Positions 1 to 64,000 of a DNA stretch of 64,000 bases are shown in pieces. The stretch is from an uncultured delta proteobacterium. GTDB taxonomy: Bacteria > Desulfobacterota > Binatia > Binatales > Binataceae. The DNA is taken from the NCBI GenBank assembly GCA_963765675.1, contig CAVXXK010000001.1, positions 608,001 to 672,000 on the forward strand. The letters are read 5' to 3'. Position numbers and translations under genes: made by a program. Within the stretch, counting starts at the first letter, position 1. The number at the start of each line of letters is the position of its first letter. Under the pieces are notes generated by a model. The model searched no databases. It worked only from the letters and a program-made list of their open reading frames with translations, and had not been told where the DNA came from.

Positions 1-217
1 TGAGATACTCGGCAATTCTGGTGGTATCGCGAAACAGGTATGGCCCGAACAAGGGATCAGCTCGCTGAAAGAAACCGGCGTCACGCACTGCCAGCGGATA
101 GACCGGCCGCACGCGGAATTCCAGGTCGAACTCGGCTTCGAGAGCAACCACCCGCGCGACGGCGAGATATGAATAAGGGCTCCTGAACGACCAGAACAAA
201 TCCACCTGCAAGCTCAT
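1..217 (-). CDS. 2-hydroxychromene-2-carboxylate isomerase / DsbA-like (GST-kappa) family protein, N-terminal part (runs off window)
   Basis: Manual translation from ATG at 217: MSLQVDLFWSFRSPYSYLAVARVVALEAEFDLEFRVRPVYPLAVR; the F-x-SPYSYLA motif is typical of the family. Not in ORF track. Confidence 0.8.
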   Translation of the reverse strand, partial: MSLQVDLFWSFRSPYSYLAVARVVALEAEFDLEFRVRPVYPLAVRDAGFFQRADPLFGPYLFRDTTRIAEYL

Positions 218-384
218 CGATCGTGCTCCATTGCATGCTCCATTGCGCCGATTTTTTGAAAAACTAAACCGATTGCCTCGATGACTTGATCACCGGCAAA
301 ATCTCCGTCCGAAGCAGCGCGCCATCTCCGCGACGCGTCCGGGCATCGGAAAGCCGATCATCCATACTTCAGGAACGCTCTTGT

Positions 385-963
385 TCATCGATCAATTCCT
401 TGCGCGTAGCGGGTGCGGCCGCGTTTCTTCGAGGCGGCTGGGACAAGTCTGGGTTGCGCGAAATGGGCGGGCACCTGCACTGCCTGAAAGGTGCTCCCCG
501 GCAGTCCGCGATCTTTGAGCGCGGGGCCCGGACGCAGGCTCATCTCGCGCGGCGCCACCTTTTCTTTGCAATTCGGACAAGTGAGCACCGGCTTCGTCGC
601 GCGGCCGCAGTTGCGATGGACCAACTCGATCGGCGCGCCGGCGGCACCCGCCATCCAGCGGTCGCCCCACGTGTTCAGCACGACGATCAAGGGAAAGAGA
701 TCGATGCCCTTCTCGGTCAAGCGATACTCAAACCGGCGCGGACGTTTCTCGTACTCGACGCGCGCGAAGATTCCGTCGCGCACCAGCTTGCCCAGGCGAT
801 TGGACAACCTGTGAGGCGTAAGGCCGAGGTCCCGCTGGATCGCGTCAAAGCGGCGGATGCCAAGAAATGCGTCGCGCAGGATCATCAGAGTCCAGCGGTC
901 GCCGACGACTGAAAGCGCCCGCGCGATCGAGCATTCAACGGTGTTGATTTCGTTCCAGCGCAT
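385..963 (-). CDS. HxlR-family winged-helix transcriptional regulator
   Basis: CSIARALSVVGDRWTLMILRDAFLGIRRFD...EYRLTEKGIDL...WGDRW plus C-terminal HxxC/CxxC; start reset to ATG 963 (MRWNEIN). Confidence 0.9.
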   Translation of the reverse strand: MRWNEINTVECSIARALSVVGDRWTLMILRDAFLGIRRFDAIQRDLGLTPHRLSNRLGKLVRDGIFARVEYEKRPRRFEYRLTEKGIDLFPLIVVLNTWGDRWMAGAAGAPIELVHRNCGRATKPVLTCPNCKEKVAPREMSLRPGPALKDRGLPGSTFQAVQVPAHFAQPRLVPAASKKRGRTRYAQGIDR

Positions 964-1026
964 AATCGGTCCTGCCGCTCCACCGGAGCGCTTTGCGTAA
1001 CCTGTCCGCTGAGCTGCTTTCGCGAC

Positions 1027-1206
1027 GGGCGAGATTCCTCGCGATAAACGCGGTGCGAGACGATCTGCACGACGCGGAGCTAGCGCTGGATTCGCGCTCG
1101 GAATGACAATTCTCGCGGTTCTTGTGTCATTCCGAGCGCGCGCAGGCGATGCATAGTACGGTGTGCGCGTCCCTTCGAGCGGCAACAATCGCGAGGAATC
1201 TCGCCC
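1027..1206. repeat. REPIN-like palindromic repeat (GAGATTCCTCGC...CTCGGAATGAC / GTCATTCCGAG...GCGAGGAATCTC family), copy A
   Basis: Outer inverted repeat GGGCGAGATTCCTCGCGA / TCGCGAGGAATCTCGCCC and inner CGCGCTCGGAATGACA / TGTCATTCCGAGCGCG; related copies at 4958, 26956 and 60957. Confidence 0.8.
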
Positions 1207-1255
1207 TCGGCACTAGCACCTCTGTTCGATGGGTTACGCAAAGCTCTCGGGCGGC

Positions 1256-1285
1256 ACAGTAGCTTCCAAAATAGAAGTCAGTCAA
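1256..1285 (-). promoter_or_regulatory. Putative sigma70 promoter for hxlR with an imperfect palindrome in the spacer
   Basis: Minus strand TTGACT-N18-TACTGT; spacer contains ACTTC-tattttg-GAAGC, a candidate autoregulatory operator. Confidence 0.45.
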
Positions 1286-1454
1286 GCTATGCGGAATCAT
1301 CTTTCTCCTGATGGCGCTATGCGTCTGGCGCCTCGGCGTCCGCCACTACACCTCGCCCGGAACGTAACGTGGATTCCGGCACGAGCGCCTATGCCGAATA
1401 CCCTCCCCTCCGCGAGGTGCCACGGGCACGCGGGCGACGCGAATCCTGCTGATA

Positions 1455-1487
1455 CCCTCTCCCTCCGGGAGAGGGCGTGGGTGAGGG
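1455..1487. repeat. REP-like palindrome, CCCTCTCCC/GGGAGAGGG family
   Basis: CCCTCTCCCTCCGGGAGAGGGCGTGGGTGAGGG, intergenic; expanded copy at 41669. Confidence 0.7.
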
Positions 1488-1705
1488 CGGCCTTGCGGCA
1501 TCTTCTCTATAATCGCGCGGCGCTGCTCTGCGATGTATCTCCACATACAGATGACGCTTCGCGCGCGCCGACGGGCCGTCGGCGACCACTGGCGGAAGCA
1601 GGATGAGAGAATCAACCGAGCCGGTGACGGCCCTCTGCTGGAGCAGCGATTCCACTGGTCGATTTCGCTTGTCCGAAATCGTTCATCGGGCTAACTATTG
1701 CGCCT

Positions 1706-2581
1706 ATGGATATCGGAAAAGTTGGAATGTGGTTCTTCCTCGACGCGATGAGCGCGCCCGACAGCGCCGAGTTCGCGAAGAAGGTGGAAAAGGCCGGCTA
1801 CAAGACGCTCTGGATTCCCGAAGCTATCGGCCGCGAGCCCTTCGCGCACGCCGCCTATCTGCTCGACCATACCGAGCGGCTCAATATCGCCACCGGTATC
1901 GCGAATATCTGGGCGCGCGACGCGATCACGATGTCGGCGGCGTCAAAGACCGTCGCCGAGTTGTCGGGTAATCGCTTCATGCTCGGAATCGGCGTCAGCC
2001 ACAAGCCTCTCGTCAGCAATCTGCGCGGGCATAACTACGACAAGCCCTACAGCTTCATGAAGGAATATCTGCCGAAGATGAAAACCGCGCTGTACGGCGC
2101 TCCGAAGCCCAGTGAAGAAGTGCCGGTCGTGATTGCGGCGCTGCATCCGAAGATGCTCGCGCTCGCGGCGGCCGAGACTAACGGCACCCACACCTATTTC
2201 GTGCCGCCGGAGCATACCGCGAAGGCGCGCGCCGCGATCGGTCCCAAGCCGATGATCTGCGCGGCGCAGGCAGTGATCCTCGAGACCGACGCGGCCAAGG
2301 CCCGCACCGCGGCGCGCGGCTATATGAAGACCTATGTCCCGCGCCTGCCCAACTACACCAATAATCTGAAAGCGCTCGGATGGGCCGACGCGGAGTTCGA
2401 AAACGGATGCAGCGACAAGCTGGTCGACGCGATCGTCGCGTGGGGCACCGAGGACAAAATCCGCGACCGAATCAATGCGCATCTGAAGGCCGGCGCGACG
2501 CACGTGTGTATCCTGCCGATTCGGTCGGATAACCCTCTGCTGCCCGACATGCGCGCGGTCGAAGCTTTCGGTCCGAAGTAA
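1706..2581 (+). CDS. LLM-class F420-dependent oxidoreductase (MSMEG_4141/TIGR03620-like)
   Basis: LWIPEAIGREPF, IATGIANIWARD, RFMLGIGVSH, AALHPKMLALA, HLKAGATHVCI motifs. Confidence 0.9.
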   Translation: MDIGKVGMWFFLDAMSAPDSAEFAKKVEKAGYKTLWIPEAIGREPFAHAAYLLDHTERLNIATGIANIWARDAITMSAASKTVAELSGNRFMLGIGVSHKPLVSNLRGHNYDKPYSFMKEYLPKMKTALYGAPKPSEEVPVVIAALHPKMLALAAAETNGTHTYFVPPEHTAKARAAIGPKPMICAAQAVILETDAAKARTAARGYMKTYVPRLPNYTNNLKALGWADAEFENGCSDKLVDAIVAWGTEDKIRDRINAHLKAGATHVCILPIRSDNPLLPDMRAVEAFGPK

Positions 2582-2590
2582 TCGGTATCG

Positions 2591-3031
2591 ATGATGATGA
2601 TGATTCGCACGCACAAGTTTGGCGTCGTCGCGGCGATGGCCGCGCTGACGCTCGCGCTCTCGGGATGCTTCATGACCAGCCAGGAGAAGCAGGCCGAAGA
2701 CGCCGAGGCCGCCGCCTCGAAGGCGCAGGAATCGGCCGCGCGGGCGGAGGACGCGGCCGCAAAGGCGCTCGACGCCGCGCAGAAGGCGACGGTCGCAGCC
2801 GATCAGGCGACCGCAGCCGTGCAGGAGGCGACCAAGGCTCTCGATCGCGCTTCTGATCGGCTCGAACAGCTAAGACAGTTTGAAGACCGGCAGAAGGCCG
2901 CGCGCCACACGCATCGTCACGTCGCCAAGGCCGCGAAACCCGCGCCAGTGGAAAGCGCCGCCGCGACGCCTGCGCCGTCCACCGCCGCCGCGACGCCGTC
3001 CGCCTCGACTTCCGCGCCGCCCGCGAATTAG
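2591..3031 (+). CDS. Alanine-rich coiled-coil lipoprotein (alanine-zipper-like)
   Basis: Signal peptide with lipobox LALSGC, then Ala-rich heptads and a Pro/Thr/Ala tail. Confidence 0.7.
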   Translation: MMMMIRTHKFGVVAAMAALTLALSGCFMTSQEKQAEDAEAAASKAQESAARAEDAAAKALDAAQKATVAADQATAAVQEATKALDRASDRLEQLRQFEDRQKAARHTHRHVAKAAKPAPVESAAATPAPSTAAATPSASTSAPPAN

Positions 3032-3111
3032 ACCGCGCAAGAACTGGGCGATCCGTCTAGAATCTATCCTGCCGAGGCGCCGGTCCGCGCGCGCCTGGCG
3101 GAGACTCGCAA

Positions 3112-4117
3112 GTGCCTGAACCCACCCCCGCAAAATCCGAGGCGCAAGTCCGCGGCGAGCTGATCGCTCCGCCGATGCGGCGCCACGCATGGATCAATAT
3201 CGTCGGACCGCTGTGCGCGATCTTCCTGGGCGTCGCCGGCGCCGCGATCTACCTGAAGCCGATCGGCACGCTTAGGTGGATCCAGCAAACCCGCCTTGCC
3301 TGGTCCGGCGTCACCGAGAACGAAATCGCTCTCGACGACGGCCTGATGACTTACTACATCACCGGCGGCTATTGGGATCAGGATCCGGTGGTGATGGTCC
3401 ATGGGCTCGGCCCCAACGCGGCGCTGGTCTGGCGCGGTGTGATGAGTCCGATCGCCGACGCGCATTACAAGGTCGTCGCACCCAATCTGTACGGCTTCGC
3501 AGGATCGGAACATAAGCAGATCGATTACTCGATCGCGTACCAGGCCGGCGCGCTCGCGCAACTAATCGACAAGCTGAAGCTCGAGCATATCAACCTGGTC
3601 GGCTCCGACCTCGGCGCCGACGTCGCGCTTTACTACGCCGTCGATCATCCGGACAAAGTCGAGCGATTGATCCTCGTCTCAGGCGGGATGTTTGGCGCGG
3701 CGGGCGCTGCGCGCCTGCGCAAAGGGATGATTCCGACCACGCCTGACGCGCTCCAGGCCTATATCGCGCAGAGCTTTTTCGATTTGCCTCCGATGCCCGA
3801 TTTCATGAATCAGCGGATGCTCGCGGCGCTCGCCGACGACATGCCCGCGCAGACCGACATGCTGAACTCGGTGCCGAAAGACGAAGGCACATATCCGTTC
3901 CAAGATCGGGCAGATCTTCAATACGCTGACAATCATCCTGTGGGGCGCAAAAAATCCGTACTACACTACTCACGACGCGGAGGCTCTGCACGCAGCGCTG
4001 CCCGGCTCCGCGACGGTCGTTTTCAAAACCTCGGGACCGTTCCCCCAACTCGAGCATCCCGACGATTTCGCCGAGTCGGTGATCTTCATCGTCAAGCAAA
4101 CCGAAGGCGGCACCTGA
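3112..4117 (+). pseudogene. Membrane-anchored alpha/beta-hydrolase fold protein, frameshifted near 3885
   Basis: VVMVHGLG, GFAGS, LVGSDLG; after ...VPKDE the homologous C-terminus continues in another frame (AHIRSKIGQIFNTLTIILWGAKNP...SGPFPQLEHPDDFAESV...GGT, TGA 4115-4117). Confidence 0.75.
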
Positions 4118-4204
4118 TCGCGGCTGCGAACGCGCGGCTTGCGTCGGGGGCGTTCGCTCTGCGATAAGCGGGTTTTGCTAACCCGCATACAAGGAGCGGA
4201 CTGG

Positions 4205-4855
4205 ATGAAGCTCTACAACATGAATCTTTCCAATTTCGCGACCAAATGCCGGATCGCGATTTACGATAAGGGCCTTCCGGTCGAGATCGCACCGATCCCG
4301 AACAACGACATGAAGTCGCCCGAGTATTTGAAGATCAATCCGCTCGGGAAAGTACCCACGCTCGACGCCGACGGCCTGATAATCGCCGAGAGCGAGGTGA
4401 TCAACGAATATCTGGAGGAAAAATTTCCCACTCCTCCGCTGCTGCCCAAAACGCCTGAGGCGCGCGCACGCGTGCGCGCGTTCACGCGCTTTCACGATCT
4501 GTATCTCGAACCTCCGCTGCGCGCGCTGTTCGGACAGATGAACCCCAAGACGCGCGACGACAAAGTCGTCAACGAGAAGCTGAGCGACGTGAACCTGCGT
4601 CTCGATCAGCTCGACAAAATGCTCGCCGACGGCGGTTTCGCGTGCGGCTCGGATTTCACGCTGGCCGATTGCGCGCTGGCGCCGACGATCTTTTTCACGG
4701 TGAATCTGCTCGGGATGTTCGGGGCCAAGCCGCCGCTGGAAGGACGCCCCAAAGTCGCGGCATGGTGGACGCATGTGCAGACGCGTCCATCGGTCAAAAA
4801 AGCGCTCGGCGAGATGGCCGAAGCGCTAGCCGCAATGAATCGCGGCGCCCGCTGA
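4205..4855 (+). CDS. Glutathione S-transferase family protein
   Basis: YLKINPLGKVPTL, ESEVINEYLEE, FTLADCALAP; ATG 4205 after GGAG. Confidence 0.92.
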   Translation: MKLYNMNLSNFATKCRIAIYDKGLPVEIAPIPNNDMKSPEYLKINPLGKVPTLDADGLIIAESEVINEYLEEKFPTPPLLPKTPEARARVRAFTRFHDLYLEPPLRALFGQMNPKTRDDKVVNEKLSDVNLRLDQLDKMLADGGFACGSDFTLADCALAPTIFFTVNLLGMFGAKPPLEGRPKVAAWWTHVQTRPSVKKALGEMAEALAAMNRGAR

Positions 4856-4957
4856 GCGCGCCGGAGCTTCTCGAGGTGAAGAGGCCGCCGAGCCGGCGGC
4901 CTTACTGTTCAGAATCTCGCGGCTCTGTATAACCCATCGAAGAGGTGCGCCGTGCGC

Positions 4958-5141
4958 GAGGGCGAGATTCCTCGCGATCCCTGCTACTCAACGGGCCGCA
5001 TACGCCACTCTGTGCATCGCCTACCTGCGCTCGGAATGACACACAACCCGCGAGAGTTGTCATTCCGAGCGCGAACAGGCGACGGCTATCGCTTCGTATG
5101 CAGCACGGCAAACAGGAGATATTGCGAGGAATCTCGCCCTC
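4958..5141. repeat. REPIN-like palindromic repeat, copy B
   Basis: GAGGGCGAGATTCCTCGC...GCGCTCGGAATGACA...TGTCATTCCGAGCGC...GCGAGGAATCTCGCCCTC, between convergent genes. Confidence 0.8.
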
Positions 5142-5176
5142 ACGCACCCTCACACGCTCTCGAGGCGTAAGCTCTC

Positions 5177-5698
5177 CTACCAGGGCAGGCCGCACAGATC
5201 GATCGGGCCGCCGGGCCATCCGCGCGCGGTCAGTTTCAGGATCATCGTGTCTTGGGGATAGGTGACGATTCCTGAGGGCTGCCAGAATCGAGTCGGACCG
5301 TCGACGTGAATCCATCCGGCTTTTTCGTATACCGGCGCGACTTTGCGCCGACAGATCAACAATCCAAATTCCGCGCCGAGCTTCGTGCGCATGAGGGCTT
5401 CAGCGGCACGCAGCATCGCGGTGGCGACGCCGCGCTTGCCGTATTCGGGCTTCGTTACGACGTTGCCGATTCCGGCAACTCGGACGCGTTGATCCGCGGC
5501 AGTCATCTCTCGCGTCACGACCTTCAGGCTGCCGACGAGAAGTCCCTCGATGCGGGCGGTCGCAAACCACTCGGCGGGCGCCCACTGATACGCGATGTGG
5601 CCGAAGACCTCGTCAGTCCAGCATTTGAGTTCGCCCTTCAATGCCGGAGCAATCTCGTCCGCGCTCTCGATGCGGACTTCGATCGCGTCTGATCCCAT
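5177..5698 (-). CDS. GNAT family N-acetyltransferase
   Basis: Acetyl-CoA motif VVTKPEYGKRGVATAML, YEKAGW, and C-terminal IDLCGLPW reminiscent of AAC(2')-like GNATs. Confidence 0.85.
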   Translation of the reverse strand: MGSDAIEVRIESADEIAPALKGELKCWTDEVFGHIAYQWAPAEWFATARIEGLLVGSLKVVTREMTAADQRVRVAGIGNVVTKPEYGKRGVATAMLRAAEALMRTKLGAEFGLLICRRKVAPVYEKAGWIHVDGPTRFWQPSGIVTYPQDTMILKLTARGWPGGPIDLCGLPW

Positions 5699-5701
5699 CG
5701 G

Positions 5702-6649
5702 CTATTCTTTGCGCTTGGTGATCTTGTCGATCGCGGCGAGGTCGTCGGGCGTCATCTTCCAGCCGCACGCTTTGATATTTTCGCTGACCTGCTCGGGCTT
5801 GGTTGCGCCGGAAATCACGCTCGAGACCTCCGGCTGCGCAACCAGCCAGCTCGTCGCGAGATCGACCATCGAGTGGCCGGCGCCGCGCGCGTGCTGCTCG
5901 AGTTTTTCCAGCACGGCAAAGTTCGCATCGGAGAGCATCTGACCCGCCCGCGCGCCCATCGCACCGAGGCGCGTGTCTTTCGGCGGTTCCTGGCCGCGGC
6001 GATACTTGCCGGTCAGAAATCCGCTAGCGAGCGGAAAGTAAGGCAGAATCCCGACGCCAAAATGACGGCACGCGGGAATCAGCTCGCGCTCGACCCGGCG
6101 GTCGAGCAGGTTGTATTGGTTCTGCGCCGAGATGTACGGCGCGAGATCCTGCGCGCGCGAGATCCACGCCGCCTCCGCCACCTGCCATCCGGCGAAATTG
6201 CTCGAGCCGATGTAGCGAACCTTGCCCGCGCGCACTATCGCGTCGAGCGCGGCCAGAGTTTCCTCCTGCGGCGTCACCGGGTCGGGCGCGTGGATCTGGT
6301 AGAGATCGATATAGTCAGTCCCCAGGCGCCTAAGACTCGCCTCGACCGCCGCCATGATGTACCTGCGCGAGCCGCCTTTCTGGTACGGTCCATCGCCCAT
6401 CGCCATCCCGAATTTGCTCGCGACGATTATCTCGTGGCGGCGATTTCCGAGCGCCTTGCCCAGCATCTCCTCCGACTTGCCGCGTCCGCCGTAGATATCG
6501 GCGGTGTCGAACAGCGTGATGCCTTCGTCGAGGGCGCGGCCGACGACCGCGCGAGTCTGCTCGGCGTCGATCCGCATGCCGAAGTTGTTGCATCCGAGTC
6601 CCGCGATCGAAACCTGCAAGCCCGAATTCCCAAGTCTTCTGTATTCCAT
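5702..6649 (-). CDS. Aldo/keto reductase
   Basis: MEYRRLGNSGLQVS, FDTADIYG, SLRRLGTDYIDLYQIH, GKVRYIGSSN, PLASGFLTGKY; start at ATG 6649. Confidence 0.95.
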   Translation of the reverse strand: MEYRRLGNSGLQVSIAGLGCNNFGMRIDAEQTRAVVGRALDEGITLFDTADIYGGRGKSEEMLGKALGNRRHEIIVASKFGMAMGDGPYQKGGSRRYIMAAVEASLRRLGTDYIDLYQIHAPDPVTPQEETLAALDAIVRAGKVRYIGSSNFAGWQVAEAAWISRAQDLAPYISAQNQYNLLDRRVERELIPACRHFGVGILPYFPLASGFLTGKYRRGQEPPKDTRLGAMGARAGQMLSDANFAVLEKLEQHARGAGHSMVDLATSWLVAQPEVSSVISGATKPEQVSENIKACGWKMTPDDLAAIDKITKRKE

Positions 6650-6747
6650 GCCTGATAATGTTTCGGCGCACCGCCCACGGTCAATCGCCACGCGGCGCGC
6701 TGCTTGCGCAGGCCTGTGCCCGGTCGTATCGTCGCCGGCAGAGCGCC

Positions 6748-7566
6748 ATGACTGCGAAATTGGAGAATGCCGCATCACCCGCCGAGCTGATCGATCTCGA
6801 GCGCTATCCGATTCTCGATCTCGCCAGCGCACGGGCGCGCGAGCTTGCCCGCGATTGCCGCGTTCAGCTTGATCGCACCGGCGCGTGCGAGCTGCCGGGT
6901 TTTATCAAATCCGATGCGGTCGCCGCTTTAGTGCGCGAGGCCGACGAGCTTGCGCGCCTCGCCTATCACAGCGTGGTCACCGGCACCGCTTATCTCGAAG
7001 CACCGGCGGCGTCCTGGCCGCCGGACCATCCGCGGCGTCATTACGATAAGACCTCGGTCGGCGTGGTCGCTTACGATCAGTTTCCGCCGCGCTCTCCGAT
7101 GCGCCGGCTGTTCGAGTTCGAGCCGCTGATGGAATTTATCGCGGCGGCGATCGGCAAGGACAAGCTCTACCGCTACGCCGACCCGATGGGCGCCCTCAAC
7201 CTTGCCGTGATGGGTGACGGCGAGCGGCTGCATTGGCATTACGATCAGACTGACTTCGTCACTTCGATCGCGCTGCGTCCGGCCGAGTTCGGCGGCGATT
7301 TCGAGTACGTGCCGCTCATCCGCAGCGCGAGTGACGAAAATTATCCGCGCGTCAAACGGCTGTTCGACGGAGACCCGGAAGGCGTCGTGCGCGTGCCGAT
7401 GCATCCGGGAACGCTCTTGCTGTTCGAGGGCCGCAACTCGATTCATCGCGTGACGCCGATTCGCGGCGCGACCACGCGCCTGGTCGCGCTGCTCGCATAC
7501 GACACCAGGCCCGACACGCGCAGCAGCAAGACGCTGCAGATGGCCCGCTATGGGCGGACCGCCTAA
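6748..7566 (+). CDS. Fe(II)/2-oxoglutarate-dependent oxygenase (BesD/HalD-related fold, hydroxylase-type HxD)
   Basis: LHWHYDQ...GGDFEYVP...PGTLLLFEGRNSIHRVTP facial triad H-x-D...H; start ATG 6748. Confidence 0.75.
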   Translation: MTAKLENAASPAELIDLERYPILDLASARARELARDCRVQLDRTGACELPGFIKSDAVAALVREADELARLAYHSVVTGTAYLEAPAASWPPDHPRRHYDKTSVGVVAYDQFPPRSPMRRLFEFEPLMEFIAAAIGKDKLYRYADPMGALNLAVMGDGERLHWHYDQTDFVTSIALRPAEFGGDFEYVPLIRSASDENYPRVKRLFDGDPEGVVRVPMHPGTLLLFEGRNSIHRVTPIRGATTRLVALLAYDTRPDTRSSKTLQMARYGRTA

Positions 7567-7606
7567 GCGCACGCGCAAAACCAAATTACGCTCGCGCAAT
7601 GCGCGG

Positions 7607-8829
7607 ATGCGCGTTGAGCGCGACCTGATCGGTGCGCTCGAAATCCCCGCGGCGGCGCTCTATGGAATTCAGACCTCGCGCGCGGCCGCAAATCTTTCTT
7701 TTTCGGGCCGCACGCTCGGCGACTATCCGTCGATGGTGCGCGGACTCGCGATGGTGAAGTGCGCGGCGGCGCGCGCGAATCTTGATGCCGACGTGATCGA
7801 CGCGAGAGTCGCGCGAGCGATCGAGCACGCCTGCCGCGCGCTATCGCCGGCGGCTATCGCGATCATCTGATCGCCGATCCGCTTGGCGGCGGCGGTGGTA
7901 TCGGGATCAATCAGAATGTCAACGAGGTCATCGCGAACCTCGCAAGCGAGCATCTTGGCGGCAGGCGGGGCGCAGACGCGATCGTGAGTCCGAAGACTCA
8001 CGTCAACGCGTCGCAATCGACCGCCGACGCATGCGCGACCGCGGCGCGAATCGCGATCCTCGAACAGGCGAGCGTGCTTGTCACCGCGCTCGGGGAATGC
8101 GTGCGCGCCTATCGAGCGAAAGCGCGCGAATTTCGCCGCGTGATCACGATCGCGCGCACCTGCCTGCAGGACGCGCAGCCAACTTCTCTCGGCGATTTTT
8201 TTTCCGGCCACGCCGCCGCGCTCGAGCGCCGCAGCGCTGACCTCGCTCGCAGGGTGCGCGAGCTTCGCCGCGTGAATCTCGGCGGCACGGTGATCGGCTC
8301 CGGCAGTGGCGCGCCGGCCGCATATCGGCGCGTAATTGTGCGCCGTCTGCGCGAGGTGACCGGACTCGATCTGATTGCGCGCACGAATCTTTTCGATGCC
8401 GCGCAGAATATCGACGACCTTGGCGCGGTCGCCGCCGCACTCGGGATGCTCGCCGAGGTGCTGCTCAAGCTCGCGCAGGATTTGCGCTTGCTCGCATCGG
8501 GACCCGGCGGCGGCTTCGGCGAAATCACTTTGCCTGCGGTCCAGGAAGGTTCATCGTTTTTCCCGGGCAAGATCAATCCGGTGGTTCCAGAGACGATGCT
8601 GCAATGCTGTTTCCAGGTGCTTGGACACGAACGCGCCGCGCGGCTTGCGCTCGAACGCGGCGAGTTGAATCTCAACGTGTTCGAAGGCGCCGCAGCGGTT
8701 AACCTGCTCGACGCGATTGGGATTCTCTCGCGCGCGGTTGCGCTATTTACCTCTCGATGTGTCGTCGGAATCAGGGCGAATGAAGACCGCTGCCGGGAGC
8801 TTGCGGCGCGCTCGCGGTTCAAAGCCTGA
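7607..8829 (+). pseudogene. aspA: Aspartate ammonia-lyase/fumarase family, frameshifted near 7842
   Basis: MRVERDLIG...LYGIQTSRA in one frame; IAGGYRDHLIADPLGGGGGIGINQNVNEVIAN...HVNASQST...GSSFFPGKINPVVPE in the other. Confidence 0.75.
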
Positions 8830-8941
8830 CCTGTCGATCAGGCGCTTTCCGAATCTAAAATCTTTTCATGGTCTGCGCACGCGATCGGACGCGCGTCTGC
8901 TTTTTGTGCGAGGAATGCAAAGCTCGTCAACGCCGCGCCGC

Positions 8942-8957
8942 TGGCATCCGCCTTGCT
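8942..8957 (+). promoter_or_regulatory. Sigma54 (-24/-12) promoter candidate
   Basis: TGGCATCCGCCTTGCT fits TGGCA-N6-TTGCW with exact GG-N10-GC spacing, 35 bp upstream of the DUF1328 gene. Confidence 0.65.
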
Positions 8958-8992
8958 CTCTTCGAAGCAGAGACTAAGCGGAGGAATTCGAA

Positions 8993-9154
8993 ATGCTGTA
9001 CTGGACGTTGGTCTTTCTGGTCGTGGCGATTTGCGCGGGAGCGCTTGGATTCGGCGGAATCGCGGGCACGGCCGCCGGTATCGCCAAGGTTCTGTTCTTC
9101 ATCTTCCTGGTGATGTTCGTGGTCGCGGTTCTTTTCGGAAGGGCGCTTATCTAG
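8993..9154 (+). CDS. DUF1328 / UPF0391 (YtjA-like) small membrane protein
   Basis: [62 protein letters not shown]; below the ORF-track length cut-off. Confidence 0.92.
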
Positions 9155-9537
9155 CGATTGTAAATCCCGAGCCAGCGCCGCCGATCTTCGACGATCGCGC
9201 GCCGGCTCTTCAGCAGAGCGTACGCGCCGTCCAGCGTCATCGCACGGCGGCTCGTCAGAAACCACGCGACCACCAGCGGCGCTCGCTCGCATCCTTCCTC
9301 GCAATGCACCAGCACCCGCTTTCCCATCTGGAGATGAGCGTCGATTAGCGCGGCGGTATCATTCATCGAGTCGATACCGCGAGCGAGAATCGGCATATGA
9401 ATCGCCTGCGCGGGCTCGCCTTCCGGGATATCGGACAGCACGTTGATAATCGTGCCCTCGAAGCGCTGCGCGTCCTGCAGATCCCCGACAAAGAGATTTT
9501 CGATAATCTCGCTTTCCCGCCAACCCACCGCTGACAC
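9151..9537 (-). CDS. Dual-specificity protein phosphatase-like protein
   Basis: EIIENLFVG and active-site [13 protein letters not shown] (HCx5R). Confidence 0.8.
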
Positions 9538-9543
9538 CGCGTA

Positions 9544-10191
9544 TCACCGAACCAGCTGCGCGAGCGTTGCGGCGCCGGTGTTGCGGCCGCGACCATCGCG
9601 CGATCCGGCTTCCTCGAGTTGCCCGCGCTCGACCAGTATGCGCCAGAGCTGCTTCGGATCGGCGCTGAAGACCGCGGAGGCATCCACCGGCTCGACGTAC
9701 CACGCGCCGTTCTGGATCTCGCCGCGCAACTGTAGCGGCAGCCACTGCGCGCGCCCGTAATAGACATGCATCGAGTCAGGCGCGGGATTGCCCTTGATAA
9801 ACGCCGTGACCGACGCCCGATCGCCGATCCAATAGAGATCTCCCACGACCGCGGTCGCGCCCGCCGGCGCAGTAGTCGCTCGCGCCAGCACGACCGGCGC
9901 ATTCATCTCGACCGGACCGCCGAAGTACGCGGTCACGTCGCCCAGCCGCTGCGGTGTGTCGGGCAACAGCGCACTAATCGGGATGGTGGTCGGCTGATTG
10001 ATAATCACGCCGGCCATCAGCGGCGGCTCGCCGCCGGGCAGCAGCAGGATGACCGATTGCGCGAAAACCGGATCGTCGAGTTCGGGGGTCGCGACCAGCA
10101 GCGAGGGTACGACCAGTGGAGGCTGCGCATGCGCTGGTGCTGCGAAGCCATCGGCACAGAGCACAATGATGACCGCGGCCACCCAGCGCAT
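9544..10191 (-). CDS. YqgE/AlgH (DUF179) family protein with signal peptide
   Basis: LLVATPELDDPVFAQSVILL, GVIINQP, YFGGPVE, YGRAQWLPLQLRGEIQNGAW; start set at MRWVAAV. Confidence 0.85.
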   Translation of the reverse strand: MRWVAAVIIVLCADGFAAPAHAQPPLVVPSLLVATPELDDPVFAQSVILLLPGGEPPLMAGVIINQPTTIPISALLPDTPQRLGDVTAYFGGPVEMNAPVVLARATTAPAGATAVVGDLYWIGDRASVTAFIKGNPAPDSMHVYYGRAQWLPLQLRGEIQNGAWYVEPVDASAVFSADPKQLWRILVERGQLEEAGSRDGRGRNTGAATLAQLVR

Positions 10192-10312
10192 CGCGCGCGC
10201 CCGGACGGTCTTGCTATTTCCTAATGGTGATCGCGGGAACATCCAGTCACCGGCCGACACCTTGAGGCTTAAGAGGAAAGGCGTCACCGCGTCAAGGCTT
10301 TCTGATCGCCAC

Positions 10313-10352
10313 AGACGCGAAGGCCCGGAATCACTCCCGGGCCTTCGCGTCT
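10313..10352 (-). terminator. Strong hairpin downstream of the S53 protease gene
   Basis: AGACGCGAAGGCCCGG-aatcactc-CCGGGCCTTCGCGTCT, 16-bp stem; no clear U-tract. Confidence 0.5.
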
Positions 10353-10387
10353 ATCAGGGTTCAGAACCGAACTTCATTTCTGTCGGA

Positions 10388-13300
10388 TCATTTTGGCGTC
10401 TTGCCTGCGCCCTTCAGAGCTACACTCTGGCCAAAGGCCGGCTCGAGGTTATCCTTGATCATCAGGGTGCCTTCGTACTTGGTCGCCTGTGTCGGGGTGA
10501 AGGTCACCGAAACTTCGCAAGTGCCGGGCTTGACTCCTTTGGACCGCGGACCCAGATCGTCGTCATCGCAGGCCTGACTGATACTGAACGGGCTGGCCGC
10601 GCCGGATTCCGATTCGATCAGAATAGGCACGGGGTGTTTCTTTTTGGTGATCTTGCCGCGGTTGGTTATGTGGACCTCCTTGACCTTGCTCGATCCGACC
10701 TCGACGGTGCCGAAGTTGAGCGTCTTCGGCGCGACGCGAAGCTTGCCCGCGACCGGAGTCGGCGTCGCGGTTGGCGTGGCCGTGCGCGTGGGACCGGCCG
10801 CCGGCGCAACGACGTTGAAGCCCGTCGAGGCGTTCGACGCGACGTATTGCGAGGTTCCAGCGAAGCTTGCGCTGAGCGTCTTCGTTCCCGCGGCGCCAGT
10901 GCTCGCCGCGCAGGTCGCGATACCGCTCGCGTTGGTGGTCCCGCCGCAACTCGAGCCACCAAGCAAAAAGCTAATCGATTGGCCCTCGAGGGGAACTTGC
11001 GGATTGGAAGAGACATCGGTCAGCGATGCGACCAGATTAACCGACTGATTCGGCGATCCCGTGGTGGGGCTGGGATTGAGACTCATGAAGGTCACATCCT
11101 TCCCCGGTCCCCAGGTAACCACCGCTTGATTTGAGGTAACGGTCGTGTCGGCGAGCGCCGCCGCCGCGGTAATCGTATCGACGCCCTGATGGGTAGCCAC
11201 GTAGGTAAAGGACGCCTGACCGCTCGAGTTGGTCAAACCCTGTTGGGTCTGAGGATTTGCGCCCGTCACAAAGAATTGGACGGAAGTGCCCGTCGGCACT
11301 GTGGCGTAGTGGAACGTCGCGGTGAAGGTCTGTCCCGTGCCCTGCGCCGGGCTGGGCACAACCGTTGCCGGGCTCAGCACCAGCGACGCGGCCGGATTTG
11401 CCGCTGCGTAATTACATCCACCGCTCGCGTCGGTGATCCTGAAAACGCCGACGCCTTGTCCCGCGTAGAGGCACCCATCAGGTCCGGGCACTATTACCCA
11501 AGCGGTTCCCTTGGAGATCAGATTCGTACCGACGCTCGGCGGCGTGGTGGTCAAATCCACCTGACTGGTGCCGATCGGAGCGGTCCCGACGGCCGGCGGC
11601 GCGAGGGTCAGAAATTGAGCGTCGCCGTTTCCCTGTACCCCCTGCGCGAAGAGCCCGAGATTATTCATCGTGACGCCGGAAAGCAGCGTGACCACCGGAG
11701 TAGGCGGACCGTCGGTGCCGGTAACCTGGGCAACGCCGCCGTCCGACCAGACATACATTGTTCCGTTCGGCGTGAAACTGATGTTGGCGTTCGGAGTATT
11801 CGGCAGTTGAGCATAAACGGAAACCGTAGGCGACGCGCCCGATGGATCCGAGATACGCCACAGATCGGTGTTATCCGATCCCGCGCCGCTGCATGAATCT
11901 CCTACAAACAAATCTCCGCTCAGCGGATCGATCGAGATAAAAGAGGGGCAGGTAAGGTTCGACGCCACATTCCGGATTACCGCCCCGGTCGAAGGATCGA
12001 TCTGCAGCACTGCCCCGGTGTTGAAACCTCCCGTAGTGGCGCTTCGCCCGGCGTAGAGGTTTCCGCCCGAGTCCACCGCCAGGCCGAACACAGCCGGTCC
12101 AATCGGTGTCGGCGTGACGAGCGTGCTGGCGCCGGCGGCGCCGCCACCGGGAGGAATTTTGTAGATATTCCCGGTTGACGCTTCGGATACGTAAAGATTC
12201 CCCGACGAGTCGAACGCCAAACCGCCCACCCCCGGGCATCCGCCAAAGTTGACATCACCGTAGAAGAAATTGGCGGCAAGGACGCCGTTCACATAGGTGT
12301 TGGCCAGAAATCCCGGCGCCGGGACCGGATTGCCGTTGCCGCATCCGTTTTCAGGTCCATTGACGAATTGAACCGTTCCAGTCTCAGGGAACGGCAGATT
12401 GCCGTCGGTCGCGTCCACCGCGGAATAGGTTACCGTCTCCGGAACTTGGTCGGTCGCGGTGAACACCACAATCCCGCTACTGTTGGTCACACTGGGATTC
12501 GGTCCCACAATCGCGGAACTACCCGTGCCCTGGGTCAAGTTGATCAGCTTGCCGGGTGTCGGACGTCCCAGAGAGTCCGTGAGGGTAATCGTAATCGTGG
12601 TCGTGGTTACGCCGTCGGCGGTGACCGAATTGGGGAACGCGTTCAGCCCGGCCGACGCTGCGGGTGGCGTCACGAATGCGAGTGACGGTTGCGCGGCGAG
12701 CGGCACGCCGTCGCTGGTGTCAGTCGCAGTGAGAGTGACGCTCTCTGCGGTCAAGTCGGTGACCTGGAACGTCACATTGCCGTTCGAGTCTGAGACCCCG
12801 CTCGCCGGCGAGATCTGGGCACTTCCGGTCGCGGTTAGCGTAACGGATTTCCCAGCCACCGGGATGCCGTTGCTATCGTACAACGATACCAGGGTCAGTG
12901 CGGCCGTCGTGCCGTCATTGGGCTCGCCGATAGGGCCGATCGCGCCGGCAGGCTGCACACCGTTTTGCAGGTACGGCGCAACCGCGGACGCGGACGCGCT
13001 GACCGACCCGGGCGATTGCATTGTCAACGCGCTGTAGAGCTCGCTCAGATCGGGAGAGCCCAATCCGACGTGAGTGAAATCGCTACCCAGCGACGCCGCG
13101 TTGTGGAAAGCCGCGGTGGCCGAGAGCGAATAAAGTTCGGGATTGAAGAATCCCACATTCTGGCCCACCCCCTGATTGAGCAGCGCCGTATATGCGGCCC
13201 ACTCCGGAGCAGCGAGGCTGGTTCCACCGTACTGCAGCCCGTTAGGACATCCGCCGTTATCCGCCTGGCAGATCTGAACACCATGGAACGGATCGGCGTT

Positions 13301-14884
13301 CGCAACCACATCGGGAACCATTCGCATGCTCGAGCCTGTCAGTACGTGTTGATAGCTCGGGGCTGCAAAAAACTTGCTGGTGCCGAATCCGCCCTGTCCT
13401 GCCGGCGGCGTGGTGTTCGCGTCGTTCCACCAGGTTTCGGTGCCGTAAGTGAAGCCGGGACCCGGCGTAAGTGAACTACCGCCGACCGCGGTCGCATTGG
13501 GAGAGTCCGCCGGAACGGCCACTGTGTTCGGGCTGCCGTCGAGGCAGGTGCTGCCGCTATCTCCGGAGCCGTTGAAGATGGTGATGTTGGATGCGGCGGC
13601 ATTCTGAAAGATCGTGTCGATGCTGTCGACGTCGGCGGCGGTGGTCTGGTCCTCGCAATAGGCCCAACTGTTACTGATGATCGAAACGCCATCGTTGATC
13701 ATCTTGTTGAAGACGGCCTGGAAACTGCTCCCGGCGCCGCCGAATGGCGCGTCGTAAACTACCACCTTGGCTCCGGGCGCGACCGCCGTCACCGCGTCGA
13801 TATCGAGCAGCACCTCGTCCTCGCCGGAACCGATTGTGGCGCCGCCGTTAACATTCACCTCGCTGATATTATTGATCTGGGTGTCCGGCGCTCCGATCAA
13901 AGCAAGAAAATCGGTGACATCGCTCATATTGAAATTGTCGAACTCAACCAATCCAACCGTCTGGCCGGTACCATCGACGGATTGCCACGGGGAGGCCGGA
14001 TCAGAGGCCGGGATGGAGCCGTTGCCCTTATGCTGCGCCGATGTAAGTTCGATCTGAGGCGGTGACAGAGAGGGCGATGGCGATGTTGAGTTGCAGACAT
14101 TGGGTACGGGAAGGCGACGGCTATATCCGGCCGCTGCTGCTTGTGTGTTGAAGCAGACCGCGAGGTCTTTGAGAAAACATGCCCGATACGCGGCGGGGTC
14201 GTTAATCGTACCGATCGCCTGGATGGAAGCGATGACAGCGCAAACCGCAAGAAATAACGCCTCCCGCTCCGGCTTTGGCGCGGCGTAACTCGAGAGGCCG
14301 CTGATAGCCAGCACCCGCGAGGCGATCGTTTCAGGCAGCGCGGGGGCGGCTTGATTCGCAAAAAAACTTTGCTTTCCGATTCGATAGTCGCCGATATTCA
14401 CGTCGAACGCGCGCTCGGCGTCGCCGCGCGTGCCGGCGACGGTTATCGTCAGCCGATTCTTTGAGCCCTCGATCAGGCGAAATCCGTTCGCGCGCAAATA
14501 GGCGAGCACCGAGTCGTAATCATCGCGGCTGGGTCCGAACCGATCTGCGATTTGCCGCTGGGTAAGATAGTGATGGAAATTTTTCGAATGCGGATCGCGA
14601 AGTTCTTTAAGATAGATGTCGAATGCCGATTGTTTATCGCGCCGGAGCACAATCGTCAGCGTTATCGGCTGGGCGTCTTCTTTCGCCAGATGTGACTTGT
14701 TGCCCGGCGTCGAAATCGCGGTTGCCTCCGACAATACCGGCAGCACATGTCCCGGCAGCCGAACCATCGCAGTGGTTGTACGCGTATCGGTACCAGGCAT
14801 CGCAGATGAAACGGCGGCTTGAGCAGGCGGTACAATAATCAACAACAATGGTAAGAGCAGGGCCGACTTAATCCAGCGATACAT
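10388..14884 (-). CDS. Secreted sedolisin/kumamolisin (S53) protease with prodomain, Ig-like (Big_1) repeats, beta-propeller and C-terminal ASH-like Ig domain
   Basis: Signal peptide; prodomain (YLTQRQIADRFGPS, AERAF); catalytic EVLLD, SGDSG, GGTSLAAP; Big_1-like repeats; GLAFDSSGNLYV propeller blades; LNFGTVEVG...CEVSVTFTP. Start MYRWIKS. Confidence 0.9.
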   Translation of the reverse strand: MYRWIKSALLLPLLLIIVPPAQAAVSSAMPGTDTRTTTAMVRLPGHVLPVLSEATAISTPGNKSHLAKEDAQPITLTIVLRRDKQSAFDIYLKELRDPHSKNFHHYLTQRQIADRFGPSRDDYDSVLAYLRANGFRLIEGSKNRLTITVAGTRGDAERAFDVNIGDYRIGKQSFFANQAAPALPETIASRVLAISGLSSYAAPKPEREALFLAVCAVIASIQAIGTINDPAAYRACFLKDLAVCFNTQAAAAGYSRRLPVPNVCNSTSPSPSLSPPQIELTSAQHKGNGSIPASDPASPWQSVDGTGQTVGLVEFDNFNMSDVTDFLALIGAPDTQINNISEVNVNGGATIGSGEDEVLLDIDAVTAVAPGAKVVVYDAPFGGAGSSFQAVFNKMINDGVSIISNSWAYCEDQTTAADVDSIDTIFQNAAASNITIFNGSGDSGSTCLDGSPNTVAVPADSPNATAVGGSSLTPGPGFTYGTETWWNDANTTPPAGQGGFGTSKFFAAPSYQHVLTGSSMRMVPDVVANADPFHGVQICQADNGGCPNGLQYGGTSLAAPEWAAYTALLNQGVGQNVGFFNPELYSLSATAAFHNAASLGSDFTHVGLGSPDLSELYSALTMQSPGSVSASASAVAPYLQNGVQPAGAIGPIGEPNDGTTAALTLVSLYDSNGIPVAGKSVTLTATGSAQISPASGVSDSNGNVTFQVTDLTAESVTLTATDTSDGVPLAAQPSLAFVTPPAASAGLNAFPNSVTADGVTTTTITITLTDSLGRPTPGKLINLTQGTGSSAIVGPNPSVTNSSGIVVFTATDQVPETVTYSAVDATDGNLPFPETGTVQFVNGPENGCGNGNPVPAPGFLANTYVNGVLAANFFYGDVNFGGCPGVGGLAFDSSGNLYVSEASTGNIYKIPPGGGAAGASTLVTPTPIGPAVFGLAVDSGGNLYAGRSATTGGFNTGAVLQIDPSTGAVIRNVASNLTCPSFISIDPLSGDLFVGDSCSGAGSDNTDLWRISDPSGASPTVSVYAQLPNTPNANISFTPNGTMYVWSDGGVAQVTGTDGPPTPVVTLLSGVTMNNLGLFAQGVQGNGDAQFLTLAPPAVGTAPIGTSQVDLTTTPPSVGTNLISKGTAWVIVPGPDGCLYAGQGVGVFRITDASGGCNYAAANPAASLVLSPATVVPSPAQGTGQTFTATFHYATVPTGTSVQFFVTGANPQTQQGLTNSSGQASFTYVATHQGVDTITAAAALADTTVTSNQAVVTWGPGKDVTFMSLNPSPTTGSPNQSVNLVASLTDVSSNPQVPLEGQSISFLLGGSSCGGTTNASGIATCAASTGAAGTKTLSASFAGTSQYVASNASTGFNVVAPAAGPTRTATPTATPTPVAGKLRVAPKTLNFGTVEVGSSKVKEVHITNRGKITKKKHPVPILIESESGAASPFSISQACDDDDLGPRSKGVKPGTCEVSVTFTPTQATKYEGTLMIKDNLEPAFGQSVALKGAGKTPK

Positions 14885-15125
14885 TTGCTTCCCCCCTGAC
14901 TGGTGGTCTCGAGCGATTGCTACTGACAACCGGATCAAGCCTCTCTCGCGAAAACACTGTTGGCTCATCAAACTTGGTCAGCTCCAGGAATTGCGTAAGA
15001 CCGCATCTGTATCGCGGAGATACTTAACGTCGCAACGGAACAACGTGAAATTGAAGGGTACAAATCGCGTGGGCGCAAATTTTCACCCACGTCGCAATCT
15101 GGCTATTGGCGAATTAAGGTTCGGC

Positions 15126-18100
15126 TTAGTTCAGCGAGCCGGGCGAATCGGACACATGCCATCTGATCGGATGGACGGGATCTGGCTTATACACACACGA
15201 ATAGCCAGTATGAATACTAATCGCGAGATTGTGGCCGACTGAGATATCCAGCGCGCGTATCTTCCGGATAGCGGCCTTGATCGCCTTGGTCACCATTACA
15301 CGCGAATGTCCGGGTGAGGCGTCGAAACTGCCGCCAGCGCCCAACGCCCTGCGCGCGTTCAATCCGGCCGCCAGCGATCCAATTCGCGCCAGCTCCTCGG
15401 CAGCGACGCCCTTGCCCGGCCGCGCGAGCAGATGCGCCAGGTAGAGCAGACCCTTGGTGCTGCGCAGGCGCATCTCGACGCAGCCCAGCGCGACAGTCCA
15501 ATAGTCGCCTTCGCAGCGGAAGGCGCCTTCGACCGGCTCCGGTTCGCTGATCCCTGATCTATCGGCGGGAACCCCGCGGTGGCCCTTGGAGCGCCCTCGC
15601 GCGGCGTTCACCTTCTCGATCCATACTGCGCCGGCGCCGTGGCGCTGGTATATCTCCTGCGCGGCATCGAACTGCTCTGACGCGCGCGAGAGCGCACCGG
15701 CAGCGAGCAGCGCGGAGCCCCACACGTGATGCGTCTGTGCCAGGTCCCACGGCAGATCGTAGCGGCCGAAGATTTCGAGCGCGCTGGTGAATTGGCGCTC
15801 GGCTACATCACGATTACCCTCGGCCGCGGCGGCCATCGCCTCGGCAAGGGCGACGCGTCCGAATAGTCCGCGGAAGTCTTCGCCACCCGCGATAATCTCG
15901 CGGCATCGCGCCAGATGGCTGCGGGCGCCATCGGACCGCCCGCGCAAAGTCGCGATCAACGCCGCTTGGGCGTGGGCATTCAGCGCGTACGGGATGTGCG
16001 GCCCTTCGATTGCTGCCAGCAGTGTCACCTGGTTCATCGCCTCGGCGCCCGCCAGGTCACCGACCGCCAGGCATACCAGTCCCTGGAAATAGGCGTAGAC
16101 CGTTTCGCCGTCGCGGCTTCCGGCTGCGCGCATCGCGTCGCGGCTTTCGTCAAGCAGAGCCGCCGCGCGTTCCCAATCTCCCTCGTAGAGCAGGATAAAA
16201 GCTTCAACGACGGCGCGCGGCGATTCGGCGAGCAACTCCTTGGCGCGCGCAAGCTGGCCGCGAAAAACGAACCCAAATGCCATTTCCTGGATCAGCACGC
16301 GGCGCTGAAAGATCGCCTGAGCCATCCGGGGCCGCGCAAGTTCCCGCGCGAACCAGCGCTGGCCCTCGCGCGGGTCCCACAGCGCGAGCGGATGGTAGCC
16401 GCCGCTCCACGCGGTCTCGAATGCGCCGTCCAAATTGTTCAGCCGATCCGCACGGTGCCACGCGTCGTCCATCAGCGCACGAGCTTCGGCCAGCCTGCCA
16501 CTGTGGAACAGATGGTCCGAATGGTGCGCCGCCGCGCGAATCCATAACGCTTCCTCTCCAAGATGCGTCGCTATCTCCATCGCGCGATGCGAAGCCGCCA
16601 GCCCTTCCTGCGTGTGCTGCGCCTGCATGGCGACCTGCGCCAGCCCCGTGTAGAGCCAGATCTGTGATTGGCTGTCGGGGAGCTCACGTAGCACCAGTTC
16701 GGCCTGCCGATATTGCGCCATCGCGCGCGGAATGTTCATCGCAGGCGAACGTTGCGAGAACATCAGCCCCAGCCGCGCGTGCAGATGGGCCGCTTCGATC
16801 GGCATCGCGGCGGCCTCGTAGATTTTCGCTGCGCGCTCGACACATTCGATTCCGCGCGGATGGTCAAACTCGGTTATCGAGTAGGCATCGCCGAGCCGTT
16901 CGAGAATCCGCGCCAGCCGCGGCGGATCGGCCGCTCCGCGCTCGGCGAGCGTCAGCGCGGTTTGCCAGTGATGCGCCGCGCGCTCGTAGGCGAAAGCCGA
17001 AAATGCCGCCTCGCCGGCCGCGATCGCGTACTGGATTGCTTTATCGCTCGAGCCGCCCGGCGCCGCCGCGACCGCGTGATAAGCGATCTGCTCCAGATGC
17101 ATCGCCGTCTCGCAGCGATAGAGATTCTCGAGCACGCAAAGGATTTCCGCATGCAGCCGCGCCCGGCTGCTGAGATCCAGATCCTGATACACCACTTCGC
17201 GGATCAGTGCGTGGCAGAAGCGGTAGCGGTCCGGGCCGTCCGGCATCAGGACGCCCGCGGCAATCGCGCGATCGAGCACGCGCAGCAGCTCTTCGGGCGC
17301 AAGACTGGTCGCACGTTCGAGCACCGCTCCTTCGCACTGGATGCCCAGAGCGGCGGCGACGCAGAGCGTCGCCCGCACAGGAGCCTCAAGCGCGCTCAGG
17401 CGTCCGCGAATCGACGCGCGCACGCTTTCAGGAACAAGGAATTCCGCGCGGCGAGCCGCGCCGTTGCCGGCGCGCGTCAAGTTCATCGCGCGCATCACTT
17501 CGGTGACAAAGAACGGATTGCCCCCAGTGGTCTGGTATAGCGTCGAAACGAATTTCCCGTCGGGAGCGCATCGGGCTCCGCCTGCGACCACTTGGGCGAC
17601 TTCGGCTTCGCTCAAGCCGGCGAGCGGGAGTTGCCGTCCGCTGCGATACAGATCGGAAATCACGCGGACCATCGCCTCGGAACCGCGCACCTCGGCGTCG
17701 CGATAGGTGGCGACGATCATCAGCGGAGCGTCATGAATCTCACGCACCGCAAACCGCAGCATCAGCCACGAGGTTTCGTCGGCGTCATGCAGATCGTCAA
17801 GCACGACCATCAGCGGATGTTCGTGCGCGAAACTGGCCACCAGCGTCGCGAATCCCTCGAACAGCCGGAACCGCGATTGCTGGGCATCCTCTTTGGCTTC
17901 GACCGGCGCTTCCGCGGCGACCGCAGTCGATTCTCCCAAGAGCCGTGCGATCTCAGGCGCGGCGGCACCCAGCCGTTCTGTGTCGAAGCCGCCGCCGATA
18001 AGAGCGCGCGCGACCTGGCTCATCGGCCAATAGGGCGGCGCTCCTGCTCCTTCGCAGCATCGCCCCCACACCGCGAGCATCCCGCGAGAGGCAGCCTCGG

Positions 18101-18281
18101 CGGCGATTTCGGTGGCGATTCGGGTTTTGCCGATTCCCGCTTCTCCGGTCAAAAAAAAGATTTGGGTTCGTCCCGCCAGAGCATCGGTCAGGCCCGCACG
18201 CAGCTCGGCCATCTCGCGGCCGCGGCCCACGAATTGGGTTTGGCGAAATCCAGTTTCCGATTCGACCGATGCGAGCACCAA
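15126..18281 (-). CDS. Large AAA (STAND/LAL-like) ATPase with TPR-like helical repeats, probable regulator
   Basis: FVGRGREM, Walker A GEAGIGKT, Walker B VVLDDLH, TGGNPFF, FCHALIREVVY; C-terminal FRCEGDYWT...KGLLYLAHLL...TGYSCVY domain. Confidence 0.85.
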   Translation of the reverse strand: MVLASVESETGFRQTQFVGRGREMAELRAGLTDALAGRTQIFFLTGEAGIGKTRIATEIAAEAASRGMLAVWGRCCEGAGAPPYWPMSQVARALIGGGFDTERLGAAAPEIARLLGESTAVAAEAPVEAKEDAQQSRFRLFEGFATLVASFAHEHPLMVVLDDLHDADETSWLMLRFAVREIHDAPLMIVATYRDAEVRGSEAMVRVISDLYRSGRQLPLAGLSEAEVAQVVAGGARCAPDGKFVSTLYQTTGGNPFFVTEVMRAMNLTRAGNGAARRAEFLVPESVRASIRGRLSALEAPVRATLCVAAALGIQCEGAVLERATSLAPEELLRVLDRAIAAGVLMPDGPDRYRFCHALIREVVYQDLDLSSRARLHAEILCVLENLYRCETAMHLEQIAYHAVAAAPGGSSDKAIQYAIAAGEAAFSAFAYERAAHHWQTALTLAERGAADPPRLARILERLGDAYSITEFDHPRGIECVERAAKIYEAAAMPIEAAHLHARLGLMFSQRSPAMNIPRAMAQYRQAELVLRELPDSQSQIWLYTGLAQVAMQAQHTQEGLAASHRAMEIATHLGEEALWIRAAAHHSDHLFHSGRLAEARALMDDAWHRADRLNNLDGAFETAWSGGYHPLALWDPREGQRWFARELARPRMAQAIFQRRVLIQEMAFGFVFRGQLARAKELLAESPRAVVEAFILLYEGDWERAAALLDESRDAMRAAGSRDGETVYAYFQGLVCLAVGDLAGAEAMNQVTLLAAIEGPHIPYALNAHAQAALIATLRGRSDGARSHLARCREIIAGGEDFRGLFGRVALAEAMAAAAEGNRDVAERQFTSALEIFGRYDLPWDLAQTHHVWGSALLAAGALSRASEQFDAAQEIYQRHGAGAVWIEKVNAARGRSKGHRGVPADRSGISEPEPVEGAFRCEGDYWTVALGCVEMRLRSTKGLLYLAHLLARPGKGVAAEELARIGSLAAGLNARRALGAGGSFDASPGHSRVMVTKAIKAAIRKIRALDISVGHNLAISIHTGYSCVYKPDPVHPIRWHVSDSPGSLN

Positions 18282-18428
18282 TTCGGCCCCACTGTGGACG
18301 TGCGGTTCAAAGGCGGATCGTTACTGAATCCGCAGCGCACTTAATGATGGATTTATTTGATTTTCAGCGTTGTTTCCAGCGCTTTGAAGCTGTAGCACGC
18401 ACGAGTCAAAAAAACCCGCATCGATTGT

Positions 18429-19283
18429 CTAATTTTTTGCTGATTTGGCTAATTCTCTCATCGATTCCAATTTCGCTAATAATTCGTCCAATGCAATGAT
18501 GACCTTACCGGGAGAAGCAACCCGGAATTGAGCCCAACTGCGACCCGCGCCGCCTACCCTGATTGTTATGCCGTCTTCCTGAAGTTCGCGAAACGCGGCT
18601 TCATCGGTGGTGTCATCACCGAAATAGACAGGAATCGCCGTCTGGTCGCCGATCAATCTCTGGATCGTGCGCACTGCGGCGCCCTTGCCGCCGAGACCGC
18701 GCGGAATTGCTTCGTCGACCATCTTCCCGCGCAGGATCGCAACCCTGGGGCATCGCGTTTCGATCAATTCGCGCAAGCCTGCACGCACGACGGCTGCCGC
18801 CGCGGGTCTCGCGTTGCGATAATGAAGCGCAATCGCGGTCCGCTTGTCCTCGATCACAAAGCCGTCGCGCGGTCGCACTTCACGCTTCATCCATGCGCGA
18901 ATTTCTGCGATCTCGGCACGCGCCCGAATGCTCGCGCGCAGGGAGTGGCGCTTGCCGCGTGGATCGACGATCTCGATCCCATGGCTTCCCGCCATCCACA
19001 CTCCGGTTTCCGGCCGGAGCAGCGCGCGCAGTGTAGCCAAGTCGCGACCGCTGATAATCGCGACGGCGACCCGCTCCGGATACGCCGCGAGCGCGCGCAA
19101 TATCCGCCGCGCGTGCGGAACCGGACGAGCCTCGGCCGGATGGGCGGTGATCTCGGACAGGGTGCCGTCGTAATCAACGCATAAGAGAAGCTTTCGCTTT
19201 TGAATGATTCCCGGCAGAAGATTCGAAGGGAGCGGCTTCGGCACGGAGGTTGGCTGCGAAGGCTCTTGCGCGGAGGTTTTCAT
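18429..19283 (-). CDS. otsB: Trehalose-6-phosphate phosphatase
   Basis: HAD motifs DYDGTL, ISGR, GSHG, EDKRTAIALHYR, GDDTTDEAAF; divergent from otsA. Confidence 0.93.
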   Translation of the reverse strand: MKTSAQEPSQPTSVPKPLPSNLLPGIIQKRKLLLCVDYDGTLSEITAHPAEARPVPHARRILRALAAYPERVAVAIISGRDLATLRALLRPETGVWMAGSHGIEIVDPRGKRHSLRASIRARAEIAEIRAWMKREVRPRDGFVIEDKRTAIALHYRNARPAAAAVVRAGLRELIETRCPRVAILRGKMVDEAIPRGLGGKGAAVRTIQRLIGDQTAIPVYFGDDTTDEAAFRELQEDGITIRVGGAGRSWAQFRVASPGKVIIALDELLAKLESMRELAKSAKN

Positions 19284-19476
19284 TAGATGCGGGGGCGGCG
19301 CGAGGGCGAAGGATAAGAAAAATTGCTCCGCCTTCAGGGTCGGATCGGGCTATGATGTTGTCAAGGTACCCTATGCGGGACGCATGGCGCAGCAATATCC
19401 ACTGCGTTGCACGATCGCGAGACCGCGCAGTATTCTTTTCACGCCGTTGCGATGGGCCAGAATCGTGGAAGCCCCT

Positions 19477-20943
19477 ATGACGATGGAAGCAATCAGCCGG
19501 AGCGCGGAGATGGAATCCGATGGACGGCTGATCGTCGTGACCAACCGGGCACCGGTGAAGATAGTCACTCGCGACGACGCGATCCGGGTCGAGACCACAG
19601 TCGGCGGAGTCGCGACGGCGTTCGTCCAGTTGCTCGAGAAATTCGGCGGACTGTGGATCGCCTGGTCAGGCAGCACCGAGGATTTCGGTTCGCTCAGGCT
19701 CCCGGTCGATAATCCACGCTTCTCGATGATCTTGAAGGGGCTCACAGAAGCCGAAACCACGCAGTACTACTGGGGCATGTGCAACCGCGGGTTGTGGCCG
19801 CTGATGCATCAGATGACGGCGAACTGCCGGTTCAACACCCGAGACTGGGTGACTTATCGAGCAGTCAATCAGAGCTTCGCCAATCAATGTCTCGCGCAGG
19901 CGCGCGCCGGCGATACGATTTGGATTCAGGATTTTCATCTGGCGCTGATGCCCGCGATGGTGCGGCGGCAGGCGCCGCATCTGCCAATCGGGGTCTTCTG
20001 GCATGTGCCTTTCCCGCCCGAAGAAGTGCTCAGTAAATTTCCGTGGCGCGACGAATTGCTCGAAGGGATGCTCGGCGCGGATTTGATTGGCTTTCAGACC
20101 GAGGAGCATAGCCGCGCGTTCCTCGAATGCTGCCAGAACCTGCCCGGGGCCGAAGTCGATCGTGAAAACGGCATCGTCATCCGTGGCGGGCACACGGTCC
20201 ACGTCGGCACGTTTCCGATCGGCGCGCCACTCGATAGTTTCCAGCGCTTTGCGGCTGATCCCCACACCGCGCGCCGCGTTCGGCAAATCAGACGCGGAGT
20301 TTACGTCGAAAAATTGATCCTCGGAGTCGATCGGCTCGACTACACCAAGGGACTGCTCGAACGGCTGATGGCATTCGAGCGATTTCTCGAGCGTCATCCG
20401 CGCTACGAAGGACGCGTCACCATGCTGCAGATCGCGGTGCCCTCGCGCACGCGCGTGCCTGAATACATGATGCTGCGGCGGCAGATCGAAGAGCGGGTCG
20501 CGCGAATCGTCGCGCGGTTTTTTCACGACGGATGGTTTCCCGTGCGCTATCTTTACAAACAGTATCCGCCGCAGACGGTGGCCGCATATTATCGCGCCGC
20601 GGATGTCGCGATGGTCACACCGCTGCGCGACGGGATGAACCTCGTCGCCAAGGAATACGTCGCCTCGCGCGTTGACGGTGACGGCGTTCTGGTACTGAGC
20701 AAGCAGGCGGGGGCAGCGAACGAGTTGAAGGAAGCGCTGATAGTCGACCCTACGAATATTGAAGAGCTGGCATCCTCGCTTAAGCGGGCGATCGAGATGG
20801 AACCAGACGAGCGCCGCGCCCGGATGCGCATGCTACGCGCCCGAATCGCCACCAACACCCTAACCGACTGGGCCGACGGCTTCCTGACCGCCCTGCACGA
20901 GGCGCATCAAGTATCACCGGCTCGGCGGACTCTGGCCGTATAG
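19477..20943 (+). CDS. otsA: Trehalose-6-phosphate synthase (GT20)
   Basis: LIVVTNRAP, LWPLMH, WIQDFHL, FWHVPFP, GVDRLDYTKG, PLRDGMNLVAKEY; start reset to ATG 19477. Confidence 0.95.
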   Translation: MTMEAISRSAEMESDGRLIVVTNRAPVKIVTRDDAIRVETTVGGVATAFVQLLEKFGGLWIAWSGSTEDFGSLRLPVDNPRFSMILKGLTEAETTQYYWGMCNRGLWPLMHQMTANCRFNTRDWVTYRAVNQSFANQCLAQARAGDTIWIQDFHLALMPAMVRRQAPHLPIGVFWHVPFPPEEVLSKFPWRDELLEGMLGADLIGFQTEEHSRAFLECCQNLPGAEVDRENGIVIRGGHTVHVGTFPIGAPLDSFQRFAADPHTARRVRQIRRGVYVEKLILGVDRLDYTKGLLERLMAFERFLERHPRYEGRVTMLQIAVPSRTRVPEYMMLRRQIEERVARIVARFFHDGWFPVRYLYKQYPPQTVAAYYRAADVAMVTPLRDGMNLVAKEYVASRVDGDGVLVLSKQAGAANELKEALIVDPTNIEELASSLKRAIEMEPDERRARMRMLRARIATNTLTDWADGFLTALHEAHQVSPARRTLAV

Positions 20944-20995
20944 AAAGACTCCGAATCGCGCGCGATTATCGCCCCGCAAAGACGAGATCCGCCAA

Positions 20996-21490
20996 ATAAA
21001 TCTCTAGGCTTATGCGTTCAACAGCCCATCCAACTTTGGTGATCCGCTTGGGCTCAAAAGCGGCAGCGCTGGTGGTGGCGGTGGCGGAGGTCCTCAGCAT
21101 TGGTCGTGGGATTCGAAAAACCAATGGTGGGATATAACGGTCCCCGGGGTGGAGGGATACTGGATCTTTCTGGGTAATTACTACGCGGGCGTCAATTCGG
21201 GCGCCACAGGGAATCTGTCGCCGATGTCGGCGTTGACCGTAACGTCTAGAGAGGAAATCATTGAGGGACTCGTGTATTTTCTCGGGCCTAAGGTGCGTTT
21301 GCTCGCGCCGATGTTGAACGACGGCGCATTGCTGACCCTTTTACTAGAGCAGGAGGCACAAGCGGCCGCGCGCGCGGCGATGATGGCAACTATCGCTGCC
21401 GACGGCGCAATAGTCGGCACGGCTGCGGCAATAATAGTTTTGACGCCAACAGAGACGGGCTGTGGGCCCGGTGAAACGTGTTCTCCCTGA
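20996..21490 (+). pseudogene. Orphan Rhs C-terminal module (end of Rhs core plus variable C-terminal domain)
   Basis: INL*AYAFNSPSNFGDPLGL matches the Rhs-core end motif NLYxYxxNxPxxxxDPxGL with Y replaced by TAG; in frame with ORF 21149..21490. Confidence 0.75.
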
Positions 21491-21716
21491 ACGCTCCCGA
21501 GCCGCGTTTTCAGCGCTTGGACCACCGGTCATTTGCAGCGAACAAATCGCAACCAGCGGAAATGTCTTCGGCCTATGCCAATCGCTCGCCGACCAGTTTC
21601 CTGAAGCACGATCGCTATATACGAAGAGCTCTCTTCACCCGCATTGGTCACCTGGCGGACAGGGCTAGGCTGCCCGAAACGGAATGATTCTACGAAAAGC
21701 GAACCGCTCCCTGGGA

Positions 21717-23660
21717 CTAATCCGGGGAGCGGATTTCAATTTCGCGGCGGGCGCCGGAAGAAAGCTTTATGCTTCGAGGCGCGGTGCTCGAGGCGTCGGC
21801 GCGCGAGGTGTCGAGCGTCAGGCCGCGGGTTTGCTCGGTGAAGAGCCTGGCGTAGGTTCCGCCGCGGCGCAGCAGTTCGCTATGCGTTCCGACCTCGACC
21901 ACGCTGCCCTTGTCGAGCACCACGATCAGGTCCGCCGTCATCGCACTGCGCAGGCGATGCGCGATCAGGAAGACCGTGCGGCCGTCCATCAGGCGCTCCA
22001 TCGCTTCGTGGATCAGATTCTCCGACTCGGAATCGACCGCCGAGGTCGCTTCGTCGAGGATCACGATCTTCGAATCCTTCAGGAAGGCGCGCGCGAGCGC
22101 CAGGCGTTGGCGTTGTCCGCCGGAGATCTTCACGCCGCGCTCGCCGATAACCGTGTCGAGCCGGTCCGGCAGCTCTTCGACGAACTCGGCCAGGTTCGCC
22201 ATCTCGAGCGCCTGCCAGAGCATCGCTTCGGTCGCCTCGGGGCGCGCGTAGAGCAGATTGTCGCGGACGGTGGCGCTGAACAGCAGCGCTTCCTGGGTTA
22301 CCAGGCTTACGCTGTCGCGCAGCGACTTGAGCGTGAAGTGGCGCACGTCCTTGCCGTCGACCAGAACTCTGCCGGTCGTGGTGTCGTAGAAGCGCGGGAT
22401 CAGATTGGCCAGCGTGGTCTTGCCCGCGCCCGAGCGGCCGACCAGCGCGACGCGCGCGCCGCCCTGCACGTGCAGATCGATCTGATTGAGCACGTTGCGG
22501 CGCTCGCTGCCGTCGCGCGGCGTGTAGCTGAAATTGACGCCCTCGAAATCCACCGAGCCCTTCTTCACCTTGAACGGGCGGGCCAGGGGATGATCGGTGA
22601 TTTCGGGTTTGAGATCGAGAAAGCCGAAGATCCGCTCGATCGCCGCCATCGAGGCCGACACGATCACTGAAAGCTGCGCGAAACGCTCCAGCGGCAGATA
22701 CAGGAATCCGAGGTAGGTGAAGAAGGCGATGAGCGTGCCGAGCGTGATACTTCCGCGCATGATCATCAGTGCGCCAACCCATACCACTACGATCGGCGCG
22801 CTGCGGGTCAGAAGCTGAATCAACATCTCCTGCGCGGCTGCCAGCCGAACCTTGTCGACCGAACGCGCGTAGAGCTGTTCACCGCGGCCGCGGAAGCGAT
22901 CAATTTCCTGAGCCTCGCGTCCGAACGACTTGACGGTGGCCGCGCCGACGACGCGCTCGTGAACCTCGGCGTTGATGTCGGCGACCGCCTCTTGCATCCG
23001 ATGGCTGACGGCCTTGATGCGCGGCGAAAAGACGCGCATGAACGTGACCCATACCGGCGCGATCGCAATCGCCACCAGCGCAAGCCGCCAGTCCATCGCA
23101 AACAGCACCAAGATGACCAGGCCGAGCGAGACCGCGTCCATCCAGACGTCGATCAGAGCCGAGCTGACGAGCTCATTGGCCTGGGAGACGTCGTTCAGGA
23201 CTCGCGAAACAACCATGCCCGACGGGTTACGGTCGAAAAACGAATGTGGCAGCCGCTGCAGATGCGCGAACAGCTTGCATTGGATGTCGAAGATGAGATG
23301 GTTGCCGGCGATTCCGCCCCAGTAGTTGCGATAATAGCTCGCGACAGATTGAATCGCGTAAAGCGCCAGCATCGCGATGCTCAGCACCGCAAGCTTGTCT
23401 TGCGCAGTGACGCCGAGCCCGAGCAGAGTGGCGGCGTGAATGCATAGATGGTCGATAGTACCGCTGATCGCGTCCATTTTGGGCTGCGAAGCGACCAGAA
23501 CGTCGATGACGTATTTGAAGGCTAGGGGGAAGGCGAGCGGAAGCGTGAATTTACCGACACCCATCAAGGCTGCCCCGATGACATACCTCATATGGGGCCT
23601 TATGTACGCTAAAAATCTGACCAGAGGGCGGTCCGAGGGAGAAATAGCGCTGTTGTCCAC
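21717..23660 (-). CDS. ABC transporter permease/ATP-binding protein (MsbA/Sav1866-type exporter)
   Basis: TM domain plus GRSGAGKT, ISGGQRQR, ILDEATS, IAHRL; GTG 23660 after AAGGAAAGG. Confidence 0.93.
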   Translation of the reverse strand: MDNSAISPSDRPLVRFLAYIRPHMRYVIGAALMGVGKFTLPLAFPLAFKYVIDVLVASQPKMDAISGTIDHLCIHAATLLGLGVTAQDKLAVLSIAMLALYAIQSVASYYRNYWGGIAGNHLIFDIQCKLFAHLQRLPHSFFDRNPSGMVVSRVLNDVSQANELVSSALIDVWMDAVSLGLVILVLFAMDWRLALVAIAIAPVWVTFMRVFSPRIKAVSHRMQEAVADINAEVHERVVGAATVKSFGREAQEIDRFRGRGEQLYARSVDKVRLAAAQEMLIQLLTRSAPIVVVWVGALMIMRGSITLGTLIAFFTYLGFLYLPLERFAQLSVIVSASMAAIERIFGFLDLKPEITDHPLARPFKVKKGSVDFEGVNFSYTPRDGSERRNVLNQIDLHVQGGARVALVGRSGAGKTTLANLIPRFYDTTTGRVLVDGKDVRHFTLKSLRDSVSLVTQEALLFSATVRDNLLYARPEATEAMLWQALEMANLAEFVEELPDRLDTVIGERGVKISGGQRQRLALARAFLKDSKIVILDEATSAVDSESENLIHEAMERLMDGRTVFLIAHRLRSAMTADLIVVLDKGSVVEVGTHSELLRRGGTYARLFTEQTRGLTLDTSRADASSTAPRSIKLSSGARREIEIRSPD

Positions 23661-23935
23661 TAGCCTTTCCTTTGCGCGATGCTGAGATCCGGTCAAAAAA
23701 ACAGATGCAATTTGAACAACTGCAACTGTCGTACCCCTTCGGACTGCCAAAAAGTGCAGGTATCTCAAGGATTTTTCTGATGTCCTCGTGACCGCCTCCA
23801 TACGGTTTGGTAGGCTGTCTGCCTCATTTCGGAAAGTCGCCGGAGGGCGTCTGTTGAACGATCTGACTCGGTCCTGTTGGCCGCGAGCGAAATAAGAGCG
23901 ATAGTCATCGCACCGAAAGCACCGACCTGGGCAAG

Positions 23936-25312
23936 ATGGGGCGATGGATGGGGCAGACGACGGCGCAACGGACCGGTGCCGGGGTGAATGATCGGTCTGG
24001 GCAGAGCGAGGCTTCGGCGTCGGCTTCGTTCGCGATTATCGCCGCGATCGTTATCCTGCTGGTCTATCAGGGTTACACGCTATCGGTGGCGGGAGTCGCC
24101 TCACCCTGGATCGCAAAGAGCTTCGATCTCACCCAACCCGAGCTCGCGCGATTGTTCGCCTGGATGTCTATCTCGGCGTTCGGTTCGCTGTTGCTCGCGC
24201 GATTGGCGGACAAAGTCGGTCGGCGGCGGATAATTATCGCGAGTCTCTTCCTGACACCGATTTTTTCCGCGGGCGCGGCGATCTCACCGCATGCGATTTC
24301 CTTTGCGGTGTTTCAGATCCTCATCTCGGCGCTGCTCGGCGGATCGGTCTCGTCGGCGATCGTCCTGCTGGCGGAGGAATTGCCCGTCGAGCGGCGCGCG
24401 CAAGGCCAAGGCTTCGCGGCCTTCGCGAGCGCGGTCGGCGGCGTGCTCGGATACTTGCTGATCCCATTCCTGCTCAAATGGGGATATTCGTGGCGATGGC
24501 TCCTGGCACCGTCCGTAGCGGGGGCGGTCCTGGTCTGGCCGGTCGCGCGGATGCTGCCGGCGGAGAAACGCTTCGCGCGCAAGCATGCGATCCAGTCGCG
24601 CACCCAGAGCCATTTTTACGACATCCTGCATCCGCTATACCGCCGCCGATCGCTGACTCTGCTCGCCTGCGCCGCGCTCGACACGATGGCGGGAACAGCA
24701 GTCAACGGATGGCTCTATTTCGAGGCGGTCTCGATAATCGGCCTCGCACCCGGCAACGCGAGCACGCTGGTGGTCGTCGGGATGGTGGTCGGGATGGTCG
24801 GGTTTCCGATCGGGGCGTGGACCTCGGAGCATCTGGGGCGCGTTCCGACCGTCGCATGGTTCGGCGGCGCGGCGTGGCTCGGCGCGATCGGGTTTTATTG
24901 GGGTCCGGCCGGCACCACGAGCCATCCGATGTTTTTTCTTCTCGCCACTTATTGCTGGTTCAAGGTCGGTTCATCGATCATGACGGTTGGCGCAAACGCC
25001 GCGGCAACCGAACTGTTTCCAGCCGACCTGCGCACCACGATGGTTGGATGGCAGATGATCACGGGCGCAATCTTCTCGATGCTGGCGCAGGTGGTAATTT
25101 CCGGGCTCATCGGGCCGCTCGGCGGACTCGAAAATGTGATCCGGTACTTTGCGCTGCTCGGGATTCCCAGCGCGATCCTGTTCGGCGCATTTATCGACGA
25201 GACGCGCGGAATGACGCTTGCGGCGTCGTCGAAAGAAGCGCTTTGGGATCGGCTGCGTGGCCTGCCCAAGGACAATCCTGAAGAAGCAGCAGCGGAAAAT
25301 TCCTCCAAATAG
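23936..25312 (+). CDS. MFS transporter
   Basis: About 12 hydrophobic segments, motif A LADKVGRRR, EELPVERRAQG, ELFPADLR. Confidence 0.9.
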   Translation: MGRWMGQTTAQRTGAGVNDRSGQSEASASASFAIIAAIVILLVYQGYTLSVAGVASPWIAKSFDLTQPELARLFAWMSISAFGSLLLARLADKVGRRRIIIASLFLTPIFSAGAAISPHAISFAVFQILISALLGGSVSSAIVLLAEELPVERRAQGQGFAAFASAVGGVLGYLLIPFLLKWGYSWRWLLAPSVAGAVLVWPVARMLPAEKRFARKHAIQSRTQSHFYDILHPLYRRRSLTLLACAALDTMAGTAVNGWLYFEAVSIIGLAPGNASTLVVVGMVVGMVGFPIGAWTSEHLGRVPTVAWFGGAAWLGAIGFYWGPAGTTSHPMFFLLATYCWFKVGSSIMTVGANAAATELFPADLRTTMVGWQMITGAIFSMLAQVVISGLIGPLGGLENVIRYFALLGIPSAILFGAFIDETRGMTLAASSKEALWDRLRGLPKDNPEEAAAENSSK

Positions 25313-25345
25313 GAACCCAAATCGAACCCACCGCAAATTGAGCCG

Positions 25346-26910
25346 ATGACGACCAGGACCAAATCGCCACTTCGAATTCCGCTTGGAGCATTGGTCGTGC
25401 TCTGGCTCGTGTTCGGTATAGCCGTTCAGGGAATTGCCGCGCGCCATCGCCACGCCAGGCATACGCCCACGCCGAGCGCCTCGCCGACCGCGACGCCCGT
25501 CCCTACAGAGCCGCTGGTGCTCGTAACCGGAGGCGTCGGCTCGTTGCGCTCACTGACCGCGACCAGTCCTACGGTCCTCGACACGGCAGAGGTCTATGAG
25601 CCGGCGGCGGGAGTATTTCTGCCGATCGCTAAAATGAAGGAGCGCCGGGACCGCCAGTTCTCCGTCCGCCTCGAGGACGGCCGCGTGCTGATCGGCGGCG
25701 GCGCCGATACGCTTTTGGTGCCGATGATCCTGTTCCCGGGACCGCCGATGCCCTCGACGCTCGGGTCGACGGAGATTTTCGATCCCGCGACGGGCGCATT
25801 CACTCTCGCAGCCACGATGATCGACGCGCGCGACGAACCCACCGGCACGCTCTTGCCCAGCGGCAAAGTTCTCGTCGCGGGCGGCGGCGATGTCGAAACC
25901 GAACTCTACGATCCAGCCGCGAACAAATTTACCGCGACCGGCAAGCTGAACTCCGCGCGCTTCGGACAAACCGCTACGCTCACCGCCGATGGATTGGTGC
26001 TGATCGCTGGCGGCGGAACCGCCGACGCGGAGATCTACAATCCGGCCACGGGAAAATTCGCAGCCGCCGGCACGATGAGTACCGACCGCATCTACCACAC
26101 CGCGACGCTGCTCGAGGACGGACGCGTGCTGATCGCGGGTGGCAGTCCCTACGCGCGCCGCGCTCCGCTGGACACGACGGATATCTACGACCCAAAGACC
26201 GGCAAGTTCAGCCCCGGACCGAAAATGACCAAGCCGCGCGCCGGTCAGACCGCGACCCTGCTCAAGGACGGCCGCGTGCTTTTAGCTGGAGGCAGCGCGG
26301 ACAATTCCGCCGAGCTTTTCGATCCGGCGACCAACAAATTCACCGCTACATCGCCGATGAACGCGCGCCGGTACGGCCAGTTCGCCGAGCCCCTACCGGA
26401 CGGCAAAGTCTTGATCGGCGGAGGATGGGACGCGAACTATAGCCCACTGGCGAGTGCCGAGCTTTTCGATCCGGCGACGGGTCATTTCACGCCTACCGGG
26501 GAGATGACGCACGCTCGCGCCGGCGCAACCGCAAACCTGATTTCAGCGAAAACTCCGATCACCTGGTTCCTGCCAACTCCAACCGCCACCGCGACTGCGA
26601 CTTCGACGCCGACAGCAACCGCCACGGCGACTCGCGACTTCGACGCCGACAGCAACTGTAACGGCAACTCCAACCCCGACAATGACCGCGACTGCCACCG
26701 CATCAAAGACGCCAACCGCGACTGCAACTGCGAAGCCAATGCATCCGATACGCAGCGACAACCCGACCACCAAACCTTCGCCAAAGCCGGCGCGAACTCC
26801 GGCCATCATCGCGACGGCGACTAGCCGGCTGCGACGATCGCACAACCGCAACGCCGGCCGCGTCCGCATCTCCGCAAGCCTCAAGCACGCCGTCAACGGC
26901 CGACCTCTAG
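25346..26910 (+). CDS. Secreted kelch-repeat beta-propeller protein with a Pro/Thr-rich tail (tail frameshifted near 26633 and probably again downstream)
   Basis: Repeated R-x-x-(H/Q)TATLLxDGRVLIAGG...AE(L/I)(F/Y)DPATG blades; the TPTATAT tail continues in other frames, likely ending ...SSTPSTADL* at 26910. Confidence 0.75.
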
Positions 26911-26955
26911 AGGCTGTCGAAGGGTCGTTGATCATCGACGGTCCTCGATGCTGAG

Positions 26956-27085
26956 GTGTCATTCCGGCGCGTGTGGCGGCCGCGCGCGAGGAATCCCGAG
27001 ACGCTCTTGCACTTACTCGAGTAGCAGATAGGCGAGCGAGCAAGAACGGGATTCCTCGCGCGGCAGCCACGCGCGGGAATGACAC
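26956..27085. repeat. REPIN-like palindromic repeat, copy C
   Basis: GTGTCATTCC...GCGAGGAATCCCG...CGGGATTCCTCGCGCGGCAGCCACGCGCGGGAATGACAC; right arm identical to copy D. Confidence 0.8.
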
Positions 27086-27216
27086 TCGGGACGCGCTGCA
27101 ACAGTCGGAACGCAAATGACCGCCTGTCGAATACTGAAAGCTAATCAAACTCGTCAGCGCGAGAATCCGGTTGCTTAGAGAAGACGATCGATAATTCCCG
27201 AGGCGCGATCTGTAAT

Positions 27217-27284
27217 GACCGGCGAGACGCCGGTCCTACTGAATAAGGCCTAATGCCAGTAGGGCCGCCCCCCTCGGCGGCCTC
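27217..27284. repeat. GTAG-type REP doublet
   Basis: GACCGGCGAGACGCCGGTC-CTAC ... GTAG-GGCCGCCCCCCTCGGCGGCC; similar units at about 4881-4905 and 61086-61109. Confidence 0.65.
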
Positions 27285-27401
27285 TTACCTGCGCAAGTGT
27301 CTCAGCTTTGCGGCAACGCGAAAGATTTGAAATACCACCCGATGTCAAAGATTAGCCATCTTTGCTATTATCTTGGCGTATCCTGGATTGGAGTAATACC
27401 G

Positions 27402-27677
27402 ATGAATGTCTCTCTAACCCCCGAATTGGAAGAAATCGTCGCCGCGCGCGTCAGCTCGGGCCGCTACGCCTCGGCCAGCGAGGTGATCCGCGAAGCGCTC
27501 CGGCTTTTGGAAGAGCGCGACCAGCTCAATGAGTTGCGCAAAGATGTTCGGCTTGGACTCGAGCAACTCGACCAACGCCGACACCGCCCCTTCGATGCCA
27601 AAGCTGTGGAGCGCATAAAAAGCCAAGGACGGAAACGAGTCGCCGCATCGAACTCGCACAAGGTCCGCTCGCGGTGA
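27402..27677 (+). CDS. parD: ParD-like type II antitoxin (CopG/RHH)
   Basis: MNVSLTPELEEIVAARVSSGRYASASEVIREALRLLEE signature. Confidence 0.9.
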   Translation: MNVSLTPELEEIVAARVSSGRYASASEVIREALRLLEERDQLNELRKDVRLGLEQLDQRRHRPFDAKAVERIKSQGRKRVAASNSHKVRSR

Positions 27678-27739
27678 GCGAGGTAGTACTTTCAGAACTC
27701 GCCGAGGCCGACATCGCGGCAAGTGGGATTAGCAGGTGA
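27674..27739 (+). pseudogene. Truncated ParE/RelE toxin N-terminus
   Basis: GTGA overlap with the parD stop; MSEVVLSELAEADIAA fits the ParE N-terminal xLSxxAxxD(L/I) pattern, then stops after 21 codons. Confidence 0.65.
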
Positions 27740-27919
27740 GCAACAGGAGTTTTGGAGGCGACGGTGTACTGCCCTGGGAGAAATCAGTCGGCTAAGCCTT
27801 TGGTCAGAACACTAGCGAAAGCCGCGTACCAGCTGAGTCACGACCCGGACTGTTCCAATCATCGAATCGAGAGCTTAATCTCGTTTCTGGCGCCTTCAAA
27901 CGGCGATAGGTAATCTTGG

Positions 27920-28501
27920 ATGGCCGAAACGATCCAATCAGATGCAGTAGACCTCGGGCCTATCCCACTAGAGCTATTCCAGAAGTGCTATCAGGTGGTC
28001 AGAACGACACATCGCCACAAAGGTGCCGGCGATCTTCCTACGCGGATAACTGCAGCCGGTAAAGATTATATGACGGTTCTCGTGTTGATTCCGGCCAGTA
28101 GGCAATTGATGCGCACGATCGATGCGAGCTTCAAGCTCACGCTATTAACGTGGCTTGCCGGAGGCGCTCTTGTGGCTGGCTCGTTTCTTTTGACGCGCTG
28201 GATGCTTCTGGCTCTGCCGCTCGTCGCGTTTGCCTTGTGGCGACTGAGATCAAGCAAGAAGGATTCTTGGATGTTCGAAGCTAGCGTCTTACTCGCTCTG
28301 GATGTGCTAGCGAATGACTTTGTTGGCTGGGGTACCGCCCTTCCCGCAGCTCGCCGCCAAGCGCTCGAGATCCTGGGAGGTTCTCCTTCCTCGGACTGGC
28401 TGGACTATTACCTTCCTCGTCGGGCGACTCTTGACGCAGAGAAAACTTATAAGGCTATGGGACCGAATGCAGGAATCGGCGCATCGCCAATTTGTTCGTA
28501 A
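27920..28501 (+). CDS. Hypothetical membrane protein
   Basis: 193-aa ORF with two adjacent hydrophobic helices, in a visibly lower-GC segment. Confidence 0.6.
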   Translation: MAETIQSDAVDLGPIPLELFQKCYQVVRTTHRHKGAGDLPTRITAAGKDYMTVLVLIPASRQLMRTIDASFKLTLLTWLAGGALVAGSFLLTRWMLLALPLVAFALWRLRSSKKDSWMFEASVLLALDVLANDFVGWGTALPAARRQALEILGGSPSSDWLDYYLPRRATLDAEKTYKAMGPNAGIGASPICS

Positions 28502-28821
28502 AGGGTTTTATCATCGTGGACACATTACAATGGCGTAGCCACCGGTGGGCCGTGCCTAACGGTGAAAGAATTGAGAACGTTGGCAAGAAGCGCTGGCGAT
28601 TCACCTGTACGGCATGCGGCAGGGCATTTGTCATGGATCACACAGCCAATCAGAAATGGGCCATAAATCAATACCAGAAGGTTTACTTTGGTGCGTCCGG
28701 GGACCAGGACGCGGCTCTTGAAGAAGGGGTTTCGAAGCGGTGGTTGAATGAGCTTTGTCCAAAAAAATATCTTCCGACTGATGATGTCGATCGGAAGAAA
28801 ATACCGAATGTGAGCGGTTAA
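28492..28821 (+). CDS. Hypothetical protein with CxxC (possible zinc ribbon)
   Basis: HRW...CTACGRAF...RWLNELCP; start may be GTG 28516. Confidence 0.55.
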   Translation: MFVKGFIIVDTLQWRSHRWAVPNGERIENVGKKRWRFTCTACGRAFVMDHTANQKWAINQYQKVYFGASGDQDAALEEGVSKRWLNELCPKKYLPTDDVDRKKIPNVSG

Positions 28822-28831
28822 CCTCAGTGCG

Positions 28832-29029
28832 TCATCGCGTTCCTCCGATGTATTCAAGCAATGCCGCGTTGATCAGAGTCTGATAATTGTCGCCGCCGGC
28901 GCGATCCACTGTGCTTTGAAAATGTTTGATCACGTCATTGTCGAGGCGAATCATGATTCGAGTCTTTCCGGGAGCCGCAGTCACGACGGGACCTCGCCGC
29001 GCCTTGCTGAAATCATATGGTCTTTTCAT
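28832..29029 (-). CDS. BrnA-family antitoxin, copy 2 (shortened)
   Basis: MKRPYDFSKARRG...KTRIMIRLDNDVIKHF...NYQTLINAAL. Confidence 0.8.
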   Translation of the reverse strand: MKRPYDFSKARRGPVVTAAPGKTRIMIRLDNDVIKHFQSTVDRAGGDNYQTLINAALLEYIGGTR

Positions 29030-29090
29030 TCGTGGACAGATGTACACGGAACGGGCTGCTGGATCGACGGTGGGGCGCAGCCCGGCAAGA

Positions 29091-29280
29091 GCTATTCCCT
29101 TACTTCGACGGTGACCGAGTGCGGCTTCTTCAGGACTTCGACGGCTACTGCGGTGTCGGTGCGGCGCATCAGGAGGGAGATCGATTCGGTGCCGACGCGG
29201 AGGTCTTCGAGCTTCAGCCATTGGAGCCAGGTCGGCATCGCGGGTGATTCGATCGTTACGCGTTTGGCGGCGCCGCTGAT
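29091..29280. repeat. 190-bp direct repeat of the 3' end of the debranching-enzyme gene (other copy at 29638..29827)
   Basis: GCTATTCCCTTACTTCGACGG...CGCCGCTGAT present twice; two mismatches seen by eye. Confidence 0.95.
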
Positions 29281-29289
29281 CTCCTCGCT

Positions 29290-29559
29290 TCACGCCGGTT
29301 TGGCCAAGGATTCTCTCATCGCGCCGACCTCGGCGCGGACCGCTCGGCGTACGACGGTTTCGAGGCGCGCGCCTCGGATGTATTCGCGCAACGCTTCGTT
29401 GATGAGGGTCTGATAATTGCCGCCGCCGGCACGATCCACGGCGCTCTGAAAATGCTCGATCACGTCGTTGTCGAGCCGAATCGTGATTCGAGTCTTTCCC
29501 GGAGTCGGCGGCACGACCGGGCCTCGCTGCGCCTTGCTGAAATCGTATTGTCTTTTCAT
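29290..29559 (-). CDS. BrnA-family antitoxin, copy 1
   Basis: MKRQYDFSKAQRG...KTRITIRLDNDVIEHF...GNYQTLINEALREY. Confidence 0.88.
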   Translation of the reverse strand: MKRQYDFSKAQRGPVVPPTPGKTRITIRLDNDVIEHFQSAVDRAGGGNYQTLINEALREYIRGARLETVVRRAVRAEVGAMRESLAKPA

Positions 29560-29638
29560 TCGTGCATAGATGTACACCGAATTGGCCTCTGGGTCGACGA
29601 CGCGGCCTTATGATCGCGTCAGCGCAATTCGGCGGGGG

Positions 29639-31897
29639 CTATTCCCTTACTTCGACGGTGACCGAGTGCGGCTTCTTCAGGACTTCGACGGCTACTGCGG
29701 TGTCGGTGCGGCGCATCAGGAGGGAGATCGATTCGGTGCCGACGCGGAGGTCTTCGAGCTTCAGCCATTGGAGCCAGGTCGGCATCGCGGGTGATTCGAT
29801 CGTTACTCGTTTGTCGGCGCCGCTGATGCTGAGCCCGAGCATCGCCTGCACGATTGGAAAGACGCTGGCCGCCGACCACGCTTGCGGATGGCAGGCGGTA
29901 GGGTACGGAACGGGGCCGAGCTCGGGACTGCGCTCGAAACCGCACAGCAGCTCGGGCAGGCTTCCGATCTGCAAGCGCACACCGCCGTTGAACAGCCCCT
30001 CGAGGATTCGGATGACGCCCTGGCGATCGCCCGAGCGCGCAAGGCCGATCGCGGCAAGGGCGTTGTCGTGCGGCCAGATCGATCCGTTGTGGTAGCTCAT
30101 CGGATTGTAGCGGCGCTCTTTCGCGCTGAGCGTGCGCACGCCCCATCCGGAAAACATATCGGGCGCGAGCAGCCGCTCACACATCGCGGTGGCATGCTCG
30201 CCGTCGACCAGGCCGGTCGCCAGGCAATGCGCCCCGTTGGAGGCCATCACTTCGCACTGATGCTTCTCGCCGTCTAGCGCGAGCGAAATCATAGCGCGCG
30301 ACTCGACCCAAAAGGCCGGTAAGAATGCGGCCTTGAGCGCCGCCGCGTGCGCGGTGAGTTTGGCCGCGACGTCGATCCGGCCCAGGCGCATCGCAACTTC
30401 GGAGATCCGCGTATAGGCCGCATAGACGTAGCCCTGCACTTCGGCCAGCGCGATCGGCGCCGTCGCGAGCGAGCCGTCGGCGTGCGAGATCGAATCGAAA
30501 GAGTCCTTCCAGCCCTGGTTGGAAAGCCCGCGCGGAGTTTTGCGGCTATATTCGACAAAGCCGTCACCGTCTATATCGCCCCATCGCTCGATCCATTCGA
30601 GCGCGCGCTCGATGTTGGGCCATAGCTCGCGCGCAAGCGTCAGGTCGCCGGTAACTTCCGCATGTTCACCGATCAGCCACAGGAACAGCGGCGTGGAGTC
30701 GACCGAGCCGTAGTAGCGGCCGAAAGGCACCTCGCCCGTCGCGGCCATCTCTCCGGCTCGGACTTCGTGAACGATCTTGCCCGGCACCTCATCGCGCGAG
30801 TCGTCGACTTTCGTCCCCTGCATCGCCGCCAGCGCGCGCAGCGTCTGGCCGGCGATATCGGGATTGAACGCCAGCAGCGAGAGCGAGGTGATGATACTGT
30901 CGCGGCCGAACAGGGTCGCGAACCACGGAATTCCGGCCATCATGAAGGTGCCGGCCGAGTCGATCCCGATGAGCGAGGTCAGGTCGGCGCTCGAAGCTTT
31001 GAGCAATCGGTTGAAGAGATCATCGCTGGTGCTGAGCTTGGCCCATTGACGATCGCGCGCGAAGATTTCTCCGCGTCGCAGCTCGAGTCCGCGATCGAAA
31101 TTCGGCGCGAAGCTGTCAGCCGCTATGGGAATTACCGCGGGCCGAGGCTCGAGGCTGCAGGTGATTCGCGTCTGGAGCGTCACCGACTGTTCGGGTTCGA
31201 GCTCGATCACGAACGAGGCGCAATCGCCGGTAAGCTTTACCGGAGGCGGGTCGAACGAAAGCTCGGTTATCCGGGCCACGTGGTCGAGTCCTTCGTACCG
31301 AAGCACGACCGAGCCCCGCTTCACCTTGGGGCGAGCGCGGGTACCCTTGCGCTTGCGTTTGACGCCGCGGACTTCGAACAAGTCGTCGAAATCGGAACCA
31401 AAGGAAAGATCGAGCGCGAAGCGCACCCGCTCGCGCGAATAGTTGCGAGCCTTAATGCGGTGGAACATCGCCGCGTCTGCGAGCACCCATCCGCGTTCGA
31501 TCTGAATCGATGTGCGCGGCACCGCGATCGCGCCGTCGCGCGCGCGCAGAAACGGATTGGTCAGGTTGATCACCAGCTCGGCGTTGTCGTCGCTCAGGTA
31601 GGAGTTGAGAAAGCAAGGCGCTTTGCCGTCGATCAGTATCTCGAAGCGGGAGAGAAACCGGGTGTCGCGATGAAACAGTCCCAACGCTTCCAGTGGCGAT
31701 ACCGCTATATCTCCGGTGGTGTCGAAAACCGCGAAGCTCTGCGCGTGGGCCAGCACGCGGCCGTCAACCGTGGTCGCGCCCGAAGAGGCAAGAACGTAGT
31801 ACTCGGAGCCGACCTTGAGCGTGATCGGCGCATGGCGCGGCGCGCGAGGTTTACGGCGGCGCGGTTTGGACACGCGCGAGGGCTGGAGCTTCTTCAT
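29639..31897 (-). CDS. Amylo-alpha-1,6-glucosidase / glycogen debranching enzyme family
   Basis: GLFHRDTRFLS, AGIPWFATLFGRDS, PGKIVHE, YYGSVDSTPL, NQGWKDS, YHNGSIWPHDN, ACHPQAWS. Confidence 0.93.
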   Translation of the reverse strand: MKKLQPSRVSKPRRRKPRAPRHAPITLKVGSEYYVLASSGATTVDGRVLAHAQSFAVFDTTGDIAVSPLEALGLFHRDTRFLSRFEILIDGKAPCFLNSYLSDDNAELVINLTNPFLRARDGAIAVPRTSIQIERGWVLADAAMFHRIKARNYSRERVRFALDLSFGSDFDDLFEVRGVKRKRKGTRARPKVKRGSVVLRYEGLDHVARITELSFDPPPVKLTGDCASFVIELEPEQSVTLQTRITCSLEPRPAVIPIAADSFAPNFDRGLELRRGEIFARDRQWAKLSTSDDLFNRLLKASSADLTSLIGIDSAGTFMMAGIPWFATLFGRDSIITSLSLLAFNPDIAGQTLRALAAMQGTKVDDSRDEVPGKIVHEVRAGEMAATGEVPFGRYYGSVDSTPLFLWLIGEHAEVTGDLTLARELWPNIERALEWIERWGDIDGDGFVEYSRKTPRGLSNQGWKDSFDSISHADGSLATAPIALAEVQGYVYAAYTRISEVAMRLGRIDVAAKLTAHAAALKAAFLPAFWVESRAMISLALDGEKHQCEVMASNGAHCLATGLVDGEHATAMCERLLAPDMFSGWGVRTLSAKERRYNPMSYHNGSIWPHDNALAAIGLARSGDRQGVIRILEGLFNGGVRLQIGSLPELLCGFERSPELGPVPYPTACHPQAWSAASVFPIVQAMLGLSISGADKRVTIESPAMPTWLQWLKLEDLRVGTESISLLMRRTDTAVAVEVLKKPHSVTVEVRE

Positions 31898-31982
31898 CGC
31901 GCGGCGCTCATCGCGTCGGACAAGACGGGACAGGAGAGGATATGACGCGGTGAGTTTTCACGATGGCTGTTTCCATGGCGCG

Positions 31983-33077
31983 CTATTTGACGGTGGATTT
32001 CGCCTCGGCGATGAGCCGCCGGAAAAGGCGCTCATAGTTATCTACTTGCACGTCAACCGAGAACCGCGCTTCGAACTCCGCGCGGCATCCCTGGCGCGAA
32101 ATCCCCCCGACCTTCTTCACGGCTGCCGTCATTTCTTCGGTGGTGCTCGCGATCATTCCCGTCACGCCCTGCTTGATGATCTCAGGCACCGAGCCGCAGG
32201 GCCGCGCCACGATTGGCGTGCCGCACGCCATCGATTCGATCATCGTGAGTCCGAAAGGCTCGGGCCAATCTATCGGAAACATCAGCGCGAGCGCATTGCC
32301 CAGGAACTCGTTCTTTTCGACTTCGTTGATCTCGCCGATATACTCGATGTCAGGCGGCGACAGGCGCGGCTCGATCACGGCTTCGAAGTAGGCTTTATCT
32401 ACAACATCGACCTTGGCCGCGAGTTTCAGCGGTATTCCCACCTTGCGCGCGACATCGATCGCAAGGTCGGGGCGCTTCTCCGGAGAGATCCGCCCCAGAA
32501 AAGCCAGGTACTTGCCGGGTCCCGGACTGAAGCGCAGAAGGTCGCGCGGCAATCCGTGATAGATCGTCTCGACCCAATTCATGAACTGGAGCGGCACGCG
32601 TTGCGCGTCGCTGATCGAGACCACGGGAGTATCGCGGTAGCGATGGTAGATCGGGCGCAGGTCGTCGATATCGAGCCGCCCATGCATCGTGGCTACGGTA
32701 GGCACCTTGACCAGCCGCGCGAATGGAAAGCTCCAATAATCGATATGCGAATGGATAATGTCGAAGCGATTCTCGACGTCGTCGTAGGCGTCGCTGATCA
32801 TCGGAAGCTGGATAAAGGTGCCAAGTTCGGGCTTGCCCGCCAGGCGCAGCGCGGTCGGATATCCGGGTGACAGCTTGGCCTTGGTGATCGAATCACCCGA
32901 GGCGAACAGCGTCACCTCATGGCCGCGGCGCACCAACTCCTCGGTGATATAGGAAACGACCCGCTCGGTGCCGCCGTACAGCTTGGGTGGAACCCTCTCG
33001 TACAACGGCGCGATCTGCGCGATTCGAAGCGGCCGCGAACCGGCGCGGCCCTGCGATGCATCAGCTCTGTCTTCCAA
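31983..33077 (-). CDS. Glycosyltransferase family 4
   Basis: IAQIAPLYERVPPKLYGGTERVV, FLGRISPEK, WPEPFGLTMIESMACGTP. Confidence 0.93.
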   Translation of the reverse strand: MEDRADASQGRAGSRPLRIAQIAPLYERVPPKLYGGTERVVSYITEELVRRGHEVTLFASGDSITKAKLSPGYPTALRLAGKPELGTFIQLPMISDAYDDVENRFDIIHSHIDYWSFPFARLVKVPTVATMHGRLDIDDLRPIYHRYRDTPVVSISDAQRVPLQFMNWVETIYHGLPRDLLRFSPGPGKYLAFLGRISPEKRPDLAIDVARKVGIPLKLAAKVDVVDKAYFEAVIEPRLSPPDIEYIGEINEVEKNEFLGNALALMFPIDWPEPFGLTMIESMACGTPIVARPCGSVPEIIKQGVTGMIASTTEEMTAAVKKVGGISRQGCRAEFEARFSVDVQVDNYERLFRRLIAEAKSTVK

Positions 33078-33353
33078 TCTCCGCTACTCCTTCCTTTAAG
33101 TGATACGCGGCATGGCGCCTATCCGCCAGCGTGTCTCTCAATTATGGCAGCACCGACGCGACCCGAAAATATAAGAATTTGGGGGCGGCTGGCTAGCTTC
33201 GGCATCGGAGCAGGATCGCTTGGGCAAATTTCTTCGGGAGCGGCTGGATACGCTCAACCCGAACCGGCACAATGGAGCCTCGGCGGTCGGTGAGCGCCGA
33301 CCGATGATCCGCCGTCCGGTTCTTCCGAGGTTGCTCAAAGGACTAACGCAGGC

Positions 33354-35804
<2,451 letters not shown>

Positions 35805-35834
35805 TACCGCACCGGGCTGCATCTGAAATCTACT

Positions 35835-36575
35835 TCAGGCGGGCGCGGTCAGCGCGACATGCGCCTCGGGATAGAAGGCCTGCGCGAATGATGGCCGCGC
35901 CTGCATCCGCGCGTACCAATCCTGAAAGTGAGGCAATCCCTCCCACACGCTTTCGATGCCAAGATCGGACATCCTGACGATCGTCGGCAATACGCAAAGA
36001 TCGGCAAGTGAGATCTGTTCACCGGCAAGCCATCGCGATTCGGCGCCTGCCGCGGCGTCGATACGTTCGACGGTCTGACGCAGCCGCTCGAGCGATTCGT
36101 CCACCTGCTCCTTTGAAAACCCGGTGGTGCCAAATCGTCGGTAGTGGCCCTTGCGCAGCGGGGTGGCCGCGATATACCGCTCGCGCGCCCGCTCGCTCAT
36201 CGCGCTCCATCCCGCGAGGAACAGTCCGTTGAACGATGGAATCCGAATCGAGGCGGTCGGAACCTCCTCGATATAACGCAGCCACGCGCGTACTTTGGCG
36301 CGCCCGTACGGCGTCTCGGGCATCAAGCGCGTGCCTTGATGAGGCGCGATCTCCTCGAGATATTCGCAGATCACAGAGGAGTCGATCACAGAACGCCCGT
36401 CGTCGAGCAGCGTCGGAACCACGCCGTTAGGATTGAGCTTCAGGTAGGCCGGCGTGAGATGCGCGCCGGCGGCGAAATCGATCGGATGACCGGTCCACGC
36501 AAGCCCTTTCTCGGCGAGACACAGGCGGACCTTCTGGCTGCACGTCGAGATATGGGCGTGATAAAGCTCGAGCAT
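35835..36575 (-). CDS. Glutathione S-transferase family protein (S-x-C-S N-terminal motif)
   Basis: LYHAHISTCSQKVRL, LNPNGVVPTL, SSVICEYLEE, SLADL. Confidence 0.9.
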   Translation of the reverse strand: MLELYHAHISTCSQKVRLCLAEKGLAWTGHPIDFAAGAHLTPAYLKLNPNGVVPTLLDDGRSVIDSSVICEYLEEIAPHQGTRLMPETPYGRAKVRAWLRYIEEVPTASIRIPSFNGLFLAGWSAMSERARERYIAATPLRKGHYRRFGTTGFSKEQVDESLERLRQTVERIDAAAGAESRWLAGEQISLADLCVLPTIVRMSDLGIESVWEGLPHFQDWYARMQARPSFAQAFYPEAHVALTAPA

Positions 36576-36586
36576 CGCGATCGGAC

Positions 36587-37768
36587 CTAAGCGGCGCGCG
36601 CCTCCGGGAATATCCGCAGAAAATTCTCCGAATAGAACCGGTTGCGAATCTCTTCCGAGCGATCGCCCAGCGCGCCCTCGAAGCGGGAAATAGGATTACG
36701 GCCACCTTCCGTATGCGGATAGTCACTCGAGAATAGATACAGATCCGGATTCGATTCGTCGATCAATGCACCAACCGGTTCAAAAACAAACGGAGTAAAC
36801 GCCATCTGCTGAGTGAGCTGCTCGGACGGAGCGCGGGTGAACTTGGAGAGGTTCGCGTCGGTTTTTCGCCAAATCTGAACTACCCAATCCAGGCGGCTCA
36901 GCAGCGACGGCACCCATCCGGCCCCAAGCTCGACGCACGCACCGCGCAGCTTTGGAAAGCGCTCGAAGACGCCGTCGATCAGCATCATCGAGAGGAATGT
37001 CTCCGGCCCCTGATGCAGCACCGCGACGTCCTTGGTGCGCAGATTCTCACCGCCGCCCATCCAGTCTTTGACCGGCGCTCTGCCGTTGTTCATCCACGCC
37101 TTGTCGAGCTGCAAGGGCGATCCGCCGACGTGCAGGACAAACGGGATGCCCGCGTCGGCGAGCGTCGCCCAAAAGCGATCGAACGCGATATGGCCCGGTG
37201 ATTTGTCGCCGCACACGCGATGCGGAACCCAAACCGCCTTCAGTCCGTTCTTGATCGCGAAATCAAGTTCCTCGAGTGCGAGTTCCGGTTCGTCGAGCGG
37301 CGCGGCAGCGACCCCCAGGAGGCGCCGATCGCGTGAGCAGAACTCCGCCATGTGCCGGTTATGCGCACGAGCTGCGGCGTAGCGGATCCGCGGCGATATT
37401 TTTGAACTCGGCGAAAACGGCATCGCGAGGCTGTGAGTCGCAAACACGAGCTGGCTTTTGAAGCCCAGCATATCGAGCGCGACCGAGCGCTCGGGACTGT
37501 CGAACGCGCCGAGCGCCTGAATCTCTTTCGATCGCTCAATCAGATGATCGCCAAGCGACAGAAGTTCGGCGACATGCTCCTGGCTGTGGCGGCCGCCGCG
37601 CGACATGATTTCGGCGACTTCCTCGTCGGTGACGAGCGAGGCGCTGTAACTGACCGCGGGAATCTGCGCGCGCAGTTCGGGATCGGCATAGCGCTGCAGG
37701 AAATCCGGCAGCTCCATGATATGGCTGTCGGCGTCGTAGAATGGCCGATTGTCGGGTGCGTAAGCCAT
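36587..37768 (-). CDS. Amidohydrolase_2 family metallohydrolase
   Basis: YDADSHIME, VLHVG, GVFERFPKL, ELGAGWVP, FSSDYPHTEG. Confidence 0.88.
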   Translation of the reverse strand: MAYAPDNRPFYDADSHIMELPDFLQRYADPELRAQIPAVSYSASLVTDEEVAEIMSRGGRHSQEHVAELLSLGDHLIERSKEIQALGAFDSPERSVALDMLGFKSQLVFATHSLAMPFSPSSKISPRIRYAAARAHNRHMAEFCSRDRRLLGVAAAPLDEPELALEELDFAIKNGLKAVWVPHRVCGDKSPGHIAFDRFWATLADAGIPFVLHVGGSPLQLDKAWMNNGRAPVKDWMGGGENLRTKDVAVLHQGPETFLSMMLIDGVFERFPKLRGACVELGAGWVPSLLSRLDWVVQIWRKTDANLSKFTRAPSEQLTQQMAFTPFVFEPVGALIDESNPDLYLFSSDYPHTEGGRNPISRFEGALGDRSEEIRNRFYSENFLRIFPEARAA

Positions 37769-37825
37769 GACGATACCTCTTGGCTGGACTGTTCTAGCGG
37801 GCCGATTGAAGCACGAAACCAGCGC

Positions 37826-38200
37826 TCAAATCCAACTGCCGAGCACGATCCCCGCGATGACGGCGACTCCACCGGTGACCACGCTGCCGATTAGATAGGT
37901 TGCGCCGAGCAGCATTTCACCGGCCTGAAACAGCCGCGCCGATTCATATTCGAAAGTCGAAAAGGTCGTGTAGCCGCCGACGAATCCCACCGCAAAAAAT
38001 AGCCGCCAATAGGGACTCAGCGAGACTCGCTCTTCGGCGAACGCGAGGAACAGCCCGATTATGAAGCTTCCCGTCACGTTGATCACAAAGGTTCCGTACG
38101 GAAAGGTGGCGCCGAAGCGCGAGGCAAACCATCCACCCACCAAATAGCGCGCGACCGATCCCATCGCTCCGCCGATCGCAACCGATATGGCTCCCAGCAC
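37826..38200 (-). CDS. crcB: Fluoride efflux channel Fluc/CrcB
   Basis: GGAMGSVARY, FPYGTFVINVTGSF, GFVGGYTTFSTF signature. Confidence 0.97.
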   Translation of the reverse strand: MLGAISVAIGGAMGSVARYLVGGWFASRFGATFPYGTFVINVTGSFIIGLFLAFAEERVSLSPYWRLFFAVGFVGGYTTFSTFEYESARLFQAGEMLLGATYLIGSVVTGGVAVIAGIVLGSWI

Positions 38201-38224
38201 TGGTCAAGTCCTTCCTGGCGCGGT

Positions 38225-39514
38225 TCAAGCCAGAAGCGCCCGCAACATCTCCGTCCGCCCGACGATCCCGACCAACTTGCCCTCGCCGTCGACCACGGGC
38301 ATGCGTTTGACTCTTTTCTCCGCGGAGAGCACCAGCGCGCTCACCACCGGCATCTTGTCTCTTACTGTTATAACTTCCGGCGTCATTAGGTCCCGGGCCG
38401 AGCGCGCGCGCAGCTTACGGATATCTTTGCTCGCGTCGGTGCTAATCTTTCCGATCGGAATCCTGGACACGAGAATTTCGAGCAGCCCGGGCGAGCCCTC
38501 GCGGCTGAGCTTCGCGATCAAATCCGAATCGGCGATGATGCCGGCAACATGCTGATCGTCGTCCACTACCACCACGCGCTTGTGCGAGGACGCGACCAGG
38601 AGATCGAAGATTTGCTCGATCGTCGCCGACTCGTGAAGGGTCGGCACCTCGCGGGACATTACGTCGCACACCGCCGCGGAGGGATCAGCGGCAGGAGCGT
38701 CGGGACGCCACTCCGGCAGATGAACCGCGGCGATTGTATTCAGGATGTCGAGGCGGCCGAGAATCCCGACCAGCGTTCCATTCTTGTCGACGACCGGCAG
38801 GCGTTTGAGTCGTTTGTCCACCATCACTCGCGCCGCGGCCCCGAGCACGGTGTCAGGAGTCGTCGTCACCACCGGCGCGGTCATTATCTCGGACACTTTA
38901 CGATGCGGATCTTCGAGCGACTCATGCAGCTTGCGCACGAACTCCGGGTCGGCCATTGCCTTGCGAAGACTGATGGTCAGTTTCATTCCGCCGCGCGTCA
39001 GGAGGTCGTTGTCGCTGACCATGCCGACAACTTTGCGCTGCGCGTCGATTACCGGAACCGCGGTAAAATTCTTGCCGAGCAACAGCTCGACAACCTGCGT
39101 GATCGGACTATCGGGATTCACGGTCGCGACTTCGCTGCGCATAACCTCGGAGACATTTACGTCGGGCAAGCCTTCCCTGAACGGAGCGCCCGACTGGAGC
39201 ACGTCAACTTCTTGAGCCGTGATAAGCGCGTTGGGCGCCATCTCGCGCACCGCGGCGATCACTCGGTCGATCCGCGCCGGGCGATCGATCACAGTAATCG
39301 TGATTGGCATGTCCATCGAGAGCCGCAGGATTGCCGAAGTATGGATCAGCGACGACGCGCCAAAGCCGGCAATCCCGCGAGTCGCGGTGGCTCCGCTGCA
39401 TCCTTCGCGCCTTAGCAACTCGATGAGCGCCATGTACAGCGCTTTATGTTCGTACTGATCGGTTTCGCCGAAGTAGATGTTCAGTTGCTTGCCCTTTCCG
39501 GTAAACATCATCAC
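38225..39514 (-). CDS. DUF190 (PII-like) domain fused to four CBS domains
   Basis: N-terminal IYFGETDQY...GATATRGIAGFG...IHTSAILRLSMDMPI (DUF190), then VSEVM.../VSEIM.../VCDVM.../ARDLM... CBS repeats. Confidence 0.9.
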   Translation of the reverse strand: MMMFTGKGKQLNIYFGETDQYEHKALYMALIELLRREGCSGATATRGIAGFGASSLIHTSAILRLSMDMPITITVIDRPARIDRVIAAVREMAPNALITAQEVDVLQSGAPFREGLPDVNVSEVMRSEVATVNPDSPITQVVELLLGKNFTAVPVIDAQRKVVGMVSDNDLLTRGGMKLTISLRKAMADPEFVRKLHESLEDPHRKVSEIMTAPVVTTTPDTVLGAAARVMVDKRLKRLPVVDKNGTLVGILGRLDILNTIAAVHLPEWRPDAPAADPSAAVCDVMSREVPTLHESATIEQIFDLLVASSHKRVVVVDDDQHVAGIIADSDLIAKLSREGSPGLLEILVSRIPIGKISTDASKDIRKLRARSARDLMTPEVITVRDKMPVVSALVLSAEKRVKRMPVVDGEGKLVGIVGRTEMLRALLA

Positions 39515-39639
39515 GCACCTCCCGCGACTGGATCACCGCACGCACCGACACGACGCATGCGGCTCTCAGAGCTTAGCAGATGCAAGATGCTGGCAACTGA
39601 ACGCATGGCTCTGTCCTTGCGGCAGAGCCCTTTCAAACG

Positions 39640-39673
39640 AAAAGCCCCTACCTGTGTTTAACACCTGTAGGGG
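39640..39673 (-). terminator. Intrinsic terminator (expression platform of riboswitch 1)
   Basis: CCCCUAC-AG-GUGU-UAA-ACAC-AG-GUAGGGG followed by CUUUUCGUUU; the 5' arm overlaps the aptamer's GACCCCU strand. Confidence 0.85.
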
Positions 39674-39721
39674 TCATCAGCTCACTCAGACGGGAGCGGT
39701 TATCGGTGAACCCCATCACCG
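39667..39721 (-). ncRNA. Fluoride riboswitch (crcB motif) upstream of DUF190-CBS and crcB
   Basis: GGUGA-UGGGGU-UCACC-GAUAACC-GCUC...GAGC-UGAU-GACCCCU-AC: P1, P2 and the GGGGU/ACCCC pseudoknot all present. Confidence 0.95.
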
Positions 39722-39732
39722 TTCGCGACTCC

Positions 39733-39761
39733 AATAAACAATCGACGGCCAACGCAGTCAA
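39733..39761 (-). promoter_or_regulatory. Putative sigma70 promoter for the riboswitch-1 transcript
   Basis: TTGACT-N17-TTTATT about 12 nt upstream of the aptamer. Confidence 0.45.
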
Positions 39762-39784
39762 GTCGGCTCCGCAAGCCGCCGGGA

Positions 39785-41458
39785 TCAATCAGTTACCGCG
39801 CCCAGACTGCTCGACGACACCTGGGCCGCGTATTTGGACAACACGCCGCGCGTATAACGTGGCGCGGGCGCCTTCCAGGCCGAGCGCCGGCGCGCGATTT
39901 CGTTTTCCGGGACATTTAATTGCAGCACCAGGCGATCGCCGTCGATCGTGATTGAATCGCCTTCATGCACCAGCGCGATCAGTCCGCCGATCTGCGCTTC
40001 CGGCGCGACATGTCCGACCACCAGACCGTAGGTCCCGCCGGAGAATCGTCCATCCGTAATCAGACCCACCGAACCGCCAAGTCCCGCGCCGATCAGCGCC
40101 GACGTCGGCGACAGCATCTCGCGCATCCCGGGTCCGCCTCGCGGACCCTCGTACCTGATCACCAACACGTCGCCGGCTTTGATCTTTCCCTCGAGGATCG
40201 CCTTAAGTGAATCCTCTTCGCACTCGAACACTCGCGCGGGCCCGGTTATCTGGCGGCTCTTTATACCCGTGATTTTCGCGACCGCGCCTTCGCTGGCAAG
40301 GTTGCCGCGCAGGATCGCCAGATGCCCCTGCGCGTACATCGGATGCTCCCACGGATGGATCACGTCCTGATCCGCACGCGGAGCCGCGGGTACTTCGGCC
40401 AGGTTCTCCGCGATAGTCTTGCCCGTAATCGTCATCTCTTCGCCGTGAAGCAGGCCATGCGCGAGCAGCATCTTCATTACTTGCGGAATTCCGCCGGCTC
40501 GATGCAGATCGGTCGCGACGTATTTTCCGGAAGGCTTCAAGTCGCACAGCACCGGCACTCGACGGCGGATGGTTTCGAAGTCGTCGATCTTAAGCGGCAC
40601 TCGCGCCGCGTGCGCCATCGCCAGCAGATGCAGCACCGCGTTGGTCGAGCCTCCGACCGCCATCACCACCGCGATCGCGTTCTCGAATGCGTTGCGCGTC
40701 ATGATCTGGCGCGGAAGAAGCTGGCGGCGAATCGCTTCGACCAGCACCTCGCCCGAGCGCGCCGCGCTGTCGGCCTTCTCCGGATCGACCGCCGCCATGG
40801 TCGAGGAATACGGCAGGCTCATCCCCATCGCTTCGATCGCCGAGGACATCGTGTTGGCGGTGTACATCCCGCCGCAGGATCCTGCTCCCGGACAGGCGCG
40901 GCGTTCCACCTCGAGCAAGTCGTGCTCGCTTATCCGGTGAGCGCTGAATTCTCCCACCGCCTCGAATGAGCTTACGATAGTCAGATCTTTGCCGTTGTAA
41001 TGTCCGGGCTTGATCGTTCCGCCATAAACGAATATCGCCGGGATATTCATCCGCGCGATCGCGATCATCGCGCCCGGCATGTTCTTGTCGCATCCGCCGA
41101 TCGTGACCACGCCGTCCATCGCCTGCGCGCCGCATGCGGTCTCGATCGAATCTGCAATCACCTCGCGCGAGACCAGAGAATATTTCATCCCTTCCGTGCC
41201 CATCGCGATCCCGTCGCTGACGGTGATCGTGCCGAACACCTGCGGCATCGCGCCCGCGCCCTTGATCGCCGCTTCCGCGCGCTCGGCGAGGACGTTCAGG
41301 CTCATGTTGCAAGGCGTGATCGTGCTGTAGGAATTGGCGACGCCGACGATCGGCTTTTCGAAGTCGCGATCGGTAAACCCGACCGCGCGCAACATCGCCC
41401 GGTTAGGCGAACGCTGAACGCCTTGCGTGATCTCTTTGCTTTTCAGATTTTCTTGCAT
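39785..41458 (-). CDS. ilvD: Dihydroxy-acid dehydratase
   Basis: [63 protein letters not shown]. Confidence 0.97.
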
Positions 41459-41503
41459 GGCAATTTTCGCGATTGAAATTCGCTCGCGCTCCCAGAAAAA
41501 CTT

Positions 41504-41533
41504 AAAACCCCTACGGCTGTCCGCCCGCAGGGG
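41504..41533 (-). terminator. Intrinsic terminator (expression platform of riboswitch 2)
   Basis: CCCCUGCGG-gcggacag-CCGUAGGGG followed by UUUUAAGUUUUU, upstream of the ilvD ATG. Confidence 0.85.
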
Positions 41534-41593
41534 TCATCAGCCCTCTGAACTGCAACGTAATAGAGAGCGGTTATCCGGTGAACCCCATCACCG
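41527..41593 (-). ncRNA. Fluoride riboswitch (crcB motif) upstream of ilvD
   Basis: GGUGA-UGGGGU-UCACC-GGAUAACC-GCUCUCU...AGAGGGC-UGAU-GACCCCU-GC. Confidence 0.93.
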
Positions 41594-41610
41594 CTAGCGC
41601 GTTCATCATT

Positions 41611-42399
41611 TCAGCATCGCCCCGCGCGGGTCAAGGTAATTGGCGCCGCGCCGGCTTCAGTCTGGACACCCTCTCCCTCCGGGAGAGGGCGACGCGGCGC
41701 GATGCTTGCGATTCTTTTTCGCAAGCATCGTGACCGCGTGGGTGAGGGTGCTGCTCCGCGTCTGGCCTGCTCGGCCGTCACGTCCAACATGACGCTTCGC
41801 GTCAGCCGACGGGCCGTCGGCATCCACTGGCAGAAAGAGAGCACCTTGGCGAGATGATAGAGAATGCAGATGCCGTCGTCGGCCAGAACGTTGTGCGTCA
41901 CGTCGTCGATCAGACGCTCGGCGCTACCCGGATGCTCGCAGTGATAAAGAACATGCGAGGCAAAGACGATTCGAAACCCCCGGGCGCGCGCCGGCGAGTT
42001 GCGCGATCCCAGCAGCTCGAGCCGATGCCCCGCGAAAGAGTCGCCCGCACGCGCCGAAAAATCCGCGAGCTTGACTGTCCCTGCCGCATTCGCCGCCGCG
42101 AGCGTCGCGAGCGCCTCGCCGCTGCGTTCATCTGCATATTCAGCACTATAGTCAGTCGCGCGAACCTTGAAGCCCGACGCGAACTTCACACCGGTAAGAT
42201 ATTTGACCAGCGTATCGCAAGGGCCGCATCCGATATCGGCGATCATGACGGGATCATTTCCCGTCAGCACGACACCCGCGGCTGCGAGATTATTCAGAAA
42301 GGCCGCATTGATCCGCGCAGTCTTTTCCTTTTCGTCGGTCGCCGCCTTGAACGACGGGTAGATCTCTTCGTAGCGGTAACTATCGATCGTAATGCTCAT
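41611..42399 (-). pseudogene. Class I SAM-dependent methyltransferase, probably C-terminally truncated
   Basis: IADIGCGP motif I, ATDYS, FASHVLYH, LADDG; after about 41840 the ORF runs into low-information/REP sequence. Confidence 0.6.
41669..41749. repeat. Expanded CCCTCTCCC/GGGAGAGGG REP with an inserted hairpin
   Basis: CCCTCTCCCTCCGGGAGAGGGCG-[...CGATGCTTGCGA ttcttt TCGCAAGCATCG...]-TGGGTGAGGG. Confidence 0.7.
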
Positions 42400-42458
42400 T
42401 TGGTCATACTCTCACAAAGCAACGGCCACGCACGAATGGCGCTTTGTTATTCGGAGGG

Positions 42459-43166
42459 ATGGTCTTGGTTTCGAAAACGAAAATGCTCTCGTTGGTCAAG
42501 ACGTTCAGTTGGAGCGAAATCGATCGCGCGCTGGCGGAACGCCCCGCCCTTCTTGAGGTTCGTGACGAACGCGGACGGAACTGGCTTCACGTTTGCTGCG
42601 GAGTGAGTGTGAAGGGAAAGAAACTGAAACTCGAAGATAGCGTCAAGACCGCCGCGATCCTCTTGAAGCACGACCTCGGGATCGATGACGCGGCCTTCAC
42701 CGAGGGAAAATGGCAGGCGACTCCGCTTTGGTACGCGATCGGGCGCGGGCAAAACCTGATGCTGGCCGAGTACCTTCTCAAGCGCGGCGCAAATCCCAAC
42801 TACTGCCTGTGGGCGGCCGCGTTCAACAACGACCTCGAAGCGATCAGACTCCTGGTCCGCCATGGCGCCGACGTCAACGACTCGTCGGTCGACGAGTCTC
42901 CGTTTCTCGGCGCAATCAAGTGGAGCCATTTCCGCGCCGCCGAAGAGTTGCTGAAGCTCGGCGCCGACGTCAACTACCAGGACTCCCACAAGATGACGGC
43001 GCTCCACTACATGCTGAAAAAAGGCAGCGACAAGAAACACTTCGCGATGCTGCTCGCGCACGGCGCTCGCGGCGACATCAAGAACAAGGAAGGCCTTACC
43101 GCCGCCGCGCTCATGCGCAAGAAGAAGGATCCGGACTTTCACAAAATGACGGATAAGCTCCGCTGA
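42459..43166 (+). CDS. Ankyrin-repeat protein
   Basis: TPLWYAI...LLKRGANPN, LLVRHGADVN, LLKLGADVNYQD..MTALH; RBS GGAGG. Confidence 0.9.
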   Translation: MVLVSKTKMLSLVKTFSWSEIDRALAERPALLEVRDERGRNWLHVCCGVSVKGKKLKLEDSVKTAAILLKHDLGIDDAAFTEGKWQATPLWYAIGRGQNLMLAEYLLKRGANPNYCLWAAAFNNDLEAIRLLVRHGADVNDSSVDESPFLGAIKWSHFRAAEELLKLGADVNYQDSHKMTALHYMLKKGSDKKHFAMLLAHGARGDIKNKEGLTAAALMRKKKDPDFHKMTDKLR

Positions 43167-43282
43167 GTCATCGACAGATTGTTCAATCCGCCTGAACAGT
43201 CGTCACGCGTGCCACTCGGAGAGCTCGACGGTTACGCCCGACGGTCCCCACAGGAACCCACCTAGCGCGATTTCACGAACCG

Positions 43283-44167
43283 TCACGAACGCGGAGGCAT
43301 CAGATGCTCGGCAAACCAGTCGCGCGCCATCTTTCCACTCTCGCGATAGTTCTTCTCATAGATGTCGTAGTGGGTACCGGGAAAGACGTGATATTTCACA
43401 ATGGTCGTACTGGGTATCGCGTTTTTCGCCGCGAGGCCCGAACTTTCGCGCCCGCCGTACTCCTCGTCCTCCTGATCAATAATCAGCGTCGGCACCCTGA
43501 TGCGAGTCGCCGCCACGCGAGGACGATAACGCCACATCGTCGTGAAGTCCCCGATGCCCTTTAACGAGTCGGGTTGTTCCTTTGGACGCGGGATCATCGT
43601 GATCTCGCCGTGCGCCATGGCGCTCGCGAGCTTCTGCACTTGCTCCATCGGCGCCACAAATCCCTGCGCGTCCGGAGCCGGACCCATTCCCGGCACCTGG
43701 CTCACTACCGCTTTGATTCGCGGATCTGTTCCCGCCATGTAAATCGCGTGGCCGCCGCCAAAGCTCGACCCCCAGATTCCTATCCGGTCCGGATCGACCA
43801 TCGGTTCACCGATTAGGTAATCGAGAGCGTTGTGGATATCGCGATTCTGATCGAGCGGATCGACTACCTCTCTGACCTGCCTCGCCCGAACGGTTATAAA
43901 ACCTTCCGCGTCGGCAGCCGGTTGCTTCTCAGTAGTGATCAACCGGGCGTCGCTTTCAAACCATCCGCGATAGTCAAATGTCAGGCAAACGAAACCGCCT
44001 TTGCAAAAATATGGCGCGTAGGTCGAGCTGAGATGAGATTTCGGCCCGCCCCATCCGTGGCAGAGAAGTATCCCTGGCCTTTTTTCGCCGTCGCGAAGAT
44101 CGTCCGGCACGAACAGATCGGCCGCAAGCCGTGTTCCTTCGCTCCAGATAGTAACTTCTTTTTTCAT
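43283..44167 (-). CDS. Alpha/beta hydrolase (S9/S15-like)
   Basis: CHGWGG, FDYRGWFES, nucleophile elbow IGIWGSSFGG, THYDIY. Confidence 0.88.
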   Translation of the reverse strand: MKKEVTIWSEGTRLAADLFVPDDLRDGEKRPGILLCHGWGGPKSHLSSTYAPYFCKGGFVCLTFDYRGWFESDARLITTEKQPAADAEGFITVRARQVREVVDPLDQNRDIHNALDYLIGEPMVDPDRIGIWGSSFGGGHAIYMAGTDPRIKAVVSQVPGMGPAPDAQGFVAPMEQVQKLASAMAHGEITMIPRPKEQPDSLKGIGDFTTMWRYRPRVAATRIRVPTLIIDQEDEEYGGRESSGLAAKNAIPSTTIVKYHVFPGTHYDIYEKNYRESGKMARDWFAEHLMPPRS

Positions 44168-44216
44168 GACGCGTTCCTCTTGCAATACGGATAGTCACTC
44201 AGGCGCGTATGGTGCA

Positions 44217-44420
44217 TCAAACGTCCTTCATGATCCCATCAAAACGGTTCTTTATGTATTGCGCAGTTTCCTTGTGAGGAATGATATAAAGCTTTTCCTG
44301 GCGAATTCCTTCCTCGAATACACTGTCAGCAATCGCCGCCGGAGAAGTAGCCTGTTGGATAAACTTCTGCATCCGCTCCCACGCCTTCATCATCTCCGGA
44401 GTGGGGTCCCGCATAGTCAT
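44217..44420 (-). pseudogene. C-terminal remnant of a short-chain dehydrogenase
   Basis: SPAAIADSVFEEGIRQEKLYIIPH...IKNRFDGI resembles SDR C-termini; no Rossmann N-terminus; abuts the RAYT stop. Confidence 0.5.
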
Positions 44421-44432
44421 CTATTGTCTTGC

Positions 44433-44460
44433 CCCGGGAACGCCAATCTCCTGATTGGCG
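44433..44460. repeat. RAYT-cognate REP (single)
   Basis: CCCGGGAA-CGCCAATC-tcct-GATTGGCG. Confidence 0.9.
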
Positions 44461-45029
44461 TAATACGCGCTACTCCATCGCCAACTTTCCGCCGTGTCTG
44501 CGATTCCCGCCTTCACTGGATTCAGATGGATATATTCAATCACTTGTTCAAGATGTCTCTGGTTACGGATATACCGATCCCAATACTCCCGATGCCAGAT
44601 CGGAGCGCCCGACGCGCCTCCGCTATCGCGCAATCGGTCGTAAATCCTGCGGGCGGTGAACTTCTTCCAGGCGGCCACGATCTTCGCGACGGTCCATCCT
44701 CCTATCGGCTGAAAGAGGGTATGCACATGATTCGGCATCACCACCCACGCCAGCATCCGGTAACGCTGCGAATCGAACGCCAGCAGCGAGCCTTGCACCA
44801 TCGCGGCGATACTCGCCTCGCGCAGAAGGCAGGAGCCGCGGCCAGCGTCGATCCACTCGTCGAGCCGTTTGCGGCGTTCGGCCTCCCGCTTGCCTGCCGG
44901 CAGCGTTTTCAGCTCGCCGTCCAGGCGGAGCAGCACCGCTTGTGGCAAGCTATCCGCCAGATGAAAGGTAACATGCTGCGTAACCTCGTCGCCTTCAAAG
45001 TGCGGCAGATATCCCCGGCTATGCCACAC

Positions 45030-45095
45030 CCCGGGAACGCCAATCTCCTGATTGGCGCGCGCAAAGACGCCAATCGGGAGATTGGCGTTCCCGGG
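45030..45095. repeat. RAYT-cognate REPIN (inverted REP pair)
   Basis: CCCGGGAACGCCAATCTCCTGATTGGCG-cgcgcaaaga-CGCCAATCGGGAGATTGGCGTTCCCGGG. Confidence 0.9.
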
Positions 45096-45102
45096 TTTAT
45101 TT

Positions 45103-45210
45103 CTACAGTTGACCATTAAAGCGCTGGTGCAGCAGCGATTTTTTCAAATCCTCAAGCGCGGCGAGGTTGCGCTCGTAAACCTCGATAGTATCAACAGTCT
45201 GAGTGACCTT
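45103..45210 (-). pseudogene. hsdS: C-terminal remnant of a type I restriction-modification specificity subunit
   Basis: TIEVYERNLAALEDLKKSLLHQRFNGQL* resembles the conserved HsdS terminal helix (..LxxLKKSLLxxAFxGEL). Confidence 0.65.
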
Positions 45211-45279
45211 GCAGCAGCGCGCTATCGGGCCTATATGGGAATTCCCGGATACCACGATGAACCAAACGGAGGGTTCCGC

Positions 45280-45893
45280 ATGAAAACCGCAGAGCACCAT
45301 CGCGAGCGATCGCGCCAAGCAAATTCGCGCACGTCGTTTACAAAACCCACAAGTTCGCGGAGATGATCGACTGGTATATCAAGGTCTTCGACGCGAAAGT
45401 GCAGCATCGCGACGACCGCCTCGCGTTTCTGACCTACGACTCCGAGCATCATCGCTTCGCGTTTATCAATCTCGGCGAGACTGCCAGCGAGAGAACGCGG
45501 CGTGACGACGACGCGGGAGTGCATCACGTCGCCTACACCTGGAAAAATCTCGGCGAGCTGCTCGAAACCTACCGGCGCCTGAAGAGCCACGGAATCGTGC
45601 CTGCGCAACCGATTCGCCACGGGCTGACACTCTCGCTCTACTACGCGGATCCCGACAAGAACATGATGGAGTTTCAAATCGATCTGATGGAGCCGAAGGC
45701 CGCCAATGATTTCATGGCCGGCCCCGCGTTCGCGGCCAATCCGATCGGAGAACGTTTCGATCCCGACGCGCTGCTCGCCCGCTTCGACGCGGGTCAGCCG
45801 GTGGACGACCTGATCTTCCGATCCGATCAGGCCGAGAGCGCCGGGACTGCGTACGCTCGAAATGGCGCGGCCGAGAAACGAACCCACGGATAA
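45280..45893 (+). CDS. VOC/glyoxalase family protein; 5' end frameshifted near 45293
   Basis: FAHVVYKT...FLTYDSEHHRFA...GVHHVAYT...HGLTLSLYYADPDKNMMEFQ; RBS and ATG at 45280 are out of frame with the body by one base. Confidence 0.8.
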
Positions 45894-45914
45894 AACGAAC
45901 CCACGAATCAAAAA

Positions 45915-45930
45915 TGTTTCACGTGAAACG
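45915..45930. promoter_or_regulatory. parS centromere-like site
   Basis: TGTTTCACGTGAAACG, 15/16 match to consensus TGTTTCACGTGAAACA, intergenic. Confidence 0.8.
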
Positions 45931-46027
45931 TGAGACCGCAAAAAATACTTAGTCGTTATATACATATTATTTCTCCGCCACGCGGAGTGAGATATCTCAC
46001 TGACGCGCCGTGTAGGAGAATGCTCGC

Positions 46028-46648
46028 GTGAGCGCGAAAATCGCACGGCTCTCCGACTCGCAAATCTCCGCCGCGGCGGCGACCCTCGCGCGCGCGTTCC
46101 ACGACGATCCGCTCATGGGCTACACGATTCCTGACCCAGCCGAACGCAAGCGGCTGCTGCCGGGCGTGTATGCTCCGATGATCCGCTTCGGATTTCTCGC
46201 GGGCGAAGTTTATGCGACCGCAGACGCGGACACGCTGGAGGGAGTAGCGCTCTGGCTCCCGCCGAACGCGAAATGGACGCGCGAGAATATCGAAGCGTCG
46301 GGGATGCATCTGCTTGCGAACCTGATCGGCAACGACGCGTATCAGCGCTATCGCGAAGTGGTGGGACGCGAGTGGCAGGCCCGCGAGCGCGACATGACCG
46401 CGGCTTGCTGGTACCTGCTCCTGCTCGGCGTCCAGCCTGGCTGCCAGCGGCGCGGACTCGGTGGCGCGTTGATGCGCCCGATCCTCGAGCGCGCCGACGC
46501 GGAGCAGCTCCCGTGCTATCTCGAGACCGAGAACCAGCGCAACGTCGCGTTCTATATGAAACAGGGCTTCGATATGATCGTGAACGGCGAAGAAGCCGGC
46601 ACAAGCGGCGTCCGCTTCTGGACCTTCCGCCGTACGCGAAGTCGCTGA
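46028..46648 (+). CDS. GNAT family N-acetyltransferase
   Basis: LARAFHDDP, WYLLLLGVQPGCQRRGLGGALM, CYLETENQRNVAFYMKQGF. Confidence 0.9.
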   Translation: MSAKIARLSDSQISAAAATLARAFHDDPLMGYTIPDPAERKRLLPGVYAPMIRFGFLAGEVYATADADTLEGVALWLPPNAKWTRENIEASGMHLLANLIGNDAYQRYREVVGREWQARERDMTAACWYLLLLGVQPGCQRRGLGGALMRPILERADAEQLPCYLETENQRNVAFYMKQGFDMIVNGEEAGTSGVRFWTFRRTRSR

Positions 46649-46677
46649 ACGGAAATTGAGGAACCGCGAGCAGGACC

Positions 46678-47724
46678 ATGGCAAATGAAAACGGACTCGG
46701 CGTAGTCGAGGCAAAGAATTTCTCGGTCAGGAACTTTCGCCTCGAAAGCGGCGAGGTCCTGCCCGAGCTCAGGCTCGCGTACGAGGCCTATGGAGCTCGC
46801 GCGCCCGATGGGCGCAACGCAATTCTCGCCACTCATGGCTACACCTCGAGCCAGCACGCGGCCGGACTCGACGCCAATGGCGAGGCAGGATGGTGGGACG
46901 GACTGATCGGACCCGGCAAAGCGATCGACACCCGCAAATATTTCGTCGTGTCATCGAACATGCTCGGATCGTCGTACGGTTCGACCGCGCCCGCGAGCAT
47001 CAATCCGAAAACCAGCAAACTGTACGGTCCGGATTTTCCGGAATACACTCTGGTCGATATTGTTACCGCGCAGCGCGCGATGCTCGACGCGCTCGGCGTA
47101 AAGCATCTGGTTGCGGTCGCGGGTCCGTCGTTCGGCGGCTACCAGGCTTTTCAATGGGGCGTCACCTTTCCCGACGCGATGAGCGGTATCGTTCCGGTAG
47201 TCACAGAACCGAAAGCGATCCGGGGCGACCGGATGGTGGCCGATCTGCGGACGCGGTTCGCCGGAGCTCCCGGATGGAACGGCGGGCATCATTACGGCAA
47301 CCCCGCGATGCTCGGCTTCATGACGGAGCTGCGCATCGCGACGCTCAAGCGCTACGGTATCGAGGCTGACCTCGCAGAGAGGTTTCCCGATCCGGTGAAA
47401 CGCGAGGCGGCGATCCCCGAGCTCGCGGAAAAGTGGGCTAAGGTCTTCGACGCTAATTCGCTGATCGCGCTGGCGCAGGCGCGCTCGCATTACAACGCCG
47501 AGAAGGACTTCGCCAAGCTGCGCGCGAAAGTGCTTTACGTGCTGTCGCGCACCGACAAGCTGTTTCCTCCGAGCATCGCGCCCGACGTGATGGCGAAACT
47601 GACGGCGGCTGGAGTTGACGCGACTTACTTCGAGATCGATAGCGACAAGGGCCATCTCGCGAGCGGTGCCGACTGGCAGAAATGGGATCGCGTGCTGCGC
47701 GATTTTCTGAAGCGCCTGGAATGA
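46678..47724 (+). CDS. Homoserine O-acetyltransferase (MetX)-like alpha/beta hydrolase
   Basis: LAYEAYG, GWWDGLIGPGKAIDT, NMLGS, GPSFGG, DKLFPP, GHLA. Confidence 0.85.
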   Translation: MANENGLGVVEAKNFSVRNFRLESGEVLPELRLAYEAYGARAPDGRNAILATHGYTSSQHAAGLDANGEAGWWDGLIGPGKAIDTRKYFVVSSNMLGSSYGSTAPASINPKTSKLYGPDFPEYTLVDIVTAQRAMLDALGVKHLVAVAGPSFGGYQAFQWGVTFPDAMSGIVPVVTEPKAIRGDRMVADLRTRFAGAPGWNGGHHYGNPAMLGFMTELRIATLKRYGIEADLAERFPDPVKREAAIPELAEKWAKVFDANSLIALAQARSHYNAEKDFAKLRAKVLYVLSRTDKLFPPSIAPDVMAKLTAAGVDATYFEIDSDKGHLASGADWQKWDRVLRDFLKRLE

Positions 47725-47772
47725 AGCGAATTTCAACGCGCGAATAGCTCAAAGGCCGTTCGGAGGATCTTT

Positions 47773-48990
47773 GTGCAGGAACAAAACCGCGTCGCCTGTG
47801 ACCTCCTGATCAAAAACGCGCGAGTCTTTGACGGCTCGTCCGTGCGAGAAGGACTCTGCTGCGTCGGAATCACCGGCAAAAAGATAACCTTCGTCGGCGA
47901 TGCGCCGGTCGCGGCTGCGCGGGAGATCGACGCGGGCGGACGATTTCTCATGCCCGGTCTCATCGACTGCCACATTCATCTTCTCAATATGTGGACGGCG
48001 AAAGATGAGGCGACGATGGCGGCGGATATCGAGCGCGAACTGCCGAAACGTCTGGGCGATTTCCTCGCGGCGGGTGTGACGACGGTTAAATCGGTCGGCG
48101 ACTCTGAGGACGACATCCTGCGCGTGCGCGAGATGCTCGCGACCGGCAGCCTCGTCGGACCGCGCCTGTTCGCGACCGGCGCCGCGTTCGCCGCTCCGGG
48201 GAGTCATCCCGCAACCACCATCTATGCGCAAAATCCCTGGGTCAGGAAGCGCGCGACCGTCGAGGCCGACTCGCCCGAGCTAGTGCGCGAAGCGGTCCGC
48301 CGCATGGCGGAGAAGAAGATCGACGCGGTCAAGATTGTTCATCAGGGCGGATGCAGGCATGGAGAGCCGTATTTCTTCAAAGCCGAAGCGCTGGGACTGA
48401 ATGTCCAGATCCTCAGAATCGAGCGCGAAGTTCTGGGCGCGATAATAGACGAGGCGCACAAGCATAACCTCAAGACCACCGTGCATACTGTTGACCAGGA
48501 GGCCGCGATCGAGGCTCTCGAAGCCGGCGCCGACGGACTCGAGCACGGAATCATGGAACACAAACTCAGTGACGACCGCGTGATCGAGTTGCTCCTCCGA
48601 AATCGCGCGTCCTACGTTCCCACGCTTTGGCTGCTCGGGTTCGAAGAGGAAGCCGCCGAAGCGAGATACGCCAACCTGAAGCGGATCGCCGGCGCAGGCG
48701 TGCGAGTAGCACTCGGCACCGACAGCTTTTGCGGATTCGGCAAGTTCGGAGAGAACACGCTAGTCGAAACCGAGCGTTCGGCAGCGGCGGGAATCGAGCC
48801 GCTGGCAATTCTGAAGATGGCGACCCAAAACGCCGCCGAGCATCTTGGAACCGATGCCCTTGGAACGATCGCACCAGGAAAACTCGCAGACCTGATCCTG
48901 CTCGACGGAGATCCGTCCACGGACATCACCGCGCTGCGCAATCTTCGGATGGTGATCAAAGAGGGCGCAATTCTTTCCGACAGGATCTGA
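47773..48990 (+). CDS. Amidohydrolase family protein
   Basis: LMPGLIDCHIH, GVTTV, LEHG, LGTD, GTIAPGKLADLILLDGDP. Confidence 0.9.
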   Translation: MQEQNRVACDLLIKNARVFDGSSVREGLCCVGITGKKITFVGDAPVAAAREIDAGGRFLMPGLIDCHIHLLNMWTAKDEATMAADIERELPKRLGDFLAAGVTTVKSVGDSEDDILRVREMLATGSLVGPRLFATGAAFAAPGSHPATTIYAQNPWVRKRATVEADSPELVREAVRRMAEKKIDAVKIVHQGGCRHGEPYFFKAEALGLNVQILRIEREVLGAIIDEAHKHNLKTTVHTVDQEAAIEALEAGADGLEHGIMEHKLSDDRVIELLLRNRASYVPTLWLLGFEEEAAEARYANLKRIAGAGVRVALGTDSFCGFGKFGENTLVETERSAAAGIEPLAILKMATQNAAEHLGTDALGTIAPGKLADLILLDGDPSTDITALRNLRMVIKEGAILSDRI

Positions 48991-48995
48991 TTCGC

Positions 48996-51503
48996 CTAGG
49001 GACGCGGCACTAGCTTGGCGCGCCAGAGGAGGCCTTTGGTCTCGCGCTTGCGCATCGCGTCGAAGAGATTGACGCCGGCGGGGAGCGTCTCGAAACCGAC
49101 GATCCAGAGCTCATCCTGATTTGCGCCCGCTAATGCGCACGCGACCGGTTGGCCGCCGGGGGTGACGACGCGCGCCGTCAGGCGGCCCGCAGAATCGTAA
49201 CGCAGGACGCCTTCGTCGCCGATCGGACAGCACGCCCAGACGCCGCCGACGCGATCGCCGGTCATGCCGTCGCCCGTGAGTTGTGCGAACGGCCGAGGCT
49301 CACTGAGATCTCCGTCGAGCGAGATTCGGCATTGCACGATCCGCCCCGTCATCGTCTCGGCGAGGTAGAGCATCTGGCCGTCGGGCGAAATGACCAGGCC
49401 GTTGGGGAACAGCAGATTTTCGAGCACGACTTTCATGCGGCCCGGACCGTCAACGCGAATCAATCTTCCTTTCTTCTGCGCGGGCGTCTCGCCGTGGAAG
49501 ACGCGCGGTCCGATGTCGTCGACATAGAGCCGGCCGCGAGCGTCAACGACGACATCGCCCAGGTAGCCCGTAACGATCGAACTGAGGTCGGCATATTCCT
49601 CGAGCGTCTGCCCATTGGTCACGTAGAGCTTCGCGTCGAACATCGAGGTGATGATGAGCCGGCCATCTGGCAGGACGCCCAACCCATTGGGCTGCTGCGG
49701 TATTTCGAACAGCGTCTTTAAGCTTGAGGTCTTCGCATCGAACTCCAGGACCTTGCGCCCGATCATGTCGGAGAAGACGAGGCGATCGCCGACTGCTCGG
49801 ATCCCCTCGCCGAAGAGGAAGCCGCCGGCCACGCGCTCGGCGATAGCCACCTCAACCTTTCGCTCCGGCATCAGCACGCCGGTGACGCGATCGAGAATCG
49901 CGTCCGGATTCGAGGGCTCTTCTTTCGAGCGCCATGCGACGTGTTGATCGGGACGCACCAGCACCAGGCCGCACCCCTGATATTTCTTGACCGCGGCGGC
50001 TTCAGGAACATCGAGCACGGTCATCGGGATGCGGCGCGACTGCGCCGCCGCGACGAGCGCGCGGCCGCTCGGCGGATGCGCTCCGACGCGCAACAGAGTG
50101 AACGCCGGGCCGAGCTGATCGAAGATCGATTGGCCGTCCGCGCGCCAGATATGCGGCAGGCGAACGCCGGGCCATGAAGTCTCGACATACTTCTCGACCG
50201 AGAACGGCGGCGGCTCGGTTCCGTCCTGATCGATAACCGGCGAGTTGGCGTAGTAGTAGCCGAGCTGGAAACCGGGGCAATCGAATTCATTCACCGTCAG
50301 GTCCCAAATCCTCTGGCCGAATTCCTTTCGCGCCGACTCGCTCGCTTCGAGCTCCGCAAGACGGTCGGCGCTCTCTCTGCTTACCGACGCAAGAGCGTGC
50401 ATCCATTTGACGGCCTGCGAGGCGACTTTCTCGCCAATTGGAGCGCGCTCGATCTCGTAGCTGTCGAGAATCTTCGGGTCGAGCCATCCCTGCGCGACGC
50501 CGGCGATACGCCAGCCGACCGCGATCGCGTCGGCGACGCCGGCGTTCATGCCGAAACCTCCCAACGGAATCCAGATATGCGCAGCGTCGCCAGCCAGGAA
50601 GATTCGGCGCTCGCGAAACTTGTTCGCGACCATCGCGCGGGGAATCCAGCGTGCCTGGCCGACGATTTCGTATTTGAATGGCTGGCCAACCATCCGGAAC
50701 ATCGCCGGCTCGGGATCGAACGTCGCCAAATCCTCACCTTGCGGAACATTGGTATGCAAGAGCCACAAATCTTCGCCGTCGATCGCGATCAGCACGCCGC
50801 CGCCGGCCGCGCGATACATCCATCCCGGCATCCTGGCGCACAACTTCTTGATGTCCGGTGAGCGCAGGAAGGTCGAGCAGTTGCGGCCGAGCTCCGGGAT
50901 TCCTTCCAGGCGCGCGCCGATATCGCGGCGCACGATGCTGTTGGAGCCGTCGGCACCGACCAGGTAGTGCGCGCGAAACGTGGTCTCCTCGCCGGTTTCG
51001 ACCTCGCGTGCTGTGACAGTGACGCCGGTTTCGTCCTGCATCATCGAGATGTATTCCCATCCCTCGCGCAGATCGACGCCGTGCGCCTCGACCGCGTGCT
51101 TGCGCAAGACCGGCTCGAGGTAGAGCTGCGAGATAAAATGCTGCGGCTCGGGAGTCGGCCAGTCCGAAGCAATACCTTTGGCGGTTCCTCTTTTGTAATC
51201 GGCCGAAGTCGCGCGACGGTAGCGCGTCAGTTCATGGCCGGCGAGGCTGGTCATATAGATGACGTCGGTATTGTAGTCGGGCGGCAGTCCGGCGGCGCGC
51301 ACGGCGTCGGCGCATCCCAGCCGCCGGAAGATTTCCATCGAGCGCGCATTGGTGGTGTTGCAGCGCGGGTTCGGGGGGATCTGCCGGCGACGCTCCAGCA
51401 CGATGCTTTTAATCCCGCGCAGCGCAAGGTCCATGCTGAGCGTGACGCCCACCGGCCCACCGCCCGCGATGAGCACAGGGATTTCTGTGACGCTACCGCT
51501 CAT
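48996..51503 (-). CDS. FAD-dependent monooxygenase (PheA/TfdB-like) fused to an SMP-30/gluconolactonase domain
   Basis: GGGPVG, VGADGSNS, FLAGDAAH, GMNAG, LVRPDQHVAW; then FGEGIR, PNGLG, FPNGLVISPDG, GDGM propeller. Confidence 0.88.
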   Translation of the reverse strand: MSGSVTEIPVLIAGGGPVGVTLSMDLALRGIKSIVLERRRQIPPNPRCNTTNARSMEIFRRLGCADAVRAAGLPPDYNTDVIYMTSLAGHELTRYRRATSADYKRGTAKGIASDWPTPEPQHFISQLYLEPVLRKHAVEAHGVDLREGWEYISMMQDETGVTVTAREVETGEETTFRAHYLVGADGSNSIVRRDIGARLEGIPELGRNCSTFLRSPDIKKLCARMPGWMYRAAGGGVLIAIDGEDLWLLHTNVPQGEDLATFDPEPAMFRMVGQPFKYEIVGQARWIPRAMVANKFRERRIFLAGDAAHIWIPLGGFGMNAGVADAIAVGWRIAGVAQGWLDPKILDSYEIERAPIGEKVASQAVKWMHALASVSRESADRLAELEASESARKEFGQRIWDLTVNEFDCPGFQLGYYYANSPVIDQDGTEPPPFSVEKYVETSWPGVRLPHIWRADGQSIFDQLGPAFTLLRVGAHPPSGRALVAAAQSRRIPMTVLDVPEAAAVKKYQGCGLVLVRPDQHVAWRSKEEPSNPDAILDRVTGVLMPERKVEVAIAERVAGGFLFGEGIRAVGDRLVFSDMIGRKVLEFDAKTSSLKTLFEIPQQPNGLGVLPDGRLIITSMFDAKLYVTNGQTLEEYADLSSIVTGYLGDVVVDARGRLYVDDIGPRVFHGETPAQKKGRLIRVDGPGRMKVVLENLLFPNGLVISPDGQMLYLAETMTGRIVQCRISLDGDLSEPRPFAQLTGDGMTGDRVGGVWACCPIGDEGVLRYDSAGRLTARVVTPGGQPVACALAGANQDELWIVGFETLPAGVNLFDAMRKRETKGLLWRAKLVPRP

Positions 51504-51727
51504 GTCGTGCCCCTCTTGTCCGGGCCGATCCGCAAAAGTCTAGCAATAGGTTTTTTCGTGCGCTGCGGGCAAGCGGGAAGCGCCGCACTCGCACGATTAA
51601 AGCGAGCCGAGAATGCGAATCTCCGATGCGCCCCAGTCATTGATACGCGCGGCCTGTTCATGGCATTAGGAGTTTCGAATTTGCGGCGCAGGGCGTTTTC
51701 AAGAGCGAGGAGTTAATCAGGGGGAAC

Positions 51728-52528
51728 ATGATTCTCGACTGGATTTACAACAATCCAACCTGGCTGTGGGGGACGATCCTGGTGGTGCTGTTCACCGCGT
51801 GCGCCTGCGGCGGCTTGATGGTCGTCCATCGATTGGTTCACGTCAACTTGCGCAGGGCTCACAACGATCTCGCCGGATTTACCATTGCGATTATCAGTGT
51901 GCTGTACGCTGTGCTGCTGGCGTTCATCGCGATCGCCACGTGGGAGTCTTTCGCCCGGGCATCCGACATCGTAGAGAACGAATCGGACTACGCTGGAGGC
52001 ATGTACCTCGATACCGCGGGACTGCCAAATGCCAAGGGCCAGGAAATCCGCGATGCGCTCGAGAAGTACGTCGAAGTTGTTATCGACGTGGAATGGCCGA
52101 TCCAGCGCGAAGGCAAGACGCCCGACCAGGGGTGGAAGCCGCTGCGCGACCTCGCGACGGCGATCGCGACGATACATCCGCAAAACTCCGGCGAGGCGGT
52201 GATCGAGGCGGAGCTGCTCAAATCATGGAATGAGCTCTACGATGCGCGCAGCGCCCGGCTATCGGCGGTTCAGGGGCATATTCCCGGCGTGATCTGGTGC
52301 ATTGTCATTTTCGGCGCGGCGATCACGACCGCATACACCTACTTCTTCGGTTTCGAAAACTTCGGCATGCATCTGGCGATGACAGCCACGGTCGCGGCTA
52401 CGCTCGCCCTGGTCATAGTAATGATCATCGCTCTCGACTGGCCGTTTCGCGGTGAGATCAGCGTCTCGCCCGACCCGTTCATCATGACCCAGCAGTCCTG
52501 GGCCGCCGCGCCGATCAACCAGAAATAG
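51728..52528 (+). CDS. DUF4239 / bestrophin-like membrane protein
   Basis: VLYAVLLAFIAIATWE, VIDVEWP, LDWPFRGEISVSPDPF; four TM helices. Confidence 0.8.
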   Translation: MILDWIYNNPTWLWGTILVVLFTACACGGLMVVHRLVHVNLRRAHNDLAGFTIAIISVLYAVLLAFIAIATWESFARASDIVENESDYAGGMYLDTAGLPNAKGQEIRDALEKYVEVVIDVEWPIQREGKTPDQGWKPLRDLATAIATIHPQNSGEAVIEAELLKSWNELYDARSARLSAVQGHIPGVIWCIVIFGAAITTAYTYFFGFENFGMHLAMTATVAATLALVIVMIIALDWPFRGEISVSPDPFIMTQQSWAAAPINQK

Positions 52529-52640
52529 AAAGCACGAAGCGCGTCTCGGATCGCCTTGGGCTCAATCATTGATAGGCGCGACCGGTTCGTGGCATTACAC
52601 GATCATTCCCACACTCGCGGCGGAGCACATATCAAGAGCG

Positions 52641-53831
52641 ATGAGTGCGTCAGAGAAAACGAAATCCGAGCCGACGCGCCGCGTCCAGTTCGCGTTCACG
52701 GACGAACAGGAACAGTTCCGCTCGGCGTTGCGGCGATTTCTGAATGATAAATCGCCGACCACCGAGGTTCGCCGCCTGATGGCCACCGCCGAGGGTTACA
52801 ACCCCGACGTGTGGCGCCAGTTGAGCGAGGAACTCGCACTGCCCGGGATCCAGATTCCGGAGCAATACGGCGGCGCGGGGTTCGGCATGGTCGAGCTGTG
52901 TATCGTTACCGAGGAGCTCGGCCGCGCATTGCTGTGCGCGCCCTATTTCTCCACCACGGTACTCGCGGCCAACGCGATACTGAACGCGGGAACCGAAGCG
53001 CAGAAATCGACCTTGTTGCCGGACCTTGCCAGCGGCGCGCGGCTTGCGACGCTCGCGGTCACCGAGCCAAGCGGCAACTGGGATCCGCGTGCGATCGAAC
53101 TCGTCGCTACGCCGGTCGCTGACGGCTATCTTCTTGACGGAACCAAAAGCTACGTCGTCGATGGGCACGTGGCCGATCTGCTGATCGTCGCCGCGCGTGT
53201 CGGCGCGAAAGGCGGCGATGAGGGTTTGGCGCTATTCACCCTCGCCGCGGATTCGACTGGCGTTGAACGGCGCCTGCTGGAATCGATGGATCCGACGCGC
53301 AAGATCGCGCGGATCGATTTTCATCGCGCACATGCGGAGCTACTCGGCAGTCCGGATGACGGCGGAAAGGCGATTATCCGTACGCTCGACCAGGCGGCCA
53401 TCGCGCTGGCGAATGAAATGGTCGGCGGCGCGCAGGCGATGCTCGAGTCGGCGGTGGATTACGCGAAGCTGCGAGTTCAGTTCGGGCGAACGATCGGTTC
53501 GTTCCAGGCGATCAAGCATAGATGCGCTGACATGCTGCTCGATGTCGAGCTTGCCAAGTCGGCCGCATACTACGGCGCGCAAGCCGCCGCGATCGACGAT
53601 CCGGAGTGGCCCGCGATGGCATCGCTGGCGAAAGCCGCGGCGTCGGATACCTACCTCCGCACTGCTGCCGAATGCATCCAGATTCACGGCGGTATCGGCT
53701 TCACCTGGGACAATGACACGCATCTCTGGTTCAAACGCGCCAAAAGCTCCGAGGTGTTTCTCGGCCAACCGCATTATCATCGGGAACTCCTGATGCAACG
53801 CTGGGGAGTTTGCCCTGGGGAGTCAGAGTGA
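52641..53831 (+). CDS. Acyl-CoA dehydrogenase family protein (partner subunit type)
   Basis: FTDEQEQF, IPEQYGGAG, RVQFGRTIGSFQAIKH, IQIHGGIGFTW. Confidence 0.92.
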   Translation: MSASEKTKSEPTRRVQFAFTDEQEQFRSALRRFLNDKSPTTEVRRLMATAEGYNPDVWRQLSEELALPGIQIPEQYGGAGFGMVELCIVTEELGRALLCAPYFSTTVLAANAILNAGTEAQKSTLLPDLASGARLATLAVTEPSGNWDPRAIELVATPVADGYLLDGTKSYVVDGHVADLLIVAARVGAKGGDEGLALFTLAADSTGVERRLLESMDPTRKIARIDFHRAHAELLGSPDDGGKAIIRTLDQAAIALANEMVGGAQAMLESAVDYAKLRVQFGRTIGSFQAIKHRCADMLLDVELAKSAAYYGAQAAAIDDPEWPAMASLAKAAASDTYLRTAAECIQIHGGIGFTWDNDTHLWFKRAKSSEVFLGQPHYHRELLMQRWGVCPGESE

Positions 53832-55075
53832 TGAGCAAGATCAGCGAAAGCGAAGTGCGAGCCGAGGTGCGTGCGTGGCTCGCGGCCAACTGGGATCCCG
53901 AGATGTCGCTCGTGACTTGGCGCAACAAGCTCGCCGATTCCGGCTGGGGGATGCCGCAATGGCCGGAGGCATGGTATGGCCGCGGCCTGCCTGTAGCCCT
54001 CGCGCGCGTGGTCGAGGAGGAATTTGCGGCGGTGGGTGCGGTCGGCGCCGCGAAAACCGGAGTCCGGCTGCTGGCGGCGGCGACGCTGCTCGAGCATGGA
54101 TCGGATGCGCAGAAAAAAAAGCTCCTGCGCCGCATCCTCACCGGTGAAGACAACTGGTGCCAGCTTTTCAGCGAGCCGGGCAGCGGCTCTGACCTCGCCG
54201 GAGCTACCACCCGGGCCGAATTGGTGGGCGACCATTGGATCGTCAACGGACAGAAGGTGTGGACCACGAGCGCGCATCATGCCGACCACGGCCTGTTGCT
54301 CGCCCGGACCGACTGGGACGCGCCCAAGCACGAGGGGCTGTCGTATTTTGTGATCGACATCAAACAGCCCGGCGTAGACGTGCAGCCGCTCAAGCAGATG
54401 AACGGGCACGCGTCGTTCAACCAGGTGTTCTTCACCGACGCGACGATTCCGGCCGAGAACCTGGTCGGCGGCGTCGGCGACGGCTGGAAGATCGCGATGA
54501 CGACGCTCGCGCACGAACGTCGCGGCGCCGACGGGCTGAGCTCGCCGTCACGGCGCAAGGCGCGCACCGGACGGATCCACGCCGAGGAGCGGGCGGAGCT
54601 CGAAATCGCGAACCAGCCTTACACCTGGTATCCGCAGCGCGCGGGCCGCGTGGACCTGGTGATCGAGCGCGCCAAGGAGACCGGCGCGAACAAGGATCCG
54701 GTCGTGCGCCAGGAGATCGCCAAGCTGATGATCATGGCGAAGTCCGCCGAATGGACCGCGCGCCGCGCGCGCGCCGCCCAGCAACAAGGGCGTCCGCAGG
54801 GTCCGGAAGGTTCGCTCGGAAAGCTCGCCGCCAGCAACGTCGCGCGCGCCGCCGCCCGCGTGCATACGATGATCACCGGCGCCGCGGCGATGCTCACCGG
54901 GCCGAAGAGCCCGCGCGACGGAATCATCGCGGAGATTCTGGTCTCGGTGCCCGCGGTCTCGATCGCCGGAGGCACCGACGAGATTCAGCGCAACATTATC
55001 GCCGAGCGCGTGCTCGCCTTACCCAAGGAACCGCGTTTCGACACCGGCCCATTCCGCAACGTGCGCAAGAACTAA
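53831..55075 (+). CDS. Acyl-CoA dehydrogenase family protein
   Basis: WCQLFSEPGSGSDLA, NGQKVWT, FNQVFF, IAGGTDEIQRNIIAERVL; translationally coupled to the previous gene. Confidence 0.93.
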   Translation: MSKISESEVRAEVRAWLAANWDPEMSLVTWRNKLADSGWGMPQWPEAWYGRGLPVALARVVEEEFAAVGAVGAAKTGVRLLAAATLLEHGSDAQKKKLLRRILTGEDNWCQLFSEPGSGSDLAGATTRAELVGDHWIVNGQKVWTTSAHHADHGLLLARTDWDAPKHEGLSYFVIDIKQPGVDVQPLKQMNGHASFNQVFFTDATIPAENLVGGVGDGWKIAMTTLAHERRGADGLSSPSRRKARTGRIHAEERAELEIANQPYTWYPQRAGRVDLVIERAKETGANKDPVVRQEIAKLMIMAKSAEWTARRARAAQQQGRPQGPEGSLGKLAASNVARAAARVHTMITGAAAMLTGPKSPRDGIIAEILVSVPAVSIAGGTDEIQRNIIAERVLALPKEPRFDTGPFRNVRKN

Positions 55076-55110
55076 CCGCGCTCTGACGCGATTTGCCCGC
55101 GGAGCAAGCC

Positions 55111-56010
55111 ATGGCGCATAGCGAACAGCCGATCGTCGCAATGATCGGTGCGGGCGAAATGGGAGCGGCTGTAGGACGGCGGCTCAAGCTGCGCGGAGCG
55201 CACGTTCTGATTTCTGTCAAAGGGCGCAGTTCCGAGAGCGAACGGCGAGTGCGCCGCGCGGGGCTGGAGATCGTCGATGACGACGCGGCGCTCGTGCGCA
55301 ACGCGGACTTCGTGCTGTCGATCGTGCCGCCGGGAGTGGCGGTCGAAATCGCGCGGCGCTATCGAGGCGCGCTCGACGCGGCCGCGAAAAATCCGATCTT
55401 CGCCGATTGCAACGCGATTTCACCGGCGACCGCGCGCCGTATCGGCGAGGTCCTTTCAGGATGCAAGTGCCGTTACGTCGATGCGGGAATAATCGGAGGT
55501 CCGCCGCCTGAAGATCTGAACGCCGCCGGCCCGCGCTTTTATGCGTCGGGGGGCCACGCCCGCGACTTCGCAGATCTCGCGCGCTTTGGACTGGACATCG
55601 CGGTGCTCGACGGTCCGATCGGCGCGGCCTCGGGTCTGAAGCTCAGCTATGCCGGCCTGACCAAGGGCAGCATCGCGCTGGGCGCGGCGATGATCGCCGC
55701 CGCCTCGCGCGACGGACTTGCCGACGCGCTGCGGGACGAGCTCGCACGCAGCCAGCCACAGATACTCGGCCGGCTTGCGCGCCAGGTTCCCGCGATGTTC
55801 CCGAAGGCACATCGATGGGTTGCCGAGATGAGAGAGATCGCGGAATTTCTGGATGGCGACGATCGCGGCGCAATGATCTACGAAGGCGCCGCCCGCCTGT
55901 ACGATCGAATCGCCGCGGAGAATTCGCACGACGAACAAGCCGAGGGCATCCGCGCGCTCGCGGACTTCTGCTCCACCGCGATCGAGTCAACGCGCAAATC
56001 GCCGAAATAG
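55111..56010 (+). CDS. NAD(P)-dependent oxidoreductase, 6PGD-like with DUF1932
   Basis: IGAGEMG, DCNAISP, GIIGGPP, ASGLKLSYAGLTKG, KAHRWVAEMREIA. Confidence 0.85.
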   Translation: MAHSEQPIVAMIGAGEMGAAVGRRLKLRGAHVLISVKGRSSESERRVRRAGLEIVDDDAALVRNADFVLSIVPPGVAVEIARRYRGALDAAAKNPIFADCNAISPATARRIGEVLSGCKCRYVDAGIIGGPPPEDLNAAGPRFYASGGHARDFADLARFGLDIAVLDGPIGAASGLKLSYAGLTKGSIALGAAMIAAASRDGLADALRDELARSQPQILGRLARQVPAMFPKAHRWVAEMREIAEFLDGDDRGAMIYEGAARLYDRIAAENSHDEQAEGIRALADFCSTAIESTRKSPK

Positions 56011-56023
56011 AATTTTTAGAAGC

Positions 56024-56782
56024 CTATTTTCCTTTCCAATTCGGTTGCCGCTTCTGGGCGAACGCGAGGCCGCCCTCGCGCGAGTCTTCGGTCTTTAGCA
56101 GCAGCTCGTATCCCTCGCGCTCGAGGCGCAGGCCTTCGGCGAGCGGGAGGTCGAGACCGCGCATCGCCACGCGCTTGATTTGCTGCACGGCCAGCGGTGC
56201 CGATTTGCAGATCTCTCCCGCAATCTCGTCGCACTTGATCATGAGCTGGTTCATCGGAACGACGTGATCAACCAGGCCGAGCCGCAGCGCTTCATGGGCG
56301 TCGATTCGATTGCCGGTGTATAGCATCTGCAGCGCGCGTCCGAGCGGAATCAGCCGCGGCAGACGCTGAGTACCTCCGCCACCGGGCAGCCATCCTAGCC
56401 GAACTTCTCCGAAACCGAACTGCGCATGCTCGGCCGCGACGCGAATGTCGCAGGCGAGGGCCTGCTCGAGGCCGCCGCCGTTGGCGTGGCCGTTGATCGC
56501 CGCGATTACGGGCTTATGCAGTTCGAGCATCACGGGAAACGGCGACTTTCCCACGGCTTTGCCGCGTCCTTCGACGTAGTTCGATTTCACGTCGCTGCCG
56601 GCGCAGAATGCCCGCTCGCCCGCACCGGTCAGAATCGCGACCAGCAGCTTCGGGTCGTCGCGAAACTCGGTCCAGATTTCGGCCAGCCGATTGTAGGTTT
56701 CAAAATCGCAGGCGTTGAGCCGCTCCGGGCGATTGATCGTAACGCGCGCGATCGGGCCGTCTTTGTCGAAAATCACCTTCAT
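56024..56782 (-). CDS. Enoyl-CoA hydratase/isomerase
   Basis: TINRPERLNA, AFCAGSD, KPVIAAING...GGGLE..LACDIR, PGGGGTQRLPR. Confidence 0.95.
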   Translation of the reverse strand: MKVIFDKDGPIARVTINRPERLNACDFETYNRLAEIWTEFRDDPKLLVAILTGAGERAFCAGSDVKSNYVEGRGKAVGKSPFPVMLELHKPVIAAINGHANGGGLEQALACDIRVAAEHAQFGFGEVRLGWLPGGGGTQRLPRLIPLGRALQMLYTGNRIDAHEALRLGLVDHVVPMNQLMIKCDEIAGEICKSAPLAVQQIKRVAMRGLDLPLAEGLRLEREGYELLLKTEDSREGGLAFAQKRQPNWKGK

Positions 56783-56817
56783 CGAAATATTCCTTGAATT
56801 GCTCCTCGGCTCGCCAC

Positions 56818-58011
56818 TCAGCTCGATTCAGACGAGCCCAGCACTTCGGTCAATCCGAACGCGCTGCGGCCGAGAAATTCGAGGCTCTCGTCGCTGTCGA
56901 GCGGATGATAAAGGCCGGCGCGCACGTCGCGAAACAGACGCTCGAGCGGCAGACGCTTGAAGTACGACGCGCCGCCGACGGCGCGCAGGGCCAGATCCAC
57001 CACCCGCACCGAATTTTCCACCGCGATCATGCGGGCGGCCACCGCCTTGCGCGACCAGCTTACCGGATCGTCGCGATCGACTTCCGCCGCCGCCTTCCAC
57101 ATCGCGGCGCGCGCGCCTTCGATCAGGAGATCCATCTCGCCGACCTTGTTGTAGACACTCGGCAGATGGCTCATCGGATGCTTGAGCGGGTAGCGTTTGC
57201 GATCGCGCATGAACTCGACGGTGAAATTGCGCGCGGCGAGCGCGATTCCAATATACGGCGCGCCGATCGCGAACGGCGCCTTGGCGAATACCTTGGTGAC
57301 GCGGCCGCTGCGGGAAACCGGCCGCTGCAACACCACCGCGGACTCCGGCACAAACGCGTCGATCAGCTCCGAGCTGCGCGACTGGGTCGATCGCATCCCC
57401 ATCACGTCCCAATCATCCTTGAACGAGAGTCCCGGCGTCTCGCGCGGCGCGACGTAGCAGGTGATGATTGCCGCGCGCTCGGGCGCGTCGTCCCATACGG
57501 CCTCGAAAAAGAATAGATCCGCCGCGATACTCTGGGTGCCGAAGATCTTGCGCCCGTTGACGATCCATCCGCCCTCGACGCGGCGCGCGGCGGTGCGCGG
57601 ACGGAGATTGATCACCGCGTTGTCGGGCTCCGAGCCCGAGCCGGCGCAAATCAGGCGCTCCTTCACGATCCGGTAGAGCTTCTCTTCGACGTTGGGAGCC
57701 TTGAACTTGCGATACAGGTCGCACAGCAATCCCACCGTGTTGAAATGCATGTTGATCGCAAGCGCGGTCGCGCCGCATCCTTCAGCCAGTCGTTCCTGCG
57801 CCTTGATTCGCTCGAGCAGCGTCGCGCCCATCCCGCCGAATTTTTCCGGAATGGTGAGTATCGTGTAGCCGCTGTCCTTGAGCCGCGCGTAGTTCTCGTG
57901 CGGAAACGACGCGTCCCGATCGTGCTCGGCCGCGCGCGTGGCGAAATCGTCGGCGAGGCCGGCGGCGAGATCGATGAAGCGCTGCTCGCGTTCGGTATTG
58001 ATCTGGTTCAT
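56818..58011 (-). CDS. Acyl-CoA dehydrogenase family protein (YdbM/DszC-like)
   Basis: RAAEHDRDASFP, NGRKIF, DWDVMGMRSTQS, LERLFRDVRAG. Confidence 0.88.
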   Translation of the reverse strand: MNQINTEREQRFIDLAAGLADDFATRAAEHDRDASFPHENYARLKDSGYTILTIPEKFGGMGATLLERIKAQERLAEGCGATALAINMHFNTVGLLCDLYRKFKAPNVEEKLYRIVKERLICAGSGSEPDNAVINLRPRTAARRVEGGWIVNGRKIFGTQSIAADLFFFEAVWDDAPERAAIITCYVAPRETPGLSFKDDWDVMGMRSTQSRSSELIDAFVPESAVVLQRPVSRSGRVTKVFAKAPFAIGAPYIGIALAARNFTVEFMRDRKRYPLKHPMSHLPSVYNKVGEMDLLIEGARAAMWKAAAEVDRDDPVSWSRKAVAARMIAVENSVRVVDLALRAVGGASYFKRLPLERLFRDVRAGLYHPLDSDESLEFLGRSAFGLTEVLGSSESS

Positions 58012-58020
58012 CGCGTCGCC

Positions 58021-58878
58021 TCAGGACCAGGCGTCGTGGCCGGGCATATAGTTCATATTGTTCTGCGACGGATTGCGGTTCACGAGCGGGCGCATGAACA
58101 ACGGATGGCGCATGCTGCGCACCTCGTGCTCGATCGTGAAAAGCGCCGAACCGGTTTCCGGGTCGGTGATATCCTTGAATCGATACTGATGCTGGTCACT
58201 CTCCTCGCTGACAAGACCGTGCTCCTTGAGTGCTCGATGCGGTCCGGAAAAATCGGCGACGTAAACCTGCACATGATGGCCGTCGTAAGCGGGTATCTCG
58301 CGTTCGGTTTCGCGAAAGATGAACTGTTGCCCGATTCCGACCGGCACTTGCGCGTGCCGTCGACCGCGGTCTTCCGCGCTCGTCGCCGGGGCGCGCATGG
58401 TCTGGCGATAAAACCGCGCGATCCCGTCGGCTGTGCCCTCGGGAACGGTGAACTCGACATACGCGATGCCGAGCCGCATCGCGCCGTTATTTGATTCGGG
58501 GAAATGGCATCGGATCCGGTTACCCCACGGACATATCGTATCGACGAACGATTCGTGTTCGTGAAAATCGAAACGCGTGCCGTCGAGCCTCTTGCGCAAA
58601 CGGGTAAGCCGCCTCACCAGCGCCTCGCGATCGGGCAGCACAAGACCCACGTGGCCGCGCAGCACCTGCGCCGGACCGGTAGGCAGATGGAACTGGCTGC
58701 GCCCGACATTGACCCACATATTGCTGACGCTGGTCATCAGGTAGGGGTCGCGGGTCAGCCCGAGTCCGGCGATGTAGTACAAAGTGGCGAGCTGCTGATC
58801 AGGAGCGGTGACGTTGACGTGCTCGAGCGCAACGATGTTGCCGAGATCCTCGGCGGCTCGATCGAATTGACCGTCCAT
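58021..58878 (-). CDS. VOC-fold conserved hypothetical protein
   Basis: LEHVNV, GLTRDPY, WVNVGRSQFHLP, YDGHHVQVY; start ATG 58878 after GGAGG. Confidence 0.7.
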   Translation of the reverse strand: MDGQFDRAAEDLGNIVALEHVNVTAPDQQLATLYYIAGLGLTRDPYLMTSVSNMWVNVGRSQFHLPTGPAQVLRGHVGLVLPDREALVRRLTRLRKRLDGTRFDFHEHESFVDTICPWGNRIRCHFPESNNGAMRLGIAYVEFTVPEGTADGIARFYRQTMRAPATSAEDRGRRHAQVPVGIGQQFIFRETEREIPAYDGHHVQVYVADFSGPHRALKEHGLVSEESDQHQYRFKDITDPETGSALFTIEHEVRSMRHPLFMRPLVNRNPSQNNMNYMPGHDAWS

Positions 58879-59033
58879 GTGCCTTCCTCCAATCGCGCGG
58901 CGGGCGCGGGGTATCATCAGAGCGGATTTACCACGAAGAGCGGCGGCGCGTCGAAGGGCGCGTCGCTCAGAATGGATCACCCCAATCGGCAGCTGGTCGT
59001 CCTGTCCAGCCGGGCGAGGCATAATCTGGCGTC

Positions 59034-60848
59034 ATGCAGACTATGAATGCGGTCCAGGCTGAGCCGCTTCTGATCTATGACGGTGATTGCGGGTTCTGCA
59101 TTTACTGGGTGCGGTATTGGCAGAAACTCACCGGCGATAAGGTGGCATACGCGCCGTACCAGGAAGTTGCCGCACAATATCCAGATATCCCGGTGGCCGC
59201 GTTCCAGCGTGCCGTTCAATACGTTGCGGCGGACGGAAAAATCGCGAGCGGCGCCGAAGCCTGTTTCCTTGTCTTGAGCCACGCGAACGGCAAAAAGGTC
59301 TGGCTGGCGCTTTATCGGCATCTTCCAGGGTTCGCTGCGATCGCCGAGCGCTCGTACGCTTTTGCCGCTTCGCATCGTTCCGCGTTTTACCGGCCGAGCC
59401 TATGGCTATGGGGATCGGATCATGAGCCGGCGCGTTTCGATCTGATCGCGTGGCTGTTCCTGCGAGCGATGGGGCTAATCTATTTTGCGGCCTTTGTTTC
59501 ATTCGGCGTGCAGGCGTTGGGACTGATCGGCAGCCACGGCATCCTGCCGCTGTCCGAATTCACCGCCGCCGTCCGAAGCCAGCTCGGCCCGGAAGGCTAC
59601 TGGCGATTTCCGATGGTGTTCTGGCTCGGCCAGAGCGATTTTGCGATCCAGGCGATATGCTGGACTGGAGCCGCGTTGTCGCTGTTGCTGATTTTCAACC
59701 TGCTGCCGCGTTTGAGCCTGTTCTTTCTCTACGCATTTTATCTCTCTCTGTTTTACGCCGGACAGATCTTCATGGGCTTTCAGTGGGACGTGCTGCTGCT
59801 CGAGTCCGGCTTCCTTGCGCTTATTCTGAGCTTCGCGACCGAGCCGGGCATATGGCTGCTGCGCTGGCTCTTGTTCCGTTTCATGTTTCTTTCGGGTGCG
59901 GTCAAGCTTCTGAGCCGCGACCCCACTTGGGCTAATCTCTCGGCGCTCTCCTATTATTTTCAGACCGAGCCGCTGCCGACGCCGCTCGCCTGGTACGCGC
60001 ATCACCTGCCGCACGCCATCCTCAGCGCGGCAACGGTGGCGACCTTTATCATTGAACTGGGACTCCCGTTCCTGATCTTCTTTCCGCGGCGGCTCAAGTT
60101 CGTCGCGGCGTTCGGCATCCTGTTGCTGCAGGTCGTGATCCTCCTGACGGGCAACTACGCTTTTTTCAATCTTCTGACGATGGCCTTGTGCCTGGTGCTG
60201 TTTGATGACGCCGCGATACGCAAGGTTCTTCCGGATCGCCTGACGCGATTCGTGCGCGCGCGCGTCCGGGATATCCAGCCGGGAAAGATTGTTTCTTTTG
60301 CCGCCGGAGCGTTCGCGCTGTTAATTGTGTTCGTGAGCTTGGTCCAGATTCACGCCGTGTTCGGCGGACGAAGCTCCGCTGCGGCCGACTGGATCAAAGA
60401 CGAAATTGCGCCATTCCGGATCGTCAATACCTACGGCTTGTTCGCGGTGATGACGACCGCGCGGCCGGAAATTATCGTCGAGGGTTCGGGTGATGCCGTT
60501 CACTGGCGCGAATACTCATTCAAGTACAAACCGGGCGACGTCATGCGAAGACCGCGATGGAACTTTCCGCATCAACCGCGACTCGACTGGCAGATGTGGT
60601 TTGCCGCTTTAGGGACGGAATCGGAAAGCCCCTGGTTCTCGATGTTCTTGCAGCGGTTGCTGGAAAATTCGCCGGAGGTGACGGCTCTACTCGGCAACAA
60701 TCCGTTCCCTCACAATCCTCCTCGCTATGTCCGGGCGTTGCTGTACGACTATCGTTATTCCAGCCCTAAAGAAAAAGAAGACACGGGAGCGTGGTGGGTG
60801 CGGCAGCCGGAAGGAATTTATTTTCCCGCGATCGGTCTGGGATCGTAA
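59034..60848 (+). CDS. Lipase maturation factor (LMF) family membrane protein with an N-terminal DCC1/DUF393 domain
   Basis: LIYDGDCGFC; FQWDVLLLESGF, YFQTEPLPTP, TGNYAFFN, YGLFAVMT, HQPRLDWQMWFAA. Confidence 0.9.
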   Translation: MQTMNAVQAEPLLIYDGDCGFCIYWVRYWQKLTGDKVAYAPYQEVAAQYPDIPVAAFQRAVQYVAADGKIASGAEACFLVLSHANGKKVWLALYRHLPGFAAIAERSYAFAASHRSAFYRPSLWLWGSDHEPARFDLIAWLFLRAMGLIYFAAFVSFGVQALGLIGSHGILPLSEFTAAVRSQLGPEGYWRFPMVFWLGQSDFAIQAICWTGAALSLLLIFNLLPRLSLFFLYAFYLSLFYAGQIFMGFQWDVLLLESGFLALILSFATEPGIWLLRWLLFRFMFLSGAVKLLSRDPTWANLSALSYYFQTEPLPTPLAWYAHHLPHAILSAATVATFIIELGLPFLIFFPRRLKFVAAFGILLLQVVILLTGNYAFFNLLTMALCLVLFDDAAIRKVLPDRLTRFVRARVRDIQPGKIVSFAAGAFALLIVFVSLVQIHAVFGGRSSAAADWIKDEIAPFRIVNTYGLFAVMTTARPEIIVEGSGDAVHWREYSFKYKPGDVMRRPRWNFPHQPRLDWQMWFAALGTESESPWFSMFLQRLLENSPEVTALLGNNPFPHNPPRYVRALLYDYRYSSPKEKEDTGAWWVRQPEGIYFPAIGLGS

Positions 60849-60956
60849 GTTCCCCTCGCTTCGAGGCGGTCGATTTTTTTCAAAACCTCCATTGTTGTCA
60901 TCCTGCCATGAAAGTGTGGGGCGACGAGTATCGCATTCTCCGCCGGGCCGATGATC

Positions 60957-61070
60957 GTCATTCGGAGCCCTGGGCGAGGAATCCCGAGGCGTCCATGCTC
61001 TGAGTCCACGCCTCACGCAGCGCCCTCTCGTTCGGGATTCCTCGCGCGGCAGCCACGCGCGGGAATGACA
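60957..61070. repeat. REPIN-like palindromic repeat, copy D, followed by a GTAG REP at 61086-61109
   Basis: GTCATTC...GCGAGGAATCCCG...CGGGATTCCTCGCGCGGCAGCCACGCGCGGGAATGACA. Confidence 0.8.
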
Positions 61071-61232
61071 ACGGGACCTGTTTTCGTAGGGGCGGCTCGC
61101 GAGCCGCCCGTCGTTCGCGCCGCCTCTCGCTACACGCTAACTTTCGTCCCGGGTGGCGGGTCCTCCGGACCCGCGAAGTTCTGAGCCGCATGCGAAGGAT
61201 GACGGACAGGAATTCGGGATTTATCTACGGCA

Positions 61233-62108
61233 TCACTTCCCGAGTGGCGCTGAGTGAGTGGCGTCCCCGCCAGAGAGAAAGTGCAGCACCGCCTCGTTGA
61301 ACATGACCGGATCCTGAATGAACGCGAAATGGCTGACTCCGGGGAGGATCAGCTCGCCGGAACCGGGGATCAATCCGGCCATGTGATCAGGAGCCTCGCG
61401 CTTGATCGCCTCATCGTGATCCGCATCGACGATCCAGGTCGGCACCGTGATGTGGCTCAACTGATCGTCGGACAAATTCGGCTTGCCCGTCCACAATTGC
61501 TCGACGGTTGCGCGAAAAGCGTTGTACTGCGTGGGGGTCGGCGAGAGCTGCGCATACTCCGTCGCGGCACGCTCAAAAAAAGCGGTGAACACGGGGCTCT
61601 TGCTCAAATCCTTCACCTGCGACGGATCGGAATTGGCGGCAAAGGCGAACAGTCGCGTCACGCGCTCCGGATGATGAATTGCGATCTCGAGACCGATGAT
61701 CGCTCCGTCACTCCATCCGACCAGAGCGGCCTTGCGGATGTGCAGATAGTCCATCAAGCCGAGAACATCCGACGCCATCAGTTGATAGCGCAGCGGCGTG
61801 TCGCTTCGGGTGCTGCGTCCGTGTCCGCGGCTATCCAGGACGATCACGTGGTAGTGCTCGGCAAGGACCGGCACCTGCAATCCCCAGTAATTTGAATTCG
61901 CGAGGCCGCCGTGGACCAGGATGACCGGCTCGCCGTGGCCAAACTCCGCGTACCACAAGCGGATGCCGTTAACCGGCGCGATGCCGCTGGCCTCGGGCTT
62001 GGGCAGCGTCGGCGTCGGCGGCAGGCGCATCCACGGATATTGCGCGGCCGCGGGCCGCGCCACCGCGAGCGCAACAAACATCAAGAGGATAATAAAAAAA
62101 CGCCGCAT
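61233..62108 (-). CDS. Secreted alpha/beta hydrolase
   Basis: Signal peptide, LVHGGL, DSRGHGRS, GWSDG, DHDE, SHFA. Confidence 0.9.
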   Translation of the reverse strand: MRRFFIILLMFVALAVARPAAAQYPWMRLPPTPTLPKPEASGIAPVNGIRLWYAEFGHGEPVILVHGGLANSNYWGLQVPVLAEHYHVIVLDSRGHGRSTRSDTPLRYQLMASDVLGLMDYLHIRKAALVGWSDGAIIGLEIAIHHPERVTRLFAFAANSDPSQVKDLSKSPVFTAFFERAATEYAQLSPTPTQYNAFRATVEQLWTGKPNLSDDQLSHITVPTWIVDADHDEAIKREAPDHMAGLIPGSGELILPGVSHFAFIQDPVMFNEAVLHFLSGGDATHSAPLGK

Positions 62109-62189
62109 TTGTGATCCACAACTAGCTACTACAAGCCCGTACTCACTGAAATGCTTTCGCATCGCTGAGACTCGTCGGTCCTGTCGTCA

Positions 62190-62510
62190 TCACTCGCTTC
62201 GCGCGCATTCGCATGCCTGGCAGACAACTATCAGCATCAGCGAACGATCGGCAATTGCAGGAAGATACCTAAGCCTGTTCCTCCAGTCGTCGAGACGCCC
62301 ATGTGCGGCATCTTCGTAGCTAGTGAGGAACCGCGCTGTATAGCGGTCGAATTCCGGATTCGGGACGAACCAGTCCCATCGAAACGCGCCAGCCTCGGAG
62401 CCTGGTTCGGACGCGAACCAAAAGTGAAGGATGCTTTCCACTCGCGACGCCGCATTGTGGCTGCTTTTCGGAGCTCCGCCCACGATGATAACTCGTTTCA
62501 ATTTCGACAA
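62190..62510 (-). pseudogene. DUF924 family fragment
   Basis: SILHFWF...WF...EFD...AAHGRLDDW resembles the DUF924 N-terminus; the expected downstream LDQFPRN is absent. Confidence 0.55.
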
Positions 62511-62805
62511 GTGTGCGATTACTTACTACCCGTCCGACGGCTCAGAACTCTTGAGGGTTACGCCAATGACCGAGGCAATGGAGCCTGATGTTGCCTTCGT
62601 GGGCGGCTCGGCTACCCCGCTTAGAGAGGCCGCACATCGCGCGCAGAATCTGGCCTCAGGCGGATTATCGAAAGCGCACTTTTGGCATCGGCGTTTGAAG
62701 GGAGTTGCACATTGAATGCAAAAGCTTCGCCCCTTGGGGATTTTCAGTTGAGCAGCTCTCGCAGCGCATCGGGCGTTGCCAGGTCAGGGTTGTTGTTCGG
62801 GAACT

Positions 62806-63507
62806 CTACGGCTTGACCACCTCGCCGCGATGGTTCTTGTACATGCGATCGCGCCAGGCGAATACCTCGGCGAAGGTCGGATCTTCGCCGACCTTGTCCA
62901 GGTAAACCATCCGCACTGGCGGCTGAAAGACGAAAAACTCCTGCGGAGGCGCCTTGAAAAGCATCAACATCGCCGCGGTGGTTATGTCGGCGCGAGTGAA
63001 TGCATCACCGACCAGGTATTCGCGCCCGCTCAGGGTCTCCTTAAGACTCGTCAGAATCCTGGCGACTGTGAGCCTGCTCTGTTCTTCCTCGAATGGTGAG
63101 TATCCATACTTTTCCGCGAAGTACTTTCCACTTTTTTGTGCTTCGGGGTCATTGATGCGGAGCAGGCGCCCGGTGATCATCACGCGGCCATGAGGCCCCA
63201 GCGCGTTAAGCGCGACTTCTTCCCATAGCGTCGCCGTCGCACGCTCTTTCGCGGATTTGGGCAACAGCGCCGGCTCCGGTCGCGTTTCCTCAAGCCAGTC
63301 CAAAATCGCGCTCGAATCCGGAATCACCTTATCATCGATGATCAAGACCGGTACCAGGGTTTGCCCGGTCAGTTTCTTTATTTTCTCTTCATCGACGCGT
63401 GGCTCGTAGTTTTCCTTCTCGTACGCCAGGCCTTTGAACTTCAACGCCCAACGGACGCGCTCGGACCAGGGCGACAAGTACATTGTGATCAACTTTGGTG
63501 TGCTCAT
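62806..63507 (-). CDS. Glutathione S-transferase family protein
   Basis: LSPWSERVRWAL, VPVL...DSSAILDWLE, YLVGDAFTRADI; start ATG 63507. Confidence 0.9.
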   Translation of the reverse strand: MSTPKLITMYLSPWSERVRWALKFKGLAYEKENYEPRVDEEKIKKLTGQTLVPVLIIDDKVIPDSSAILDWLEETRPEPALLPKSAKERATATLWEEVALNALGPHGRVMITGRLLRINDPEAQKSGKYFAEKYGYSPFEEEQSRLTVARILTSLKETLSGREYLVGDAFTRADITTAAMLMLFKAPPQEFFVFQPPVRMVYLDKVGEDPTFAEVFAWRDRMYKNHRGEVVKP

Positions 63508-63695
63508 GAACAGTTTCCTTTGAGCTTGGTCAGCAATGAAACTTTGCCCTGTTACTGGAGAGCATCTCGCTACGTCCCGGACAGCAGTACCAACAGGCGG
63601 AGCGATTTCAGCGCTTCGGAGCAGCCCTTCGCAAGTGCGGAAGATTGGGAGCACCCGCGAGCGGGGGGTGGCGCACGCAGATGCTCCCACGCGAA

Positions 63696-64000
63696 TCACT
63701 TCACATCCACTTCCATCCGCATCCAGGGATGGATGCAGCATTGGAACAGATGCTTTCCCTTCGACAGGCCAGTTATATCGAGATGGCTGCCTTGAAGAAT
63801 TCGGGTCCTGGCCACCGCGACCTTGGAAAAGCCGCCGGCGCACTCCGGAACAACGCTCGTAGCGCTGCCCGGGTTGAGCGGCGGCAGGAATCCGTTACCG
63901 AACGCTTTCACCTCTGTGAAGGTGTGCGGCTCACCGCCTTGATTCACGGCGGAAAGGACTTCTTGCTGGTTGATCGTCAACTGGTCGGGTTCGAAGTCCC
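63696..64000 (-). CDS. Cupredoxin/plastocyanin-like copper protein, C-terminal part (5' end beyond window)
   Basis: N-x-GGEPHTFT...FQCCIHPWM: H...C-x2-H-x2-M type-1 copper ligand pattern. Confidence 0.75.
   Translation of the reverse strand, partial: DFEPDQLTINQQEVLSAVNQGGEPHTFTEVKAFGNGFLPPLNPGSATSVVPECAGGFSKVAVARTRILQGSHLDITGLSKGKHLFQCCIHPWMRMEVDVK

Follow-up and report, generated by a model that had tools for sequence, protein, structure and literature searches.

What does a fluoride riboswitch control when it stands directly ahead of a gene for amino-acid synthesis? The cargo of fluoride riboswitches has guided what is known of fluoride damage and of how cells cope with it, through exporters, enolase and pyrophosphatase; the inhibition of enolase and pyrophosphatase by fluoride is textbook knowledge. 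An earlier note on the 64-kb stretch of bacterial DNA analysed here (the window) had described a complete crcB-motif aptamer at 41527-41593 with an overlapping intrinsic terminator, upstream of an intact ilvD. Dihydroxy-acid dehydratase, which this gene encodes, uses Mg2+ and an Fe-S cluster, and the note had proposed that the enzyme may be a fluoride target that is compensated by induction or by a resistant paralogue.

The whole window was scanned for RNA families with Rfam 15 (cmscan). Exactly two matches exceeded the gathering score, both to the fluoride riboswitch family RF01734 (gathering score 34 bits) and both on the minus strand. The first, RS1, spans 41601-41521 and covers model positions 1-64 of 64 with 41.3 bits (E = 5e-08 for the 64-kb window, 8.3e-10 per genome). 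This significant covariance-model match encloses the aptamer described earlier. RS1 and the second match, RS2, were also the only RF01734 matches in the window genome (G000; 4.5 Mb, 16 contigs, 95.6% complete). RS1 scored 67.1 bits with our own covariance model R1, which was built from the same family with P1 as its sole structure and which distant riboswitches may escape. The core of the aptamer is kept and its pseudoknot strands, one in the P1 loop and one in the 3' tail, are complementary (GAUGGGGUUC with GAUGACCCCU). The GGGG/CCCC pseudoknot of RS1 co-varies with GGAG/CUCC in the other riboswitches of the genus (alignment A2).

Terminator 1, the putative expression platform (41496..41535, minus strand), overlaps the aptamer as the earlier note had it. 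Its hairpin (41535-41506; 11 pairs, 7 of them G-C) begins within the 3' strand of the aptamer, is present in the minimum free energy (MFE) fold and is followed by TTAAGTTTTT in a T-rich tail. The 5' arm of the hairpin starts with CCCC, which is at the same time the 3' pseudoknot strand and the partner of the GGGG in the P1 loop. This common strand makes platform and aptamer mutually exclusive. P1, P3 and the GGGG/CCCC strands are kept across ten ilvD leaders, and so is the hairpin.

Just upstream of the aptamer, a consensus scan revealed a promoter-like site (also labelled P1; 41605..41634, minus strand) with TTGACC, an 18-nt spacer and a TG-extended AATGAT. The site is (nearly) invariant across five sister genomes, the sequence further upstream differs by 37-70% (alignment A1), and the TTGAC core is also retained in other genera (alignment A3). 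From consensus and conservation we infer that 41634-41605 functions as a promoter; the consensus scan listed none between terminator 1 and the ilvD ATG. This site and RS2, which lies just outside the coordinates of the earlier note, are features additional to those described there. We measured 62 nt from the 3' end of the RS1 aptamer to the ilvD ATG, so that the direct upstream position holds and the previous estimate of about 70 nt needs a small correction. The ilvD leader of the window's subclade has no Shine-Dalgarno match; other genera have GAGGA.

As read from the sequence, the design of RS1 is that of an ordinary fluoride ON switch acting on transcription. RS1 resembles the crcB fluoride riboswitch of Bacillus cereus (RF01734) in its full-length model match, in P1, P3 and pseudoknot, and in a terminator that shares the 3' strand. 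The second copy in the window, RS2, would likewise control crcB in the manner usual for the class. Compared with known fluoride riboswitches, RS1 stands out by its first gene, ilvD, which is not a partner listed in the available parts of the literature, and by its P3, which has an extended 7-bp stem and a 13-nt loop insertion, the latter typical of the window's subclade. Fluoride very probably opens RS1, since all model positions are matched, the pseudoknot strands agree and the local crcB of one sister genome (G009, see below) appears to depend on RS1 alone.

The predicted sequence of events is as follows. The conserved promoter would start the transcript a few bases ahead of the aptamer. When fluoride is absent, the 3' CCCC strand would join the terminator hairpin, and most transcripts would end before ilvD. 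When fluoride is bound, the GGGG:CCCC pseudoknot would hold the CCCC strand, no terminator would form and transcription would read through into ilvD. This arrangement recalls the T-box and leader-peptide attenuators of ilv genes, in which an RNA leader with a terminator likewise precedes a branched-chain gene; in the available text of that source, ilvD is mentioned only under T-box control (PMC12452182). Those attenuators sense tRNA charging and thus the pathway's own products, whereas the class of RS1 senses a toxic ion that is unrelated to the pathway.

The gene behind RS1 is intact. It occupies 39785..41458 on the minus strand and encodes a protein of 557 aa, which scored 791.5 bits with TIGR00110 (cut-off 618.15) and 862.4 bits with NF002068 (cut-off 644). 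Over residues 1-557 the protein is collinear with 6nte_A, a dihydroxy-acid dehydratase chain of solved structure (935 bits). A 12-residue stretch and the motif GSCGGM are identical to those of the cyanobacterial/plant-type enzymes (PDB 6nte, 5ze4, 6ovt), and we take these to be the cluster and Mg2+ sites of dihydroxy-acid dehydratase. The earlier note had suggested looking for a second, housekeeping ilvD. A protein search and PF00920 over the whole of G000 found no second IlvD/Edd gene, PF00920 giving one match. The pathway partners ilvC (431 bits) and ilvB (read in two frames) are present. Given the equivalog match, the sole IlvD/Edd gene and these partners, the window ilvD is predicted to be the dehydratase on which the branched-chain amino-acid pathway runs, and not a spare copy. 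A resistant or induced extra paralogue in the window genome was rejected on the same count, since G000 and each of four sister assemblies have a single PF00920 gene.

We found no published link between a fluoride riboswitch or the crcB motif and ilvD or dihydroxy-acid dehydratase, in agreement with the earlier note, in which ilvD was not counted among the known partners of the class; ilvD might be one of the rare partners tabulated in the supplement to Baker et al. 2012. Our search likewise returned no published fluoride inhibition of dihydroxy-acid dehydratase. The partners of riboswitches and exporters named in the available part of one review are exporters, Na+/H+ antiporters, pyrophosphatase, HAD, enolase, formate hydrogen lyase and chorismate mutase, and the terms 'dehydratase', 'ilv' and 'branched' have no match in that part (PMC11139923). 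A fluoride 'super-regulon' is described without ilvD in the available text of a further paper (PMC7266159).

Past ilvD, RNA polymerase would meet a second checkpoint, RS2, before it reaches the DUF190-CBS/crcB exporter genes. RS2 (39661..39729, minus strand; RF01734 55.7 bits, E = 9.6e-13) lies just 3' of ilvD, between this gene and the DUF190-CBS/crcB operon. Terminator 2 (39635..39673, minus strand) consists of a CCCCUAC...GUAGGGG stem with an inner GUG/CAC helix, followed by CUUUUCGUUU, and is part of the MFE fold and of the centroid fold alike. Its coordinates were read off the sequence; loop and bulge fall outside the rules of the hairpin scan, which therefore does not list it. The first gene behind RS2 (38225..39514, minus strand) combines DUF190 (COG1993; PF02641) with four CBS domains (PF00571) and likewise stands behind riboswitches at loci L113-L121. 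It is followed by the fluoride channel gene crcB (37826..38200, minus strand; 124 aa), with 101.7 bits for PF02537 and 99.5 bits for TIGR00494 (cut-off 80.45). An Amidohydrolase_2 gene (36587-37768) and a GST-like gene (35835-36575), both assigned by Pfam and both on the minus strand, come next; they follow crcB in the same order in G005 (L113), G001 (L119), G009 (L116) and G003 (L121) and are possibly co-transcribed with it.

Over 138-160 nt, the leader of RS2 shares 79-87% identity with those of the DUF190-CBS/crcB genes at sister loci L114, L115 and L120. Because of this homology with the genus's other DUF190-CBS/crcB leaders, we regard RS2 as the ancestral riboswitch of the crcB operon. 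The 5' halves of the two riboswitches of the window are nearly identical (91-97% over 29-35 nt), which might point to RS1 as a recent copy of RS2. The extended P3 and the leader of RS1 are, however, common to other genera, so that RS1 predates its junction with crcB.

To determine how far the arrangement extends, the RS1 leader was compared by BLAST with 165 genomes of the same family, probably the Binataceae, 16 of which had a match. The match is directly followed by ilvD in ten of these 16 (G000, G001, G003, G005, G009, G198, G226, G241, G272 and G285), the last five representing four other genera. A DUF190-CBS gene stands behind it in G222, G239 and G243, and no match to any query protein was found behind it in G118, G126 and G189. 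Before ilvD, RF01734 scored 51.4 bits in G272, 52.4 in G241, 48.5 in G198 and 49.8 in G285, and 33.5 bits, just below the cut-off of 34, in G226. A metagenome contig (L163) has the same arrangement, with 52.7 bits before an ilvD whose product is 85% identical. Common to these ilvD leaders are an extended P3 stem (GCUCUCU/AGAGGGC), P1 and the terminator, and the riboswitch lies no more than 65 nt 5' of ilvD in every case. Downstream of the unit, G241, G198 and L163 have two MutS_V genes, G272 has none of these, and the window's subclade has the crcB operon. Since the neighbours vary, the constant unit is riboswitch plus ilvD. That the association is a one-off of the window is ruled out by the same leader-ilvD order in at least 10 of the 165 family genomes and in L163.

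Outside the family the unit is rare. A regular expression and model R1 detected no riboswitch within 4 kb of ilvD at any of 80 loci of other lineages, which include cyanobacteria, Betaproteobacteria, Acidobacteriota and a Candidatus Binataceae MAG. Among 80 metagenome ilvD loci only L163 has one, and at 17 further ilvD loci of relatives there was none (0/17). A class-wide sample of 151 genomes contains 38 with RF01734 and 145 with PF00920; the two are adjacent only in G000 and G005, in a count that excludes G071, G072, G088 and G122, for which ilvD coordinates are unlisted. Genomes flagged as unpublished (G010, G027, G118) enter tallies only. The survey of ilvD near riboswitches proposed by the earlier note thus has a divided outcome, namely recurrence in the family (at least 10/165) and rarity elsewhere (1/80 and 0/80). 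A widespread association was rejected for this sample (0/80 other-lineage, 1/80 metagenome and 0/17 relatives' loci).

A maximum-likelihood tree of IlvD (LG+G4, quick search, 47 rows, the broken G285 copy excluded) places the ten linked sequences together with that of G007 in one clade with an SH-aLRT support of 99, and this clade lies within the family's ordinary IlvD. The clade spans five genera, and its spread does not track genus labels. Two PF00920 genes each are present in G198, G241 and G272, where the linked gene is an intact extra copy beside a housekeeping ilvD. G226 has one; G285 has one intact ilvD and a broken linked copy. In G272 and G285, the second copy falls together with that of G035, a genome from the same genus as these two, which argues that they are vertical housekeeping genes rather than bin contamination. 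In seven genomes (G000, G001, G003, G005, G009, G007 and G226) the ilvD of the linked lineage is the only one. These counts are best explained by a loss of the housekeeping ilvD in the window's subclade, leaving the riboswitch-linked copy as the sole ilvD. The paralogue idea of the earlier note consequently applies to relatives, through the clade of its own and the extra intact copies of G198, G241 and G272, and fails for the window genome.

The extra copies invite comparison with the additional enolase and pyrophosphatase genes of other bacteria (PMC11139923, as far as its available text goes). The linked gene and a separate ordinary ilvD coexist in the same way in G198, G241 and G272, and also in G285 with a broken linked copy, whereas the window genome has no ordinary copy and the linked ilvD is its sole one. 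With regard to this spare-copy pattern, ilvD does lie directly behind the riboswitch, and a separate housekeeping copy is absent from G000, G001, G003, G005 and G009. Enolase itself shows a pattern like that of ilvD, with two copies in G005, G009, G272 and G285, where the additional ones are island copies, and one in G000. The island enolases are directly behind a riboswitch at L118 and L122 and not at L114 and L262. Other enzymes linked to riboswitches in the family are enolase, pyrophosphatase, metK, purC and NTPases, and all of these are Mg2+-dependent.

In G241 the unit adjoins genes for a TrwC relaxase and a TrwB coupling protein. Together with a clade that crosses five genera without following their labels, and with the rarity of the unit outside the family, this could mean that the unit merely rides along on mobile fluoride-resistance islands, in which ilvD was caught by chance as a neutral or mildly useful spare and its control is unrelated to any sensitivity of the enzyme. 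The loss, decay or breakage of the unit in G003, G007, G226 and G285 would fit as well. A passenger would not be expected, however, to keep its riboswitch within 65 nt 5' of ilvD at every locus while the downstream neighbours change, nor to have a leader whose divergence is 2-3 times lower than that of synonymous sites (see below), nor to stay intact long enough to supplant the housekeeping ilvD of at least seven genomes. We consider chance capture fairly unlikely.

The close-relative sample comprised 61 relatives, with RF01734 matches in 23 and an ilvD match in 55. The same locus was present in four sister species, whose IlvD are 95-97% identical to that of the window, and ilvD is single-copy in each of G000, G001, G003, G005 and G009. 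The gene order is RS1-ilvD-RS2-DUF190CBS-crcB in G001 and G005. In G009 it is RS1-ilvD-DUF190CBS-crcB, the RS2 aptamer and terminator being deleted; RS2 having been lost, the local crcB of G009 is now predicted to depend on RS1. G003 retains promoter and hairpin, and its aptamer is mutated at about ten positions (RF01734 12.3 bits). In G007 the leader is replaced by an unrelated 5' region, and no riboswitch was detected anywhere in the genome. The riboswitch-ilvD link therefore appears dispensable in places: it is decayed in G003, below the cut-off in G226 and replaced in G007, and the gene is broken in G285.

We compared the divergence of the leader with that of its surroundings in G000, G001, G005 and G009. 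From the -35 element to the ATG the leaders diverge by 6-13%, against 20-29% at four-fold degenerate positions of the neighbouring ilvD and 37-70% upstream of the -35 element. The leader thus changes 2-3 times more slowly than the synonymous sites of ilvD, and on the strength of these three figures the RS1 leader is evidently under purifying selection.

A different concern is that RS1 in the window genome gates little, read-through having been favoured once the gene became the sole copy, so that the leader is now mainly constitutive. Scores are indeed lower in sole-copy genomes (40.7-42.7 bits in G000, G001, G005 and G009, 33.5 in G226, 12.3 in G003 and none in G007) than in extra-copy contexts (48.5-52.7 bits), and the T-tract of terminator 1 is interrupted (TTTTAAGTTTTT in the window, TTTGCGTTTTT in the sisters). 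The lower score of RS1, however, is due to the loop insertion in the variable P3, and all core model nucleotides are present. Aptamer, terminator and promoter are moreover conserved among four species, and the local crcB of G009 relies on RS1 alone. For the window genome we therefore judge such erosion quite improbable and retain the prediction of a working ON switch. In the relatives, decay in G003, loss in G007 and weakening in G226 would be in line with constitutive expression having been favoured after the gene became essential, as far as these few and related genomes can tell.

Taken together, the observations suggest the following account. In several genera, the linked ilvD would be a fluoride-induced extra copy beside the housekeeping gene, comparable to the extra enolases and pyrophosphatases. 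In sole-copy genomes, basal read-through would feed branched-chain synthesis, and fluoride would raise ilvD expression above this level. Such read-through would be needed because the linked copy is the only ilvD in the window's subclade, from which we infer leaky termination. If termination were tight, an ON switch would seem a costly device for a sole ilvD; the leakiness is an assumption. As a whole, we hold it reasonably likely that an ON switch and an ilvD lineage of its own travel together, top up an enzyme impaired by fluoride and have become the sole copy in the subclade.

Why the unit exists is a narrower question. By analogy with enolase and pyrophosphatase, and given that the family's other linked enzymes are Mg2+-dependent, it may well be that fluoride impairs dihydroxy-acid dehydratase and that more of the enzyme, or a more tolerant one, helps; we would stop just short of calling this probable. 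The linked sequences themselves contain no strictly clade-diagnostic residues at strict settings and six at loose settings. The best clade-typical residue is Ser53, three residues past Cys50 of the PCN motif, which is present in 11 of 11 IlvD of the linked clade; Gly occupies this position in 6nte and in 25 of 27 other type-A sequences. We tentatively propose, as a further step, that dihydroxy-acid dehydratase is a direct fluoride target of physiological relevance, through its Mg2+ site or an exposed Fe-S cluster, that the family evolved a dedicated, induced and possibly tolerant paralogue (Ser53 near the Cys50 ligand), and that in the lineage of the window this paralogue displaced the housekeeping gene, so that a toxic-ion sensor now tunes branched-chain synthesis there.

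The control of ilvD could also be adaptive in an indirect manner, with IlvD itself spared and the branched-chain flux in need of defence against acidification of the cytoplasm by HF, a shortage of PEP and pyruvate once enolase is inhibited, or a disturbed supply of iron and Fe-S clusters. In the available data of an E. coli transcriptome with NaF, ilvE, ilvM, ilvD and ilvB rank in the top 50 by induction, with suf and the genes of the Fur regulon also raised (PMC10100675); the bearing of this induction on the window ilvD is circumstantial. Amino-acid pools shift under fluoride, and chorismate mutase occurs in exporter neighbourhoods, according to the available text of the review (PMC11139923). 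A general defence of the flux is harder to reconcile with ilvD alone, and not ilvB, ilvC or ilvE, standing behind the riboswitch, and the Mg2+ dependence of the family's other linked enzymes, which is general knowledge, fits direct inhibition better. An indirect benefit is therefore unlikely in our estimation.

In conclusion, the riboswitch class is already known, and what is new here is its cargo, ilvD, together with the history of that cargo. With the conserved riboswitch-ilvD unit, the list of genes behind fluoride riboswitches gains an Fe-S/Mg2+ dehydratase from amino-acid synthesis. Linked and housekeeping IlvD of one genome, for example G241 or G272, offer an enzyme pair for comparison. 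The practical reach is modest and would amount to a lead on fluoride toxicity and on fluoride-tolerant hosts for organofluorine work. For the family itself, the unit may record a rare trajectory, in which a stress-induced spare supplants an essential gene and the sensor afterwards persists or erodes.

Transcripts that start at the promoter-like site P1 and read through the fluoride riboswitch ahead of ilvD (RS1) encounter another aptamer beyond the gene. This second fluoride riboswitch, RS2 (window 39661-39729, minus strand; 55.7 bits), lies between ilvD and the DUF190-CBS/crcB genes and has its own terminator (39635-39673, minus strand), so that P1 transcripts pass two successive fluoride checkpoints. 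Upstream of RS2, a TTGACT-17-TTTATT motif was spotted by eye and may be a second promoter; it is absent from the list returned by the promoter scan. In the sister genome G009 (L116 5148-5268), the RS2 aptamer and terminator have been deleted and the distal part of the RS2 leader retained, and ilvD, DUF190-CBS and crcB form a single unit behind RS1.

No Shine-Dalgarno-like match was found ahead of the ilvD ATG (..AATCGCGAAAATTGCC ATG; window 41459-41495, minus strand) in the subclade of the window; at the same leader position, other genera in the A3 leader alignment carry GAGGA. Further upstream, between an alpha/beta hydrolase gene and P1, are two ORFs of 262 and 231 aa (41611-43142, minus strand), neither of which has a Pfam match. 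Conservation of the 262-aa ORF is limited to its first 186 aa in G001, G005 and G009, and G003 lacks the segment entirely. A GC-rich palindromic repeat (..GCCAGTGG.TGCCGACGGCCCGTCGG..) is present upstream of the ilvD leader in the window genome (~41790-41850) and in G003 (L121 7307-7465). Plant-miRNA matches at this repeat scored far under threshold and were rejected as spurious. Elsewhere in the window genome, beyond the window itself, the gene for the large subunit of acetolactate synthase (G000:C6:154740-156429) matches TIGR00118 in two frames that overlap (294.6 and 514.9 bits), reflecting either a frameshift or an error in the assembly.

Relatives carry large fluoride islands (L113-L122, L262 and L265, in genomes G005, G008, G009, G014, G272 and G285), with up to 11 copies of the Rfam fluoride riboswitch RF01734 per island-bearing genome (G008). 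Riboswitch-preceded genes in these islands include those for a Hyf/Mrp-like membrane complex, a dynamin-like GTPase accompanied by pairs of MutS_V proteins, pyrophosphatase, enolase and a metallophosphoesterase. Riboswitches also precede YkoP-metK (L118 4215-6561) and purC-eno-dynamin (L122 5318-9570); we know of neither metK nor purC among the established partners of this riboswitch class.

In G241 (L263 3-3755), genes for a TrwC relaxase and a TrwB/TraG coupling protein lie ~1.5 kb upstream of a riboswitch-ilvD-mutS-mutS unit, hinting that this unit is able to ride on a conjugative element. The riboswitch-linked ilvD of G285 (L265 5393-7061) is broken by one TAA and a frame change, and an intact ilvD is present on a different contig. 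Across the family, ilvD occurs as two types, ~51% identical to one another, that are spread patchily even inside one genus (G004, G010, G014, G028 and other relatives; G198:C3). This patchy distribution suggests gene replacement.
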